Notes: generated by a model from the sequence alone, not told the origin. A stretch of 63,328 nucleotides of DNA, filler included, from Octopus bimaculoides (GCF_001194135.2; 5 parts of 5 records of this genome joined end to end with filler, not necessarily neighbours in it); one strand, 5' to 3'. Positions 1 through 63,328 are shown, counted from the whole stretch's first letter. Made by a program: numbers and translations.

Positions 1-348
1 TGGCACATGAGATGCACCATTTTGAGCGTGGCCGTTGCCAGTACCGCCTGACTGGCTCCTGTAGGATTTTCGAGCGAGATCGTTGCCAGTGCCCCTGGAC
101 TGGCTTGTGCGGGTGGCACATAAAAGACACCATTTCGAGCGTGGCCGTTTTCGTGCGGGTGACACGTAAAAGCACCCACTACACTCTCTGAGTGGTTGGC
201 GTTAGGAAGGGCATCCAGCTGTAGAAACTCTGCCAAATCAGACTGGAGCCTGGTGTTGCCATCCGGTTTCACCAGTCCTCAGTCAAATCGTCCAACCCAT
301 GCTAGCATGGAAAGCGGACGTTAAACGATGATGATGATGATGATGATG
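1..348 (+). mobile_element. RTE-type 3' UTR/tail copy
   Basis: Same repeat units, core and (GAT)n tail as 18416-19053. Confidence 0.8.
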
Positions 349-977
349 CATAATTAAATAATGTGGCAGCTGCCTCATGTAATTATCACTTGTCAACATT
401 GTTTTCTCTTAGTTTTGTCTGTCATCCATTAATGCCTTCTTCAATGATTTCCATTGAACCGTTTCTTCTCACCAATAACAAATAAATATGACAAAATAAC
501 TTTACATTTCTGACATACAAGTGTAAGAGAGTTAACAAACGATAGCTTATTAACTATGATGATAATGAGGTTTAGATGTAATACAATAGCACTCTGTATA
601 ACAATGGAATACTTAATATCAATATAGATTGTATATAATCTTAGTAAAGAGCATCTGACCATCGTTATAAGCGACATGATTGTGTCTCAGCACAGCTAAT
701 ATTATGGTAGTTCCATGAGAAAACAAAGGAAAATGTTACCAAGTCCAGTGCCAAATACAAATGATTAATTCCTTTCCTGGTCAAAATAACAATGAACAGG
801 TTTCACGATGTAATTTGGACGGAACAATCAAGTCAGAACTAAAACCAAATGGCAAAAAAATTCAGAAAGCTGTCCCTATGTTAGAATTAATATCATGTGA
901 AAACCATCAAGTGTGGAGTCTAGGAATGACTATACAGATTGACAAATGTTATCCAAACAATGTTGCAAATGTTTCAC

Positions 978-1268
978 CATCATCATCATCGTTTAACGTC
1001 TGCTTTTCATGCTAGCATGGGTTGGACGATTTGACTGAGGACTGGTGAAACCAGATGGCTACACCAGGCTCCAATCTGATTTGGCAGAGTTTCTACACCT
1101 GGATGCCTTCCTAACGCCAACCACTCCGAGAGTGCAGTGGGTGCTTTTACGTGCCACTGGCACGAAGGCCAATCAGGCAGTACTGGCAATGGCCATGCTC
1201 AAAATGGTGTATTTTACGTGCCACCTGCACAGGAGCCAGTCCAGGGGCACTGGCAACGACTTTGCTTG
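978..1268 (-). mobile_element. RTE-type 3' UTR/tail copy
   Basis: Reverse-complement copy starting with (CAT)n gtttaacgtc. Confidence 0.8.
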
Positions 1269-1655
1269 AATGGTTTATTATATATAATTATAAACAAAGA
1301 TTTGTGAGTTCAAATCACACAGGGAACTCATATTTTATTCCTATCTGTATGTTTTATGTCAACACCCATATTTTGTTTAAATGTAAACAGATGTTCACAA
1401 TTCAATACTAAATCTAACATTCAATAAACGTTAATGATCACTATACTTATTATACTTACAGAGTTGATGTTTAATTCTTTTCATTTATAACAATGGTATA
1501 AATGTTAACCTGAGACATTCAGGGTACACAACCAAACAAGAGACAACATATCATGACAGACACCTGGCTACATAACAACAACAACAATAACCTATCACTA
1601 AACAAAGGAAAAAGCTTGGTAGAAAAATTAAAGAAAAACTTTCTCATTAACTCAC

Positions 1656-1692
1656 CTGTTTACAAATAAACAACCCGTTTTAGTTCTCTCTC
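1656..1692 (-). CDS. Candidate 37-nt exon (ERTKTGCLFVN) of a second minus-strand gene
   Basis: gccttttag| ... AACAG|gtgagt (consensus donor); the only open frame is phase 1, matching a possible first exon ATGGCAGAGGCATTTC|gtaaat at 1916-1931. Confidence 0.25.
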
Positions 1693-4600
1693 CTAAAAGG
1701 CATTATTATTACAATTCTAATTCATCCATTTTACCAACCACGCTAACGTCCATTTAATGAAATTTCAGCGGAATATTTAATAGAATCATTTTACAACTAA
1801 TCTTTCAAATAGAAACTAAGAACAGAACCTGTTCTCAATTATTCTGACAAACAAAATGACTCAGGCAAAGAGAAACATTATGAAAATCTAGAAGATTCGG
1901 TTAATTTATATTTACGAAATGCCTCTGCCATTTTCTCGACTTCCTTCTCTTTAAATTTTGGACTCTTTGAAATATGTGTTTCCAAGTTTTATAGCAAAAT
2001 TTCTATATCTTTATCATAATCTAAATTATTGTGAGAAATTCCTGTCGTCAATGGTCAACTGGTGACCACAATAGTTTTGGTCAGCATCAACCGTGTTACC
2101 ATGTAATAGCTCAATATTTAAGTGCACAACAAAGTAGATTAATCTACATAATCTAACAATGTTGTAATTATCTCATTTAATTATCCATTGAAATCATAGA
2201 TTATCTTTAAGTTTTCTCTTTCGTTTCTTATATCTGTGCCAAATCTATGACATGGCGTTGTCCTCTCACCTCTAGATTTCCCTAACCAACATTTTCCCTA
2301 CCTCCTGCTTGATTCTAATGTCAAACAAATTGGTCATCGAAGATCTCGTGACAAACGCATGTCACACCACTTCAGAAAGGATAAACATAAATTTTATCTC
2401 TTTGTTGTGGGTAATCTTTAATTCGAAGTTCACCAGAATGTCATCCGATTCAAGAAATATTTGAACACTCCCTAATAAAACAGCAATTGTAAAGGTGAGC
2501 AATGATTAGTTCTAAACAGGTGTAACAGAAAATGATAACAGGTGTCCTAAAACACTGTACACTTGCACAAAACCTCATTAACTGCGTATGACTGTTCATC
2601 CACACATTATTGCACAAAATATCTGAAATGGTGCATCAGAACTGATAGTCAAGGACACACACCCTCACCCTATACATCAATCATAGTCTCTAACCCTTTT
2701 GATATCCCTTCTATCAATGTGGTGAACTTCAATAGGGGGGGGGGGCCATTGCCAGCAAATTTGAGGACACAAAAAATTAACCCCCTTGCAGAAACTGACA
2801 AACTTTTTGATGTCATCGTTAATATAAGAACATTACAAGAACTATGTAACCCCACTCACATCCCACTCCATCACCCACTATTCTACCACATCCGTCAGTA
2901 ATGCTAATTACATATGGAATAGAACCTGGAATACAAAAATATCTGGACCTTACTGGACTACAGAGGTCAATAGTCACAATTTGTAGGGATTTGGTCCTGT
3001 ACCCAAGTAAAACCGTATATATTTAGATAGAGGGTAACAAGGAGGAGAATGTTAGGTGAGGGTAGAAGATGATGCTATGACAAAATAATGTCACATTTCA
3101 GACATACACGTGTAAGAAGAGTAATGAATGATGGCTTATTAAGTGTCATGTTAATGAGAATATGGAAAGTAGAATAGAACACTTTCTGACATAACAATAC
3201 TAGATATCAATATAGATTGTATATAACCTGATTGGATAACATGTGGTGTTCCTTTAGGAAGAATATGGTTGTGTCTCAGCACAGTTGATATTATGGTAGT
3301 TCTGTCAGCATATAAAGGAAAATGTTATGAAGTCCGGTGCTAAACATTAATTACAATTTCTTTTCCTGGTCAAATAACAATGACCAGGTTTCATTATCCA
3401 ATTTGAACAAAACAATCAAGTCAGAACTAAAACCAAAAGCTGAAAAACACAAAACTGTCCCTCTATTACAATTACTGTGTATATTATTTGGAGTTACAAG
3501 CAAGAAGCTGTGTGTTCGAGTCACTCTGGGGACTCAGTTGATATTTTGGTAGTTCTGTCAGCAACCAAGGAAAAAAACGTTATGAAGTGCAGTGCCAAAT
3601 GTAAATTATAATTGATTTTCCTGGTCAAATAACAATTAAGTCAGAACTAAAACCGAAAGCTGAAAAACACAAAACTATCCTTCTAAAGGCAAGAGTAATT
3701 GAAAAAAAGAACCACAAGAAATGAAATAGGGGTGGAGACATTATTGACCCACCACCAGGAGTGAAGATGAAATTCAAAGAATTGCCACCAGTCGTGGAAG
3801 TAAGAGACATAGAAGCACTCATGAAGTATTATTAAAAAGAAAAATAAGTCTTTTAAATTGTTGGAAAAAAGGAAAAGAATAAAATGTTTTATGTTATCTT
3901 TAGGAAAAATAACAGTGAAAAAGACAAAAAAAAAACAAAGAACAATTATAAGCAATGTATATAAAGTCTGAAATGGTACTGCTATGAGGGTAGGGCCCAT
4001 GCGATCATTTTCATTTTTATATAATTTCATCTCCCATTCATTTTATGTTTTTTGTCCCCACTGTGATGTTCTGTCTGTCCTTATGGTGTCCCATTCTGAG
4101 TTTGGGACTTTATGCCTAATAAAGAAATCAAAAAACACAAAACTCTCCTTCTTTTACAATTAATATCATCTAAAACTCAAGATGTATGAGTCTAAGAATA
4201 TATATATATATATGGATAGTAAATGCTATTTAAACAATATAGTAAGTGTATATTATTTGGAGTTATGAACAAGAAATCGTATGTTCAAGTCTTTATATTT
4301 TGTGTTAACACCAATACTTTTTCAAATGTAAACAGATGTTCACAGTTCAATACCTTAACATTCAATAACACAACCACGTGTGTATATTATCAGACTTATA
4401 TTTGTCTTTTTTAGACGATTCGAATGTGTCTTGTACAATACAGACAAGAAAGTGATATTTCAAAAGCTGTATCGATGTTAAAACAGCAGAATTGGGTATT
4501 ATCACCCTTACAAGGCAGAAATAAATAGCCATTCGATAAAAGTAATTTAATGATCAATATTCTTATACAGATTTAATATTTAATTTTCTTTTATTTACTT

Positions 4601-5096
4601 TCTACAGTGTATATTCTAAGTGGAGACCTTTAGGGTATATACTGCAAGAGATGTTATCTCATATCAAACAACTTGCTACTGTAATTATTTGAGATCGTTA
4701 TAAGACGATAAATCACAAAGTATTTTGGAGGAGAATTTTATAAAATATGCTGCAATTACTCATGTCGTTTTTTAACGAATTACCGATATTTACAGCTACA
4801 AAGAACAACCGATTCAACAGTCAGACTTTATAATGTCGGCTCTCAAACTCTCAGCTGAGATTTTGCGATTAAATATCCTACTTTAGCAAAACTCAACATG
4901 ATGTTCTTGTGAGTAGCTTTCTCTTTAATCATCATCTTCCCTAGATACTGATAAATCATTAATCAACTTTAATGACTCACAATCGATTGTTAAAAATTGG
5001 TGTTTACTGATATAAAAATGTGACATAATGATACTTCAGCTCGTTACTAGTTATGTTTCGATATCATTCGTTAGTCTTATGTTGCAGTATCATTCA

Positions 5097-5269
5097 TTAG
5101 CCTTGTTCTGCTGACAGGACCCTCTTGAAATGTGACAAGTCTTCTATTTGGATAAAGCCAATGTTTTGTGGATGTAATGAGAGATAAACTATCACAGAGA
5201 AAAGACACCTGGAACATCTTTCAACATAAATCTGCCAGATTATGGCAGATCTGGGTCTATACGACAATT
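5097..5269 (-). CDS. Candidate terminal exon after the RING exon (56 aa then TAA)
   Basis: 66-nt intron ending aatgtacttcag|; open in phase 1 to a TAA at 5097-5099. No homology recognised. Confidence 0.3.
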
Positions 5270-5335
5270 CTGAAGTACATTAAATACCATAAAGTCAATG
5301 AGACAAACAGACAGATTATCAAACAGTTTTCTTAC

Positions 5336-5475
5336 CAAATTCTCCTGGTCCAAAGACTGGTTGTTGACAAGTGGGGCATGTTTCACATGTAATGCAGATC
5401 TGACACTCACTACAAAGGACACTATGTTGACACGGTTGGAATTTGGAAGCGAAATTAGTTTTACAATATGTACAT
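5336..5475 (-). CDS. Coding exon encoding a C3HC4 (RING-HC) finger; probable E3 ubiquitin ligase, gene not identified
   Basis: Acceptor ctattttgttccacag| and donor TTTG|gtaaga; 140 nt (phase 2 to 1) encoding CTYCKTNFASKFQPCQHSVLCSECQICITCETCPTCQQPVFGPGEF = C-x2-C-x10-C-x-H-x3-C-x2-C-x8-C-x2-C. Confidence 0.7.
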
Positions 5476-6701
5476 CTGTGGAACAAAATAGAAACACATC
5501 CCAACAATAACTTTCATTTATAATAAAGATTACATTGTGTACGTGATTAGAGTTCAGAATAGTATGAGACACTTCAATGACGAGCACAAATACATCAGAA
5601 GGTTTCCTTTTAACAATTACATTCAAACAGATTATATGAGCAGCGCACACACACACACATACACACACATACAAACTTATACACATATACATAAATGTAT
5701 GTCTTCACTCTGATACATCACTAAAACTGTTTTGTGTGTATGCAGATCGCAAAAAACACAGTCAACGACGTTTTTTGCCGTAATATACTTCAATTCCAGC
5801 ATAGACTCCATTTCTTCTGAATAAAAATATGAACACAAGATCATTTGTATTTCTAGGCTTTATTAAATGTGTAGATAACAAATATTTTATTGTATGTAAT
5901 CTATTTAATCTATTTATACTCTGGCATTTGGTTTTAAATTCTATGGATGGACAGACAGAACACAATTTCCACATGGGTATACTATGCAGCAAAACAAGTT
6001 ATACTTCTAAAATAGAACAATACCCTGAAAATAATATTTTGAGCCGAAGTTGTTCAACAGAAAGCATTGAGAGGGGAAAAAACTGACAGAGAAAAATGTG
6101 TAGGGATTAATATGTACAAAAAGTGAAAACTCGCTTCAAATTGATGAGTTGAATGGCATAAATGTTAGTTTCTATCTGCCTTCAATGTACTACTAACCCC
6201 AGGATGATGCCAAACCAAGAGAAGGTACACCATGGTTCTATGATTGAAGGACTGTGAGAAATAGTTCAACTATTGAGTTGGTCATTTCAGTGCCTCATCC
6301 GTATGTCTTCCCGGTGCCAATCAAAATCTGGCCATCCGCAGGAAACTTTTGGAAATTTGATGCAAGGGATATTACAAACAAAAGTCTTTACAGAACTGTA
6401 AAATAAAGGATCATATCAGAATGCCCTACATGCAAACTTGCCGCTTGTGAGAGCTGAATTGAGGCCCATTGAAAAAGTCATTGACTCCACCAGACATGGT
6501 GCAATTTTCATTCTTTATCTGAAGAACTCATTGATTTGCAACCATTTTCTAACAACTTGTTCACTTAAAATTTGTTCCTCCAAAACATGTTCTCTCCATC
6601 AAATGATTGCATCAAAACCCAGGCTTATTAGATTAGATTTCTTCTGGGGTTTGTGCGCACTGTTTAACCTTGGATAAGGCAAAGTGTGGAAATCAAATTA
6701 C

Positions 6702-6802
6702 TTATTGAATTCATCCTGGTATGTCACCTGATAAACACCTGAAGTTAGGTATTGTAGCTCCCTTGAATCATGACTCAACACCAGATGGAAAAGGGATACA
6801 AG
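6702..6802 (-). CDS. Candidate exon (LVSLFHLVLSHDSRELQYLTSGVYQVTYQDEFN) splicing in frame to the RING exon
   Basis: aatatcctcaaaccag| ... AA|gtaatt; 101 nt; the only open frame is phase 0 to 2, giving ...EFNK|CTYC with the RING exon. Confidence 0.35.
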
Positions 6803-6962
6803 CTGGTTTGAGGATATTCAATAAACAAAGTGCAAAAACCACAGGAAACTAAGCAAAAACAAAACAACCGCTTCTATAAATCAGGATAGGTTTCGATCCA
6901 GATACAAATTGTTTTTAAATGTCCACAGTTTATGCAATAAGGTCCACTTCTTTTATTCTTAC

Positions 6963-7021
6963 GTGGAAAGTATCAGTTCTGATCTCACTACAGTTGAACC
7001 TGGGAGCATTCCTTATTGATG
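6963..7021 (-). CDS. Candidate exon (ASIRNAPRFNCSEIRTDTFH)
   Basis: aactttttatgctcaaag| ... CAC|gtaaga; 59 nt; the only open frame is phase 1 to 0. Confidence 0.35.
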
Positions 7022-7186
7022 CTTTGAGCATAAAAAGTTACATTTTGTTTCAAAAATACCATCTATTCACCATGGGGGGTAGTGTGATGTTAATTCAAGT
7101 TTTCTAGCAATTCTTTATGAAGATTTAAACCAGTCACAAAAAGAGATGATTTTGTGCGATATATAAGCTCATCGACACTTGTTTAC

Positions 7187-7239
7187 CATCTTCCAGACTA
7201 CCATCAAAACACAGCCGTTTGACATTCTTGGAGCTGCAT
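7187..7239 (-). CDS. Candidate exon upstream of the RING exon (CSSKNVKRLCFDGSLED)
   Basis: catatttcaaag| ... GATG|gtaaac; 53 nt, phase 2 to 1, compatible with the next candidate exon. No homology recognised. Confidence 0.3.
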
Positions 7240-7309
7240 CTTTGAAATATGTCACTTATGGTTTCTCCATTTTTCCAGAGTTTGGCTTGGAAACTTTTCA
7301 CTGATCACA

Positions 7310-7490
7310 AAGTGAAAATGATTTTCGTTGATTCTGTGCTGGATTCAAACTGGTCCCAATTAGTTACCTCTTCCATAAGTGGTAACAACACTTTGGATCT
7401 GCTATTTACCACAAATCCTGAAATAGTCATCAGTTTCACTACCAAGATATATTTAACTGACTCTAATCATGCTCAAATCTTGCCAATCTA
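7310..7490 (+). mobile_element. LINE apurinic-like endonuclease fragment (CR1/L2/Jockey type)
   Basis: QLVTSSISGNNTLDLLFTTNPEIV...TDSNHAQI resembles the APE motif QLV..PTR..N.LDL.FTN..SDH. Confidence 0.6.
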
Positions 7491-7912
7491 TCTCCAACGG
7501 ATGGCAAGAACAGCCACCATCACCTCTAAACTGCTAGCTTTTACTGGAACACAGTCGACAGAAGACACCCCCGTTGTACAGAGTTTTAGTGCCTTGACTG
7601 GCTTCAAGTTTACAATTCTGGAGATGTCTATGTCAAACTACAGCATATTCTTAATATGGACCACGTGCTAAGCATCAGTATCAAGGAAACTTGTTAGAAT
7701 CCCTGTTCGTGCAATGTGAGAAACTGTAACAACCCACTTTGCCAGAAAAGATCGAGGAGATGCCGAATGTGAATAGAGATTACAAAGAACAGAGGATAAA
7801 TGAAGAAGATGAAATAGAACATCCAACCATATCAAGCAGGTGACTAAAAAAGAGACAATAATTAAATCTGAACAAGTCATGGCAACCTGGATAGAAAATC
7901 ATTTTGGAAGTA

Positions 7913-8155
7913 TCATCATCATCATCGTTTAACGTCCGATTCCATGCTAGCATGGGTTGGACGATTTGACTGAGGACTGGTGAAACCAGATGGCTACACC
8001 AGGCTCCAATCTGATTTGGCAGAGTTTCTACAGCTGGATGCCCTTCCTAACGCCAACCATTCCGAGAGTGTAGTGGGTGCTTTTACGTGCCACCGGCACG
8101 AAGGCCAGTCAGGTGGTACTGGCAACGGCCACACTCAAAATGGTGTATTTTACGT
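7913..8155 (-). mobile_element. RTE-type 3' UTR/tail copy
   Basis: Near-identical to 978-1220. Confidence 0.8.
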
Positions 8156-8271
8156 ATGTATGCTCAAAACATGGGGTCTCATATTCCATTCATCCCTCTT
8201 TGAAATCCCCACAAATCAGATTGCCAGAGATCCCAAAGAAGGTAGTAAGGTTTATTGTGGAATACTATGCT

Positions 8272-8371
8272 NNNNNNNNNNNNNNNNNNNNNNNNNNNNN
8301 NNNNNNNNNNNNNNNTTAATTAATTAANNNNNNNNNNNNNNNNNNNNNNNNNNNNNNNNNNNNNNNNNNNN
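8272..8371. other. Artificial 100-bp scaffold linker (44 N + TTAATTAATTAA + 44 N)
   Basis: Exactly the same structure at 34477-34576, 52136-52235 and 60069-60168; the spacer gives stops in all six frames. Confidence 0.95.
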
Positions 8372-8404
<33 letters not shown>

Positions 8405-8816
8405 ACACACATAATATATATATATTATATATATGTATGTATGTATATATGTATGTATGCCTGTATGTATGTGAGATAATAGTTTCACTTTAATAGTTTC
8501 AGTATTGAAGTGAAACTATGAAAGTGAAAATATCTCAGTCGAACCCACAAGAGTTAACAAGTGAAACAGAGACAGACAGAAACAAGGAAAATGCCCTGAT
8601 ATTTGAATACTATACAATTATGTTTTTAAAAAGACTTTTCATTTAAATTTGCCAAAATTTAATTTTTCCAAAATTTGTTATCCATATTTACTGTTGAAAA
8701 GATCTCAAGGATCGAAAGCGGTACTGAAATGCTTTTTATAAAAGTATTTTAGCATTTTCTACTTTGTCATTTTTCCATATATATATCTACTCGTGTGTTC
8801 TTCTTCAACCTTTTTC

Positions 8817-8847
<31 letters not shown>

Positions 8848-9439
8848 CATGTATGCATGTATGTATGTATGTAGGTATGTATGTACGTATGTACGTACAT
8901 ACGTATGNNNNNNNNNNNNNNNNNNNNNNNNNNNNNNNNNNNNNNNNNNNNNNNNNNNNNNNNNNNNNNNNNNNNNNNNNNNNNNNNNNNNNNNNNNNNN
9001 NNNNNNNNNNNNNNNNNNNNNNNNNNNNNNNNNNNNNNNNNNNNNNNNNNNNNNNNNNNNNNNNNNNNNNNNNNNNNNNNNNNNNNNNNNNNNNNNNNNN
9101 NNNNNNNNNNNNNNNNNNNNNNNNNNNNNNNNNNNNNNNNNNNNNNNNNNNNNNNNNNNNNNNNNNNNNNNNNNNNNNNNNNNNNNNNNNNNNNNNNNNN
9201 NNNNNNNNNNNNNNNNNNNNNNNNNNNNNNNNNGTGGCTGTGTAGGCAAGTGCATTGAGTGAAAAAAGTGTGACATGATTAGGAATAGGGAATGTGTTGG
9301 AAGCAGAGGATATCAGTTCACTGAAGGAAACAGGGTAACATAGAAGACTGATGAAAGAGTGGATGTCAGAAAATGAGTTGTGGAGGAAGGCTTGACAAAA
9401 CCTCAATTCTGCTGAAATGGATGGGTCTTTACAGAATAA

Positions 9440-10060
9440 CACCATTCATCTGTCTCCCATCATCTCCTCTGAGAAGCTCAACATCTTGCAGTCAGTCTTC
9501 ACTACCTTGTCCCATATTTTCCTAGGTCTACACCTCTTCCATATGTTCCCTCCATATCTAGCAATCAGCACCTCTGTTCTCATCCATCTGCATCACACGA
9601 CCATATTAGTGCAGTCTTCTCTCCTGCACACCACATCTGCCACCTCTTATGTCCAATCTTTCTCTAAGCACATTCTGCTTTTCTGTACATGTACACTGAC
9701 ATTCCACACCTATCCGAGCATACTTGAGCATATTGGATGTGGAATATGAGTGTGTGTGTGAAGGAATTAGTACCAAGGTACTGAGTAAAAAACTTGGTAT
9801 AAAGAGGAATCAAATGTTGTGTTTAAGAAAGAAGACTGAGATAGTATGGTCATGTGCTGCATATGAATGAGGAGGACTGCTGCATAATGAAGTGCTCTTC
9901 ACGTAATGTGGTTGGAACCTGCAGAAGAGGAAAACTTGATATGAAGTGGTGAAAGCTGATCGCAGGACATTGAGCCTGATGGATGAGATGACAAAGGACG
10001 AGGATCTCTGGCCATATGAGGTTATTAAAAAGTCTTGCCCTCCTCAACAAAACTGAGTTC
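9440..10060. mobile_element. Two divergent RTE C-terminal ORF remnants (9440-9640 minus, 9840-10060 plus)
   Basis: Both resemble the RCGVQERRL.WYGHV..M.E..GTC.RGRPRK.W peptide seen at 18040-18290. Confidence 0.55.
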
Positions 10061-12012
10061 TAGAAGTGCTATATTTTGGGCTCTCCACTCATTATAGTGA
10101 CTTCCTTCCCTCATGCACTATGTCTTCCTCATCCTCTCTTTTTTGTCCTTTCTTCATCAGCAACTGCATCATCTTTACTACTCCTGCTACTTGCTGTCCC
10201 CCCTCACTCTTCTACATCCCTCTGTTATCCCCAGTTCATAACTCTTGTCTCATCGTCCTTTCAACCCTACCTATTTTGCCAGTCTGCTCTCACTTACTTC
10301 TCAGTCATCTTCCCATATAATCTTACAAACCACCCATCCACCCACCCACTCACTTCTACTCTGCTTGTACTTTGAGGGGTTACCTGGGTACTTTATCACC
10401 GTCGTCTATGTCTTGCAGCTCCTACTAATCGTTTTCTCTCTCACTAGCTTTTTTCTATACTAAATGGGAGTAACCATGGAGATCCCTCTGCAGGAACATG
10501 CTGTGCTTCTTCCACCCACTCATAGTAACCACCTTGTTCCCTAGCATAGAGCTGATCCCCTCACCTATTCAAGGACTTGTCTTGCAAACTGCATTGTGAC
10601 TTCAATAGTGCAAGAAAAAAAAAAGCATCCAGACAATGCTGTAAAGTGGTTGGCATTAGGGAGGGTATCCAGCCATAAAAACCATACCAAAGCAGACATT
10701 GGAGGTCAATGTAATCCTTGTATGCAAAGGTTGCTGTGAAACCATCCATCTCGTGCCAACATGGAACATGGACTTTAAATGATGATAATGTTGGTGATTA
10801 TAAAGAAATTATATAGTGTTTTATCTTGACTGATAGTTTCAGTTAATTAATAATCATATGCAAGACATCACAGGTATGCAGCCTGTGACCAGTCAGACGA
10901 ATTATTACTTCCATTTTCAAGAGAAGATTGGCAAATGTAAGTTGTTTAGTAGTGTTTGCAAAAATAAAAGGTTGAAGGGAGAGACAAATTTGATCAAGAT
11001 AGTAAGAAGAGGGGAATAATTAAAAGACAAAATAAGAAGAAGAATGACCCCAAAACACAGGATAAAAAGAAGAGATAAGGCAGGATAAAAGCCAGTTTGC
11101 TGAAAGCAAATCTCACAGGTGGTCAAAGAGCTTGTTCACAGAAAGGGAAGGAAAGGTGAGGAGAGATAAGTATTTTGGAAGGTGAGTTGGAATGGTAGAG
11201 GAGGAAATTATGTTAAGGCACTACAAGAAATTATAATATTTTGATATTTAGATAATGAGGAGAGATTTGGCCATGAGGGAGAAATTATAATGATTTTACT
11301 TAATGGGCAAATGTACAGTGACACTTATGTGTGCTAGAAAAGATTACACCAGAGAACCTATTGAGAAACGTATTATTTTAGCATAAAATTGTGACACAAT
11401 TTACACATATGGCAACATAATTTACACATGCAATGGTTAGTGTCATATAGGGTACTCCCACAAACCTGGATAAGGTGTAAGGTATGCCATGGGCCTTGAG
11501 GTGGTGTATTCAGGTAGCTAGGGAAGTAGATAGTTTGGATGACCTATTTGAAAATGAGCTCAGATGGACCAGGTAGCTCGTCTCCAATGTTGACCTTAGC
11601 GTAGTGGGAACATGGAATCATGACCAGACATTTATATACCACATTATAGTATAAACAAATTCCATCCAATGAACATAGTTGAGAGACCAGACAATTTTCA
11701 TCTACTGGTAGGCTTATATTCTGTTTGTATCCTATATTAGTCCATATGATTGATTATCCCAGAGATATAATCCTAACCCCTCACTGGTTAAATTTGAAAT
11801 GGATCTTCTGCAAATGATCAGGAATATGAAATTCTTGAATAAAGCAATTCCCTTCCAAAGAGACCTCTCTAGGATTATTTTCAGGACAAAAAATTCCCAC
11901 TTGTGTGTTTTTCTGAAAAAAAAAAAAAACCTGACAAGTTATATATCTTTTTGATTAATATGTACACCAACTTCATAACTAAGGAATTAAGTAGGAACTA
12001 TAGACATGCTAT

Positions 12013-12331
12013 AGGTGCAGGTGTGGCTGTTTGATGAGAAACTAGCTTCCCATCCATATGGTTCTGAGCTCAGTCCCACTACATGACACCTAGGGCAAGT
12101 GTCATCTACTATATATATGTGTGTGTTTGTCCTACATCACTGCTTGACAACCTGTGTTATTGTGTTTACATCCCCCTAACTTAGTGGTTTGGCAAAAGTT
12201 AGCGATAGAATAAGTATTGGGCTTAAAAAAAAAGTACTGGAGTCACTTTATTTGATTAAAAATTCTTTGAAGTTGTGCCCCAGCATGAACACAGTCTCTT
12301 GAGTGAAACGAGTAAGAGGTAAAAGATAAAA
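12013..12331 (+). mobile_element. tRNA-derived SINE, family 1 (CpG-decayed copy)
   Basis: tRNA-like head, cttgggcaagtgtc core and gaataagta..cagcatg..gaaacgagtaaga tail. Other pieces at 36570-36655, 38735-38790, 40316-40580, 41646-41846, 41950-42055 (-), 47690-47810 and 58130-58320 (-). Confidence 0.75.
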
Positions 12332-12526
12332 GAAGCTAACTGGAATGCTCTTAAGGATATCAATAACCTGCACTGTAAGCTGATGGAAGGCCTTCGATTA
12401 CATTATCAGATAGAACTCCTTTAGACCACCCCCATCACACTGAAGGATCATGAGCCTGGTTTCTCCATTAAACTTTCCATTAGGTTTATTTGTTCCCTTA
12501 AATGCTCCATTAGTAAATGCATTATA

Positions 12527-13745
12527 CAAAGGTGGACTGAAAGTTCATAGGCTGACTATGAAGAGGTAATGCTAGAGCTGTGAAATCTTATATGCATTAA
12601 TTTCAGCTCTTCTTATTGATAACTGCTTCATTTCTTTCTTTTCCTTAGACTGTTCAAAGGAGACTTCAAAACTAACTAGCTGTGACTTCTCTTGAAAATT
12701 TGGTATCTTGGTGCTATCAAGCACTTGTGAGGATATTCATACTGACATGGTTGCTACATTAGGAGATGACACTCCAGCTTTATCAACAGTGCAAAAGTGG
12801 TCTGTTGAATTTAGGAGGGGAAGGGAGAATCTTGAAGGTAACTCAATGTCTGGATGTCCTGCAACTGACACTACCAAAGGAAACATTGATCGTATTCATC
12901 ACATGCTGATGGATGGCAGGTGATTGACTATAAATCAAATAGCCAATGCTATTAGCATATCCTGTAAGAGAGTTGAGAATATTCTGCACAATGGACTTAG
13001 CATGATGAACATTTTTTGCTTGGTGGGTGCCATGTTTTCTGACATCTGATCAAAAGAGTACCAGGAAAATCTTGACATTGTTTGAGGCAGATCCAGCTAG
13101 TTTCCTTGAAAGTTTCTTAACCCAGGATGAGTGTTGGATTGATCACTTTGAGCCAGAAACAAAGAGACAATTCATGCAGTGGAAACACCCTTCCTCACCT
13201 GCTCCAAAGAAGGCCAAGGTCATTTCATCTTCAGGGAAGGTGATGGCCTCAGTATTTTGGGATGAAAAAGGCATTGTGTTTATTGACTATCTTCAAAAGG
13301 GCCACATCATCAATGGAGAGTACTATGCCAACTTGCTGAGGCACTGATGAAAAATTTTCAAATGCTCAAGAAAACTATGAAAGGGATCTTGTTTCATCAG
13401 GACAGTGCTCCAGTGCACAAGTCCTTGATTTCAATGGCTGCTGTGCATGATTGTGGCTTTGAACTAGTTGATCATCCTCCCTATTCTCCTGATTTGTCCC
13501 CATCTGACTATCATCTGTTCCACAACATGATAAAAAGCACTTAGCTGGGAACCAGTATCACAGTGATGATGACATCATATCTGCTGTTGATGAATTTTTT
13601 TACTAACAGGGTGAAAACCACCAATGGGATCCAGGCACTGTAATACTGATGGAAGATGTGTGTGGAGAGCAAGGAGGACTATGTTGAAAAATAAACCTCA
13701 TTTGGTCATCTTCCATGAGCGTATTTTGATCAGCCTATAAACTTT
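12527..13745 (+). mobile_element. Degenerate mariner (Tc1/mariner, D,D34D) DNA transposon
   Basis: Transposase fragments with WVP, TQDECW, VFWD, FHQDSAPVH and PPYSPDLSPSDYHLF motifs; partial TIR aaagttcataggctga (12540-12555) versus tcagcctataaacttt (13730-13745); TA at the left end; stops and frameshifts. Confidence 0.93.
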
Positions 13746-14084
13746 GCATGTATGTATGTGTGTGTGTGTGTGGACTTACACCAACAGTCCCTGTTCCTTG
13801 TGAGTATGCCCGACATTTTGCCGCCATCTCTATCCTGCTGTCTCCCACTCTTTCTCTTCTCCTGCACTTCCCTCAGGTTGGGTAATCATGTATTTCCTTT
13901 GCAGCAGTGCACCTGCTTCTGTCTTCATTCCTGATTTCTCTCTCTCCAGCCAGGTAACCTTGAACTTCCTCTACAGCAAGACACCTGTTTCTGTCTCTCC
14001 GTCTCACTATAACCTTTCATCATCCAACACAAGATCACCTCCTCCAATGCCCCTCACCTTTTGAAAGTTTCTTTTTTGTCTTGC

Positions 14085-14407
14085 AAGTACTTGGTGACCC
14101 TGTCAGTGCAGGTGCTACTTAAAGGCACCCAGTCCACACTGTAAATTGGTTAGTGTTCGGAAGGGCAACCAGCTGTAAAAACCTTACCGAAACTGACCTT
14201 GCCTGTGCTTGTGCCGTGTAAAAAGTACTACTGACTTCACCTATTCTTGTATCACGTATAAAGCACTAAGTCCACTCTGCTGTGTGGTTGGTGTTAGGAA
14301 GGGAATCCAGCTGTAAAAATCCTGCCAAAATAGTCAGGCTATAGTAAAACTGTCCCACCCATGCTAGCATGGAAGGCGGATGTTAAATGATGATAATGAT
14401 GATGATG
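14085..14407 (+). mobile_element. Diverged RTE-type tail copy or copies
   Basis: Two ttgg(t/c)gtt.ggaaggg..ccagctgtaaaaa cores; ends ggatgttaaatgatgataatgatgatg. Confidence 0.6.
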
Positions 14408-14409
14408 AG

Positions 14410-16430
14410 TCAGCCATCAATAATTATGGGAGGATATTCAAAAATTTTGTTGAAATCTATGATTGGTAGTTTTTCATGAACAAAGATGGTGAAGTTAATG
14501 AATCCCTGATAAAGAACAAATCTAAATTCTCTCCACTGAAAGGAAGAAATACTCATCTTGAGCAATACAATGGTTTCTTATCCAAATCCATCTCTTGAAC
14601 ATAATGGCAATGTGAAAAAAGAAAAAAAAATTACAAAATCGGAAATATCTGCACTTAAGTGTCTCTAAACAATGAAACAATAGTCATGAAACAGAGAGAT
14701 AAAAGTGGTACCATTATTACAATAGATGCTGAATGTTATCAGAATTTGGCTGAAGAACAGTTGAGGGGCACCACCTTTTAATCAGAAATACCTGAAAATA
14801 CAGATCATTACATAATGAGGCAGCTTGATAATCTGACTTTTGAAAAACTCTAATTCACATATCATTAACAAAAGTGTTTGTCTTATCAATTTTGAAGCAA
14901 ATCCTAGTAATTTCTATGGTCTACCAAAAATATATAAATAAAAGGAAATTAAAATGCAGTGAAAGAACAAAGTGGTGAATATGTAATATTGATACTGCCA
15001 AAAGACCTAAAACTCAGACATTTCACAGCTTGTCTGCCATACTATTCTCATCTAAGCAATTTCATTGATATCATCTTGAAACCACCATATCATTCAGAAT
15101 GGCATTGATTTCCTACTTCATTTACCTAAATCAATAGAACTGATTTTGTTGGTTAATTTGATGTAGTAAGTTTTACATAAATATTCCACATAATTTTGGA
15201 ATGATGGCAATCAAGTATTGAGTTGATAAAACATAGAAACAATTCCTAGTAGACTTACCATCAACTTGATATTAGATAGTGTCAGTCTTGTAAGAATAAT
15301 ACATTCTCTATTAATGCTAAAAACTATCTACAAATTAGAGGCACAGCCATGGGAAGCAAGTTCACTCCAGTATATGCTCTGTAATGGGATACTTAGAATG
15401 AAAACTCTACCAAGATATAGAAGAAAATTATGGTACTGATTTTAGACAATCAAAAATCTTGAAACAATTATTGATATGCAAATTTTGATCTAAACAATAA
15501 AAACCTCACAAAATCTAATTTTAAGAACAATCATTGTGGTATATGTCAATTTAAACATGCTGATCATTATATCAACTTTGAAAGGCCAAAAGAAAACAGA
15601 AGAATACAGGGGACTCATGGAAGAGATTTCTCGATGGCTTCTAATATGAACAAAATCTGTAAATGCTTTAGAAGAATTCAGCATTCTGAATAATTTACTC
15701 TAAACCTTGAAATTTACTAAAATAACGAGCATACAATTTCTCAACATAATGCTGAATAAAAATAACACTAACATCACAATGCTAATAAATTACAAAGAAC
15801 AAAGACACAGACACAAATCATGCCACTATTATTCAAAATGATAAAACCAGGATCACAAAACCAGGATATAGTGTCTTTTATAATGACATGTAATCTACAT
15901 AATCAGAATGTTTTTAACATTGCCAAATTAAACTTGCAAATTATGAGACGAAATAATAAATTAAAGAACTTAATTACTGATAGAATGCTTGTTCAAAACA
16001 AATGACAATCAAAAATCTTGAAGCAATTATTGACATGCAAATTTTGATCTAAACAATAAAAACCTCACAAAATCTAAGTGCAAGAACAATCATTGTGGTA
16101 TATGTCAATTTAAACATGCTGATCATTATATCAATTTGAAAGACCAGAAGAAAAATCTTTACAGATGCAAATATTAAACTGTAAAAGCAGATATCTAATT
16201 TTCAGTATCAAATTCCTGAACTATGAAGAAATATATAATCCAGGCTGGGAATTCATTATCAGAGTGCATGCAAGTACACCAGCAACAAATTAGGGATCCT
16301 TAAGTCAAATAGATCTCACTAGTTATTATTTCAAAACATGCTGAAAAAAACAAATTCCATTTTATGAGCATTATGATTCAAGTGAAGTTAAAAGAAAGAT
16401 AAAGAATTTATCCTTAAAAGCAGCTCTGAA
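14410..16430 (+). mobile_element. Decayed Penelope-like element (RT plus GIY-YIG endonuclease)
   Basis: Remnant peptides NFYGLPKIYK (~14905), LSNFIDIILKP, FDVVS..NIPH, YLQIRGTAMGSKFTPVY (~15325), SWKRFLD (~15620), and an endonuclease-region ECMQVHQQQIRDP (~16262). Confidence 0.8.
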
Positions 16431-16753
16431 TTGACAATAATATTAATTTGAATTCAATTTTATCTAAAAATAACTTTCACTCAAATACTGTTTAATTTTG
16501 AAAGTATTTAAAAAATTTTCTTCCTTAACTATACCACAATACCACTTTGCTGGGAAAAACATTTATGTGAAGATTATTTTAAACCATGAAAATAGTTGTG
16601 GAAAAACAAAAATAAAGAAAATCGAAACATCTGGAAGTGTTGGGATTTGATTGACTAATATATTATCCATGTAGTTTTAAAAACTGCTAAACTATACATG
16701 CATGCATACATGTATGTCCATATGTGTGTGTATTATAGGGGTACCTTCTAAGT

Positions 16754-17085
16754 CATCATCATCATCATCATCATCATCGTTTAACGTCCGCTTTTCATGC
16801 TAGCATGGGTTGGACGATTTGACTGAGGACTGGTGAACCAGACGGCTACACCAGACTCCAATCTGATCTGGCGGAGTTTCTACAGCTGGATGCCCTACCT
16901 AATGCCAACCACTCCGAGAGTGTAGTGGGTGCTTTTACGTGCCACTGGCACAAGGGTCAGTCATGTGGTACTGGCAACGGCCACGCTCAAGTGGTGTTTT
17001 TTACATGCCACCTGCACAGCCAGTCCAGTAGCACTGGCAACGGTCTCGTTTGAATGTTTTTTCACGTGCCAGTAAGGCAATGCTG
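16754..17085 (-). mobile_element. RTE-type 3' UTR/tail copy; older partial copies follow at ~17115-17240 and ~17370-17560
   Basis: (CAT)n gtttaacgtccgc... matches the same family. Confidence 0.75.
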
Positions 17086-17984
17086 GTAACGTTTGATAAT
17101 TTAACACTACAATATGCATCATCAATATTGTTTAACATCCACTTTTCCATGCTTGCAAGGGTCAGACAGAATTTGTTAAGGCAGAATTTCTACAGCCAGA
17201 TGCCCTTTATACTGCCAACTTTGTTTCCAAGGTATAGTATTAGCCAATTGGTAGACATAGTTATCATGAAGGACTGGAAATGAACCACGCTTGTTTACAA
17301 TCATCACATGATGTCAAGACAAAGATACACACAGACACATATACAATTATGCATATACATATATCATCATCATTATCATTTAACATCTGCATTCTGTGCT
17401 GGCATGGGTTGGATAACTTGGCAAGGAACTGACAAACTGCAGGTCTGTGTTGAGTTCCAATATCATCTTTGGCATGGTTTCTATGGCAGGAAGCCTTTCT
17501 AATGCCAACGACTTTACAGAGGGTACAGTGTGTGCTTTTTTGTGCCACTAGCACTAGTGAAGCTGCCATGTAGCTTGCAAAGGAAAAAAGCTACTACTAC
17601 TAAGAGAAAGTATTGGGAGAAGGTGGACACGAGTGGCTTTATACTAGGTGTTGGAAGGCTAAAATATGATAGAGAGACTAGTATACGTGTCTTGCTATAG
17701 AGGAGATACATAGCTGGCAGATATAAGAGGAAGGTAATGATAGAGTGCTAGAGCAAACTCTCATGGAGAAAGAAGGTGGGCATCAGAGAGGATACAGATA
17801 GTAAGTCATGGGAAGGGATGGGAGAGTGTGTAGTTGCTTTCATAGGAGTGTGAGTGGGGAGTAAACAGGTGGAAGTAGAGGTTAATGTAGTGAGTGATGG
17901 GCAAGGGTGAGGATACAGATGATGGAAAATACCAGTATGGAGAGGGGTAAGATAGGCGATATAAGAGTGATTCAGGAAAGAGAA

Positions 17985-19053
17985 TGGATGTGTAATGTCA
18001 GTGTGCATACATGACAGAGTGTAAGCACTCTGGGAGAAAAGTTGGACATAAGAAGCATCAAATGTGGTGTGCAAGAGGGACGACTGCGCTGATATGATCA
18101 TGTGTTATGTATGGATGAGGACAGCTATATGAGGAAGTGCCACACCCTAACTGTGGAAGGAACCTGTAGAAGACATGGGATGAGGTGATGAAGCATGACC
18201 TTCAAACATTGGGCCTCACAGAGGCAATGACAGGAGATCAAGACCTTTGGAGATATGCAGCAGTTGAGAAGGCCTGGCAACTAAAGTGAGATCACAGCTA
18301 CGGCCTGTGCCAGTGTTGCATGTCCAGCCCATTTAAAAGTACCCTTGATATGTTGGGCAATATGATATGCTTGAGAATACCTGTTGAGTCAAGTAAAACC
18401 AAAGTCATAGCTGTGGCCAGTGCTCCCTGACTGGCTCCCTTGCCAGTGGCGCATAAGATACACCATCTGAATGTGGTCGATGCCAGTGCCCTGGCACATA
18501 AAAAGCACCTTCCGAACGTGGTCGATACCACGTCTGCCTGACTGGTTCCCATGCCATTGGCATGTAAAAAGTACCATCCGAATGTGGTTGATGCCAGTGC
18601 TCCCTGACTGACTTCTGTACTGGTGACATGTAAAAAGCACTATCCGAACGTGATTGATGCTGGTGCCCCCTGGCTCCCGTGCCAGTGGCATGTAAAAAGC
18701 ACCATTCAAACGTGGTTGATGCCCCTTGACTGACTCCCTTGCTGGTGACACGTAAAAAGCACCATCCGAATGTGGTCAATGCCAGTACCCCCTAACTGGC
18801 TCCTGTGCTGATGGCACGTAAAAAGCACTATCTGAACGTGATTGATGCCAGTGCCCCCGACTGGCTGCTATGCTGGTGGCAGGTAAAAAGCACCCACTTC
18901 ACTCTCAGAGTGGTTGGCGTTAGGAAGGGCATCCAGCTGAAGAAACATTGCCAGATCAGATCAGAACCTGGTGCAGCTGCTGGCTTTCCAGACCTCAGTC
19001 AAACTGTCCAACCTATGCCAACATGAAAATGGACGTTAAACAATGATGATGAT
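17985..19053 (+). mobile_element. RTE-clade LINE 3' fragment with a minisatellite-bearing 3' UTR and (GAT)n tail
   Basis: Remnant WMCNVSVH..EKLDIRSIKCGVQEGRLR*YDHV.CMDEDS..TWDEVMKHDLQTLGLTEAMT; about 8 units of a ~60-66 bp repeat (18416-18890); conserved ttggcgttaggaagggcatccagctg core; ends ggacgttaaacaatgatgatgatg. Confidence 0.8.
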
Positions 19054-19246
19054 GTATAAACTGAATTGAATGAATAGCGTAAAAATACATATATATGAAG
19101 AAAAAATATTTGAAAAATGTGAAAAATACAAAGTAAGCCATAAAGCCATAAATGCAGAAATGTAGATTGAAAAATATATGAAAATTAAATACTGATATTA
19201 ACCCTGTTGATGAAACACTTAATGTTAACCATTTTATTTCTTGCAG

Positions 19247-19383
19247 GCGGATATTATTGTTTGGGATTATGAGAAGAAAGACATTTACTGTCGTTTCACA
19301 CTACATAAAGTAAAGGTGCAAGCCCTTGACATCTCTCCAAATGACCTATTTCTGTTGTCTTTGGGAGGACAAGATGACGGCAA
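19247..19383 (+). CDS. CFAP52: Internal coding exon of cilia- and flagella-associated protein 52 (WDR16), WD40 repeat
   Basis: Acceptor ttttatttcttgcag| and donor AA|gtaaac; 137 nt (phase 0 to 2) encoding ADIIVWDYEKKDIYCRFTLHKVKVQALDISPNDLFLLSLGGQDDG, which aligns ungapped with human CFAP52 ADIILWDYKNRELLARLSLHKGKIEALAFSPNDLYLVSLGGPDDG (recalled from memory). Flanking exons were not found in the window. Confidence 0.9.
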
Positions 19384-19615
19384 GTAAACAGTATTTCTTA
19401 TCAATCACAGCTCATTAAGAGAATTAGTGGCCTGCTAGATAGCATCTAACTAGAAAAAAAGAAATTCATGGCAAAGGACTGGTTGTAATAGTGTGGTCTG
19501 GGTTACTGTGAGGTGCTGATGGTTAAAGCTGTGTTTTTTTAGCTAGTGTTGTCATGGAGATTGTAGGGGCATAGTGATGACTATTGTGACAGTAGCAGTT
19601 GTGGCAAGATAGCAG

Positions 19616-20607
19616 TGTAGGATACGACCGTGCGAACCAAAGGAAATGGCAATGAATGGAAGATGGCTCCTTTAAACGTGTCGCACGGTCGATCACAAAA
19701 CATGTAATAGGACATATGAAAGCTCGTGTGTGAGATTCAAGCCAGTGCCAGTAAAGGAACAAGAGAGTGAGAGAACCGTTAGATATATATAAAGAGTAGG
19801 TTTATTAACATAGTGAACTGTGTGTCTTTGTGTGCGTGCATGCAGCATATATAAATAACACAATACATAAGTCAGGCCTTCTTGTACAAGAGTGTGTATA
19901 CAATATGTGTGAGTACAATATATGTGAGTGAGTAATACAGAGCATAGAATGAGTGTCTGTAACAATGGCTATATGAGTCCTAAACACAGAGTTAGAGAAA
20001 TACCAGTTCATGGAAGAGTTCACATGGGATTGAGTGTCTGTACAAGAAGTTGTGGCCAAAGAGCAGAGCTGTGGTGTCACATGCTGTGTGTGAAGTTGAG
20101 CGTCGACGCTGTAGACCGGTTACTTGGTACAGAAGATTCTCACACGGTTGTTCTGACTGTTATCTTTGTGGTGGAAACAATCCACTCGAACAGTGCAGAG
20201 ATGAAACCGCTGTCGTTGTTGGTGTGTACTCTGGTGGTGGTGCTGGCGATGGAATTGTAGTAGACAGTAGATTGGTGGTGATGACGTCATCGCTGGAAAC
20301 TGGCTGGAGCTGTGTTCCATGTGTGGTCTACAACCAGACGTGAAAAGGTCTGTGGTCGCGACAAACAGGCGTAGTGGAGCAGGCTTATTTATAGATGAAA
20401 TAGGGCTCACCGGAAACGCAGAAAAACTCTCTCTCACATGACCTTATCTGAAGGCCACGATTGGATGGTATGCACCCTGGTGCGAAACAGAACTGGAGAT
20501 AAATGCCGTGCAAATAAGAACCAATCAGGGTGGCGGACACAAGGGTCCAAGCGGGCCGAAGGCTTTATCATTTGTAATTAAATACCGGAGAGAGAGGTTT
20601 CACTACA
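19616..20607 (-). mobile_element. Solo LTR (992 bp), related to family B
   Basis: tgtagga...cactaca termini; TSD GCAG (19612-19615 / 20608-20611); TATA-like and AATAAA signals on the minus strand; clear but diverged similarity to 30611-31540. Confidence 0.88.
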
Positions 20608-21879
20608 GCAGCTATAGTAGTATTATTATTGTTACTTTACTGGTATTGTGATGGTTGTAGTACAATATTGGTAAGTTTAATGGTGGAGTGGTGTGATGGT
20701 GATGCTAATTATAGTGGTATATTCATAACTGTAAGGTGTTGAACCTTGTGAAAATATTTCATTCTCTATAGCAAAAGCACTGCATATTACTGACTTTACC
20801 TTAGGTAGAGAGAGAGACTGATTTAATGTTGGCATGTTGAACTGCTATAGCTGTTGTTATCATTTAGCTGGGCCATAGTACAAAAGTAGGCAATTGTAAT
20901 CCATAAGTCAACACCCAAGCTGTGTATCACTTTTGGTAATATGGTGTGCAGAGCAATGATTCGATACTTTACAGTGTTGAGATTGAATTCACTTTCACAA
21001 TATTAACTCTTAAGAAAATATTTTCAAATATACAAAAACATACATACAAAAAAAATGTGAACTGGATTCCAAGAAAAAAATTTTACAAAAAGAAATATAT
21101 GAAAAATAAATTCTAAAATGTACTTAAATTTTTAGAACATATGCTAAGGAATAAATATATGTAATAGACACACACAGTTGAGTGTGCGCGCGCGCGCACA
21201 GACACAGACACACACACACATACGGTAATAAAGATGAAGCAAATGAAAAATTCTATGACATGTATTTCAGTAACAAAAATTTATTTTTATTAACATGGTA
21301 TCATACAACTTGACATGCAATAACATGCAAGATTATATAAGATTATGCAAGAATGTATTTACATAACATTTCTACTTTGTCAGGTAGTACTCCATCAAAG
21401 GTTTATTAGATGATATGCACCAAATGGATTCATGGTAGCATATGAAATTTTCAAGTGGAGAATAATTAAATATATAATTTGATTCACTTAGGGATGGTAA
21501 GGTTCCTCTTGGACCAGTAACCAATTAAAATTGTCAACTCTGTGTGCTAAACATGTTCTTTATTATCAAAAGAAAGGACAAATTGAAAATGGGAGTGTAC
21601 ATTAGGCTAACAGCAAATCAATTCTTTGACTAAACAAGGCAGACAGATTCAACATATTCAGTCATCTATTGGGGAAGTAGTTATAATTTAGTCTGTTATA
21701 TTTAAATAAAAGAAGGAAAGGATAATATATTACAATAAATAAAAGTTAACTTCCACCATTTCTTATCAATAATAGTGGTCTCAACATTGCTGGCCAACAA
21801 AGAACAGGAGAGAGATGAAGTCATACTATATATCCAGACTGTTATGGAAGTTCATCTGGCACCTCTGCTCTACCTCTCA

Positions 21880-22420
21880 GAAAATGTTCTCCATCTACAA
21901 TGCATCAGTCCTCTCCATTTTCCCCTAAGGAGCAGAAACATGGCCCTTCTCAAAGACCCTAGCAAAGAGGATTGCAGTTTCAGCAGCAGAGCCCTGGGAA
22001 CCATCAAGAACATGAGATGGTATCATCATGTTTCCAACAACAGAGAACTGCATGCACATATACATCAGCCCACAGCCTCCCACTTCATAGTTATCTGTTG
22101 CATGCACTGGTATGGACATGTCCTCCATCTCCCTGCTAGATCATCCCACCAGGGCCTTACTCTCATTCAACACTGCAGCTGTGGGCTGGAAAACGCCTCA
22201 TGGCAGGTCCTGTACCAGATGGCTGGATGTGATTGGGGGAGATCTCCAGAGGCTCAGTGTTAGCTGGGAGGATGCAGACGGTCTGGCATGAGATCACCAG
22301 TGATGGAGAGCACTGGTGGACTGGTTGACTCTGTGCATGATATGCCTCGGGGACCACTAACTTGGTATAACCCCAGCTCCATGAAGCAAGAGCATGAAGC
22401 CAAGGAGGAAGTAAAGAATG
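21880..22420 (+). mobile_element. LINE (RTE-like) C-terminal remnant
   Basis: RALGTIKNMRWYHHVSN..HWYGHVLHLP..., then WKRPHGR-like..RWLDVIGGDLQRL, typical of the post-RT region of RTE-type LINEs. Confidence 0.6.
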
Positions 22421-23176
22421 GTAATAGATAATACTAAATATATACACGTGAGTTTTGTAGGGAAGTGGTTATACACCATTAGGTGTACTCCGCTTCCGTA
22501 CATTAAATTTCTTGAAGAAACAACGGAACGCAGATTCTGAACAACACAACAATATTTATTTACAGTGGAATTCGGCTTACGCGTGAAGGGAGTTCGGTAG
22601 CTCGTCGCCTTTGGTTACTGAGACGCCTTCAATGAAGTTCGTGGTTATTTGTGAAGCTCTGGTGCTGAGTTGTAAGAGAGCTCTGTGGGATGTCTAGGCT
22701 CGACGGAGATCAGTGAACGAAGAGGCTGAAAAGAAGCGCGAAAGCTTGGATGTCGAACTCTACGCATGTGCATGAGACTCTTCCTGTATTCCTTCCGGAA
22801 CTAGTCCCTGCGCATGCGTGGATAAACTTTCCGGAAATGTCATCTGCTATTAGGCGTCACTACATGGCTCCCCCTCGAGTGTCGAAAGCACGAAAATAGA
22901 AAATTTGGAGGGACGCCTGAGGCAAGATGGCTACCAAAAACACCCACAAGATGTGGCACAAATATATATAATGAAAAATCAAAAAAAGTGATGTACAATT
23001 GTGATATACATGCATGCATGTACAAAAGAATTGAGAATGACAAAACAACCGTGATGACAACTGTCCAGGAAACTGGAATCACGCGATGTAAAAGTCTGAT
23101 TTTTTCTTTTTTTCCCTGAAAGGAAAGAAGATATTCAATAGGAAAGCACTGAAATTGTCCAATGAAACACAATAAG

Positions 23177-26100
23177 TTAAACATAAATAGTCTTTGCCAG
23201 TTTCTTTGGCCAATGCACTGTCCTGCCAGATCTAGTGACATAAGGATCACTTGAGTTTCGTTGCAATGATGAAGGTGGAGTGATTTCCGGAGTGTGTTCT
23301 TGTGATGGTGTTGATGTATGGATTGGTAAAGATGTTGACAGTGGTGTGTGCGGTGTTTGAAAAACGGGCACGTCGTCCACGGAAGTTGAGGGTTTTTCAA
23401 GGTACGCTTTTTGCAGACGGTCGACAGACACAACCTCTGTACGACCATTAGCGTCGACCTGGAAAAACTTTGGCGTGCGAGAAAGCACACGAAGGGGTCC
23501 TTTATAGGGAGGAACAAGGGGTCCTTTGACAGAATCATCCCTAACGAATACTTGAGACCAAGACTCAATGTCTGCTGGCACTTGAGAGGGAGGTGACTGT
23601 TGTCTGGGACCCATAGCTGGAAGATTGGAGAAATACTCCCGCAACCGAGTAACATAAGACTCTGGATGAGGTGGTTGTGATGAGTCTGGTACCACCATCG
23701 TACCAGGCAACGCCAGTGTGGTCCCATAAAGAAGCTCCGCCACAGAGAAACCCAGGTCAGCTTTGACCGCAGTCCGGCATCCAAGGAGGACGACCGGAAG
23801 AAATTCAACCCAAGACTACGGGTTGGGCGAGGTGCGTAAGGCAGCCTTAAGTTGCCTATGAAATCGCTCCACCATCCCATTAGAAGCGGGATGGTAGCTG
23901 GTGGTGCGTATACGATGCACCCCCAAGATTCGTGATAATTCACGAAAAAGCACGGCCTCAAATTGCCGGCCACAATCTGTGGTCACACTGGACGGTACAC
24001 CATACCGAGAAATCCAGCCAGACACGAAGGCTTGAGCGACAGTCTCAGAAGTAATATCAGCTATAGGAATGGCTTCTGGCCAGTGGGAGAACCGATCGAC
24101 ACATGTTAACAGATATGAGAACCCACGACTCACTGGCAATGGTCCAACCAAATCAAAGTGGACGTGACGGAAACGGGCCTCGGTGGATGGAAATTGTCCA
24201 AGTGGGGCACGGACGTGCTGGTGAACTTTTGCACTCTGGCACTTCAAACAAGAGCGTGCCCAAGCAGTGATCGACCGCCGCATGTTGGGCCAAAAAAAAA
24301 CGAACTGTAATAAGTTTGACTGTCACAGAGATGCCCGGGTGTGACAAGGAATGAAGNNNNNNNNNNNNNNNNNNNNNNNNNNNNNNNNNNNNNNNNNNNN
24401 NNNNNNNNNNNNNNNNNNNNNNNNNNNNNNNNNNNNNNNNNNNNNNNNNNNNNNNNNNNNNNNNNNNNNNNNNNNNNNNNNNNNNNNNNNNNNNNNNNNN
24501 NNNNNNNNNNNNNNNNNNNNNNNNNNNNNNNNNNNNNNNNNNNNNNNNNNNNNNNNNNNNNNNNNNNNNNNNNNNNNNNNNNNNNNNNNNNNNNNNNNNN
24601 NNNNNNNNNNNNNNNNNNNNNNNNNNNNNNNNNNNNNNNNNNNNNNNNNNNNNNNNNNNNNNNNNNNNNNNNNNNNNNNNNNNNNNNNNNNNNNNNNNNN
24701 NNNNNNNNNNNNNNNNNNNNNNNNNNNNNNNNNNNNNNNNNNNNNNNNNNNNNNNNNNNNNNNNNNNNNNNNNNNNNNNNNNNNNNNNNNNNNNNNNNNN
24801 NNNNNNNNNNNNNNNNNNNNNNNNNNNNNNNNNNNNNNNNNNNNNNNNNNNNNNNNNNNNNNNNNNNNNNNNNNNNNNNNNNNNNNNNNNNNNNNNNNNN
24901 NNNNNNNNNNNNNNNNNNNNNNNNNNNNNNNNNNNNNNNNNNNNNNNNNNNNNNNNNNNNNNNNNNNNNNNNNNNNNNNNNNNNNNNNNNNNNNNNNNNN
25001 NNNNNNNNNNNNNNNNNNNNNNNNNNNNNNNNNNNNNNNNNNNNNNNNNNNNNNNNNNNNNNNNNNNNNNNNNNNNNNNNNNNNNNNNNNNNNNNNNNNN
25101 NNNNNNNNNNNNNNNNNNNNNNNNNNNNNNNNNNNNNNNNNNNNNNNNNNNNNNNNNNNNNNNNNNNNNNNNNNNNNNNNNNNNNNNNNNNNNNNNNNNN
25201 NNNNNNNNNNNNNNNNNNNNNNNNNNNNNNNNNNNNNNNNNNNNNNNNNNNNNNNNNNNNNNNNNNNNNNNNNNNNNNNNNNNNNNNNNNNNNNNNNNNN
25301 NNNNNNNNNNNNNNNCGCGGAATCTGATGCGTCCATAGATAGTGAAAGGGGGGCTTCAGGAGCCAGATGTGCAAGGACAGGAACGGAGGATAATTCCCGT
25401 TTGACGGACTCAAAAGCTGACAATGTCTCAGCAGAAAGAGTGAGTCGAGCATCCTTCTTAGTGTGGCCTTGCAGTAGCCTAGTTAATGGAAGAAGCTTAT
25501 CAGCACATCGGTGTATAAATCTTCTGTAAAAATTGACAATCCCCAAGAAGTGGCGCAACTGTCTTAAAGAAGTTGGAGGTGCGATGCGTTGAATGGCATC
25601 GACCTTTGAAGGAAGAGGTCTGATTCCACTGGGATCAATAAAATGTCCAAGAAACTCCAGAGAAGATTGCCCGAAAATACATTTATTCGGATTGACTTTC
25701 ACGTTGTATGAACGGAGTCTCTGGAAAAGCAGTGATAAATGGAGATGATTTTCTTCCGTATTGCTAGCGATGAGTTTGTCATCAACATAAGCAAAAACAA
25801 AATCAAGTCCACGGACGACCTCATCTATGAATCTTTGAAAGGTGCTGGTAGCATTTCGCAAACCGAAACTCATGAACAGGAATTCAAAACAGCCGAAAGG
25901 AGTGGTGATGGCTGTCTTAGGAAGTCCTCTGGATTGACCGGTATCTGATGATAGGCCCGTACCAGATCAGTCTTAGAGAAAATGGTGTGCCCATGCAGGT
26001 TTGCCGAGAAATCTTGCAGGTTCCTAATTGGATAGCAATCTGCTATCGTCACGGCATTAAGTCGCCGATAGTCCCCCACCGGGCGAAAATCCGTGTCCCC

Positions 26101-26684
26101 TTTACGGGCCAAATGAAGAGGAGATGCCCATGGGCTGGTGGAGGGGCGAATGAAGCCGAGTTGAAGCATGTGTTCAAACTCAGCCTTGGCCGTCTTAAGA
26201 CGGTCAGGCGCTAGACGACGTGGGCGTGAAAAAATGGGTGGTCCAGTCGTCTTGATGTAATGGAGGGTGGAATGCACGGGCTTCGCCGGTTTGAAAGTGA
26301 TGTCCACCAGCTCCGGAAAAGACACTAAGAGTGAATGAAAAGCATCCCCAGCAGTGGCAATAAAAAATGCTGGGCTAAGAGGGGAATTGGTAGAGCTCCT
26401 TGCCAGCGTGGAAAGGTATGTCGAGTTGTCGACAAGCCTCCGATGTCGAACATCTACCAACAACTGGAAGTGATTTAAGAAATCCGCACCTAAAATAGGA
26501 TACAGAATGTCAGCTATGACAAAACCCATTGAAAGTCTCTACGAAGACCGATGTCTAAACGTAGAGAAAGCTGACCAAAAGTAGGAATCGGGGACGAGTC
26601 AACGGCGTGCAAAACAATCGCCGAGCGGCGAGGTTTGTCTGAAGTAAGGCGAAGTGGCCAAATGCTACAACAGGAGCCAGTGTC
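23177..26684 (-). pseudogene. Gypsy pol (protease, RT, RNase H, integrase) with frameshifts, an in-frame stop and an N gap
   Basis: Protease DTG and ILGADFL; RT PWASPLHL, DYRRLN, DLVRAYHQIP, MSFGLRNA, FAYVDD; RNase H MDASDSA; integrase HFDLVGPLP, VDRFSHWPEA, TDCGRQFE, YHPASNGMVERFHRQLK, GPLVPPYKGP. Frameshifts near 26530, 25910 and 24295; stop at 23816. Confidence 0.95.
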
Positions 26685-26989
26685 NNNNNNNNNNNNNNNN
26701 NNNNNNNNNNNNNNNNNNNNNNNNNNNNNNNNNNNNNNNNNNNNNNNNNNNNNNNNNNNNNNNNNNNNNNNNNNNNNNNNNNNNNNNNNNNNNNNNNNNN
26801 NNNNNNNNNNNNNNNNNNNNNNNNNNNNNNNNNNNNNNNNNNNNNNNNNNNNNNNNNNNNNNNNNNNNNNNNNNNNNNNNNNNNNNNNNNNNNNNNNNNN
26901 NNNNNNNNNNNNNNNNNNNNNNNNNNNNNNNNNNNNNNNNNNNNNNNNNNNNNNNNNNNAAAGAGGACTGCCGTGGAGAAACTGTGGAG

Positions 26990-27490
26990 GCCTCAACACA
27001 CTGCCAAACAGCGCAAGAAGGGTTACCCGAGTATTCGAGAACTCTATCGGCCATTGTGGCCACTTGGTCCACAGTGTTCGACTCGAATGCCGTCGCTAGA
27101 ATAGTTTTAACGTGTGGCGGCAGACGAGAAAAAAATATCTTGCAAAGAAGTTGGGGCATCTGTTGATTCACCGCTTAACTCCCGTAAATGTGTTAGAAAT
27201 TCCGTGGGAGTTCTGTCACAGAGTTGTTTGTCTGCCATCAGCTCATTGAATCGGCTGGTGGCAGACCTGGTGGTCCTGCATAGGATTTCGGTTTTTACCT
27301 CGTCATACGTGACGTCATCCTTCAGAGATGTGAATAGGTCTTTAGACACTTTTGTAATCGATGGAGGCAGATTGCAATAAAGCAACTTTAACCTCTTAGT
27401 TGGTGAAACATCATAAGCGTCAAAATAAGCCTCCAACTGGGCGAAATAAACATCGGTATCACCGATGAATGTGGGTAAACTATGCGACAT
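26990..27490 (-). pseudogene. Gypsy gag (frameshifted near 27145)
   Basis: MSHSLPTF...YFAQLEAYF...RFNELMADKQLCDRTPTEFLTHLREL, continuing in another frame as KIFFSRLPPHVKTILA...VATMADRV; typical of Gypsy capsid. Confidence 0.85.
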
Positions 27491-29406
27491 ATTCTTATTG
27501 GGTTGACTCCGTCAAGATAGGAAAATGGAATGGAAAGAAACAATGAAAACGAAACCGTATGAGATATTCGAGAGGCCAAAAAAAAAATTTTCACCGCTAA
27601 TGAAAAAGACACAATAGTGTTCATGTTCTTGTTTTGTGTTTTTTTTTGTAATTTACGGTGTGCACAAACAAAAGGAGAGAAAAAAAAGAAAATTCGTAAA
27701 AAATACAATTGTGTTTGCTTTTTTTTTCTTCTTTTTTTTTGTGTGTATGTGTGTACTGAATACAGGGAAAAAAATTATCACCCACCTTTGTCACGCTGAA
27801 AAGGAAATATAACAGAATAAAAGGGCAGAAAATTAAATGTGTGCGAGTTATTAAAGCTGTCCTGCTAGACAGAGTCCGAAGCAACGTCTNNNNNNNNNNT
27901 GCGAGTTATTAAAGCTGTCCTGCTAGACAGAGTCCGAAGCAACGTCTATGGTGAAATATAGCGATTAAGATTAACCACGAAAAACGCACGTGTAGTCGGG
28001 CAGAAAATCACTGATCTGTTGTTAGCCTTATCTCGCTGTCCAAGGCTTCTGTTAAAACATGTGTGACAGGCGACGGCTTGTGTAGTATCGATGTGTTATG
28101 TACTCACTGAAATGTAACTGTGCATTTTACTGCTATTTTCAGCAAGTAGAGGATACTGTGTAAGAATGAATTGNNNNNNNNNNGATGAAATAACCGTGAA
28201 GTTTTTGTGTGAAAAACCACAAAGGTCTTAGCTGTAAAGAAGTCTTTGGTTATAGGCTCTGGAAGTCATTGACAAAATGAAAAACGTTAACGTAGAAAAA
28301 TTTTCTTAGCTTTTCACTTGTAATGGATGAGAATGTAGAGGCAATCCTGAAGTTGAACGTCACGAAGAATACGAATTCAATAGCTGTTGAAAACGAGGTC
28401 TGTAGATCTTTTAGCTCGGGGTACTAATTGTAGTATTATTGGTCGCAGTTCAGATTTTCGGCTGCAGTTGTTCTTTATTCGGGGTCATCAATTATAGGGA
28501 AGTACCGTGTGATGACCAAGAGAAAGTCCTGCAGTTGTGGAATAAGCTGATGCGAGTGATTGTGTGCATTCTCTATCTGTGACGAGCATGTTGNNNNNNN
28601 NNNTCCCGGCTGCAGTTGTTCTTTATTCGGGGTCACCAATTGTAGGGAAGTGGTTATACACCGTTAGTTGTACTCCACTTCCGTACATTAAATTTCTTGA
28701 AGAAACAACGGAACGCAGATTCTGAACAACGCAACAATATTTATTTACAGTGGAATTCGGCTCACGCTTGGAGGGAATTCGGTAGCTCGTTGCCTTCAAT
28801 GAAGTTCGTGGTTATTTGTGAAGCTCTGGTGCTGAGTTGTAAGAGAGCTCTGTGGGACGTCTAGGCTCGACGGAGATCGGTGAACGAAGAGGCTGAAAAA
28901 AGCGTGAAAGCTTGGATGTTGAACTCTACGCATGCGCATGAGACTCTTCCTGTATTTCTTCCGGAACTAGTCCCTGCGCATGCGTGGATAAACTTTCCAG
29001 AAATGTCGTCTGCTATTAAGGCGTCACTACAGTTTCATACAGAATGAGATTTATTTAATTTAAAATATAAGTTAAAAAACAAATTAATTATAAAAAAATA
29101 CATATAAAGCAGTTAAAAACTAAACTTTGAAATGAATCTAATTTATAAGGTCAAGAGGGTAGATTAATATCAAAAAGTTGAAACCAATATTAATTTAATA
29201 AATTAGCATATTAATCAATTAGTGTAAGTGATTATGAATATGCAGATATACAGCTATAATATCCTATCCACATACAAATTAGTAAGATTATGATAATATT
29301 CCAGCTATAGAATCTATGAATGGATAATAATAGTATGATTCAGTGTAAACAAGGAAGGGAGCATAATAAGCAAGTGTGATAAGGAATGGAGCCATTTAAT
29401 TAGGTC

Positions 29407-32160
29407 TGTAGTGACGCCTGGTTCCAGTCGCCATTTTGGGATTTTCATCCACGCATGCACAGGGATTAGAGCCTTCTGGAAGGCCTGCCGGAAGCCCCTT
29501 ATATGCATGCACAGTCATCAGCAGCCGCTAGGCTTGACCGTTATTCTCTCTCTCTGTCTCTTCTGACCAAGACACACGCATCTTGGCCAGCTCCATGTAG
29601 CTGGAATACTGAAGGCGCCACACGACGTTGGCTAACCGGTGAAGAATGCCTTCACATTTGTGATTAAACTGACTCTGTTGCTTCCACACCAAGGCAATCT
29701 GGCTACTGATTCTCCCAAGATGTAATGCTTGTACAGATGAAAAATAAATATTGTTATTTGTTTGGATATTCTTGTTCCACTATTTTCCTTCCATGACTAT
29801 GTAAGGAATTGTGTGGCACTTATCCAGTACCAACCTTGCTTCCTACAATTGGTGACCTCAACGTGATATCCAACACGCAGCTCAATGTTCACATGGAGGT
29901 TTACAAACTGATGACCCCGACATGATCATGAGGTCATGCCCGATGTGATTCCGACACGCAGCCTGACATTCACACAAACATTTACTAAATGATGAACCAG
30001 TGCCAGCTTCATGACCAACCACTCTTTCACCTTTTCGCTACAGTTATTTCATCCTTTATCGTCTATTTTGTCTTACACAAAATGACTGGTGGGGGGCTTT
30101 GTAGCGTACTTCTCTCTCTCTCTCTCTGTTATATATACATGGATGCGGACGTAGTAGATAACAGCTAGCCTTCAGCCACATCTTTGGACCTTGTTGTGTC
30201 CACCACTCTGATTGGTTGGTATTGGTGCATTTTGTCTCTTGTTCTATTTCGCACCAGGGTGCAACCCAACCAATCGCTGCATTCAGATAAGGTCACGTTG
30301 GACAGTCTTTCTGAAGGCGGTGATTGGTTGGGTTGCACCCTGGCGCGAAATAGAACAGGAGACAAAATGCGCCAATACCAACCAATCAGAGTGGTGGACA
30401 CAACAGGGTCCAAAGATGTGGCTGAAGGCTAGCTGTTATCCACTAGGTCCGCATCCATGTATATATAACAGAGAGAGAGAGAGAGAAGTATGCTACAAAG
30501 CCCCCCACCAGTCATGTTGTGCAAGACAAAATAGACGATAAAGGATGAAATAACTGTAGCGAAAAGGTGAAAGAGTGGTTGGTCATAAAGCTGGCACTGG
30601 GTCACCAATTTGTAAGGACTGTGCGATCAGGAGATGGCAATGAGGAAATGGCTCCTTTAGCACATTGCCCTGTCGATACAAATAACAAACATGAAAAGAG
30701 GCTAAATGTATATAAGTGCCAAGAAGGAAAAGAGAGACACAATCGGTAGAAAGTTTAAGAGAAGGTTTTATTGATATGTCAACACGTGTGTCTGTGTGTG
30801 CGAGAAATACAGAGCATAGAAAAGAGTCTATAAGGACGTTGAGAGAAAGTCCAGACGCATGGATGGTAAATACTAGTTCGTAGGTCAAGGTACAAAGTAG
30901 TTAAGCTGCTGTAACAAGAAGTTGTGGCAGTAAGGCGGAGCCAGGAAGAAGGCACATGTGAGAAGGTAAGGCTTCAATGTTGCGGCCGGTTACTTGGTAC
31001 AGGAATTCTCACAGGTTGTACTTGCTGTTAACCATGGTGAAACAATTCACAAACAGTGTTGAGAGAACTTGTGCAAGTGCCGTTGGTGGTGTGTACATAG
31101 AGAAGTTGGTGTAGTCAAGAAGACAATGGTGTTGATGAAGATGGAGTGTCCTGAATGCTGTTGAACGAAGTGTTGGTGTTCTCCATGAAGCTGCTGTCGC
31201 GTCGTCGCTGGAACTGGCTGTGTGTTCTGTGGTCAGTGGCTAGACCTCAGAAGGTCTGGAGCAGACTGACAACCAGGACGGTGTAACAGCTACCTATTTA
31301 TAAAATACCATCGGCTCAAACAGGGGTTCAGAAATACTGTCCCATGCGACCTTATCTGAAGGCAGCGATTGGTTGGGTTGCACCCTGGCGCGAAATGGAA
31401 CAGGAGACAAAATGCGCCAATACCAACCAATCAGAGTGGTGGACACAACAGGGTCCAAAGATGCAGCTGAAGGCTAGCTGTTATCCACTATGTCCACATC
31501 CATGTATATATAAAAGAGGGAGAGAGAGAAGTACGCTACAGAGCCCCCCACCAGTCATTTTGTGCAAGACAAAATAGACGATAAAGGATGAAATAACTGT
31601 AGCGAAAAGGTGAAAGAGCGGTTGTTGCCACATATTGTGGGTGATCGGTAGCCATCTTGTTTCTAGCGCCACTGCAATCTTCCTATTTTCATGCTTCTGC
31701 ACTTGAGGGGAAGCCTTGTAGTGACGCCCGGTTCCAGTCGCCATTTTGGGATTTTCATCCATGCATGCACAGGGATTAGAGCCTTCTGGAAGGCCTGCCG
31801 GAAGCCCCTTATGTGCATTCACAGTCATCAGCAGCCGCTAGGCTTGACCGCTATACTCTCTCTTTGCCTCTGCTTCCAACTGAGACACGCACATCTTGGC
31901 CAGCTCCATGTAGCTGGAATACTGAAGGCGCCACACGACGTTGGCTAACCGGTGAAGAATGCCTTCACATTTGTGATTAAACTGACTCTGTTGCTTCCAC
32001 ACCAAGGCAATCTGGCTACTGATTCTCCCAAGATGTAATGCTTGTACAGATGAAAAATAAATATTGTTATTTGTTTGGATATTCTTGTTCCACTATTTTC
32101 CTTCCATGACTATGTAAGGAATTGTGAGGCATCCATCCAGTGCCAACCTCACTCCCTACA
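29407..32160 (+). mobile_element. Non-autonomous composite LTR element (family A) without coding capacity
   Basis: LTRs at 29407-29847 and 31717-32160 (TGTAGTGACGCC...CCTACA); TSD GGTC (29403-29406 / 32161-32164); PBS at 29850-29867; PPT gaggggaagcct at 31705-31716; no TE protein motifs inside. Confidence 0.92.
30611..31540 (-). mobile_element. Family B LTR (930 bp) with a PPT on one side and a PBS on the other
   Basis: Minus strand: GGTGGGGGGCTC|TGTAGCG...CCTTACA|AAT-TGGTGACCC. Partial copies of its 5' end lie at 30310-30497 (-) and 30100-30297 (+). Confidence 0.85.
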
Positions 32161-33147
32161 GGTCCGATTTGATCTGGTAAATTTATTCCATTTAAATCAT
32201 TTTAAACAGTTAATGTGATTTACATTATTCAACATCATCCTGGTGTATACTATTAGGAAGAACAATATATTGTGCCACTTAAATGAGTCAGAGTAAATAG
32301 TCTCAATATAGAGTAATTTTATAAAAGATTGATTTACATAATTTCTATATCAACTCAAGTATAAAATAGGGTTATAGAACAGATTTATAAGGTCGGAAAG
32401 TTCTACTGACAATGTGAACATTTAATTCTTAATTCCTTGAATTTATTGATAAGGTTGTTCTGACACTGCAAGATTTCATAATTCTCCATGCTACAAATGG
32501 TGTAACTGTAATAAGTGCTTCTGTAAGGCTTGGCATATCTAGTAATATTCCAAGATAATTAATGTGCATTCTCTTCAATTCTCATATTTTAGCTGCTATG
32601 GAAGTCAGTGTAACTTTTAAATGTATACAAGTTGTTATGTAATCTAGATTTAAATTAATTCAAAGTTGCACTTATGCCTATAAAGACATGACTTGCAGTT
32701 GTAACAGTTCATTAATAAAATCATATTTTTAGTTAAACATCTATTACCCAGCAGACATTCATTTAGCCTTTTGAGGTTACACAACCTTTTTGTTCTATGT
32801 AGGAGTTAATATGTGACAGACAAATGGTATTATCAACACTCCTATTGCTAGTATTATTGGCATAGTTTACATTAACATGTATCCCATCAATCGTATTACT
32901 ATAATTTTTACAGCCACTAATACTCGGAAGGTTTGCATTAATACCACTATTGCCATTCACATTACTATCATTACAATCCCCATAACAATAACAACAACAA
33001 TAATAATTAGGATTATCAGGAGGGTTCTAAGCACTTGAAAGACTACTGAAAACTTGTGGATACCTAAGGTTACAGGTAGTAGCCTTCTACCCTCATAAAT
33101 CTTACCAGAAATAAAACTGAACCTGAATCAAACCAAATAATAATAAT

Positions 33148-33514
33148 AACAAGAGCACTCAGAGAGTGAAAACCTCCACCAAGGCAACACCAACGTTCTC
33201 TCAACGATTATCTAGAGATGATTTTTAAAATGAGAATATCTGAAATAAACTTGACTGCTCTCACAAACGAGAATACTAAAAGTGAACCTAACCGTTCTCA
33301 AAAATTACGTAAAAAAACAGGAAAAATAATCCAGAATTCTTGTCCAGTACTGGATCAATCCCAAAATCTAATCAGTTTGTGCTAGTCATGAGGCCAAACA
33401 TTCCTGAAAGCTTCATTCAAATCCATTCAGCGGTTCTTGTAATATCTTGTCCATGGACAAACAAACAAACATGACTGAAAACAATACCTCCACCTTTGCT
33501 AAGGCAGAGGCAAT
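33148..33514. mobile_element. Helentron/DINE-1-like non-autonomous element (HINE-type MITE)
   Basis: Starts aacaagagc; subterminal acctccaccaagg is inverted relative to the 3' hairpin cctccacctttgctaaggcagagg; internal (caaa)n; no ORF. Confidence 0.5.
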
Positions 33515-33528
33515 AATGATAATAATAA

Positions 33529-34076
33529 TGTCTTGGTATAAAAGGTGGGCTACAGCAAATATTCTGCTCAATACCACAGATTTGCTAACATGCCCTGATG
33601 CAGTACTAGACAGTGGCTCGCATGGCTTCTGATCTTAACTAACTGGAAGTATTATCATGTACATTGTTTTGTCTTTGTATAAAAGATGGGCTACAGCAGA
33701 TATTCTGCTCAATATCACAGATTTACTTGCTGGTTATTTGACCTTAACAAGTTGAGCATGTCTTCTGGTAGTTGACGACATGTGCATATCTGATCATGAG
33801 CAGAAGTAGTGGGAAATCATTATAGCCATGTGTTGAGAGGAATTCTTTGGGGTTTGGATATTTCACCTCTGAAAGCATAGGTGTTTTGTTCGGGACTTTT
33901 TGAGTGGGATGGGCTAGTCGACCTGAAGAAAATTCTAACTGGACCCCACCTGCAAGGTCATATGCTGTTTATCTTGATATGAAACCATGTCATGCATATA
34001 TGGTTGTGATGCATGTGCCTGGTATATCGTTATCAGATGGCTAGTCATGATGGGTATACTGGGCTTCGTATATTTT
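33529..34076. repeat. Unclassified interspersed repeat; second copy at 59731-60068
   Basis: 33668-33975 aligns with 59731-60068 at high identity; internal duplication of 33529-33595 at 33668-33728. Confidence 0.7.
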
Positions 34077-34079
34077 GTG

Positions 34080-34476
34080 GTGTATGTGTGCGAGTAGATG
34101 TAATTGGCTTACCTTGGTTTTCCTTCCAAGTACGAGTCTCTCCTGCGGTATCCAATCCTCGCGGCTCGCCCGACCCAAAGAACACTAGAAATAGCAGCTG
34201 CTTCTCCCAACACCTAGATGATTGCTTGGCACATCCCCTCCTCACAACAACCCTGTTCAAAAAAGGCACGAAATCCCACTCAAGGCTCCCTCTGCCCTTC
34301 TTCCTCTTCTGGTCAACTCGCCGTTCCAGTCAGCTCCCCATGCTGACATCATACCACACACCACCCTGATCTTAAAGATCATGTCTGCCCCTACTCCACT
34401 TCGAAGTTCGCCATCCAGCCGGGCGGGCGCCTTACACGTAGAGATCTTCTCAAGCCAGGTGCCTCGTATCCATCGC
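34080..34476 (-). mobile_element. Possible 3' end of another Gypsy-like element, truncated by a scaffold join
   Basis: Minus strand GLRRSLRVRRPPGWMANFEVE* resembles integrase C-terminal RRS.R.R..P tails and is followed by a purine run (ggagtaggggcag) and GC-rich LTR-like sequence. Confidence 0.4.
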
Positions 34477-35484
34477 NNNNNNNNNNNNNNNNNNNNNNNN
34501 NNNNNNNNNNNNNNNNNNNNTTAATTAATTAANNNNNNNNNNNNNNNNNNNNNNNNNNNNNNNNNNNNNNNNNNNNGAGGGGGAGAACGAGGGGAGGAAA
34601 ATAATGAGGATCATGATCATGATACGGATAAGAAAGAGGTGGAGGCGGAGGAAAAAGTTGATGAGGAGGAGGAGGAGGAGGGTAGTAGTGATGATGGTGG
34701 TGGTGGTGAGGGTGATAGTGGTGATGGTGGTGGTGGTGAGGGTGATAGTGGTGATGGTGGTGGTGGTATATGTGTATATAAAAATAATCTCAAGGCATAG
34801 CGATATTAATAACCAATGGTTAGATCTCAATATACATATGCTTTAGAATAATGCGTTAGGCAAGTACACAACGTAATATAAATTATTGAATGAGAAGGGA
34901 ACAGGAGTCATGTGCTCAACTTTATTAGGTTACAGCTGTTTCTGCTATGATTAGCAATAGACTCAGATATGAGTGCTTGTGCAACATTCTAAAGCTTCCT
35001 CGGAGCCATTAAAAAGAAGCAGATTTTTGTTTCGAAAGCATTTAAAATCCATCTAAAACTCTTGTAAACAGAAGCGAAAGATTTGTGTAAATCGTGCGAA
35101 ATGCATGTAACCGGATGAGAAACGTGTAGAAAACATGCAAACATGCATGAAATATGAGTGCAAATGTGTGAAAACCATGTGAACACATTTCAAACGCGTA
35201 AAATATATGTGTGAACTGTTGTACACGGAGTAAAATTTGATCTTTAACTGCCGATGGCCGCACCAAGGAATGGAATGGTTTCTGTTCCTGCTGCTGGTGT
35301 TGTTTCCGCTGCATCTGTTATTGCAGTTGAACGGAAGGTGTTGCACATTCATTTGGTGCATTTTCTCGCAATTATTGCAGCAATCTTTAAGTCAATTAGT
35401 GCACATTGTTGCAGAAATGCACCATATTTCTTCAACAACAATTTCTCACTTAAATAAAATCAACCAACGTAACTTCCGTTCCTA

Positions 35485-35849
35485 ATGCACACACACACGC
35501 ACACACACACGCAAACACACACTTACACACACACTCATACATACGCTCACACGAACAAACGTGCACACACACTTACATACACAAACACACACATACACAC
35601 ACATACAAGCACACGAACAAACATGCACACACACACACACATAAACACACGCATACACACACATACATACACACACACAGACTTACACACGTGCGCGCGC
35701 GCACGTGCGCGCGCGCACACGCGCACACACACGCCCATGGGCATACACACGCACACACACACACACACACACATGCATACGCACACACTTAGGCGCGCAC
35801 ACACACACACACACACATAGAGTGTGTGTGCTTGTTTATTTTGTGTGTT

Positions 35850-35887
<38 letters not shown>

Positions 35888-35895
35888 TGTGTATT
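35485..35895. repeat. Compound (CA)n/(CG)n/(TG)n microsatellite
   Basis: Seen directly. Confidence 0.95.
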
Positions 35896-36975
35896 TATGT
35901 AAATGTACACATCTGTAATTTATAAGTGTATAAATGCATATGTATACACACATATATGTTTGGATATAGTTTTTCTTTTCTCTCTCTCTCTCTCTGTATG
36001 TATATATATATATATATGTATGTATATGCATATGTATATATGTATGTATATACAGATACACACACATGCACACACGAACAGACACACATACATATATCGT
36101 ATATATATCCGTCTTCATCTCGTTCCAACTCCCTTTTCCTCATCTCATTTCTTATATTATCGTTTTGTCCATTATTTCAATATTTCTTTTTTTTTTCCTT
36201 TTCTACTTATATAGTTTCTTCCCTATATAAGCAGAGTAAAACTCTGAGCCGTCGGACAATGTGAGAACGCAACTATTCCTGTCAGCCTGGTGAAATGCCA
36301 CTCCAATGTAATCAACGTCAAATAATGAAATGTTTTACTTGAAATGGCATAAAAACGGAGTGGTTCCAAAACATTGCAACTGATAATAAAGATGAGCTAT
36401 ATTAGTTCTTGCCGGTCTGTATGCATGTATGCATGTATGTATGTATGTATGTTTGTATGTATGTATGTATGTATGTAAGTAAAATCATTAAACAGCATAC
36501 GGTTTTAAATAAGGAAAATATATGCAAAAGTTACATAAAACTTTCCAGGGGCAGGGTTGGCAGTGTGCTACGTAGCTTGCTAATCAACCACATGGTTCCC
36601 GGTTCAGTCCTACTGCGTGGCACCTTGAGCAAGTGTCTTCTACTATAGCCACGAGCTATATATATATATATTGCTCTTCATATTGCATTTAATGTAATGC
36701 TCGCATTACTTAAATAAATTGGAGTAGCATGAAACGTGCGTACTGCAATCACCTTTGAAATCCGTGTTGCTTATTTTTATATATATATATATATACAGAT
36801 GTATGTATCTATGTATGTATGTAAGTATATGTAAGCATGTATGCATATGTATATAGATAGGAGCTAGAATGGCTGTGTAATAAGAATGTTACTCCCTTAC
36901 CACATAGTTCCGTGTTCAGTTCCATTGCGTGACACGTATGTATATTAATTAGTATGTGTATGTATATATAATATA

Positions 36976-37010
<35 letters not shown>

Positions 37011-37074
37011 GAATATATATACATATATAATTAATACACATACATACACGCACACATGCATATATACGTATATA

Positions 37075-37150
<76 letters not shown>

Positions 37151-39752
37151 NNNNNNNNNNNNNNNNNNNNNNNNNNNNNNNNNNNNNNNNNNNNNNNNNN
37201 NNNNNNNNNNNNNNNNNNNNNNNNNNNNNNNNNNNNNNNNNNNNNNNNNNNNNNNNNNNNNNNNNNNNNNNNNNNNNNNNNNNNNNNNNNNNNNNNNNNN
37301 NNNNNNNNNNNNNNNNNNNNNNNNNNNNNNNNNNNNNNNNNNNNNNNNNNNNNNNNNNNNNNNNNNNNNNNNNNNNNNNNNNNNNNNNNNNNNNNNNNNN
37401 NNNNNNNNNNNNNNNNNNNNNNNNNNNNNNNNNNNNNNNNNNNNNNNNNNNNNNNNNNNNNNNNNNNNNNNNNNNNNNNNNNNNNNNNNNNNNNNNNNNN
37501 NNNNNNNNNNNNNNNNNNNNNNNNNNNNNNNNNNNNNNNNNNNNNNNNNNNNNNNNNNNNNNNNNNNNNNNNNNNNNNNNNNNNNNNNNNNNNNNNNNNN
37601 NNNNNNNNNNNNNNNNNNNNNNNNNNNNNNNNNNNNNNNNNNNNNNNNNNNNNNNNNNNNNNNNNNNNNNNTGTGTGTGTGTGTGTGTGTGTGTGTGTGT
37701 TCTTGTATGTGTATGAAATTGTTAAAGTAAATATTATTTACGATAAAAATTTGCACGGTGACTTTAGAGTAAAACCTCTCAATACTCTTTGCTTGCATTT
37801 AGTATCTCTGACCACTACTCACCCCAGCTCCGTTTGTTGTTTTAGTTCCCCTTTTGTAATGTTATTTGTTTAGAATTTATCCATGTATGTAAAACATTCT
37901 AAGCAGGTGTGTATATTTAGGTGTTCCCCCTTCAGGTCATTGATTCGCTTTTAGTGGGCCACAGCAAAGATGTAGCTAAATATAGGGCATACCAGTAGTA
38001 ATTTTTCGTTTTGTTGGATTTAATCCTTTGCTTTGGCAACGTAAAGGTGAACGACTCTAAGTTTAGTCCAGTATTCAAAAGCTTAGTAACTGGCATTTTC
38101 AACTTCTTTGCAATAATATTGTTTTAGGATTCACAAAAGAATGTATGTAGGTGGTGTGTTTTAGCTGGTCAGTTTCTTTGATTGTTTTTGTTGATATTTA
38201 GAATATTCTGTTTTTATTTGGAGGGTAGGGGTTATTAGTCGAGCATGTCATGATATTTATATAGAAATGTGTTTATCTTGTGCTTTGATCTTCACAAGCG
38301 AATGTGTATAGGTGTAAAGGTTGTTGATCTCTATGTTTTTCTCTCGGGGTTCATTGTTCTATAAGCAATTTAATTTCCCCAAAACACCTTTTTATCACAA
38401 CCAACCTTACAACCTAATTACCACACCAATCAAATTCACATACCCAAAGAAGATTTTAACTTAATATAGACTATATAAAGCCATGATTAGATTCAATGCA
38501 TCGGAGTCCGACGGATGACTTAGCCGATCGGAACTTTGTAGTTACTGCTAATAATATTCTTGTTTAAGAATAATATAAACAATTTAAACGATAATATAAA
38601 CAATAACACAGATGGGTTGAGCTTCACAACATCTGTTTCAGACTCATTATTTATTGATGAACAAAGCAATTATGTCATGTAAAAAAAAAGGTTTTCTTCA
38701 GGTGAATTAAGACTAAAATTTATTATGCAACGTATTTAACACAAAGCCTTGTCAATGGATTTGGTCGACGGAAACTGAAAGAAGCCCGTCGTGTGTGTGT
38801 GTGTGTGTGTGTGTGTGNNNNNNNNNNNNNNNNNNNNNNNNNNNNNNNNNNNNNNNNNNNNNNNNNNNNNNNNNNNNNNNNNNNNNNNNNNNNNNNNNNN
38901 NNNNNNNNNNNNNNNNNNNNNNNNNNNNNNNNNNNNNNNNNNNNNNNNNNNNNNNNNNNNNNNNNNNNNNNNNNNNNNNNNNNNNNNNNNNNNNNNNNNN
39001 NNNNNNNNNNNNNNNNNNNNNNNNNNNNNNNNNNNNNNNNNNNNNNNNNNNNNNNNNNNNNNNNNNNNNNNNNNNNNNNNNNNNNNNNNNNNNNNNNNNN
39101 NNNNNNNNNNNNNNNNNNNNNNNNNNNNNNNNNNNNNNNNNNNNNNNNNNNNNNNNNNNNNNNNNNNNNNNNNNNNNNNNNNNNNNNNNNNNNNNNNNNN
39201 NNNNNNTATATATATATATATCATAGTTGACTGCCTAGGTAGAGTCATAAAAACAACCAAGAAAAGTAAGAAAGAAAAAAGGAATATCGAATAAGTTAAG
39301 TAGAAACGTTAGAAAAGAGGATATCGTTGTAGAAGTATCTCAGGAGTGGCAGGAGTAATTAAAGATATTGAGTGGAAATTATATGAATTAAATATATAAG
39401 TACCAAAAGCCGGAGGAAAGAAAGGAAATATCGAAATATCAATGATACTGCCCAAGGCAAGACAGTTCATTCTGAAGCAGGCTCAGAAATAGGAAACACC
39501 TGCTGGTAAAAATCTTAAAGACGTTGGAGAATTTCTGTCTTGTTCTCTGACCCATGACGTCTTTTGAATATAAGAATGCACTTATTAGGGCATTGCTCTG
39601 CTATTATGCCGTAGGGGGTCATAAAATTAGAGATTAGCGTCTGTGTTTTTCTTCGGAAACGCTGTAGAGTGTGAAGTTAGACGGAACGGATAGGGTTAAA
39701 TATTAATTTGGTCACGAAGCAATAGAGATAAGCAGTAATATCACTGGTATTA

Positions 39753-39792
<40 letters not shown>

Positions 39793-40426
39793 TAATAATA
39801 ATAGTAAGAAGATGATGATGATGATGATGATGATGNNNNNNNNNNNNNNNNNNNNNNNNNNNNNNNNNNNNNNNNNNNNNNNNNNNNNNNNNNNNNNNNN
39901 NNNNNNNNNNNNNNNNNNNNNNNNNNNNNNNNNNNNNNNNNNNNNNNNNNNNNNNNNNNNNNNNNNNNNNNNNNNNNNNNNNNNNNNNNNNNNNNNNNNN
40001 NNNNNNNNNNNNNNNNNNNNNNNNNNNNNNNNNNNNNNNNNNNNNNNNNNNNNNNNNNNNNNNNNNNNNNNNNNNNNNNNNNNNNNNNNNNNNNNNNNNN
40101 NNNNNNNNNNNNNNNNNNNNNNNNNNNNNNNNNNNNNNNNNNNNNNNNNNNNNNNNNNNNNNNNNNNNNNNNNNNNNNNNNNNNNNNNNNNNNNNNNNNN
40201 NNNNNNNNNNNNNNNNNNNNNNNNNNNNNNNNNNNNNNNNNNNNNNNNNNNNNNNNNNNNNNNNNNNNNNNNNNNNNNNNNNNNNNNNNNNNNNNNNNNN
40301 NNNNNNNNNNNNNNNGGTTCAGTCCCACTGTGCGGCACCTTATGCAAGTGTCTTCTACTATAGCCTAGGACCGACCAAAACCTTGTCATCGGATTTGGTA
40401 GACGGAAACTGAAAGAAACCTATCAT

Positions 40427-40482
<56 letters not shown>

Positions 40483-41039
40483 GAAAAAAATTAGCACCGG
40501 GGGTCGATTCCTTCATAAAAAAGTTCAAGGCGTTGTCCCAGCATGGCCGAGGTATAATGACTTTAACAAGTAAAAATGATAAACGATAAACGATAAAGCA
40601 CGTTGGCACACATAATAACGTAAATGCAGCATATGTAAACACAACCAATTCACATGCGTAACACAGAAACAGCAAATAGCTGAACACGTGAAACATATGT
40701 AACCAAATGTGAAGTCGGTAAATAGAGGTTTAACATGTAAAATGCATTCGTAACACACGTGAACTCTAAGAAATACGGTTAAGAATTGGTATTTAACAGC
40801 TAATTTCTGCACTGCTGTTATTGCTTATGATGCAGCTCTTGTTGCAGCTGTGACATATGCATGAGAGATTGCGTTTTGTTTCATCCAGTGCAGTTGCTCC
40901 TAATTATTGCAGCAGTTTTATCTGCTCACTTCTGCACTCGACAATTTCACACTTGAAAATAAAAATAATTGAATGTAATTCTCAGCTGTAAATGCTTACA
41001 TGTACACGCGTGCATGCACACACAGATGCACACACACAT

Positions 41040-41079
<40 letters not shown>

Positions 41080-41645
41080 ACGCATTCCCTCATACACATA
41101 AATGATTTTACACGAATTCACATGTAAAACATTGTCATTCACGCACACACGTATACAGAGATACCAAAATCATATACACACACACACGCCCGCGTAGACA
41201 CACAATCGCGAACGCGCTNNNNNNNNNNNNNNNNNNNNNNNNNNNNNNNNNNNNNNNNNNNNNNNNNNNNNNNNNNNNNNNNNNNNNNNNNNNNNNNNNN
41301 NNNNNNNNNNNNNNNNNNNNNNNNNNNNNNNNNNNNNNNNNNNNNNNNNNNNNNNNNNNNNNNNNNNNNNNNNNNNNNNNNNNNNNNNNNNNNNNNNNNN
41401 NNNNNNNNNNNNNNNNNNNNNNNNNNNNNNNNNNNNNNNNNNNNNNNNNNNNNNNNNNNNNNNNNNNNNNNNNNNNNNNNNNNNNNNNNNNNNNNNNNNN
41501 NNNNNNNNNNNNNNNNNNNNNNNNNNNNNNNNNNNNNNNNNNNNNNNNNNNNNNNNNNNNNNNNNNNNNNNNNNNNNNNNNNNNNNNNNNNNNNNNNNNN
41601 NNNNNNNNNNNNNNNNNNNNNNNNNGTGTGTGTGTGTTATGTTTG

Positions 41646-41846
41646 TGTGTCTGTGTTTGTCCCCCTCCACCATCGCTTGACAACCGATGTTGGTGTGTCC
41701 ACGTCCCCGTAACTTAGCGGTTCGGCAAAAGAGACCGATAGAATAAATACTAGGCTTACAAAGAATAAGTACTGGGGTCGATTTGTTTGACTAAAGGCGG
41801 TGCTCCAGCATGGCCGTGGTCAAATGACTGAAACAAATAAAAGAAT
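41646..41846 (+). mobile_element. SINE family 1, 3' half (CpG-intact copy)
   Basis: cgcttgacaaccgatg..gtaacttagcggttcggcaaaagagaccgatagaat..gctccagcatggccg aligns with 12135-12331. Confidence 0.75.
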
Positions 41847-41862
41847 ATATGTATATATATAC

Positions 41863-41896
<34 letters not shown>

Positions 41897-42207
41897 ATAT
41901 GACGAACTTCTCGCAATTTTCGTTACCCACATTCGCACAGAAAACATTAGTCGGCTAAAAGCTATAGCAGAAGACATTTGTGACAGGTGCCACGCAGCGG
42001 GACTGATCTCGCATTCACGTGGTTGCAAAGCGAGTTTCTTAACCACATACCCATAATCTGAATTGTCTATGTACACATTTCTTTCATGCGTAGACAAACA
42101 ATAGTATTTACATCGGAAGTTTCATATAAGTCTCCCGACGGGAAAAGTACTGGAAGAAGACTTCGACAAACGCTAATAAATCTTCTCCTAGTCTGCTTAC
42201 CTGCTTA

Positions 42208-42240
<33 letters not shown>

Positions 42241-43048
42241 CCTATCTATCTATCTATTTATCTATCTATGTATCTATCTTTTTCTAACTACATTTCTGCT
42301 TGTCTATCGATTTAACTATTATTTGTATATTACAAAAATGCATACATACACAAACACACGCAGCAACATATATATACTGTAGGTATACATATACATACAC
42401 ACGTACATACACGCGTACATATTCATACATACATATGTATATATATATATATATATATNNNNNNNNNNNNNNNNNNNNNNNNNNNNNNNNNNNNNNNNNN
42501 NNNNNNNNNNNNNNNNNNNNNNNNNNNNNNNNNNNNNNNNNNNNNNNNNNNNNNNNNNNNNNNNNNNNNNNNNNNNNNNNNNNNNNNNNNNNNNNNNNNN
42601 NNNNNNNNNNNNNNNNNNNNNNNNNNNNNNNNNNNNNNNNNNNNNNNNNNNNNNNNNNNNNNNNNNNNNNNNNNNNNNNNNNNNNNNNNNNNNNNNNNNN
42701 NNNNNNNNNNNNNNNNNNNNNNNNNNNNNNNNNNNNNNNNNNNNNNNNNNNNNNNNNNNNNNNNNNNNNNNNNNNNNNNNNNNNNNNNNNNNNNNNNNNN
42801 NNNNNNNNNNNNNNNNNNNNNNNNNNNNNNNNNNNNNNNNNNNNNNNNNNNNNNNNNNNNNNNNNNNNNNNNNNNNNNNNNNNNNNNNNNNNNNNNNNNN
42901 NNNNNNNNNNNNNNNNNNNNNNNNNNNNNNNNNNNNNNNNNNNNNNNNNNNNNNNNNNNNNNNNNNNNNNNNNNNNNNNNNNNNNNNNNNNNNNNNNNNN
43001 NNNNNNNNNNNNNNNNNNNNNNNNNNNNNNNNNNNNNNNNNNNNNNNN

Positions 43049-43116
<68 letters not shown>

Positions 43117-44452
43117 CATGAATACATAAATAAATGCATATATATATACATCTACTTCATCTATTTATTTTGTTGTCTTTGTTGACTCAGTTTTCATCAA
43201 TAGTACACAGCATCACAACACACAACACGCGCCACCACATAGCACACATGCGCACAGCACGCACAGAGAAACATCGATAAAGTAATTGACACGTCGTATC
43301 GATCTGCACTCAGTGATTTCAAAACATTCGGCAACAGCATGGCATTTTCCAAGGAAAGGAAAAAAAATAATAATAATCCTCCGTTGTTATGACAGTATTA
43401 CGTCACAAATCCTTAAGCGATAAACGTCTGTCTAATGCCATCTCTTCGCTGGATATCCGCTGACGAGAAAGCCAGTAGAATGAGTGGAGGTAACGGTGGA
43501 CTTGTGTCAGCGTTTCAGCACAATTGATTGGTGATTGTTCCCCGGGTTTTTGAAGCTCTTAAGTAATCAAGGTCTGTAAAGTGGCGTGGAACTAATGAGC
43601 ACAAATGAATACCGTCTTCTTTCGTATTACTTTTGTACCGATGAAGTTGTATTGTTGGTAGGAAATAATTATAAGCAGATGACGACGACGACGACGACGA
43701 AGATGGTGATGATGATGGTGATGAGGTGGAGGAGGAGAAGGAGAAGGAGGAGGAGGAAGTGGAGGACAATCATGATGATGTTGATAATTACGATTACCAT
43801 GATCATGATATATATACATAGGCTTTCACTTCATACACGCCAGCTCAATTTGATTCGTTCAGTCGAAAGACGCCTGTTGTTATTTCTTGTTGTTTCTATT
43901 CGTAATTATGTACCATTTTCTCCGGGGTTTTTTTTTGTCTTTGTTGCTGTACACATTCGCTGGCTTTCTTACAAAGGGGTCTAATGCTCTTAGTTTNNNN
44001 NNNNNNNNNNNNNNNNNNNNNNNNNNNNNNNNNNNNNNNNNNNNNNNNNNNNNNNNNNNNNNNNNNNNNNNNNNNNNNNNNNNNNNNNNNNNNNNNNNNN
44101 NNNNNNNNNNNNNNNNNNNNNNNNNNNNNNNNNNNNNNNNNNNNNNNNNNNNNNNNNNNNNNNNNNNNNNNNNNNNNNNNNNNNNNNNNNNNNNNNNNNN
44201 NNNNNNNNNNNNNNNNNNNNNNNNNNNNNNNNNNNNNNNNNNNNNNNNNNNNNNNNNNNNNNNNNNNNNNNNNNNNNNNNNNNNNNNNNNNNNNNNNNNN
44301 NNNNNNNNNNNNNNNNNNNNNNNNNNNNNNNNNNNNNNNNNNNNNNNNNNNNNNNNNNNNNNNNNNNNNNNNNNNNNNNNNNNNNNNNNNNNNNNNNNNN
44401 NNNNNNNNNNNNNNNNNNNNNNNNNNNNNNNNNNNNNNNNNNNNNNNNNNNN

Positions 44453-44483
<31 letters not shown>

Positions 44484-45999
44484 ATATGTATGTTTGTATA
44501 AAGGGTGGTGCATGGAAAAGTATCCTAGGTTCCGTAACATAGTGTACATACAAAAAAAATTTACAAGTGCTGGAAAGGACTCACTATTTTAGATTTTGAA
44601 AATGGTTCTCTGCAGCATCAATACACACCTGTGCAGGGTTAACCATGTTTAGGTATGCTCGGTGTAAAATCGTGATATATTCCATGAGAAAATAGCAGGA
44701 AGCATGTTGTTATTTCGTGTATTTACTTTCCATTATAACCGTTCCAGCCATCAATAATCAAGTCCAATGAATAATTAGAAATTATTATGGAATAAGATCC
44801 ACCATTGAATCACATCATGGCATGAGATGGTGCGTTGAAATACGAAGTTTCTCAGCATTTTAGAATATATAAATACTTGAGAAATACGTCTTAACCAGTA
44901 GGAGTCAAATGGAAGAGAGGTGAGATTAATTGGACAATGAAAATAACATGGGTCATTAGAGATAATAATAATATACCGCGTACTTTGTGACGACTCTAAC
45001 CCATTACCCACACAGATTGTTTTCCTTTTGATTTTGTTTACGCACAGTAAGTTCAAGAATGAAGATAAAGGCATTACGTTTATTCTTTCTATACGATCGT
45101 TTCAATAGTACATTGTTCGGAGACCTCACGAATATAAATAATTAAGTAATATTTGTTTCCGATTATGGTACAACGCCAGTAAAGACTGACGAAATTCCTC
45201 TAAGTATTTTGCCCGGCGTGCTAACGATTCTGTCAGCTCACTCCTTTAAATGATTATGTAATATTAATTTCAATTTTTTGCGCAAGGCCGGGAGTTTCGA
45301 GAGAAGGATAATTTTCACGGCATCGACTCCAATGCACAATTGTACTTGTTTTATCGACCTCGAAAGTATGAAAGGATGACAGTCGTAGTCCACCTTGGTG
45401 GAATTTGAACTCAGAACGTAAAGACGGATGGACGAAATGCTTCTAAGTCAGATGAAATACGATAAATATCGAGGAGTCATGTGTGAGGGACGAGAAAGAT
45501 ACAAATCAATAAGGTTCTGTAGTAACACTCAAGGAAAGCATATTTGAGTGAGCGAAGTGTGTTGGTTTTCTTGCAGTAACGGTTTAGTACGATCATCTGG
45601 TTCGTATCTCGTGTCTTGTTGCGTGAAAATTTGTTATTATCTTTGATTATTCATTGTAAAACTTCAAATTCATAAAAAATTGAATATCAAGACAAATTTT
45701 TTCTTCATTGTTTTCAAATAATATTTCGAAAACACGTTCAAACAGCAAACATTTCAGAATTTAAAACAGAAAAAGTCTCGGATTATGAGAGGGATTATCA
45801 GAAACATGTGCCTCGAAGTACTGGGGTTATTAACCTTTCAGTTATTGTACATTAGCGGTATTTCGTCTGTCTATACGTTTTGAGCTCAAATTCTACCGAG
45901 GTCGACTTTGCCTTTTATCCTTTCGAGGTCGATAAATGAAATACCAGTTACGTACTGGGATCGATCTAATGGGTCGATCTAAACATATTTATTTGTGAA

Positions 46000-46222
46000 G
46001 GCGTGTGGCTTAGTGGTTAGGGCATTCGGCTCACGATCATAAGGTCGTGAGTTCAATTCCCGGCGACGCGTTGTGTCCTTGAGCAATACACTTTATTTCA
46101 CGTTGCTCCAGTCCACTCAGCTGGCAAAAAATGACTAGTACTTGTATTTCAAAGGGCCGGCTTTGTCACACTCTGTGTCACGCTGAATCTCCCTGAGAAC
46201 TACGTTATGGGTACACATGTCC
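46000..46222 (+). mobile_element. tRNA-headed SINE, family 3
   Basis: A box TGGCTTAGTGG (46006-46016) and B box GAGTTCAATTCC (46049-46060), followed by non-tRNA gtgtccttgagcaa..cacgttgctccag..ctcagctg. Second copy at 58357-58575. Confidence 0.75.
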
Positions 46223-47334
46223 AACACAAATATAAAGACATTCACACACACACACCGAGTTTCTGCTTTTTCCGTATACTGCCTTCTCAGTTTTTTTCAT
46301 GTTTCTTCTAGTATTCAGGCTTTTTTAGTCCTTTATACGTGGTCTGCGCCTGAAGAATATGCTTGAGTCTTCTCATTCTCAACACATGAAACTATTAGTA
46401 GCGCTTTAATACATGTCTTGTGCCCTTTAAATAAATAATATTTATCTCTNNNNNNNNNNNNNNNNNNNNNNNNNNNNNNNNNNNNNNNNNNNNNNNNNNN
46501 NNNNNNNNNNNNNNNNNNNNNNNNNNNNNNNNNNNNNNNNNNNNNNNNNNNNNNNNNNNNNNNNNNNNNNNNNNNNNNNNNNNNNNNNNNNNNNNNNNNN
46601 NNNNNNNNNNNNNNNNNNNNNNNNNNNNNNNNNNNNNNNNNNNNNNNNNNNNNNNNNNNNNNNNNNNNNNNNNNNNNNNNNNNNNNNNNNNNNNNNNNNN
46701 NNNNNNNNNNNNNNNNNNNNNNNNNNNNNNNNNNNNNNNNNNNNNNNNNNNNNNNNNNNNNNNNNNNNNNNNNNNNNNNNNNNNNNNNNNNNNNNNNNNN
46801 NNNNNNNNNNNNNNNNNNNNNNNNNNNNTATATATACATGGCGCAAGAGTGGCTGTATGATAAAAAGATGTAATCCGAAACGACGTAAGTCGAGGTCTGC
46901 TCTTGCTACTTGACACCTTTTCTGGTCCATCTGATCTTCTCCCGATACCTGCCATATCGCTTCTTTTAATCTGTTCCAAATTTATAAACTTATAAATTTA
47001 TGAATTTGAGAAAGCAAGGTATCAAAAAAAAAAGTCCCGATAGAATTATGCAAACATTACGGAAGAAAAAAAATACAAAAAAAAGCACACTAAACACAGC
47101 TAAACTATAAATATAAACAAAGATATGCATGACCTTCCAACATTTGACCTTGGAATAATAAATTATGTAAATGTCAGCAGAGAGAGGAAATTGTGTAATT
47201 TCATTTTTTCGTTTCTAAATTCTCTGTTAGCAGAGGTAAATTGACGGAAATTCGTTAATTCTAAGCAGGAAACTCAACCGAACAAAACACGTGACTTCGT
47301 TATCTGATCCTCATGCTTTGTTGCCACTAACATC

Positions 47335-47399
47335 ACCACCACTACTACTTCTGCTAACTCTCCTACTACAACTACTACTACTACTACTACTACTAGCCA

Positions 47400-47459
<60 letters not shown>

Positions 47460-47495
47460 GGCTGCTGCTGCCGCTGCTGCCGCTGCTGCCGCCGT
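47335..47495. repeat. (TAC)n/(GCT)n trinucleotide repeat
   Basis: Seen directly. Confidence 0.95.
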
Positions 47496-47906
47496 TAGCG
47501 CCTCCACTTGATATAAATAGAATTTTAAACGAACACACTATCACTATACAATTGTTAGCACTTGGATCCACATGTGCCACATGTGCCGCAGGTGCCGCGT
47601 AGGATGGTGTTGTCTTTATGCATTGTTGTCTGGATCGAGTGACAGAACCGACTGTAAGGTTTACTACTTGGGCCGATGACCATCCGAAAACCCAGAGGAA
47701 AAGTGACCGATAAAATAAGTACTGGCCTAGACCCGTTCGACTAAAATTCTTCAAGATGGTGCTCCAGCATGACCGCAGTGTAATGACAGAAGCCAGAAAA
47801 AAAAATTGACAAAAACAACGATGTTTCATTAGAAACGTCAGAACACAGTCCACTTGGGCTGCATTGGTTGCACGCAACACATCTTAACGATGGTTCATTT
47901 CTGATT

Positions 47907-48103
<197 letters not shown>

Positions 48104-48345
48104 CTAAAGGTAATTTATGGATAACCTGCATCTTGAACTTCGTGGCAGTAATACCAGAGAATTGTTAGGCAAACAAGAATCTCCGCAGAACTATGAGATT
48201 CATAAGGAACCGATGAAGAAGTTCACCCACTTGAAATCAATCTTTCTCCTTATCCGATTCTGCTGTTGTTGTTGTCACCGTTGATAATTTTGCTGTTGTT
48301 GTTGATGTTATTTTGATTGTTGTTTTTGTTTGTTTGTGTGTTTGT

Positions 48346-48385
<40 letters not shown>

Positions 48386-48596
48386 GCCACAGGTTATCCG
48401 TGAGTAATTTACATAGTCCAGTAACATAACACGAAACACAATGGTGAAATAAACAGATCGAATTGTTTATTCATGAAACAAGAGAAAAATTCATTGTTAC
48501 TTCATCCAAAACACCGTTTGTGTGTGCACAGCAAACGAAAACAGAGGGGAAAAAAATGTGTTAATGCTCACAAAAGAGAGCGTGGTTCCAAAAGTG

Positions 48597-48651
<55 letters not shown>

Positions 48652-48999
48652 GAAAGAGTGATTAAGAATGGTTATCAAAAAAAGGTAGCAGTTATCCAGT
48701 ATTTCTGTGCAACTTGGTTATGACAGAGTAAAATATGAACCTCAAAAATCGAATAAGAGACGTGTCGGTCCGATGTCAGCGGCGATTTGTACAAGTTTTT
48801 CTAAATGGGTACTGATGAAAGGGCAAAAAGTCCCGAAACATGGCATATACGCCAATTAATCTTTTTTCATCTTCGATTTCATTGTTTGCTCACATCTGAC
48901 GTCGCAGGTACGAAACGTCGTAACAAAAATCAATGCTAGCTATAATTTCTCTACAATATCTCTTTTAGTCTTTTACTCTCTTACTTGTTTCAGTGATAG

Positions 49000-49330
49000 T
49001 TAGTTACACAGACAGTAGAACTGGAAGTCATTACATATTACCGGAGATCCGAACATTGCCATCAGGGTACAGGGCCAGATACTGCAACAGCTTGGCTTTC
49101 AAGGGACCACAACACTTCAATGTCCTACCAAAATGCCTGAGAGACCTACATGGAGTAGATGTAGGTGTCTTCAAAACAAAACTGAATCTATTTCTGTCAA
49201 GAGTTCCGAATGATCCTACTCCGTGACATGGAATGCAGACGATGGCAGTAACATCATATACCCTCTTTCACCAAATGCTGCATATCACACAAAGTTTCAA
49301 ATAGTAAAAGTGTAGCAGAGCTAACGGCGA
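49000..49330 (+). mobile_element. CR1-type LINE 3' end
   Basis: NSLAFKGPQHFNVLPKCLRDLHGVDVGVFKTKLNLFLSRVPNDPTP matches the CR1-clade C-terminal GP..FN.LP..R..FK..LD.FL..PD.P pattern. Confidence 0.65.
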
Positions 49331-49589
49331 GGCTCCAGCTTGGCACCAGCTCTCGAGTAGAGTAGAGTGAAATAGAAATAAAAGAAAAAAAGCAAGATGC
49401 TTTCCTTCACAAGTTTGCTACCAAGCAGGTGACCGCTGGTCAGAATCAACTCTAAATTAAAACGAGAAAGAGAACATATACAGACAAACGCACGTATATA
49501 CATGTGTGATATTCATATATATGTGAATAGATTTGAACATAATGATGCTAAGCAGATGTGAATAATAGTGTATATCATCGCGTGTGTGT

Positions 49590-49706
49590 GTGAGAGAGAG
49601 AGAGAGAGAGACAGAGAGAGAGAAACAGAGAGAGAGAAACAGAGAGAGAGAAACAGAGAGAGAGAAACAGAGAGAGAGAAACAGAGAGAGAGAAACAGAG
49701 AGAGAG
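49590..49706. repeat. (AGAGAGAGAAAC)n 12-mer repeat
   Basis: Seen directly. Confidence 0.9.
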
Positions 49707-50290
49707 AAGTGAGGAGCGAATGTGTACGTGACTGTCTGTGTATGCACCTCTAATAGGCTGTTTAAACAGCTCTAACTCCTCCTTCGTAACAATGCTTAGA
49801 AGCGGTGTTGTCATATTTATAAGCAGCGTGTGGTATATTATTTACAGTCCGTTGAAGGGATTGAACAAGTAAACTAATTAGGAAAGTTCCATGCCCTTTA
49901 TACTCATATGTGTGTGTGTGTGTGTGTGTATGCATACATATATATGTATGTAATAAGTGAATGTATGCATATATATGAATAGGCAATTAAAGGTATGTGT
50001 GTGTATATATATATATATGCCTATAAATTATATATATGCGCATATATGTATATATGTATGCATATATATATATGTATATATATGCATATATATACATATA
50101 TATATANNNNNNNNNNNNNNNNNNNNNNNNNNNNNNNNNNNNNNNNNNNNNNNNNNNNNNNNNNNNNNNNNNNNNNNNNNNNNNNNNNNNNNNNNNNNNN
50201 NNNNNNAGGCTCCTGTCTTCATACCTTGCATTCTAGTTCTCCATGCACACTCTTTCGTAACTGCGACTGTACATAGAAAACAAGCCTCAC

Positions 50291-50380
50291 CTTGCTTAGA
50301 TAGTCCGGTGGGCGGTACACTCTTAATCACAGACTCAACCGATAACTGTACTCTTCCCAGGTGTGACAAAGAATAGACAG
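50291..50380 (-). CDS. Candidate symmetric 90-nt exon (VYSLSHLGRVQLSVESVIKSVPPTGLSKQ)
   Basis: Strong acceptor tttaatctttatatctccag| and donor CAAG|gtgagg; open only in phase 1; unique sequence among microsatellites. Confidence 0.35.
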
Positions 50381-50608
50381 CTGGAGATATAAAGATTAAA
50401 CCAGTAACAACGTTTGTTTTCGTATAGAGATACACGGTGAGAAGAGCTCAAAATGCTTTCTCCTTGATGATGTGTTGGGAAACCAAAACAATATTCGCAC
50501 CTACAAAGAAACACATACACACAAGCAGTAGCAAACTGAAAAATACACGACCACACTCACACAGTTGTATCTTCTTGCGCTTATTAATTTGCATACAGAC
50601 TACACAGA

Positions 50609-50646
<38 letters not shown>

Positions 50647-52277
50647 NNNNNNNNNNNNNNNNNNNNNNNNNNNNNNNNNNNNNNNNNNNNNNNNNNNNNN
50701 NNNNNNNNNNNNNNNNNNNNNNNNNNNNNNNNNNNNNNNNNNNNNNNNNNNNNNNNNNNNNNNNNNNNNNNNNNNNNNNNNNNNNNNNNNNNNNNNNNNN
50801 NNNNNNNNNNNNNNNNNNNNNNNNNNNNNNNNNNNNNNNNNNNNNNNNNNNNNNNNNNNNNNNNNNNNNNNNNNNNNNNNNNNNNNNNNNNNNNNNNNNN
50901 NNNNNNNNNNNNNNNNNNNNNNNNNNNNNNNNNNNNNNNNNNNNNNNNNNNNNNNNNNNNNNNNNNNNNNNNNNNNNNNNNNNNNNNNNNNNNNNNNNNN
51001 NNNNNNNNNNNNNNNNNNNNNNNNNNNNNNNNNNNNNNNNNNNNNNNNNNNNNNNNNNNNNNNNNNNNNNNNNNNNNNNNNNNNNNNNNNNNNNNNNNNN
51101 NNNNNNNNNNNNNNNNNNNNNNNNNNNNNNNNNNNNNNNNNNNNNNNNNNNNNNNNNNNNNNNNNNNNNNNNNNNNNNNNNNNNNNNNNNNNNNNNNNNN
51201 NNNNNNNNNNNNNNNNNNNNNNNNNNNNNNNNNNNNNNNNNNNNNNNNNNNNNNNNNNNNNNNNNNNNNNNNNNNNNNNNNNNNNNNNNNNNNNNNNNNN
51301 NNNNNNNNNNNNNNNNNNNNNNNNNNNNNNNNNNNNNNNNNNNNNNNNNNNNNNNNNNNNNNNNNNNNNNNNNNNNNNNNNNNNNNNNNNNNNNNNNNNN
51401 NNNNNNNNNNNNNNNNNNNNNNNNNNNNNNNNNNNNNNNNNNNNNNNNNNNNNNNNNNNNNNNNNNNNNNNNNNNNNNNNNNNNNNNNNNNNNNNNNNNN
51501 NNNNNNNNNNNNNNNNNNNNNCGTACCTGCTAAATACACGCATGCATAGAATGTTAGTTTGAGTTCCGATTTAATTGGATGTATACATTCGGGTAAACTG
51601 AGACTACCTTAACAACAACATCCACCATTAACGCGACTCCAAAAACTCTTCTTAAATGTCATCCTGGACCCGTCAACCCAATCGTCGTCGCCGTCGTCGT
51701 CATCAACATCATCGTCGCCTCGTCGTCGGCGTTATCGTCATCATCCTCCACATCATCATCATCGTCGTCGTCATCGTTATCATCATCATCATCATCACCA
51801 TCATCATCAGCAGCATCATGGACGTCACTATTATCATCATCATCATCATCATCATCGTTGTCGTTTTTTGTCGTCATCAGCGTCGTCGACAACCGCAACA
51901 AACTCTGACATGCCAAACAACGTTGCCACCACCACCACCATCTCAGCTTTAAGTACACTTCGTTATTAGCGAAGTGTACTTAAAACAGAGATGCGTAACT
52001 TGAAGAATAATGGTATAAAAATTCATTGATGCATGGGACGTAGAAATATTTCCATTTCAAGCGGAGGTAGATTATTATCTGTCCCAAGAATTCACTGTCT
52101 TTTCTGTTTTCTTTCTTTTTTTTTTTTTTTTTTTTNNNNNNNNNNNNNNNNNNNNNNNNNNNNNNNNNNNNNNNNNNNNTTAATTAATTAANNNNNNNNN
52201 NNNNNNNNNNNNNNNNNNNNNNNNNNNNNNNNNNNATGGTCATGTAGGGGGTGTTGATATTGGTGGTGGTGGTGGTG

Positions 52278-52313
<36 letters not shown>

Positions 52314-52862
52314 GTGATGGTAGTGGTGGTGATGATAGGACATGTGGTAGTGGTTGTCGTAGTGGTAGTGGCCGTAGGGGGGAGCAGTAATAATGAGTGC
52401 ATAGTATAACCCTCTCAGTCACGGATAAAAAAAAGCAAAGCTACTTTTTCATTTTTATGTATCATTTATACCAAAATGCAGGTAAATAACCCGTATTGAG
52501 TACATTTTTAAGGAATTCAATATTGAATATGGTTTTCTTGCGTGGATAAATAGAAATTTTGCTAACACCAGGTAAAAAAAAACCAACCAATTTTCGTGAG
52601 ATTTACGAGAAAATGCAGCCATCTTTTATGACCTGTGATCAAACACTGAGTCAGAATCACGTGGTCTTGGTTATATATGCGTTTTTGAGGTAACCAGTGA
52701 ATTGGTAACTGTGACTCAGTGTACTTGTAATCTATTATTATTATTATTATTATTATTTTATTTGTAATTTATGCTGAAAATGAAAGACGACGACAGGTGA
52801 GGGGAAAAACACAAGCAGGTGTGTTAGTTAGTTTAACGCTCGGGAAGAATGGAGAAGTCTTT

Positions 52863-52890
52863 GACGTTTCGAGTCTATGCTCTTCGTCAG
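52863..52890 (-). ncRNA. Minimal hammerhead-ribozyme-like motif of Penelope-like terminal repeats
   Basis: CUGACGA-A-GAG(CAUAGA)CUC-GAAAC-GUC: core, stem II and GUC cleavage triplet present; stem I weak. Confidence 0.45.
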
Positions 52891-52997
52891 AACGGATTGA
52901 GAGGAAGGGGAAAATGTAGAAAGAGAACGAAAAAAAGAACGAAAGAGGAAAAAATGTGTAGGGATTAACGTATGTTTGTGTGTATGCGTGCACGTTC

Positions 52998-53028
<31 letters not shown>

Positions 53029-54449
53029 CGTATGTATGTATGTATGTATGTATGTATACAAAAATGAGCGAAAAGAAATATGTCTCAGGGAAGCCAGCAG
53101 CGTGACTATGGGGAATAAAGACACATAAAGCTTTATGAAATATTTTACATTATCAATCTTTGATTCGTTGCAATTATATCTCCTTGGAGCGATAGAGAAG
53201 AATAAACAAATACCTAGCGGCGACTGCGACCTACGCAGAACGTCAAGGGGAGATAATCTGCTGAACTACGAGCCTCTAACTATCCATCTATCTTATATAT
53301 ATNNNNNNNNNNNNNNNNNNNNNNNNNNNNNNNNNNNNNNNNNNNNNNNNNNNNNNNNNNNNNNNNNNNNNNNNNNNNNNNNNNNNNNNNNNNNNNNNNN
53401 NNNNNNNNNNNNNNNNNNNNNNNNNNNNNNNNNNNNNNNNNNNNNNNNNNNNNNNNNNNNNNNNNNNNNNNNNNNNNNNNNNNNNNNNNNNNNNNNNNNN
53501 NNNNNNNNNNNNNNNNNNNNNNNNNNNNNNNNNNNNNNNNNNNNNNNNNNNNNNNNNNNNNNNNNNNNNNNNNNNNNNNNNNNNNNNNNNNNNNNNNNNN
53601 NNNNNNNNNNNNNNNNNNNNNNNNNNNNNNNNNNNNNNNNNNNNNNNNNNNNNNNNNNNNNNNNNNNNNNNNNNNNNNNNNNNNNNNNNNNNNNNNNNNN
53701 NNNNNNNNNNNNNNNNNNNNNNNNNNNNNNNNNNNNNNNNNNNNNNNNNNNNNNNNNNNNNNNNNNNNNNNNNNNNNNNNNNNNNNNNNNNNNNNNNNNN
53801 NNNNNNNNNNNNNNNNNNNNNNNNNNNNNNNNNNNNNNNNNNNNNNNNNNNNNNNNNNNNNNNNNNNNNNNNNNNNNNNNNNNNNNNNNNNNNNNNNNNN
53901 NNNNNNNNNNNNNNNNNNNNNNNNNNNNNNNNNNNNNNNNNNNNNNNNNNNNNNNNNNNNNNNNNNNNNNNNNNNNNNNNNNNNNNNNNNNNNNNNNNNN
54001 NNNNNNNNNNNNNNNNNNNNNNNNNNNNNNNNNNNNNNNNNNNNNNNNNNNNNNNNNNNNNNNNNNNNNNNNNNNNNNNNNNNNNNNNNNNNNNNNNNNN
54101 NNNNNNNNNNNNNNNNNNNNNNNNNNNNNNNNNNNNNNNNNNNNNNNNNNNNNNNNNNNNNNNNNNNNNNNNNNNNNNNNNNNNNNNNNNNNNNNNNNNN
54201 NNNNNNNNNNNNNNNNNNNNNNNNNNNNNNNNNNNNNNNNNGGTGGTGGTGGTGGTGCTGCTGCTGCTGCTGATTATGGTGGTGGTGGTGGTGGTGGTAG
54301 TAGTGGTTGTGCTGGAAATTGTGCTGGTGGTGATTTGCATTGTAGTGGTGCTAGTGGTAATATTGGTGGTGGCAGTAGTGGTGGCCATCCTATGGTTGTG
54401 GTGGTAGTAGGGACGACGATGGTGCTGGTGCACGTATTCATCGGTGATG

Positions 54450-54480
<31 letters not shown>

Positions 54481-54613
54481 CGATGCCGAAAAGAAAACAA
54501 TAATAATAACAACATGCAGAAATCAATGGCGCATATCCCACCAATCTAAGGCATTATTCCAGGAGTAAAAAGCAGGTTTGACGTATGGTGGAACCAGTTT
54601 TTACATCCATGAG

Positions 54614-54651
<38 letters not shown>

Positions 54652-54709
54652 CATACATGAAGCACGTATGTATGTATGCATGTATGTATCTGTCTATCTA
54701 TGTTTCTCT

Positions 54710-54765
<56 letters not shown>

Positions 54766-55839
54766 NNNNNNNNNNNNNNNNNNNNNNNNNNNNNNNNNNN
54801 NNNNNNNNNNNNNNNNNNNNNNNNNNNNNNNNNNNNNNNNNNNNNNNNNNNNNNNNNNNNNNNNNNNNNNNNNNNNNNNNNNNNNNNNNNNNNNNNNNNN
54901 NNNNNNNNNNNNNNNNNNNNNNNNNNNNNNNNNNNNNNNNNNNNNNNNNNNNNNNNNNNNNNNNNNNNNNNNNNNNNNNNNNNNNNNNNNNNNNNNNNNN
55001 NNNNNNNNNNNNNNNNNNNNNNNNNNNNNNNNNNNNNNNNNNNNNNNNNNNNNNNNNNNNNNNNNNNNNNNNNNNNNNNNNNNNNNNNNNNNNNNNNNNN
55101 NNNNNNNNNNNNNNNNNNNNNNNNNNNNNNNNNNNNNNNNNNNNNNNNNNNNNNNNNNNNNNNNNNNNNNNNNNNNNNNNNNNNNNNNNNNNNNNNNNNN
55201 NNNNNNNNNNNNNNNNNNNNNNNNNNNNNNNNNNNNNNNNNNNNNNNNNNNNNNNNNNNNNNNNNNNNNNNNNNNNNNNNNNNNNNNNNNNNNNNNNNNN
55301 NNNNNNNNNNNNNNNNNNNNNNNNNNNNNNNNNNNNNNNNNNNNNNNNNNNNNNNNNNNNNNNNNNNNNNNNNNNNNNNNNNNNNNNNNNNNNNNNNNNN
55401 NNNNNNNNNNNNNNNNNNNNNNNNNNNNNNNNNNNNNNNNNNNNNNNNNNNNNNNNNNNNNNNNNNNNNNNNNNNNNNNNNNNNNNNNNNNNNNGTAGCT
55501 GATGAAAGAAAATGTTCTCTATGTGGCCTGTGTGTGTTCTGTACTCTGGTTATTATTATTTTCTTGTCTACGTTTTGTTTGCGATGTCCTGTACCCAGAT
55601 ATGCACCTATATATACAGGTAGACGTAGGTATGCACATACCTGTACGTATATATGCATATACTCATTTATTATTTGTTTTATATATATATATATATTGGA
55701 TCATCCCATAAATAATGCAGTTTCTTTTATATTTTTTAAAACAAAGACAAAGTTCTTTTTAAATCTAAAATATTCTCTCCTTCGTTTCCTACAAAGCTCT
55801 TCCATTTAGAAGACCCCTCTTGCAAAATTTACCTGTATG

Positions 55840-56716
55840 TGATGAGAGAGAGAGAGAGGGAAAGGCTGACAGACTGACATAAGGAGAGAGAGAGAGGGGC
55901 TGAGAGACTGACGTAAGGAGAGAGAGAGAGAGTGTGTGTGTGTGTGTGATAGATATAGAGACAGAAAGAGAGAGTGGAAAGCAAGAGAGATTGGGTGACA
56001 TAAGAAATAGAGAGAAAGGGAGAGAAAGATGCTGATAGAGAGACCTAAGGAGAGAGATTGAGAGATAGGATGCAGTGGAAGGGAGAGAGAGATCAGAGGG
56101 AGATTAAGGAACAGACGTAAGGATAGATAGAGAGGGAGAGACGATAGGGGAGATTGAGAGACTAAAGGATAGGTAGAGAGACGAAGAGAGAGAGAGAGAG
56201 AGACTAAAGGAAATAGGGAAAATGAAGACATAAGGACAGAGAGAGATCAAGACATTGATAGAGTGAGAGAGAGAGAGGGAGAGACAGGGAGAGACAGAGG
56301 GAGAGACAGGGAGAGACAGAGGGAGAGACAGGGAGAGACAGAGGGAGAGAGAGGGTGAGAAGGATTAATGACATAAGGTACAGAGCGAGAGAGAAAGAGA
56401 GAGGTTGAGGGGCATAAGAGTAAGAGAGGGAGAGATAAATAGAGAAAGAGAGAAAGAGAGAGAGAGGGGGGAGAAAGATTGAGCAACATAAGAACAGAGA
56501 GACAGAGTAAGAGAGAGGGAGATAAAGAAACAGAGAGAGAGAGAGAGATTGTGAGACATAAGAAGAAAGAGAGAGTAAGAAGGGTGAGAGAGGGGATGAT
56601 GGAGGGAGAGAAAGAAATTGAGAGAGAGAGATAAATAGAGAAATAGACAGAGAGAGAGGGAAATAGAAGAGAGGAAGATAAATAGAGTGAGCGAGAGGGA
56701 GAGGGAGAGAGAGGGT

Positions 56717-56756
<40 letters not shown>

Positions 56757-56757
56757 G
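55840..56757. repeat. ~900-bp polypurine (GA)-rich tract with recurrent acataag-like motif
   Basis: Seen directly. Confidence 0.9.
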
Positions 56758-56823
56758 AAAGCGTAGGTAGTTTCGCCGTTCACTAATTAAACGTATGACA
56801 CAGACCTAATTACTATGGCTCTT

Positions 56824-56897
56824 GTTACCATGGCGACCGATCTGTACACCGGAAGTGCTTCCAACCTAAAATGATGCACATTCATTTCTGCCATGTT
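56824..56897. promoter_or_regulatory. Candidate promoter: RFX X-box, ETS and YY1-like motifs
   Basis: GTTACCATGGCGAC (56824-56837; 13/14 to GTTRCCATGGYAAC), ACCGGAAGTG (56848-56857) and TGCCATGTT (56889-56897) in a short unique island. Confidence 0.4.
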
Positions 56898-59303
56898 GGT
56901 TTTTGTATAATTGTTCTGCGTGATCATGATGATGATGATGATGATGATGATAGTGGTGGTGGTGGTGGTGGTGGTGATGTGANNNNNNNNNNNNNNNNNN
57001 NNNNNNNNNNNNNNNNNNNNNNNNNNNNNNNNNNNNNNNNNNNNNNNNNNNNNNNNNNNNNNNNNNNNNNNNNNNNNNNNNNNNNNNNNNNNNNNNNNNN
57101 NNNNNNNNNNNNNNNNNNNNNNNNNNNNNNNNNNNNNNNNNNNNNNNNNNNNNNNNNNNNNNNNNNNNNNNNNNNNNNNNNNNNNNNNNNNNNNNNNNNN
57201 NNNNNNNNNNNNNNNNNNNNNATATATATATATATATAATGCACTCAATATATATATATACAATAATATTTTTGCATATATACGAAGAGAAACAGACAGA
57301 CAGAGCGAGTGAGAGTGCGATAGATATTGGAATATAAACATATATATATTGTTGTTCTTTATCTGACAATATACAAAATATAGTGACCCGGATTACCATG
57401 CTTGTCTATGTTCATTGACCTAGAAATGATAAGTGTACAATAATACGCAGAGCAAATATATTATATTCGTACCATTTTGTTTTCTTTCGGCCGCTGACAA
57501 AAACTTCATATGAACGTACGTGTGTGTAAAAAATTATAGTACTAAATGTTACATCGTTATGAATCACCTGAACATATTGTGATGCGAAAGAGACCAGGAT
57601 AAAAGCCTCAACATCGTCACATGGTGACACTTTTTCTTCGTCTTAAATGTTGTGCGACGTGTCTATGCACAGACGTATTTCGTATTAGCTATGCTCTTTC
57701 TTTTGTCTCTTTTCCATTCTCCATTTTTCTACTCGAACTCAGTGGAGTCAGACACCGTCCATCTCCCAATGGAGAATATTCCATTGAATATTTTCAATCG
57801 TTGCTTGCATGGGACAAAGAGACCCTACCCTCCGTGTTCCTCGCAAGGTAGAGATACATTAACCTTATTCTCACTCGCGTCTGTTCTATACATTATGAAA
57901 TTCTGGCGGCCATCTTAAAAGCATAGATGTTAAAACGCTTTAATACCTTCAGAAAAAAATTCGTAACATGGTCTTTATTTCTTTAAAAAGTTTCCCTTGC
58001 AAACGAATGTGTCTCGTAAGAATCCCACAATATCTTTGCAACAGGTCCACCTCTGTGTGATGCCATAATCGTTTCTTTTTGTTTTCTGGGGTTTTTTTTA
58101 TTATCCTCTACTTCTTTCAAACATTGGAATACGACCATGCTGGGGCACCAACTTGAAGCATTTTAGTCGAGCGTATTGACGCCTGGGAATTTTTTTTTCT
58201 TTCAAGCCTGGTACTTATTTTATCACCGACTTTCGCCGAACCGCTAAGTTACGAGGATGAAAACACACCACCACCACCACTACGTGTTAATCGGAGGTGG
58301 GTGGAACAAACACAGACATAACAACATACACACACACACACACATATATATATATATGGCTCAGTAGCTAGAGCGTCAGGCGCACAATCACGAGGTAGTG
58401 AGATCGATTCCCGGACCGGGTTCTGTATTCTGCTCTCTTCTTGAGCAAGACATTTAATTTCACGTTGCTTCAGTTAACTCAGCTGTAGAAATGAGTTGCG
58501 ACATCACTGGTGCCAAGCTGTATCGGCCCCTTTGCCTTTCCTTTGTATAACATCGGAAGCGTGAAGAGGGGAAGCTGTTGTTTTTGTTATAGGGAAAACA
58601 GGTAGGCTTATAGTGCTCCCTACTGAAGTATCATTATTATGTTTTCCTTTATTTTATGTACGTTATGCATCTATCAAACGCTATCACGCTTTGGTACTTT
58701 AAGAAAAATGCTTCATACCGAGAGATTTCACGTTTTTTAAGTACACTTGCAGACGATGTTGTTTCGTTCGAATTCACCAGTTTCTTTTCACCAACAACGT
58801 GTATGCGCAGCCATCGTCGTCATATTCGTTTATTTTCGTGTTTGTTATGTAATAATTTTCGTTGAAATATCATTATCCTTTTTCAATTTTAAACTGTTTA
58901 TTTGTTTGTGTGTTCTTAATGTTAGCTTTAGCTATTGTTTTTTATTTCTCTGTTTGGGAGAAGTTTTTTTTCTGTTCAACTTAATTTCTTCTGGAGGGGG
59001 TACGGTTCCTGCGTAACGGGAAGCTATTATTGACTCGGAGTTATAATGTGGGAGAAAAAAAAAATGGGAGAATTTCATTCTTTATTAATTAAAAAAAAAA
59101 AAGGAAAACGAGACCTTGTTATTTCACCCGGTGAATTCCCTAAAATATGCAATAAAGGGTGCCAGTGTGAAATAAAATACAAAATGAAGATTAATTCTTT
59201 TAGTTGTGCTGCGCAAAAATTCTTCAAGAAATCTCGGAGCAAAATTAATTTTAGACACGTCTGAACGAGTCAGTTGCAAAAACGGATGATGAAGATGATG
59301 GTG

Positions 59304-59335
<32 letters not shown>

Positions 59336-59442
59336 GATGATGATAATGACAATAGCGGTTCAAAAAACAGGGATGATAATAATAATAACCCTAACAACAA
59401 CAACAACAAGAATATTTGTAATCATAATCCGTTCTACTGTAA

Positions 59443-59640
59443 GCACAAGGCCTAGAATTTGAGAAAAGAGATTAAGTCGATTACATCGACCCCAGTGCGT
59501 AACTGGTACTTATTTAATCGACCCCGAAAGGATGAAAGGCAAGGTAGATCTCAGCGGAATTTGAACTCAGAACATAAAGACGGTCGAAGTACCGCTAAGC
59601 ATTTCGCCCGGCGCGCTAACGATTCTGCCAGCTCTGCCGC
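59443..59640 (-). mobile_element. SINE family 2 with a gtcgactttgcctttcatcctttcggggtcgataaa-agtaccag core
   Basis: Multi-copy: also 45165-45245 (-), 45270-45450 (-), 45850-45975 (+), 60430-60575 (+) and 60607-60755 (+). The core resembles the MetaSINE-type domain (from memory, unverified). Confidence 0.7.
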
Positions 59641-59696
59641 TTTTAATGATAATATTAATAATAATAATAATAATGATAATAATAATAATAATAATC

Positions 59697-59732
<36 letters not shown>

Positions 59733-62169
59733 TTTTGTCTTGGTATAAAGGATGGGTTTGCAGCAAATATTCTGCTCAATGCCACAGATTTGCCTGTCAA
59801 TTGCTTGACCTTATCCAGTCGAGCATGTCCCTTGGTGGCTGACGATATGTGCATCTCTGATCATGAGCAGAAGTAGTGGGGGAGCATCATAGCCATGTGT
59901 TGAGAGGAATTCTTTGGGGTTTGAATAATTCACCTTTGGAAACATGGGTGTTTTGCTCAACATCCTTAAACGAACCTTATTCAGGGATCTTTTGAGCGGA
60001 ATGGGCTACTCGACCTGCAGAAAATTCTAACTAGGCCCCACCTGCGAGGTCATGCGCTGTTTATCTTGNNNNNNNNNNNNNNNNNNNNNNNNNNNNNNNN
60101 NNNNNNNNNNNNTTAATTAATTAANNNNNNNNNNNNNNNNNNNNNNNNNNNNNNNNNNNNNNNNNNNNATCCAAGACGTCACACGCCACCCCGCAAGACT
60201 TAGAGTAGCTCACACTACACCTTACCTCACCAACCTTAAAATACATCCGCCACCACACACCGCAACAGTAGCATTTGAATATTCTAGGCACTACACACGC
60301 CACCCTACAACCCCATCCACTTAATATACCCAAGACGTCACTAAGCTCCATAATACCCTTAAAATAGCTATTACACACCACTACCCTTAAATACTTTGGT
60401 TACTACACAACCGCAATACCCTTAGAATACTTAGCGGCATTTCATCTTCTGCATTCAGGTGCCGCTCGAAGTCGACTTTGTCTTTCATCTTTTACGTACC
60501 AGTTGTGTACTGGGGTCGAGATAATCGACTATCCGCCTCCCCCAAAATTTCAGGCCTTGTGCCTATAGTAGAAAGGACTATTATTATTATTATCATTGTT
60601 ATTATTATGGTGATCTGGCAGAATAGTTAGTAAGATTGCAAAATGCTTGGCGGCATTTCGTTCGTCTTTTTGTTCTGATTTCAAATTTCGACTTTACCTT
60701 TCATCATTTCAGGGTCGATAAAATAAGTACCAGCTGAGTACTGGGGTCGATGTACCCTTAAAATTCTCTAGCAACACCCTTAATAATTCTTCGTCAGTAT
60801 CAGTAGCAGTAAGAACAACAGCAACAATAATAACAACAATAATGGGAGTCTTTTGTAGTCTGAGAAAGACGGTTTTGGGAAATTCTTGCTCAAAAACCTG
60901 CACAAATCATTTGTTTATTGTGATCAAATGTTGGTGGCGCACATTATCTCACTCTCTCCATCAAATTGATGTTGTCTGAACAGGTGCACAGTGTACCACG
61001 TGTCAGGTGTTGAAATGACATAATACGTATACATATAAAGATATATATTGATAAATCATAGGGCAGCAAAAAAAATTTTAGAAATTTAATTTTTACCACC
61101 AGTGGTCCAGCGAGAATAAAAATTAGTCAATAGACTATATATTATTCATTTAAAATACAGAGATGCCTATAATAGGACCAAAATATTTTTTTTATTTTGC
61201 TAAAATAGCTTGAAACCATGGTACGGAAAATAGATTGGTAAATGTTTTTATTTTTCATTCCCTTTCGAAATTATCCCTATTTTTGTGGTATAGAGTATTT
61301 TGCTGCTCTTTCTAGCGGGTTAGATGTCTTATTATAGGCATCTCTGTATTTTAAATGAATATAAAGATATATATATATATATATATATANNNNNNNNNNN
61401 NNNNNNNNNNNNNNNNNNNNNNNNNNNNNNNNNNNNNNNNNNNNNNNNNNNNNNNNNNNNNNNNNNNNNNNNNNNNNNNNNNNNNTATATACATACATAC
61501 AGGATGTCCACAAAGTCTGGGTACATGGGGATTGACACATACTTTAAGAAATTATTATTTCTTATACTTAATTATGTTATGATTTTATTTACTCCATGTG
61601 GCCACCAACACTACTACCCACACCAACACCATTACCCCACAGCCACTACTCCACCCCGCTACCCCCGCTACCCCTACCGCTACTACCACCATGATCACCA
61701 ACTCGATCATCACAACCATCATCAACATAATCATCACCACCATCACAATCACCATCATCACTGCCATCACCATCAACATCACCATCAACATTACTATCAT
61801 CACCACCACCACCGCCACCCGCACCATCTGAACTACCCTGACTACGTCACATCCACAGCAAAACCGTAAAGGCGCCCTTGTTAAACACGCACCACAACCT
61901 GACCTTTGACATAACTTAGGGTGAACTCACAACACTGACACTCACTACATAGGTGTGGCGCTGTTGTAGCATCACGTGCTGTGGCAATACCTCACAACCT
62001 CACCTTAAGAGTACCCAGGGTACCATAACGCACCCCTCCACGCCATACNNNNNNNNNNACGCCATACAACGCAATTATCGATTATACCGGAGGTGAAATC
62101 ACTTCCCCACCCCCTTTACATGTCATTCTGGTGAGGAATTCAAGAAAAGATGGAAAAAAAAAGTAATTA

Positions 62170-62362
62170 ATTGAATGAAATTAGGAAGACGACGAAGAAG
62201 ATGGTGATGATGATGATGATGACGATGGTGGTGGTTATGGTGATGATGATGGTGGTGGTGGTGATGATGATGATGATGATGATGATGACGATGACGATGA
62301 TGGTGAAGTTGATGACGACGATGGTGGTGCTTATGGTGATGATGGTGGTGGTGGTGGCGGTG

Positions 62363-62393
<31 letters not shown>

Positions 62394-63075
62394 CGGTAGT
62401 GGTGGAGATGATGATGGTGATGATGACTGTAATGATGATGATGATGACGATAGGAATGGGAATGATGATGATGAGGATGACGATGATGATGAAGATGATG
62501 ATGATGACGATGACGATGATGGTGAAGATGATGATGATAATGATAATGATGGTGATGATGCTGGTGATGACAATATCCTCTTCCTAGCAAACACACATTT
62601 ACGTACACACGTGCAAGCATGCATACACACGATATGATGACGATGACGACAGTGGGTATGATGATGCTGACAGCGGCGACGACGAGGATGAAGAGAAAGA
62701 TGATGACAATCAAAATGATGATTACGGCGATGAGTATGATGGTGATGATGATGACGATGAAGATGATGGTGATGAAGATGATGGTGATGATGATGATGGT
62801 GGTGGTGGTGGTGGTGGTGGTGGTGGTGATGAATAATAATGATGATGATGGTGATTATGATGGCGATGATAATACTGATGAAGAGTTAAGAATGGTGCTG
62901 CTGCTTCTGCTGCTGCTGCTGATGTCGGTGATGTTGACGAGGCTGATGATGACAGCAACGACGACGAGAATTATGGTGATGACGGCGATGTTAATGTTGA
63001 TGACGACGACGACGACAACGATAACGATCATGAATATTATTCATAATAATAATAATAATGATAATGATGATGACG

Positions 63076-63109
<34 letters not shown>

Positions 63110-63159
63110 TAATAATGATAATAATAATAATAATGATAATAATAATAATAATGATAATA

Positions 63160-63190
<31 letters not shown>

Positions 63191-63248
63191 TGATAATAAT
63201 AATAATGATAATGATAATGATGATGATAATGATAATAATAATAATAAC

Positions 63249-63280
<32 letters not shown>

Positions 63281-63285
63281 TAATA

Positions 63286-63316
<31 letters not shown>

Positions 63317-63328
63317 TGATAATAATAA
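62170..63328. repeat. (GAT/GGT)n then (AAT)n trinucleotide low-complexity block
   Basis: Seen directly. Confidence 0.95.

Follow-up and report, generated by a model that had tools for sequence, protein, structure and literature searches.

Behind the 5' LTR of a non-coding element of Octopus bimaculoides (element A), a first-pass annotation had listed four motifs resembling a tRNA-Trp primer-binding site (PBS), two of which appeared to continue past the length of a canonical site. The question raised by this locus is how one element came to hold several antisense copies of its primer tRNA, and which of these copies serves in priming. The window referred to below is the whole stretch of DNA that was analysed, 63,328 nucleotides including filler, in which five parts of this genome are joined end to end.

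Element A and the composition of its array

All four motifs were found where they had been placed (Table 1). Element A, which lies within the window's second joined part (8372-34476) and corresponds to G000:C17 near 36.84 Mb of the 2.34 Gb genome (G000), is an LTR retrotransposon of the non-autonomous kind, having paired TG...CA LTRs, a PBS, a purine tract (PPT) that precedes the 3' LTR at 31717, a 4-bp target site duplication (TSD), GGTC, outside both LTRs and no coding region, no stop-free frame of at least 120 aa being present in 29.4-32.2 kb. The array was spanned by one contig in all three of the DNA runs examined, with 0, 0 and 1 differences and at a single-copy depth like that of the flanks, and is no assembly artefact. 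No reads on the array were noted in approximately 6% of one RNA-seq run, an observation to which no weight is given here.

Table 1. Positions of LTRs, array units and related features in the window.
Feature	Position	Strand	Evidence
Element A (non-coding), 5' LTR (TG...CA)	29407..29847	+	94.4% identity to 31717-32160 over 444 columns
Unit 1, antisense mature tRNA-Trp nt 76-46	29850..29881	+	positions 1-31, 28/31, one insertion
Spacer 1, U5-end remnant of another LTR type, not LTR A	29882..29908	+	P 0.001 vs L315 LTR end; 0.69 vs LTR-A end
Unit 2, PBS copy of canonical length (18 nt)	29909..29926	+	16/18 match
Short insert separating units 2 and 3; likely degraded U5 sequence rather than the beginning of a PBS	29927..29938	+	own match not significant
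Unit 3, antisense tRNA-Trp positions 8-33 (T-arm, variable loop), acceptor end absent	29939..29964	+	23/26
Spacer 2, second, more decayed U5-end remnant	29965..29989	+	P 0.019 vs L315 end
Unit 4, decayed 9-nt PBS	29990..29998	+	7/9 match
Intact 9-nt PBS in inverted internal copy, context as unit 4	30599..30607	-	sequence match
Element A, 3' LTR, without PBS unit, then TSD	31717..32160	+	LTR alignment and flank comparison
Element C, Ty3/gypsy type, broken, retaining LTRs and parts of gag-like, RT, RNase H and integrase regions	22456..29031	-	LTRs 91% identical
Element C, split PBS: 12-nt core, A-rich loop, second block = tRNA nt 45-50	28608..28638	-	sequence match

Host tRNA-Trp(CCA) genes were present in 11 of the 30 loci retrieved by a pattern search of the genome. 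A cluster of at least 10 such genes, together with gene-like copies, was noted at G000:C6:23.0-23.2 Mb (L027-L034). An Rfam tRNA search of the same genome gave 17 matches, none of which was called Trp, and ARAGORN found no tRNA in the window. The 3' half of the host tRNA, with CCA added, had the reverse complement expected by the first-pass annotation; its T-arm matched the extension, and a T-arm mismatch, which would tell against an extended site, was absent.

Positions within units were numbered from the 3' end of tRNA-Trp including CCA (reverse complement). The extended match claimed for copies 1 and 3 held over positions 1-31 of copy 1 (28/31), in which an extra A is inserted at position 19, opposite A58, whereas copy 3 covered positions 8-33 only and the preceding bases (29927-29938) were not PBS-like. 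The extensions past nt 18 in copy 1 and in copy 3 were each found to outscore 99.9% of 18,693 random 28-mers. Predicted duplex energies for units 1 to 4 were -51.8, -24.9, -52.3 and -15.7 kcal/mol, and no real pairing was predicted for unit 4 (ddG +0.4 with the whole tRNA). Of the four motifs, copy 3 does not begin as a PBS at its 5' end, and copy 4 is predicted no longer to pair.

The sequences between units were compared with those of relatives. The equivalent of spacer 2 in one relative (L171) outscored all 3,000 background draws. The window's own insert between units 2 and 3 gave a significant match neither to a U5 end nor to sense tRNA; its better preserved equivalent in L171 gave P 0.002-0.005 against U5 ends as opposed to P 0.019 against sense tRNA. 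A fold-back into sense tRNA as the source of this insert scored below a U5 origin and was considered less likely. Judged by these alignments, the array is a series of antisense host tRNA-Trp copies separated by LTR-end remnants.

The window copy of the cassette that contains the array was compared with 16 other copies, all of which carried an extended unit, an LTR-end-like spacer of approximately 25 nt and a 9-nt PBS. This last motif, the counterpart of unit 4, was an intact PBS in most of the 16, and unit 4 is likely the oldest PBS of the cassette. The composite of unit 2, insert and unit 3 was present in 5 of the 16 (L169-L172 and L176), one copy had a gap there, and the four-motif form was present in none (0/16), being seen at this locus alone. 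Spacers of the cassette matched the U5 end of another LTR type, not that of LTR A. Because 15 of the 17 copies share a mismatch at position 21, the extension has been passed on by inheritance rather than re-copied; re-copying in the other two copies (L174 and L175) was not shown by the tree. From these comparisons, the array in element A is best read as a two-unit form joined to the composite form. A one-off local duplication, which had been named as one outcome that would undo the first-pass interpretation, is contradicted by the extended unit kept in 16/16 other copies. Conservation within the family extends to this extension but not to copy number, which varies from 1 to 6 units per site.

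The same non-coding cassette (L168-L184) was preceded, in different carriers, by up to six types of upstream sequence, between which no alignment was obtained (15 carriers compared). Two of these types were verified as LTR pairs (L168 and L179), and the pattern suggests swapping of LTRs between helper families.

An inverted repeat was also noted inside element A, involving the regions 30016-30611 and 30310-31624, with arms of approximately 300 bp that are 93% identical; the latter region is occupied by a block in reversed orientation, made up of internal sequence together with a second LTR-like piece and a 9-nt PBS (Table 1). A transcript of element A would be predicted to fold through this repeat into long double-stranded RNA. 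Similar hairpins were seen in some relatives (L051 and L052).

The unit used for priming

Because the 3' LTR ends where the first unit begins, in element A as well as in ten relatives for which both LTRs are present (L116, L126, L131, L135, L157, L168, L179, L186, L319 and L321), it was the first unit that primed in each of them. By this measure unit 1 is the PBS that was used in making element A, and the LTR boundaries show the first unit to be the usual primer site. The proposal that the array acts as a multi-primer landing pad has partial support: the same boundary was seen in element A and eight multi-unit or extended relatives that retain both LTRs, whereas solo LTRs that hold internal units within their TSDs fit occasional downstream priming, or recombination.

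In 9 of 41 testable cases, as opposed to a rough estimate of 0.4 expected, the last unit was succeeded by a terminal U5 repeat and this in turn by a solo-LTR TSD; two of the nine TSDs were TATA in TA-rich sites and are weaker. A tenth TSD-flanked solo LTR with units (L125) was judged by eye. Such solo LTRs could reflect priming of the parent at one of its downstream units, or else recombination involving the short U5 repeat. Occasional priming from a downstream unit is probable and would shift units into the LTR, but the 100 retrieved stretches of approximately 10 kb contained no full element in which both LTRs hold a unit. One candidate for such an element, L132, was rejected, its LTRs aligning over only about 75-130 nt and no TSD being fixed.

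Split primer sites and tRNA copies in related elements

Element C gave Pfam matches to DUF7041, RVT_1, RT_RNaseH_2, rve and Integrase_H2C2, with the domain order RT-RH-IN, and is possibly of a helper lineage. Host tRNA-Trp(CCA) matches the PBS of both A and C, and TSDs of 4 bp were found for A (GGTC), for C (AAAC, after a one-base boundary shift) and for solo LTRs. A CHCC Gag motif was present in relatives L117, L120 and L148 and was not found in C, of which the gag end abuts an N gap, or in A, which is without gag. On the basis of a tRNA-Trp PBS and a 4-bp TSD, with CHCC Gag in relatives, elements A and C appear to fit the CsRn1 clade of Ty3/gypsy (PwRn1, AgCR) as described in the accessible part of PMC2582038.

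The second block reported for element C was present at 28608-28613, and the split PBS to which it belongs was predicted to form a two-helix duplex of -41.8 kcal/mol. Two copies of U5 end and split PBS (28459-28503 and 28607-28651) flank a gap of 10 Ns in this element, and the copy at 28459-28503 may be a true duplication or an assembly duplicate. Real multi-unit sites are carried by the C-type relatives L136, L147 and L166.

Across the genome, the PBS core together with the block for tRNA nt 45-50 gave 400 matches as opposed to 20 for a control that was the reversed pattern, a shuffle test being the fairer comparison. In 109 sites, tRNA 7-mers were enriched at starts 11-16 and 26-38 (20-40 sites as opposed to 4-8 after shuffling), near background over the T-loop (starts 17-22) and at background from 40 on, in counts that are weighted by one cluster of 55 related sites; counted by cluster, the enrichment peaked at 9-14 of 27 over starts 25-33. 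Many coding CsRn1-type relatives contain a second block complementary to tRNA nt 45-52, and sometimes 35-44, for which pairing is predicted. The block was kept in coding copies with RT 43-73% identical to that of C (L117, L120, L137 and L141) and was absent from the CHCC-bearing L148, from L115 and from one L138 site. As in sites of the Ty1/Ty3 type, a conserved second template block, lacking in L148 and L115, matches the primer outside its 3' end, with predicted pairing; a half-tRNA-primed arrangement of the copia and Ty5 type, in which the PBS matches an internal 3' end in the anticodon arm, was not found, all sites starting at the CCA end. The second block is not required for capture of tRNA sequence, because an L148-type LTR that is without it still yields overrun copies.

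Bipartite PBSs are known from Ty1 and Ty3 of yeast (PMC5371799, PMC3681743), and extra primer contacts from the PAS of HIV and from pairing of U5 with the T-arm in RSV (PMC3185550); here and below, comparisons refer to the accessible parts of the cited papers. In common with these systems, the octopus sites combine a short acceptor-stem match with a separate T-arm block, the segments of Ty1 being split by a small internal loop. They differ from Ty1 and Ty3 in the primer (tRNA-Trp as opposed to tRNAi-Met), in a block that lies 5-15 nt 3' of the core, can reach the anticodon and has its pairing predicted, and in that tRNA sequence, reported not to be inherited there, is evidently inherited here at times. 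The accessible description of CsRn1 (PMC2582038) mentions no second block, extension or repeats; its supplement of PBS alignments, outside this comparison, may bear on the point. The conserved second block points to an extended primer interaction, predicted from complementarity, in a widespread invertebrate clade, for which no description was found in the literature searched.

A metagenome scan for such sites gave at least 116 matches, nearly all of them attributable to chance, and the 35 IMG/VR matches all lacked a second block as well as an 18-nt PBS. Among the metagenome matches listed, L279 and L294 combined an LTR-like end, an 18-nt tRNA-Trp PBS and a second block, which in L294 differed by one base, as covariation would give; these are a lead only.

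Arrays recurred across the genome. An LTR end followed by a 10-nt PBS core gave 301 matches as opposed to 15 for the control. The 100 of these matches that were listed were all retrieved or combined with an adjacent one, and in a sample of 90 sites drawn from them and not selected on the 3' side, 29 had 2-5 units. Over all loci, which were partly chosen for extensions, 2-6 units were present in 62 of 144 sites, and units per site ranged from 1 to 6. Spacers were generally the U5 end of the element's own LTR, and a CCTT common to both sequences forms the junction between tRNA copy and final U5 bases in L142 and L360.

Near-contiguous copies of positions 9-31 were also numerous (236 matches, tRNA genes included, as opposed to 0 for the control; those listed had zero mismatches). 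The tRNA-Trp from which they derive presumably carries m1A58, m1G37 and m2,2G26, and m1A causes misreading by RT. A per-position substitution test, which covered positions 18 and 19 only, gave nine matches with a base other than T opposite A58 (position 19) as opposed to none at position 18; seven A and one G were in LTR-PBS context and one C was in a tRNA-gene-like copy. With four matches on one LTR type, this signal may represent as few as five independent lineages (5 as opposed to 0, p ~0.06, with one control position). End points of copies differed by lineage, occurring at 15, 18, 19-21, 29-30, 32-36, 38, 39, 41-42, 50 and approximately 67 nt. Among 88 copies that keep the T-loop, 16 were tRNA genes or gene-like, and of the other 72, mostly from few families, 38 ended at 41-42 and 20 at 32. 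The longest copies were found at L398 (G000:C22:13301700), where an LTR end is followed by 50 nt that copy mature tRNA-Trp perfectly, break off just ahead of G26 and turn back into LTR sequence in inverted orientation, and at L412 (G000:C12 near 34496000), where a decayed copy of approximately 67 nt is followed by sense-strand tRNA. The copy at L398 shows that an intact tRNA was its template.

The two origins proposed in the first-pass annotation each have support and are complementary: extended or bipartite pairing is borne out, as far as complementarity can indicate, by split sites in coding relatives that reach the 5' strand of the T-stem, the variable loop and sometimes the anticodon stem, and capture of read-through tRNA cDNA by contiguous copies that bear signs of RT read-through.

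Origin of the array

The origin that we favour, and consider probable, is plus-strand synthesis that overran m1A58, continued along the primer tRNA and afterwards returned to the U5 end by slippage. Synthesis would start at the PPT, copy U3-R-U5 and enter the tRNA, where RT would sometimes pass m1A58 and stall further along. A match to U5 of only a few bases, such as the CCTT of L142 and L360, would then let the nascent strand anneal there once more, whereupon the U5 end and PBS would be copied again and transfer would proceed normally via the last PBS copy. The expected product is a 5' LTR followed by tRNA copy, U5 end and PBS, with a normal 3' LTR and the new unit after the left LTR; units would afterwards be inherited as ordinary internal sequence. 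Further units would come from repeated slips or from recombination between cassette variants, the four-motif form being such a join. In its native split form, the site may also help to retain the primer, or capture overrun strands directly. While the anatomy of the units can be read from the alignments, the overrun and slip-back are steps that we infer from genomic copies rather than from observed cDNA intermediates, with the tRNA modifications assumed. Inclusion of the CCA end and T-loop of the host tRNA in the copies argues for an overrun. Also in its favour are the substitutions opposite A58 and the extra A there in unit 1, the lineage-dependent end points, the spacers derived from U5 ends, the multi-unit sites, the 3' LTR boundaries at the first unit, the solo LTRs with units and the split sites; against it stand the small number of independent lineages behind the A58 signal, the mismatch at position 21 that most cassette copies inherited and the absence of the second block from some families. 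A split primer site is already present in many coding CsRn1-type relatives, and for this reason the extension is probably tolerated and may even be favoured.

Over-extended plus-strand strong-stop DNA and a primer over-extension sequence are known from HIV-1 and other lentiviruses, with minor stops at 55, 54 and 37 (PMC13191261; PMC8599865), and the statement in the first-pass annotation that canonical PBSs are at most 18 nt was on this account too strict. Minor products of HIV RT in vitro that extend up to A37 (PMC13191261) are consistent with an overrun origin of the octopus copies, whereas the view that HIV overruns beyond position 54-55 are non-productive (PMC8599865) counts against it. 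In HIV, and on the favoured reading also in the octopus, RT passes m1A58 and copies further; in lentiviruses short overruns are able to transfer by virtue of complementarity in the template immediately 3' of the PBS. The working overrun there is approximately 4 nt and longer ones are dead ends, whereas octopus copies reach 32-50 nt and more, have become fixed in the germ line, and are passed on and repeated along with U5 ends. Isolates of HIV-1 of the MAL type contain a partial PBS duplication of 23 nt (14% of isolates; PMC3185550), which resembles the octopus units as an inherited partial repeat just downstream of the working PBS; it is a single partial repeat, not said in the accessible text to exceed tRNA nt 18, as opposed to up to six units in many families.

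Extra primer sites or tRNA sequences of other kinds were also compared. Drosophila Gypsy has two tRNA-Lys,2 sites, of which only the 5' one is needed (PMC1635307), and is alike in having an extra primer site but differs in that the second lies at the 3' end of the genome. Mature tRNA captured at the PBS is likewise seen in Culex cqgypsy_1, in which a tRNA dimer is accompanied by a 26-nt LTR duplication around the tRNA copies (PMC3286476), although this is a single family that its authors likened to Twin SINEs. The tRNA-like Pol III promoter within the LTR of Helenus and TRIMp3 is unrelated to the primer (PMC10886601), whereas the tRNA sequence in the octopus elements is the antisense primer itself and adjoins the LTR. 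A literature search, for which most subscription journals, Repbase and the primary CsRn1 and Boudicca papers were outside scope, turned up no account of PBS arrays, or of long tRNA copies fixed in elements like these; Repbase and the two primary papers may cover part of the phenomenon. Each ingredient (overrun products, split PBS, PBS duplication) is already known from retroviruses or yeast elements, and what is unusual here is the scale and inheritance within one animal clade, with a modification signature.

A bolder extension of the overrun origin, which is possible although on balance doubtful, is that CsRn1-type elements have become adapted to leakage at the m1A58 stop. Their split site, extending as far as the anticodon, would both hold the tRNA and catch over-extended plus strands, copies of mature modified tRNA would routinely be written into the germ line, and each new combination of tRNA copy and U5 end would provide a working primer-plus-integrase end in reserve, making LTRs longer and allowing a non-coding cassette to pass from one helper LTR family to another. 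If so, the genome holds a readable record of tRNA modification sites.

Selection for an extended primer-binding surface seems unlikely as an alternative to the overrun. According to this explanation most of the tRNA 3' half was once bound by the ancestral site; the T-loop part disappeared from coding families, and non-coding elements retained or amplified whole sites in competition for primer, as on a landing pad. In its favour are the conservation of block 2 and block 3 across diverged coding families, predicted duplexes about twice as stable as that of the 18-mer, units inside TSD-flanked solo LTRs and the use of bipartite sites by Ty1 and Ty3 (PMC5371799). It accounts well for block 2 but not for the repeats: unit number varies from 1 to 6, downstream units such as unit 4 decay, arrays occur also in coding relatives (L120, L136 and element C), and lineage-specific end points and fold-back copies point to copying accidents.

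Still less probable is ordinary tandem duplication or unequal recombination of DNA, after insertion, acting on one old extended PBS. Such events offer no source for the T-loop, anticodon-arm and CCA sequence that many LTR families carry, with end points that differ, or for the substitutions at position 19, and independent, differently ended tRNA copies were already seen in separate LTR lineages. The four-motif form is single-copy, however, and might represent a local join, slippage occurs readily at short direct repeats, and solo LTRs with units could form by recombination of an inner U5 repeat with the 3' LTR end; DNA-level duplication may thus account for some copy-number steps.

Priming by a tRNA-Trp 3' half cut in the anticodon loop, with run-off synthesis giving 42-nt copies, would explain why enrichment ends at the anticodon and why 42-nt ends recur in L305, L306, L130 and two families, but it is very improbable, since most other ends fall short of 42 and a stall near modified 34/37 gives the same border. 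As the sole cause it is ruled out by L398 (50 nt) and L412 (approximately 67 nt), copied from intact tRNA. Finally, little credence can be given to the suggestion that the array serves as target or decoy of 3' tRNA fragments, which do act on PBSs of mouse ERVs and would be bound by extra sites, given that known tRF3s of 17-22 nt need no match of 32-42 nt (PMC7472051), that more sites should raise silencing and that the copies are decaying.

On the favoured reading of overrun and slip-back, RT products deemed dead ends in virology are present here as hundreds of inherited genomic copies, of which the end points and A58-opposite substitution track the expected tRNA modifications. They offer a sequence-only route to where the RT of LTR elements stops on its primer in an animal germ line, and to how PBS duplications, longer LTRs and LTR swaps arise. 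In annotation, such copies can pass for tRNA fragments and call for caution. As a separate observation, an LTR family with 15-nt PBS units (L124, L140, L143, L163, L102 and L103) mostly adjoined TA repeats, an association that may reflect a target preference.
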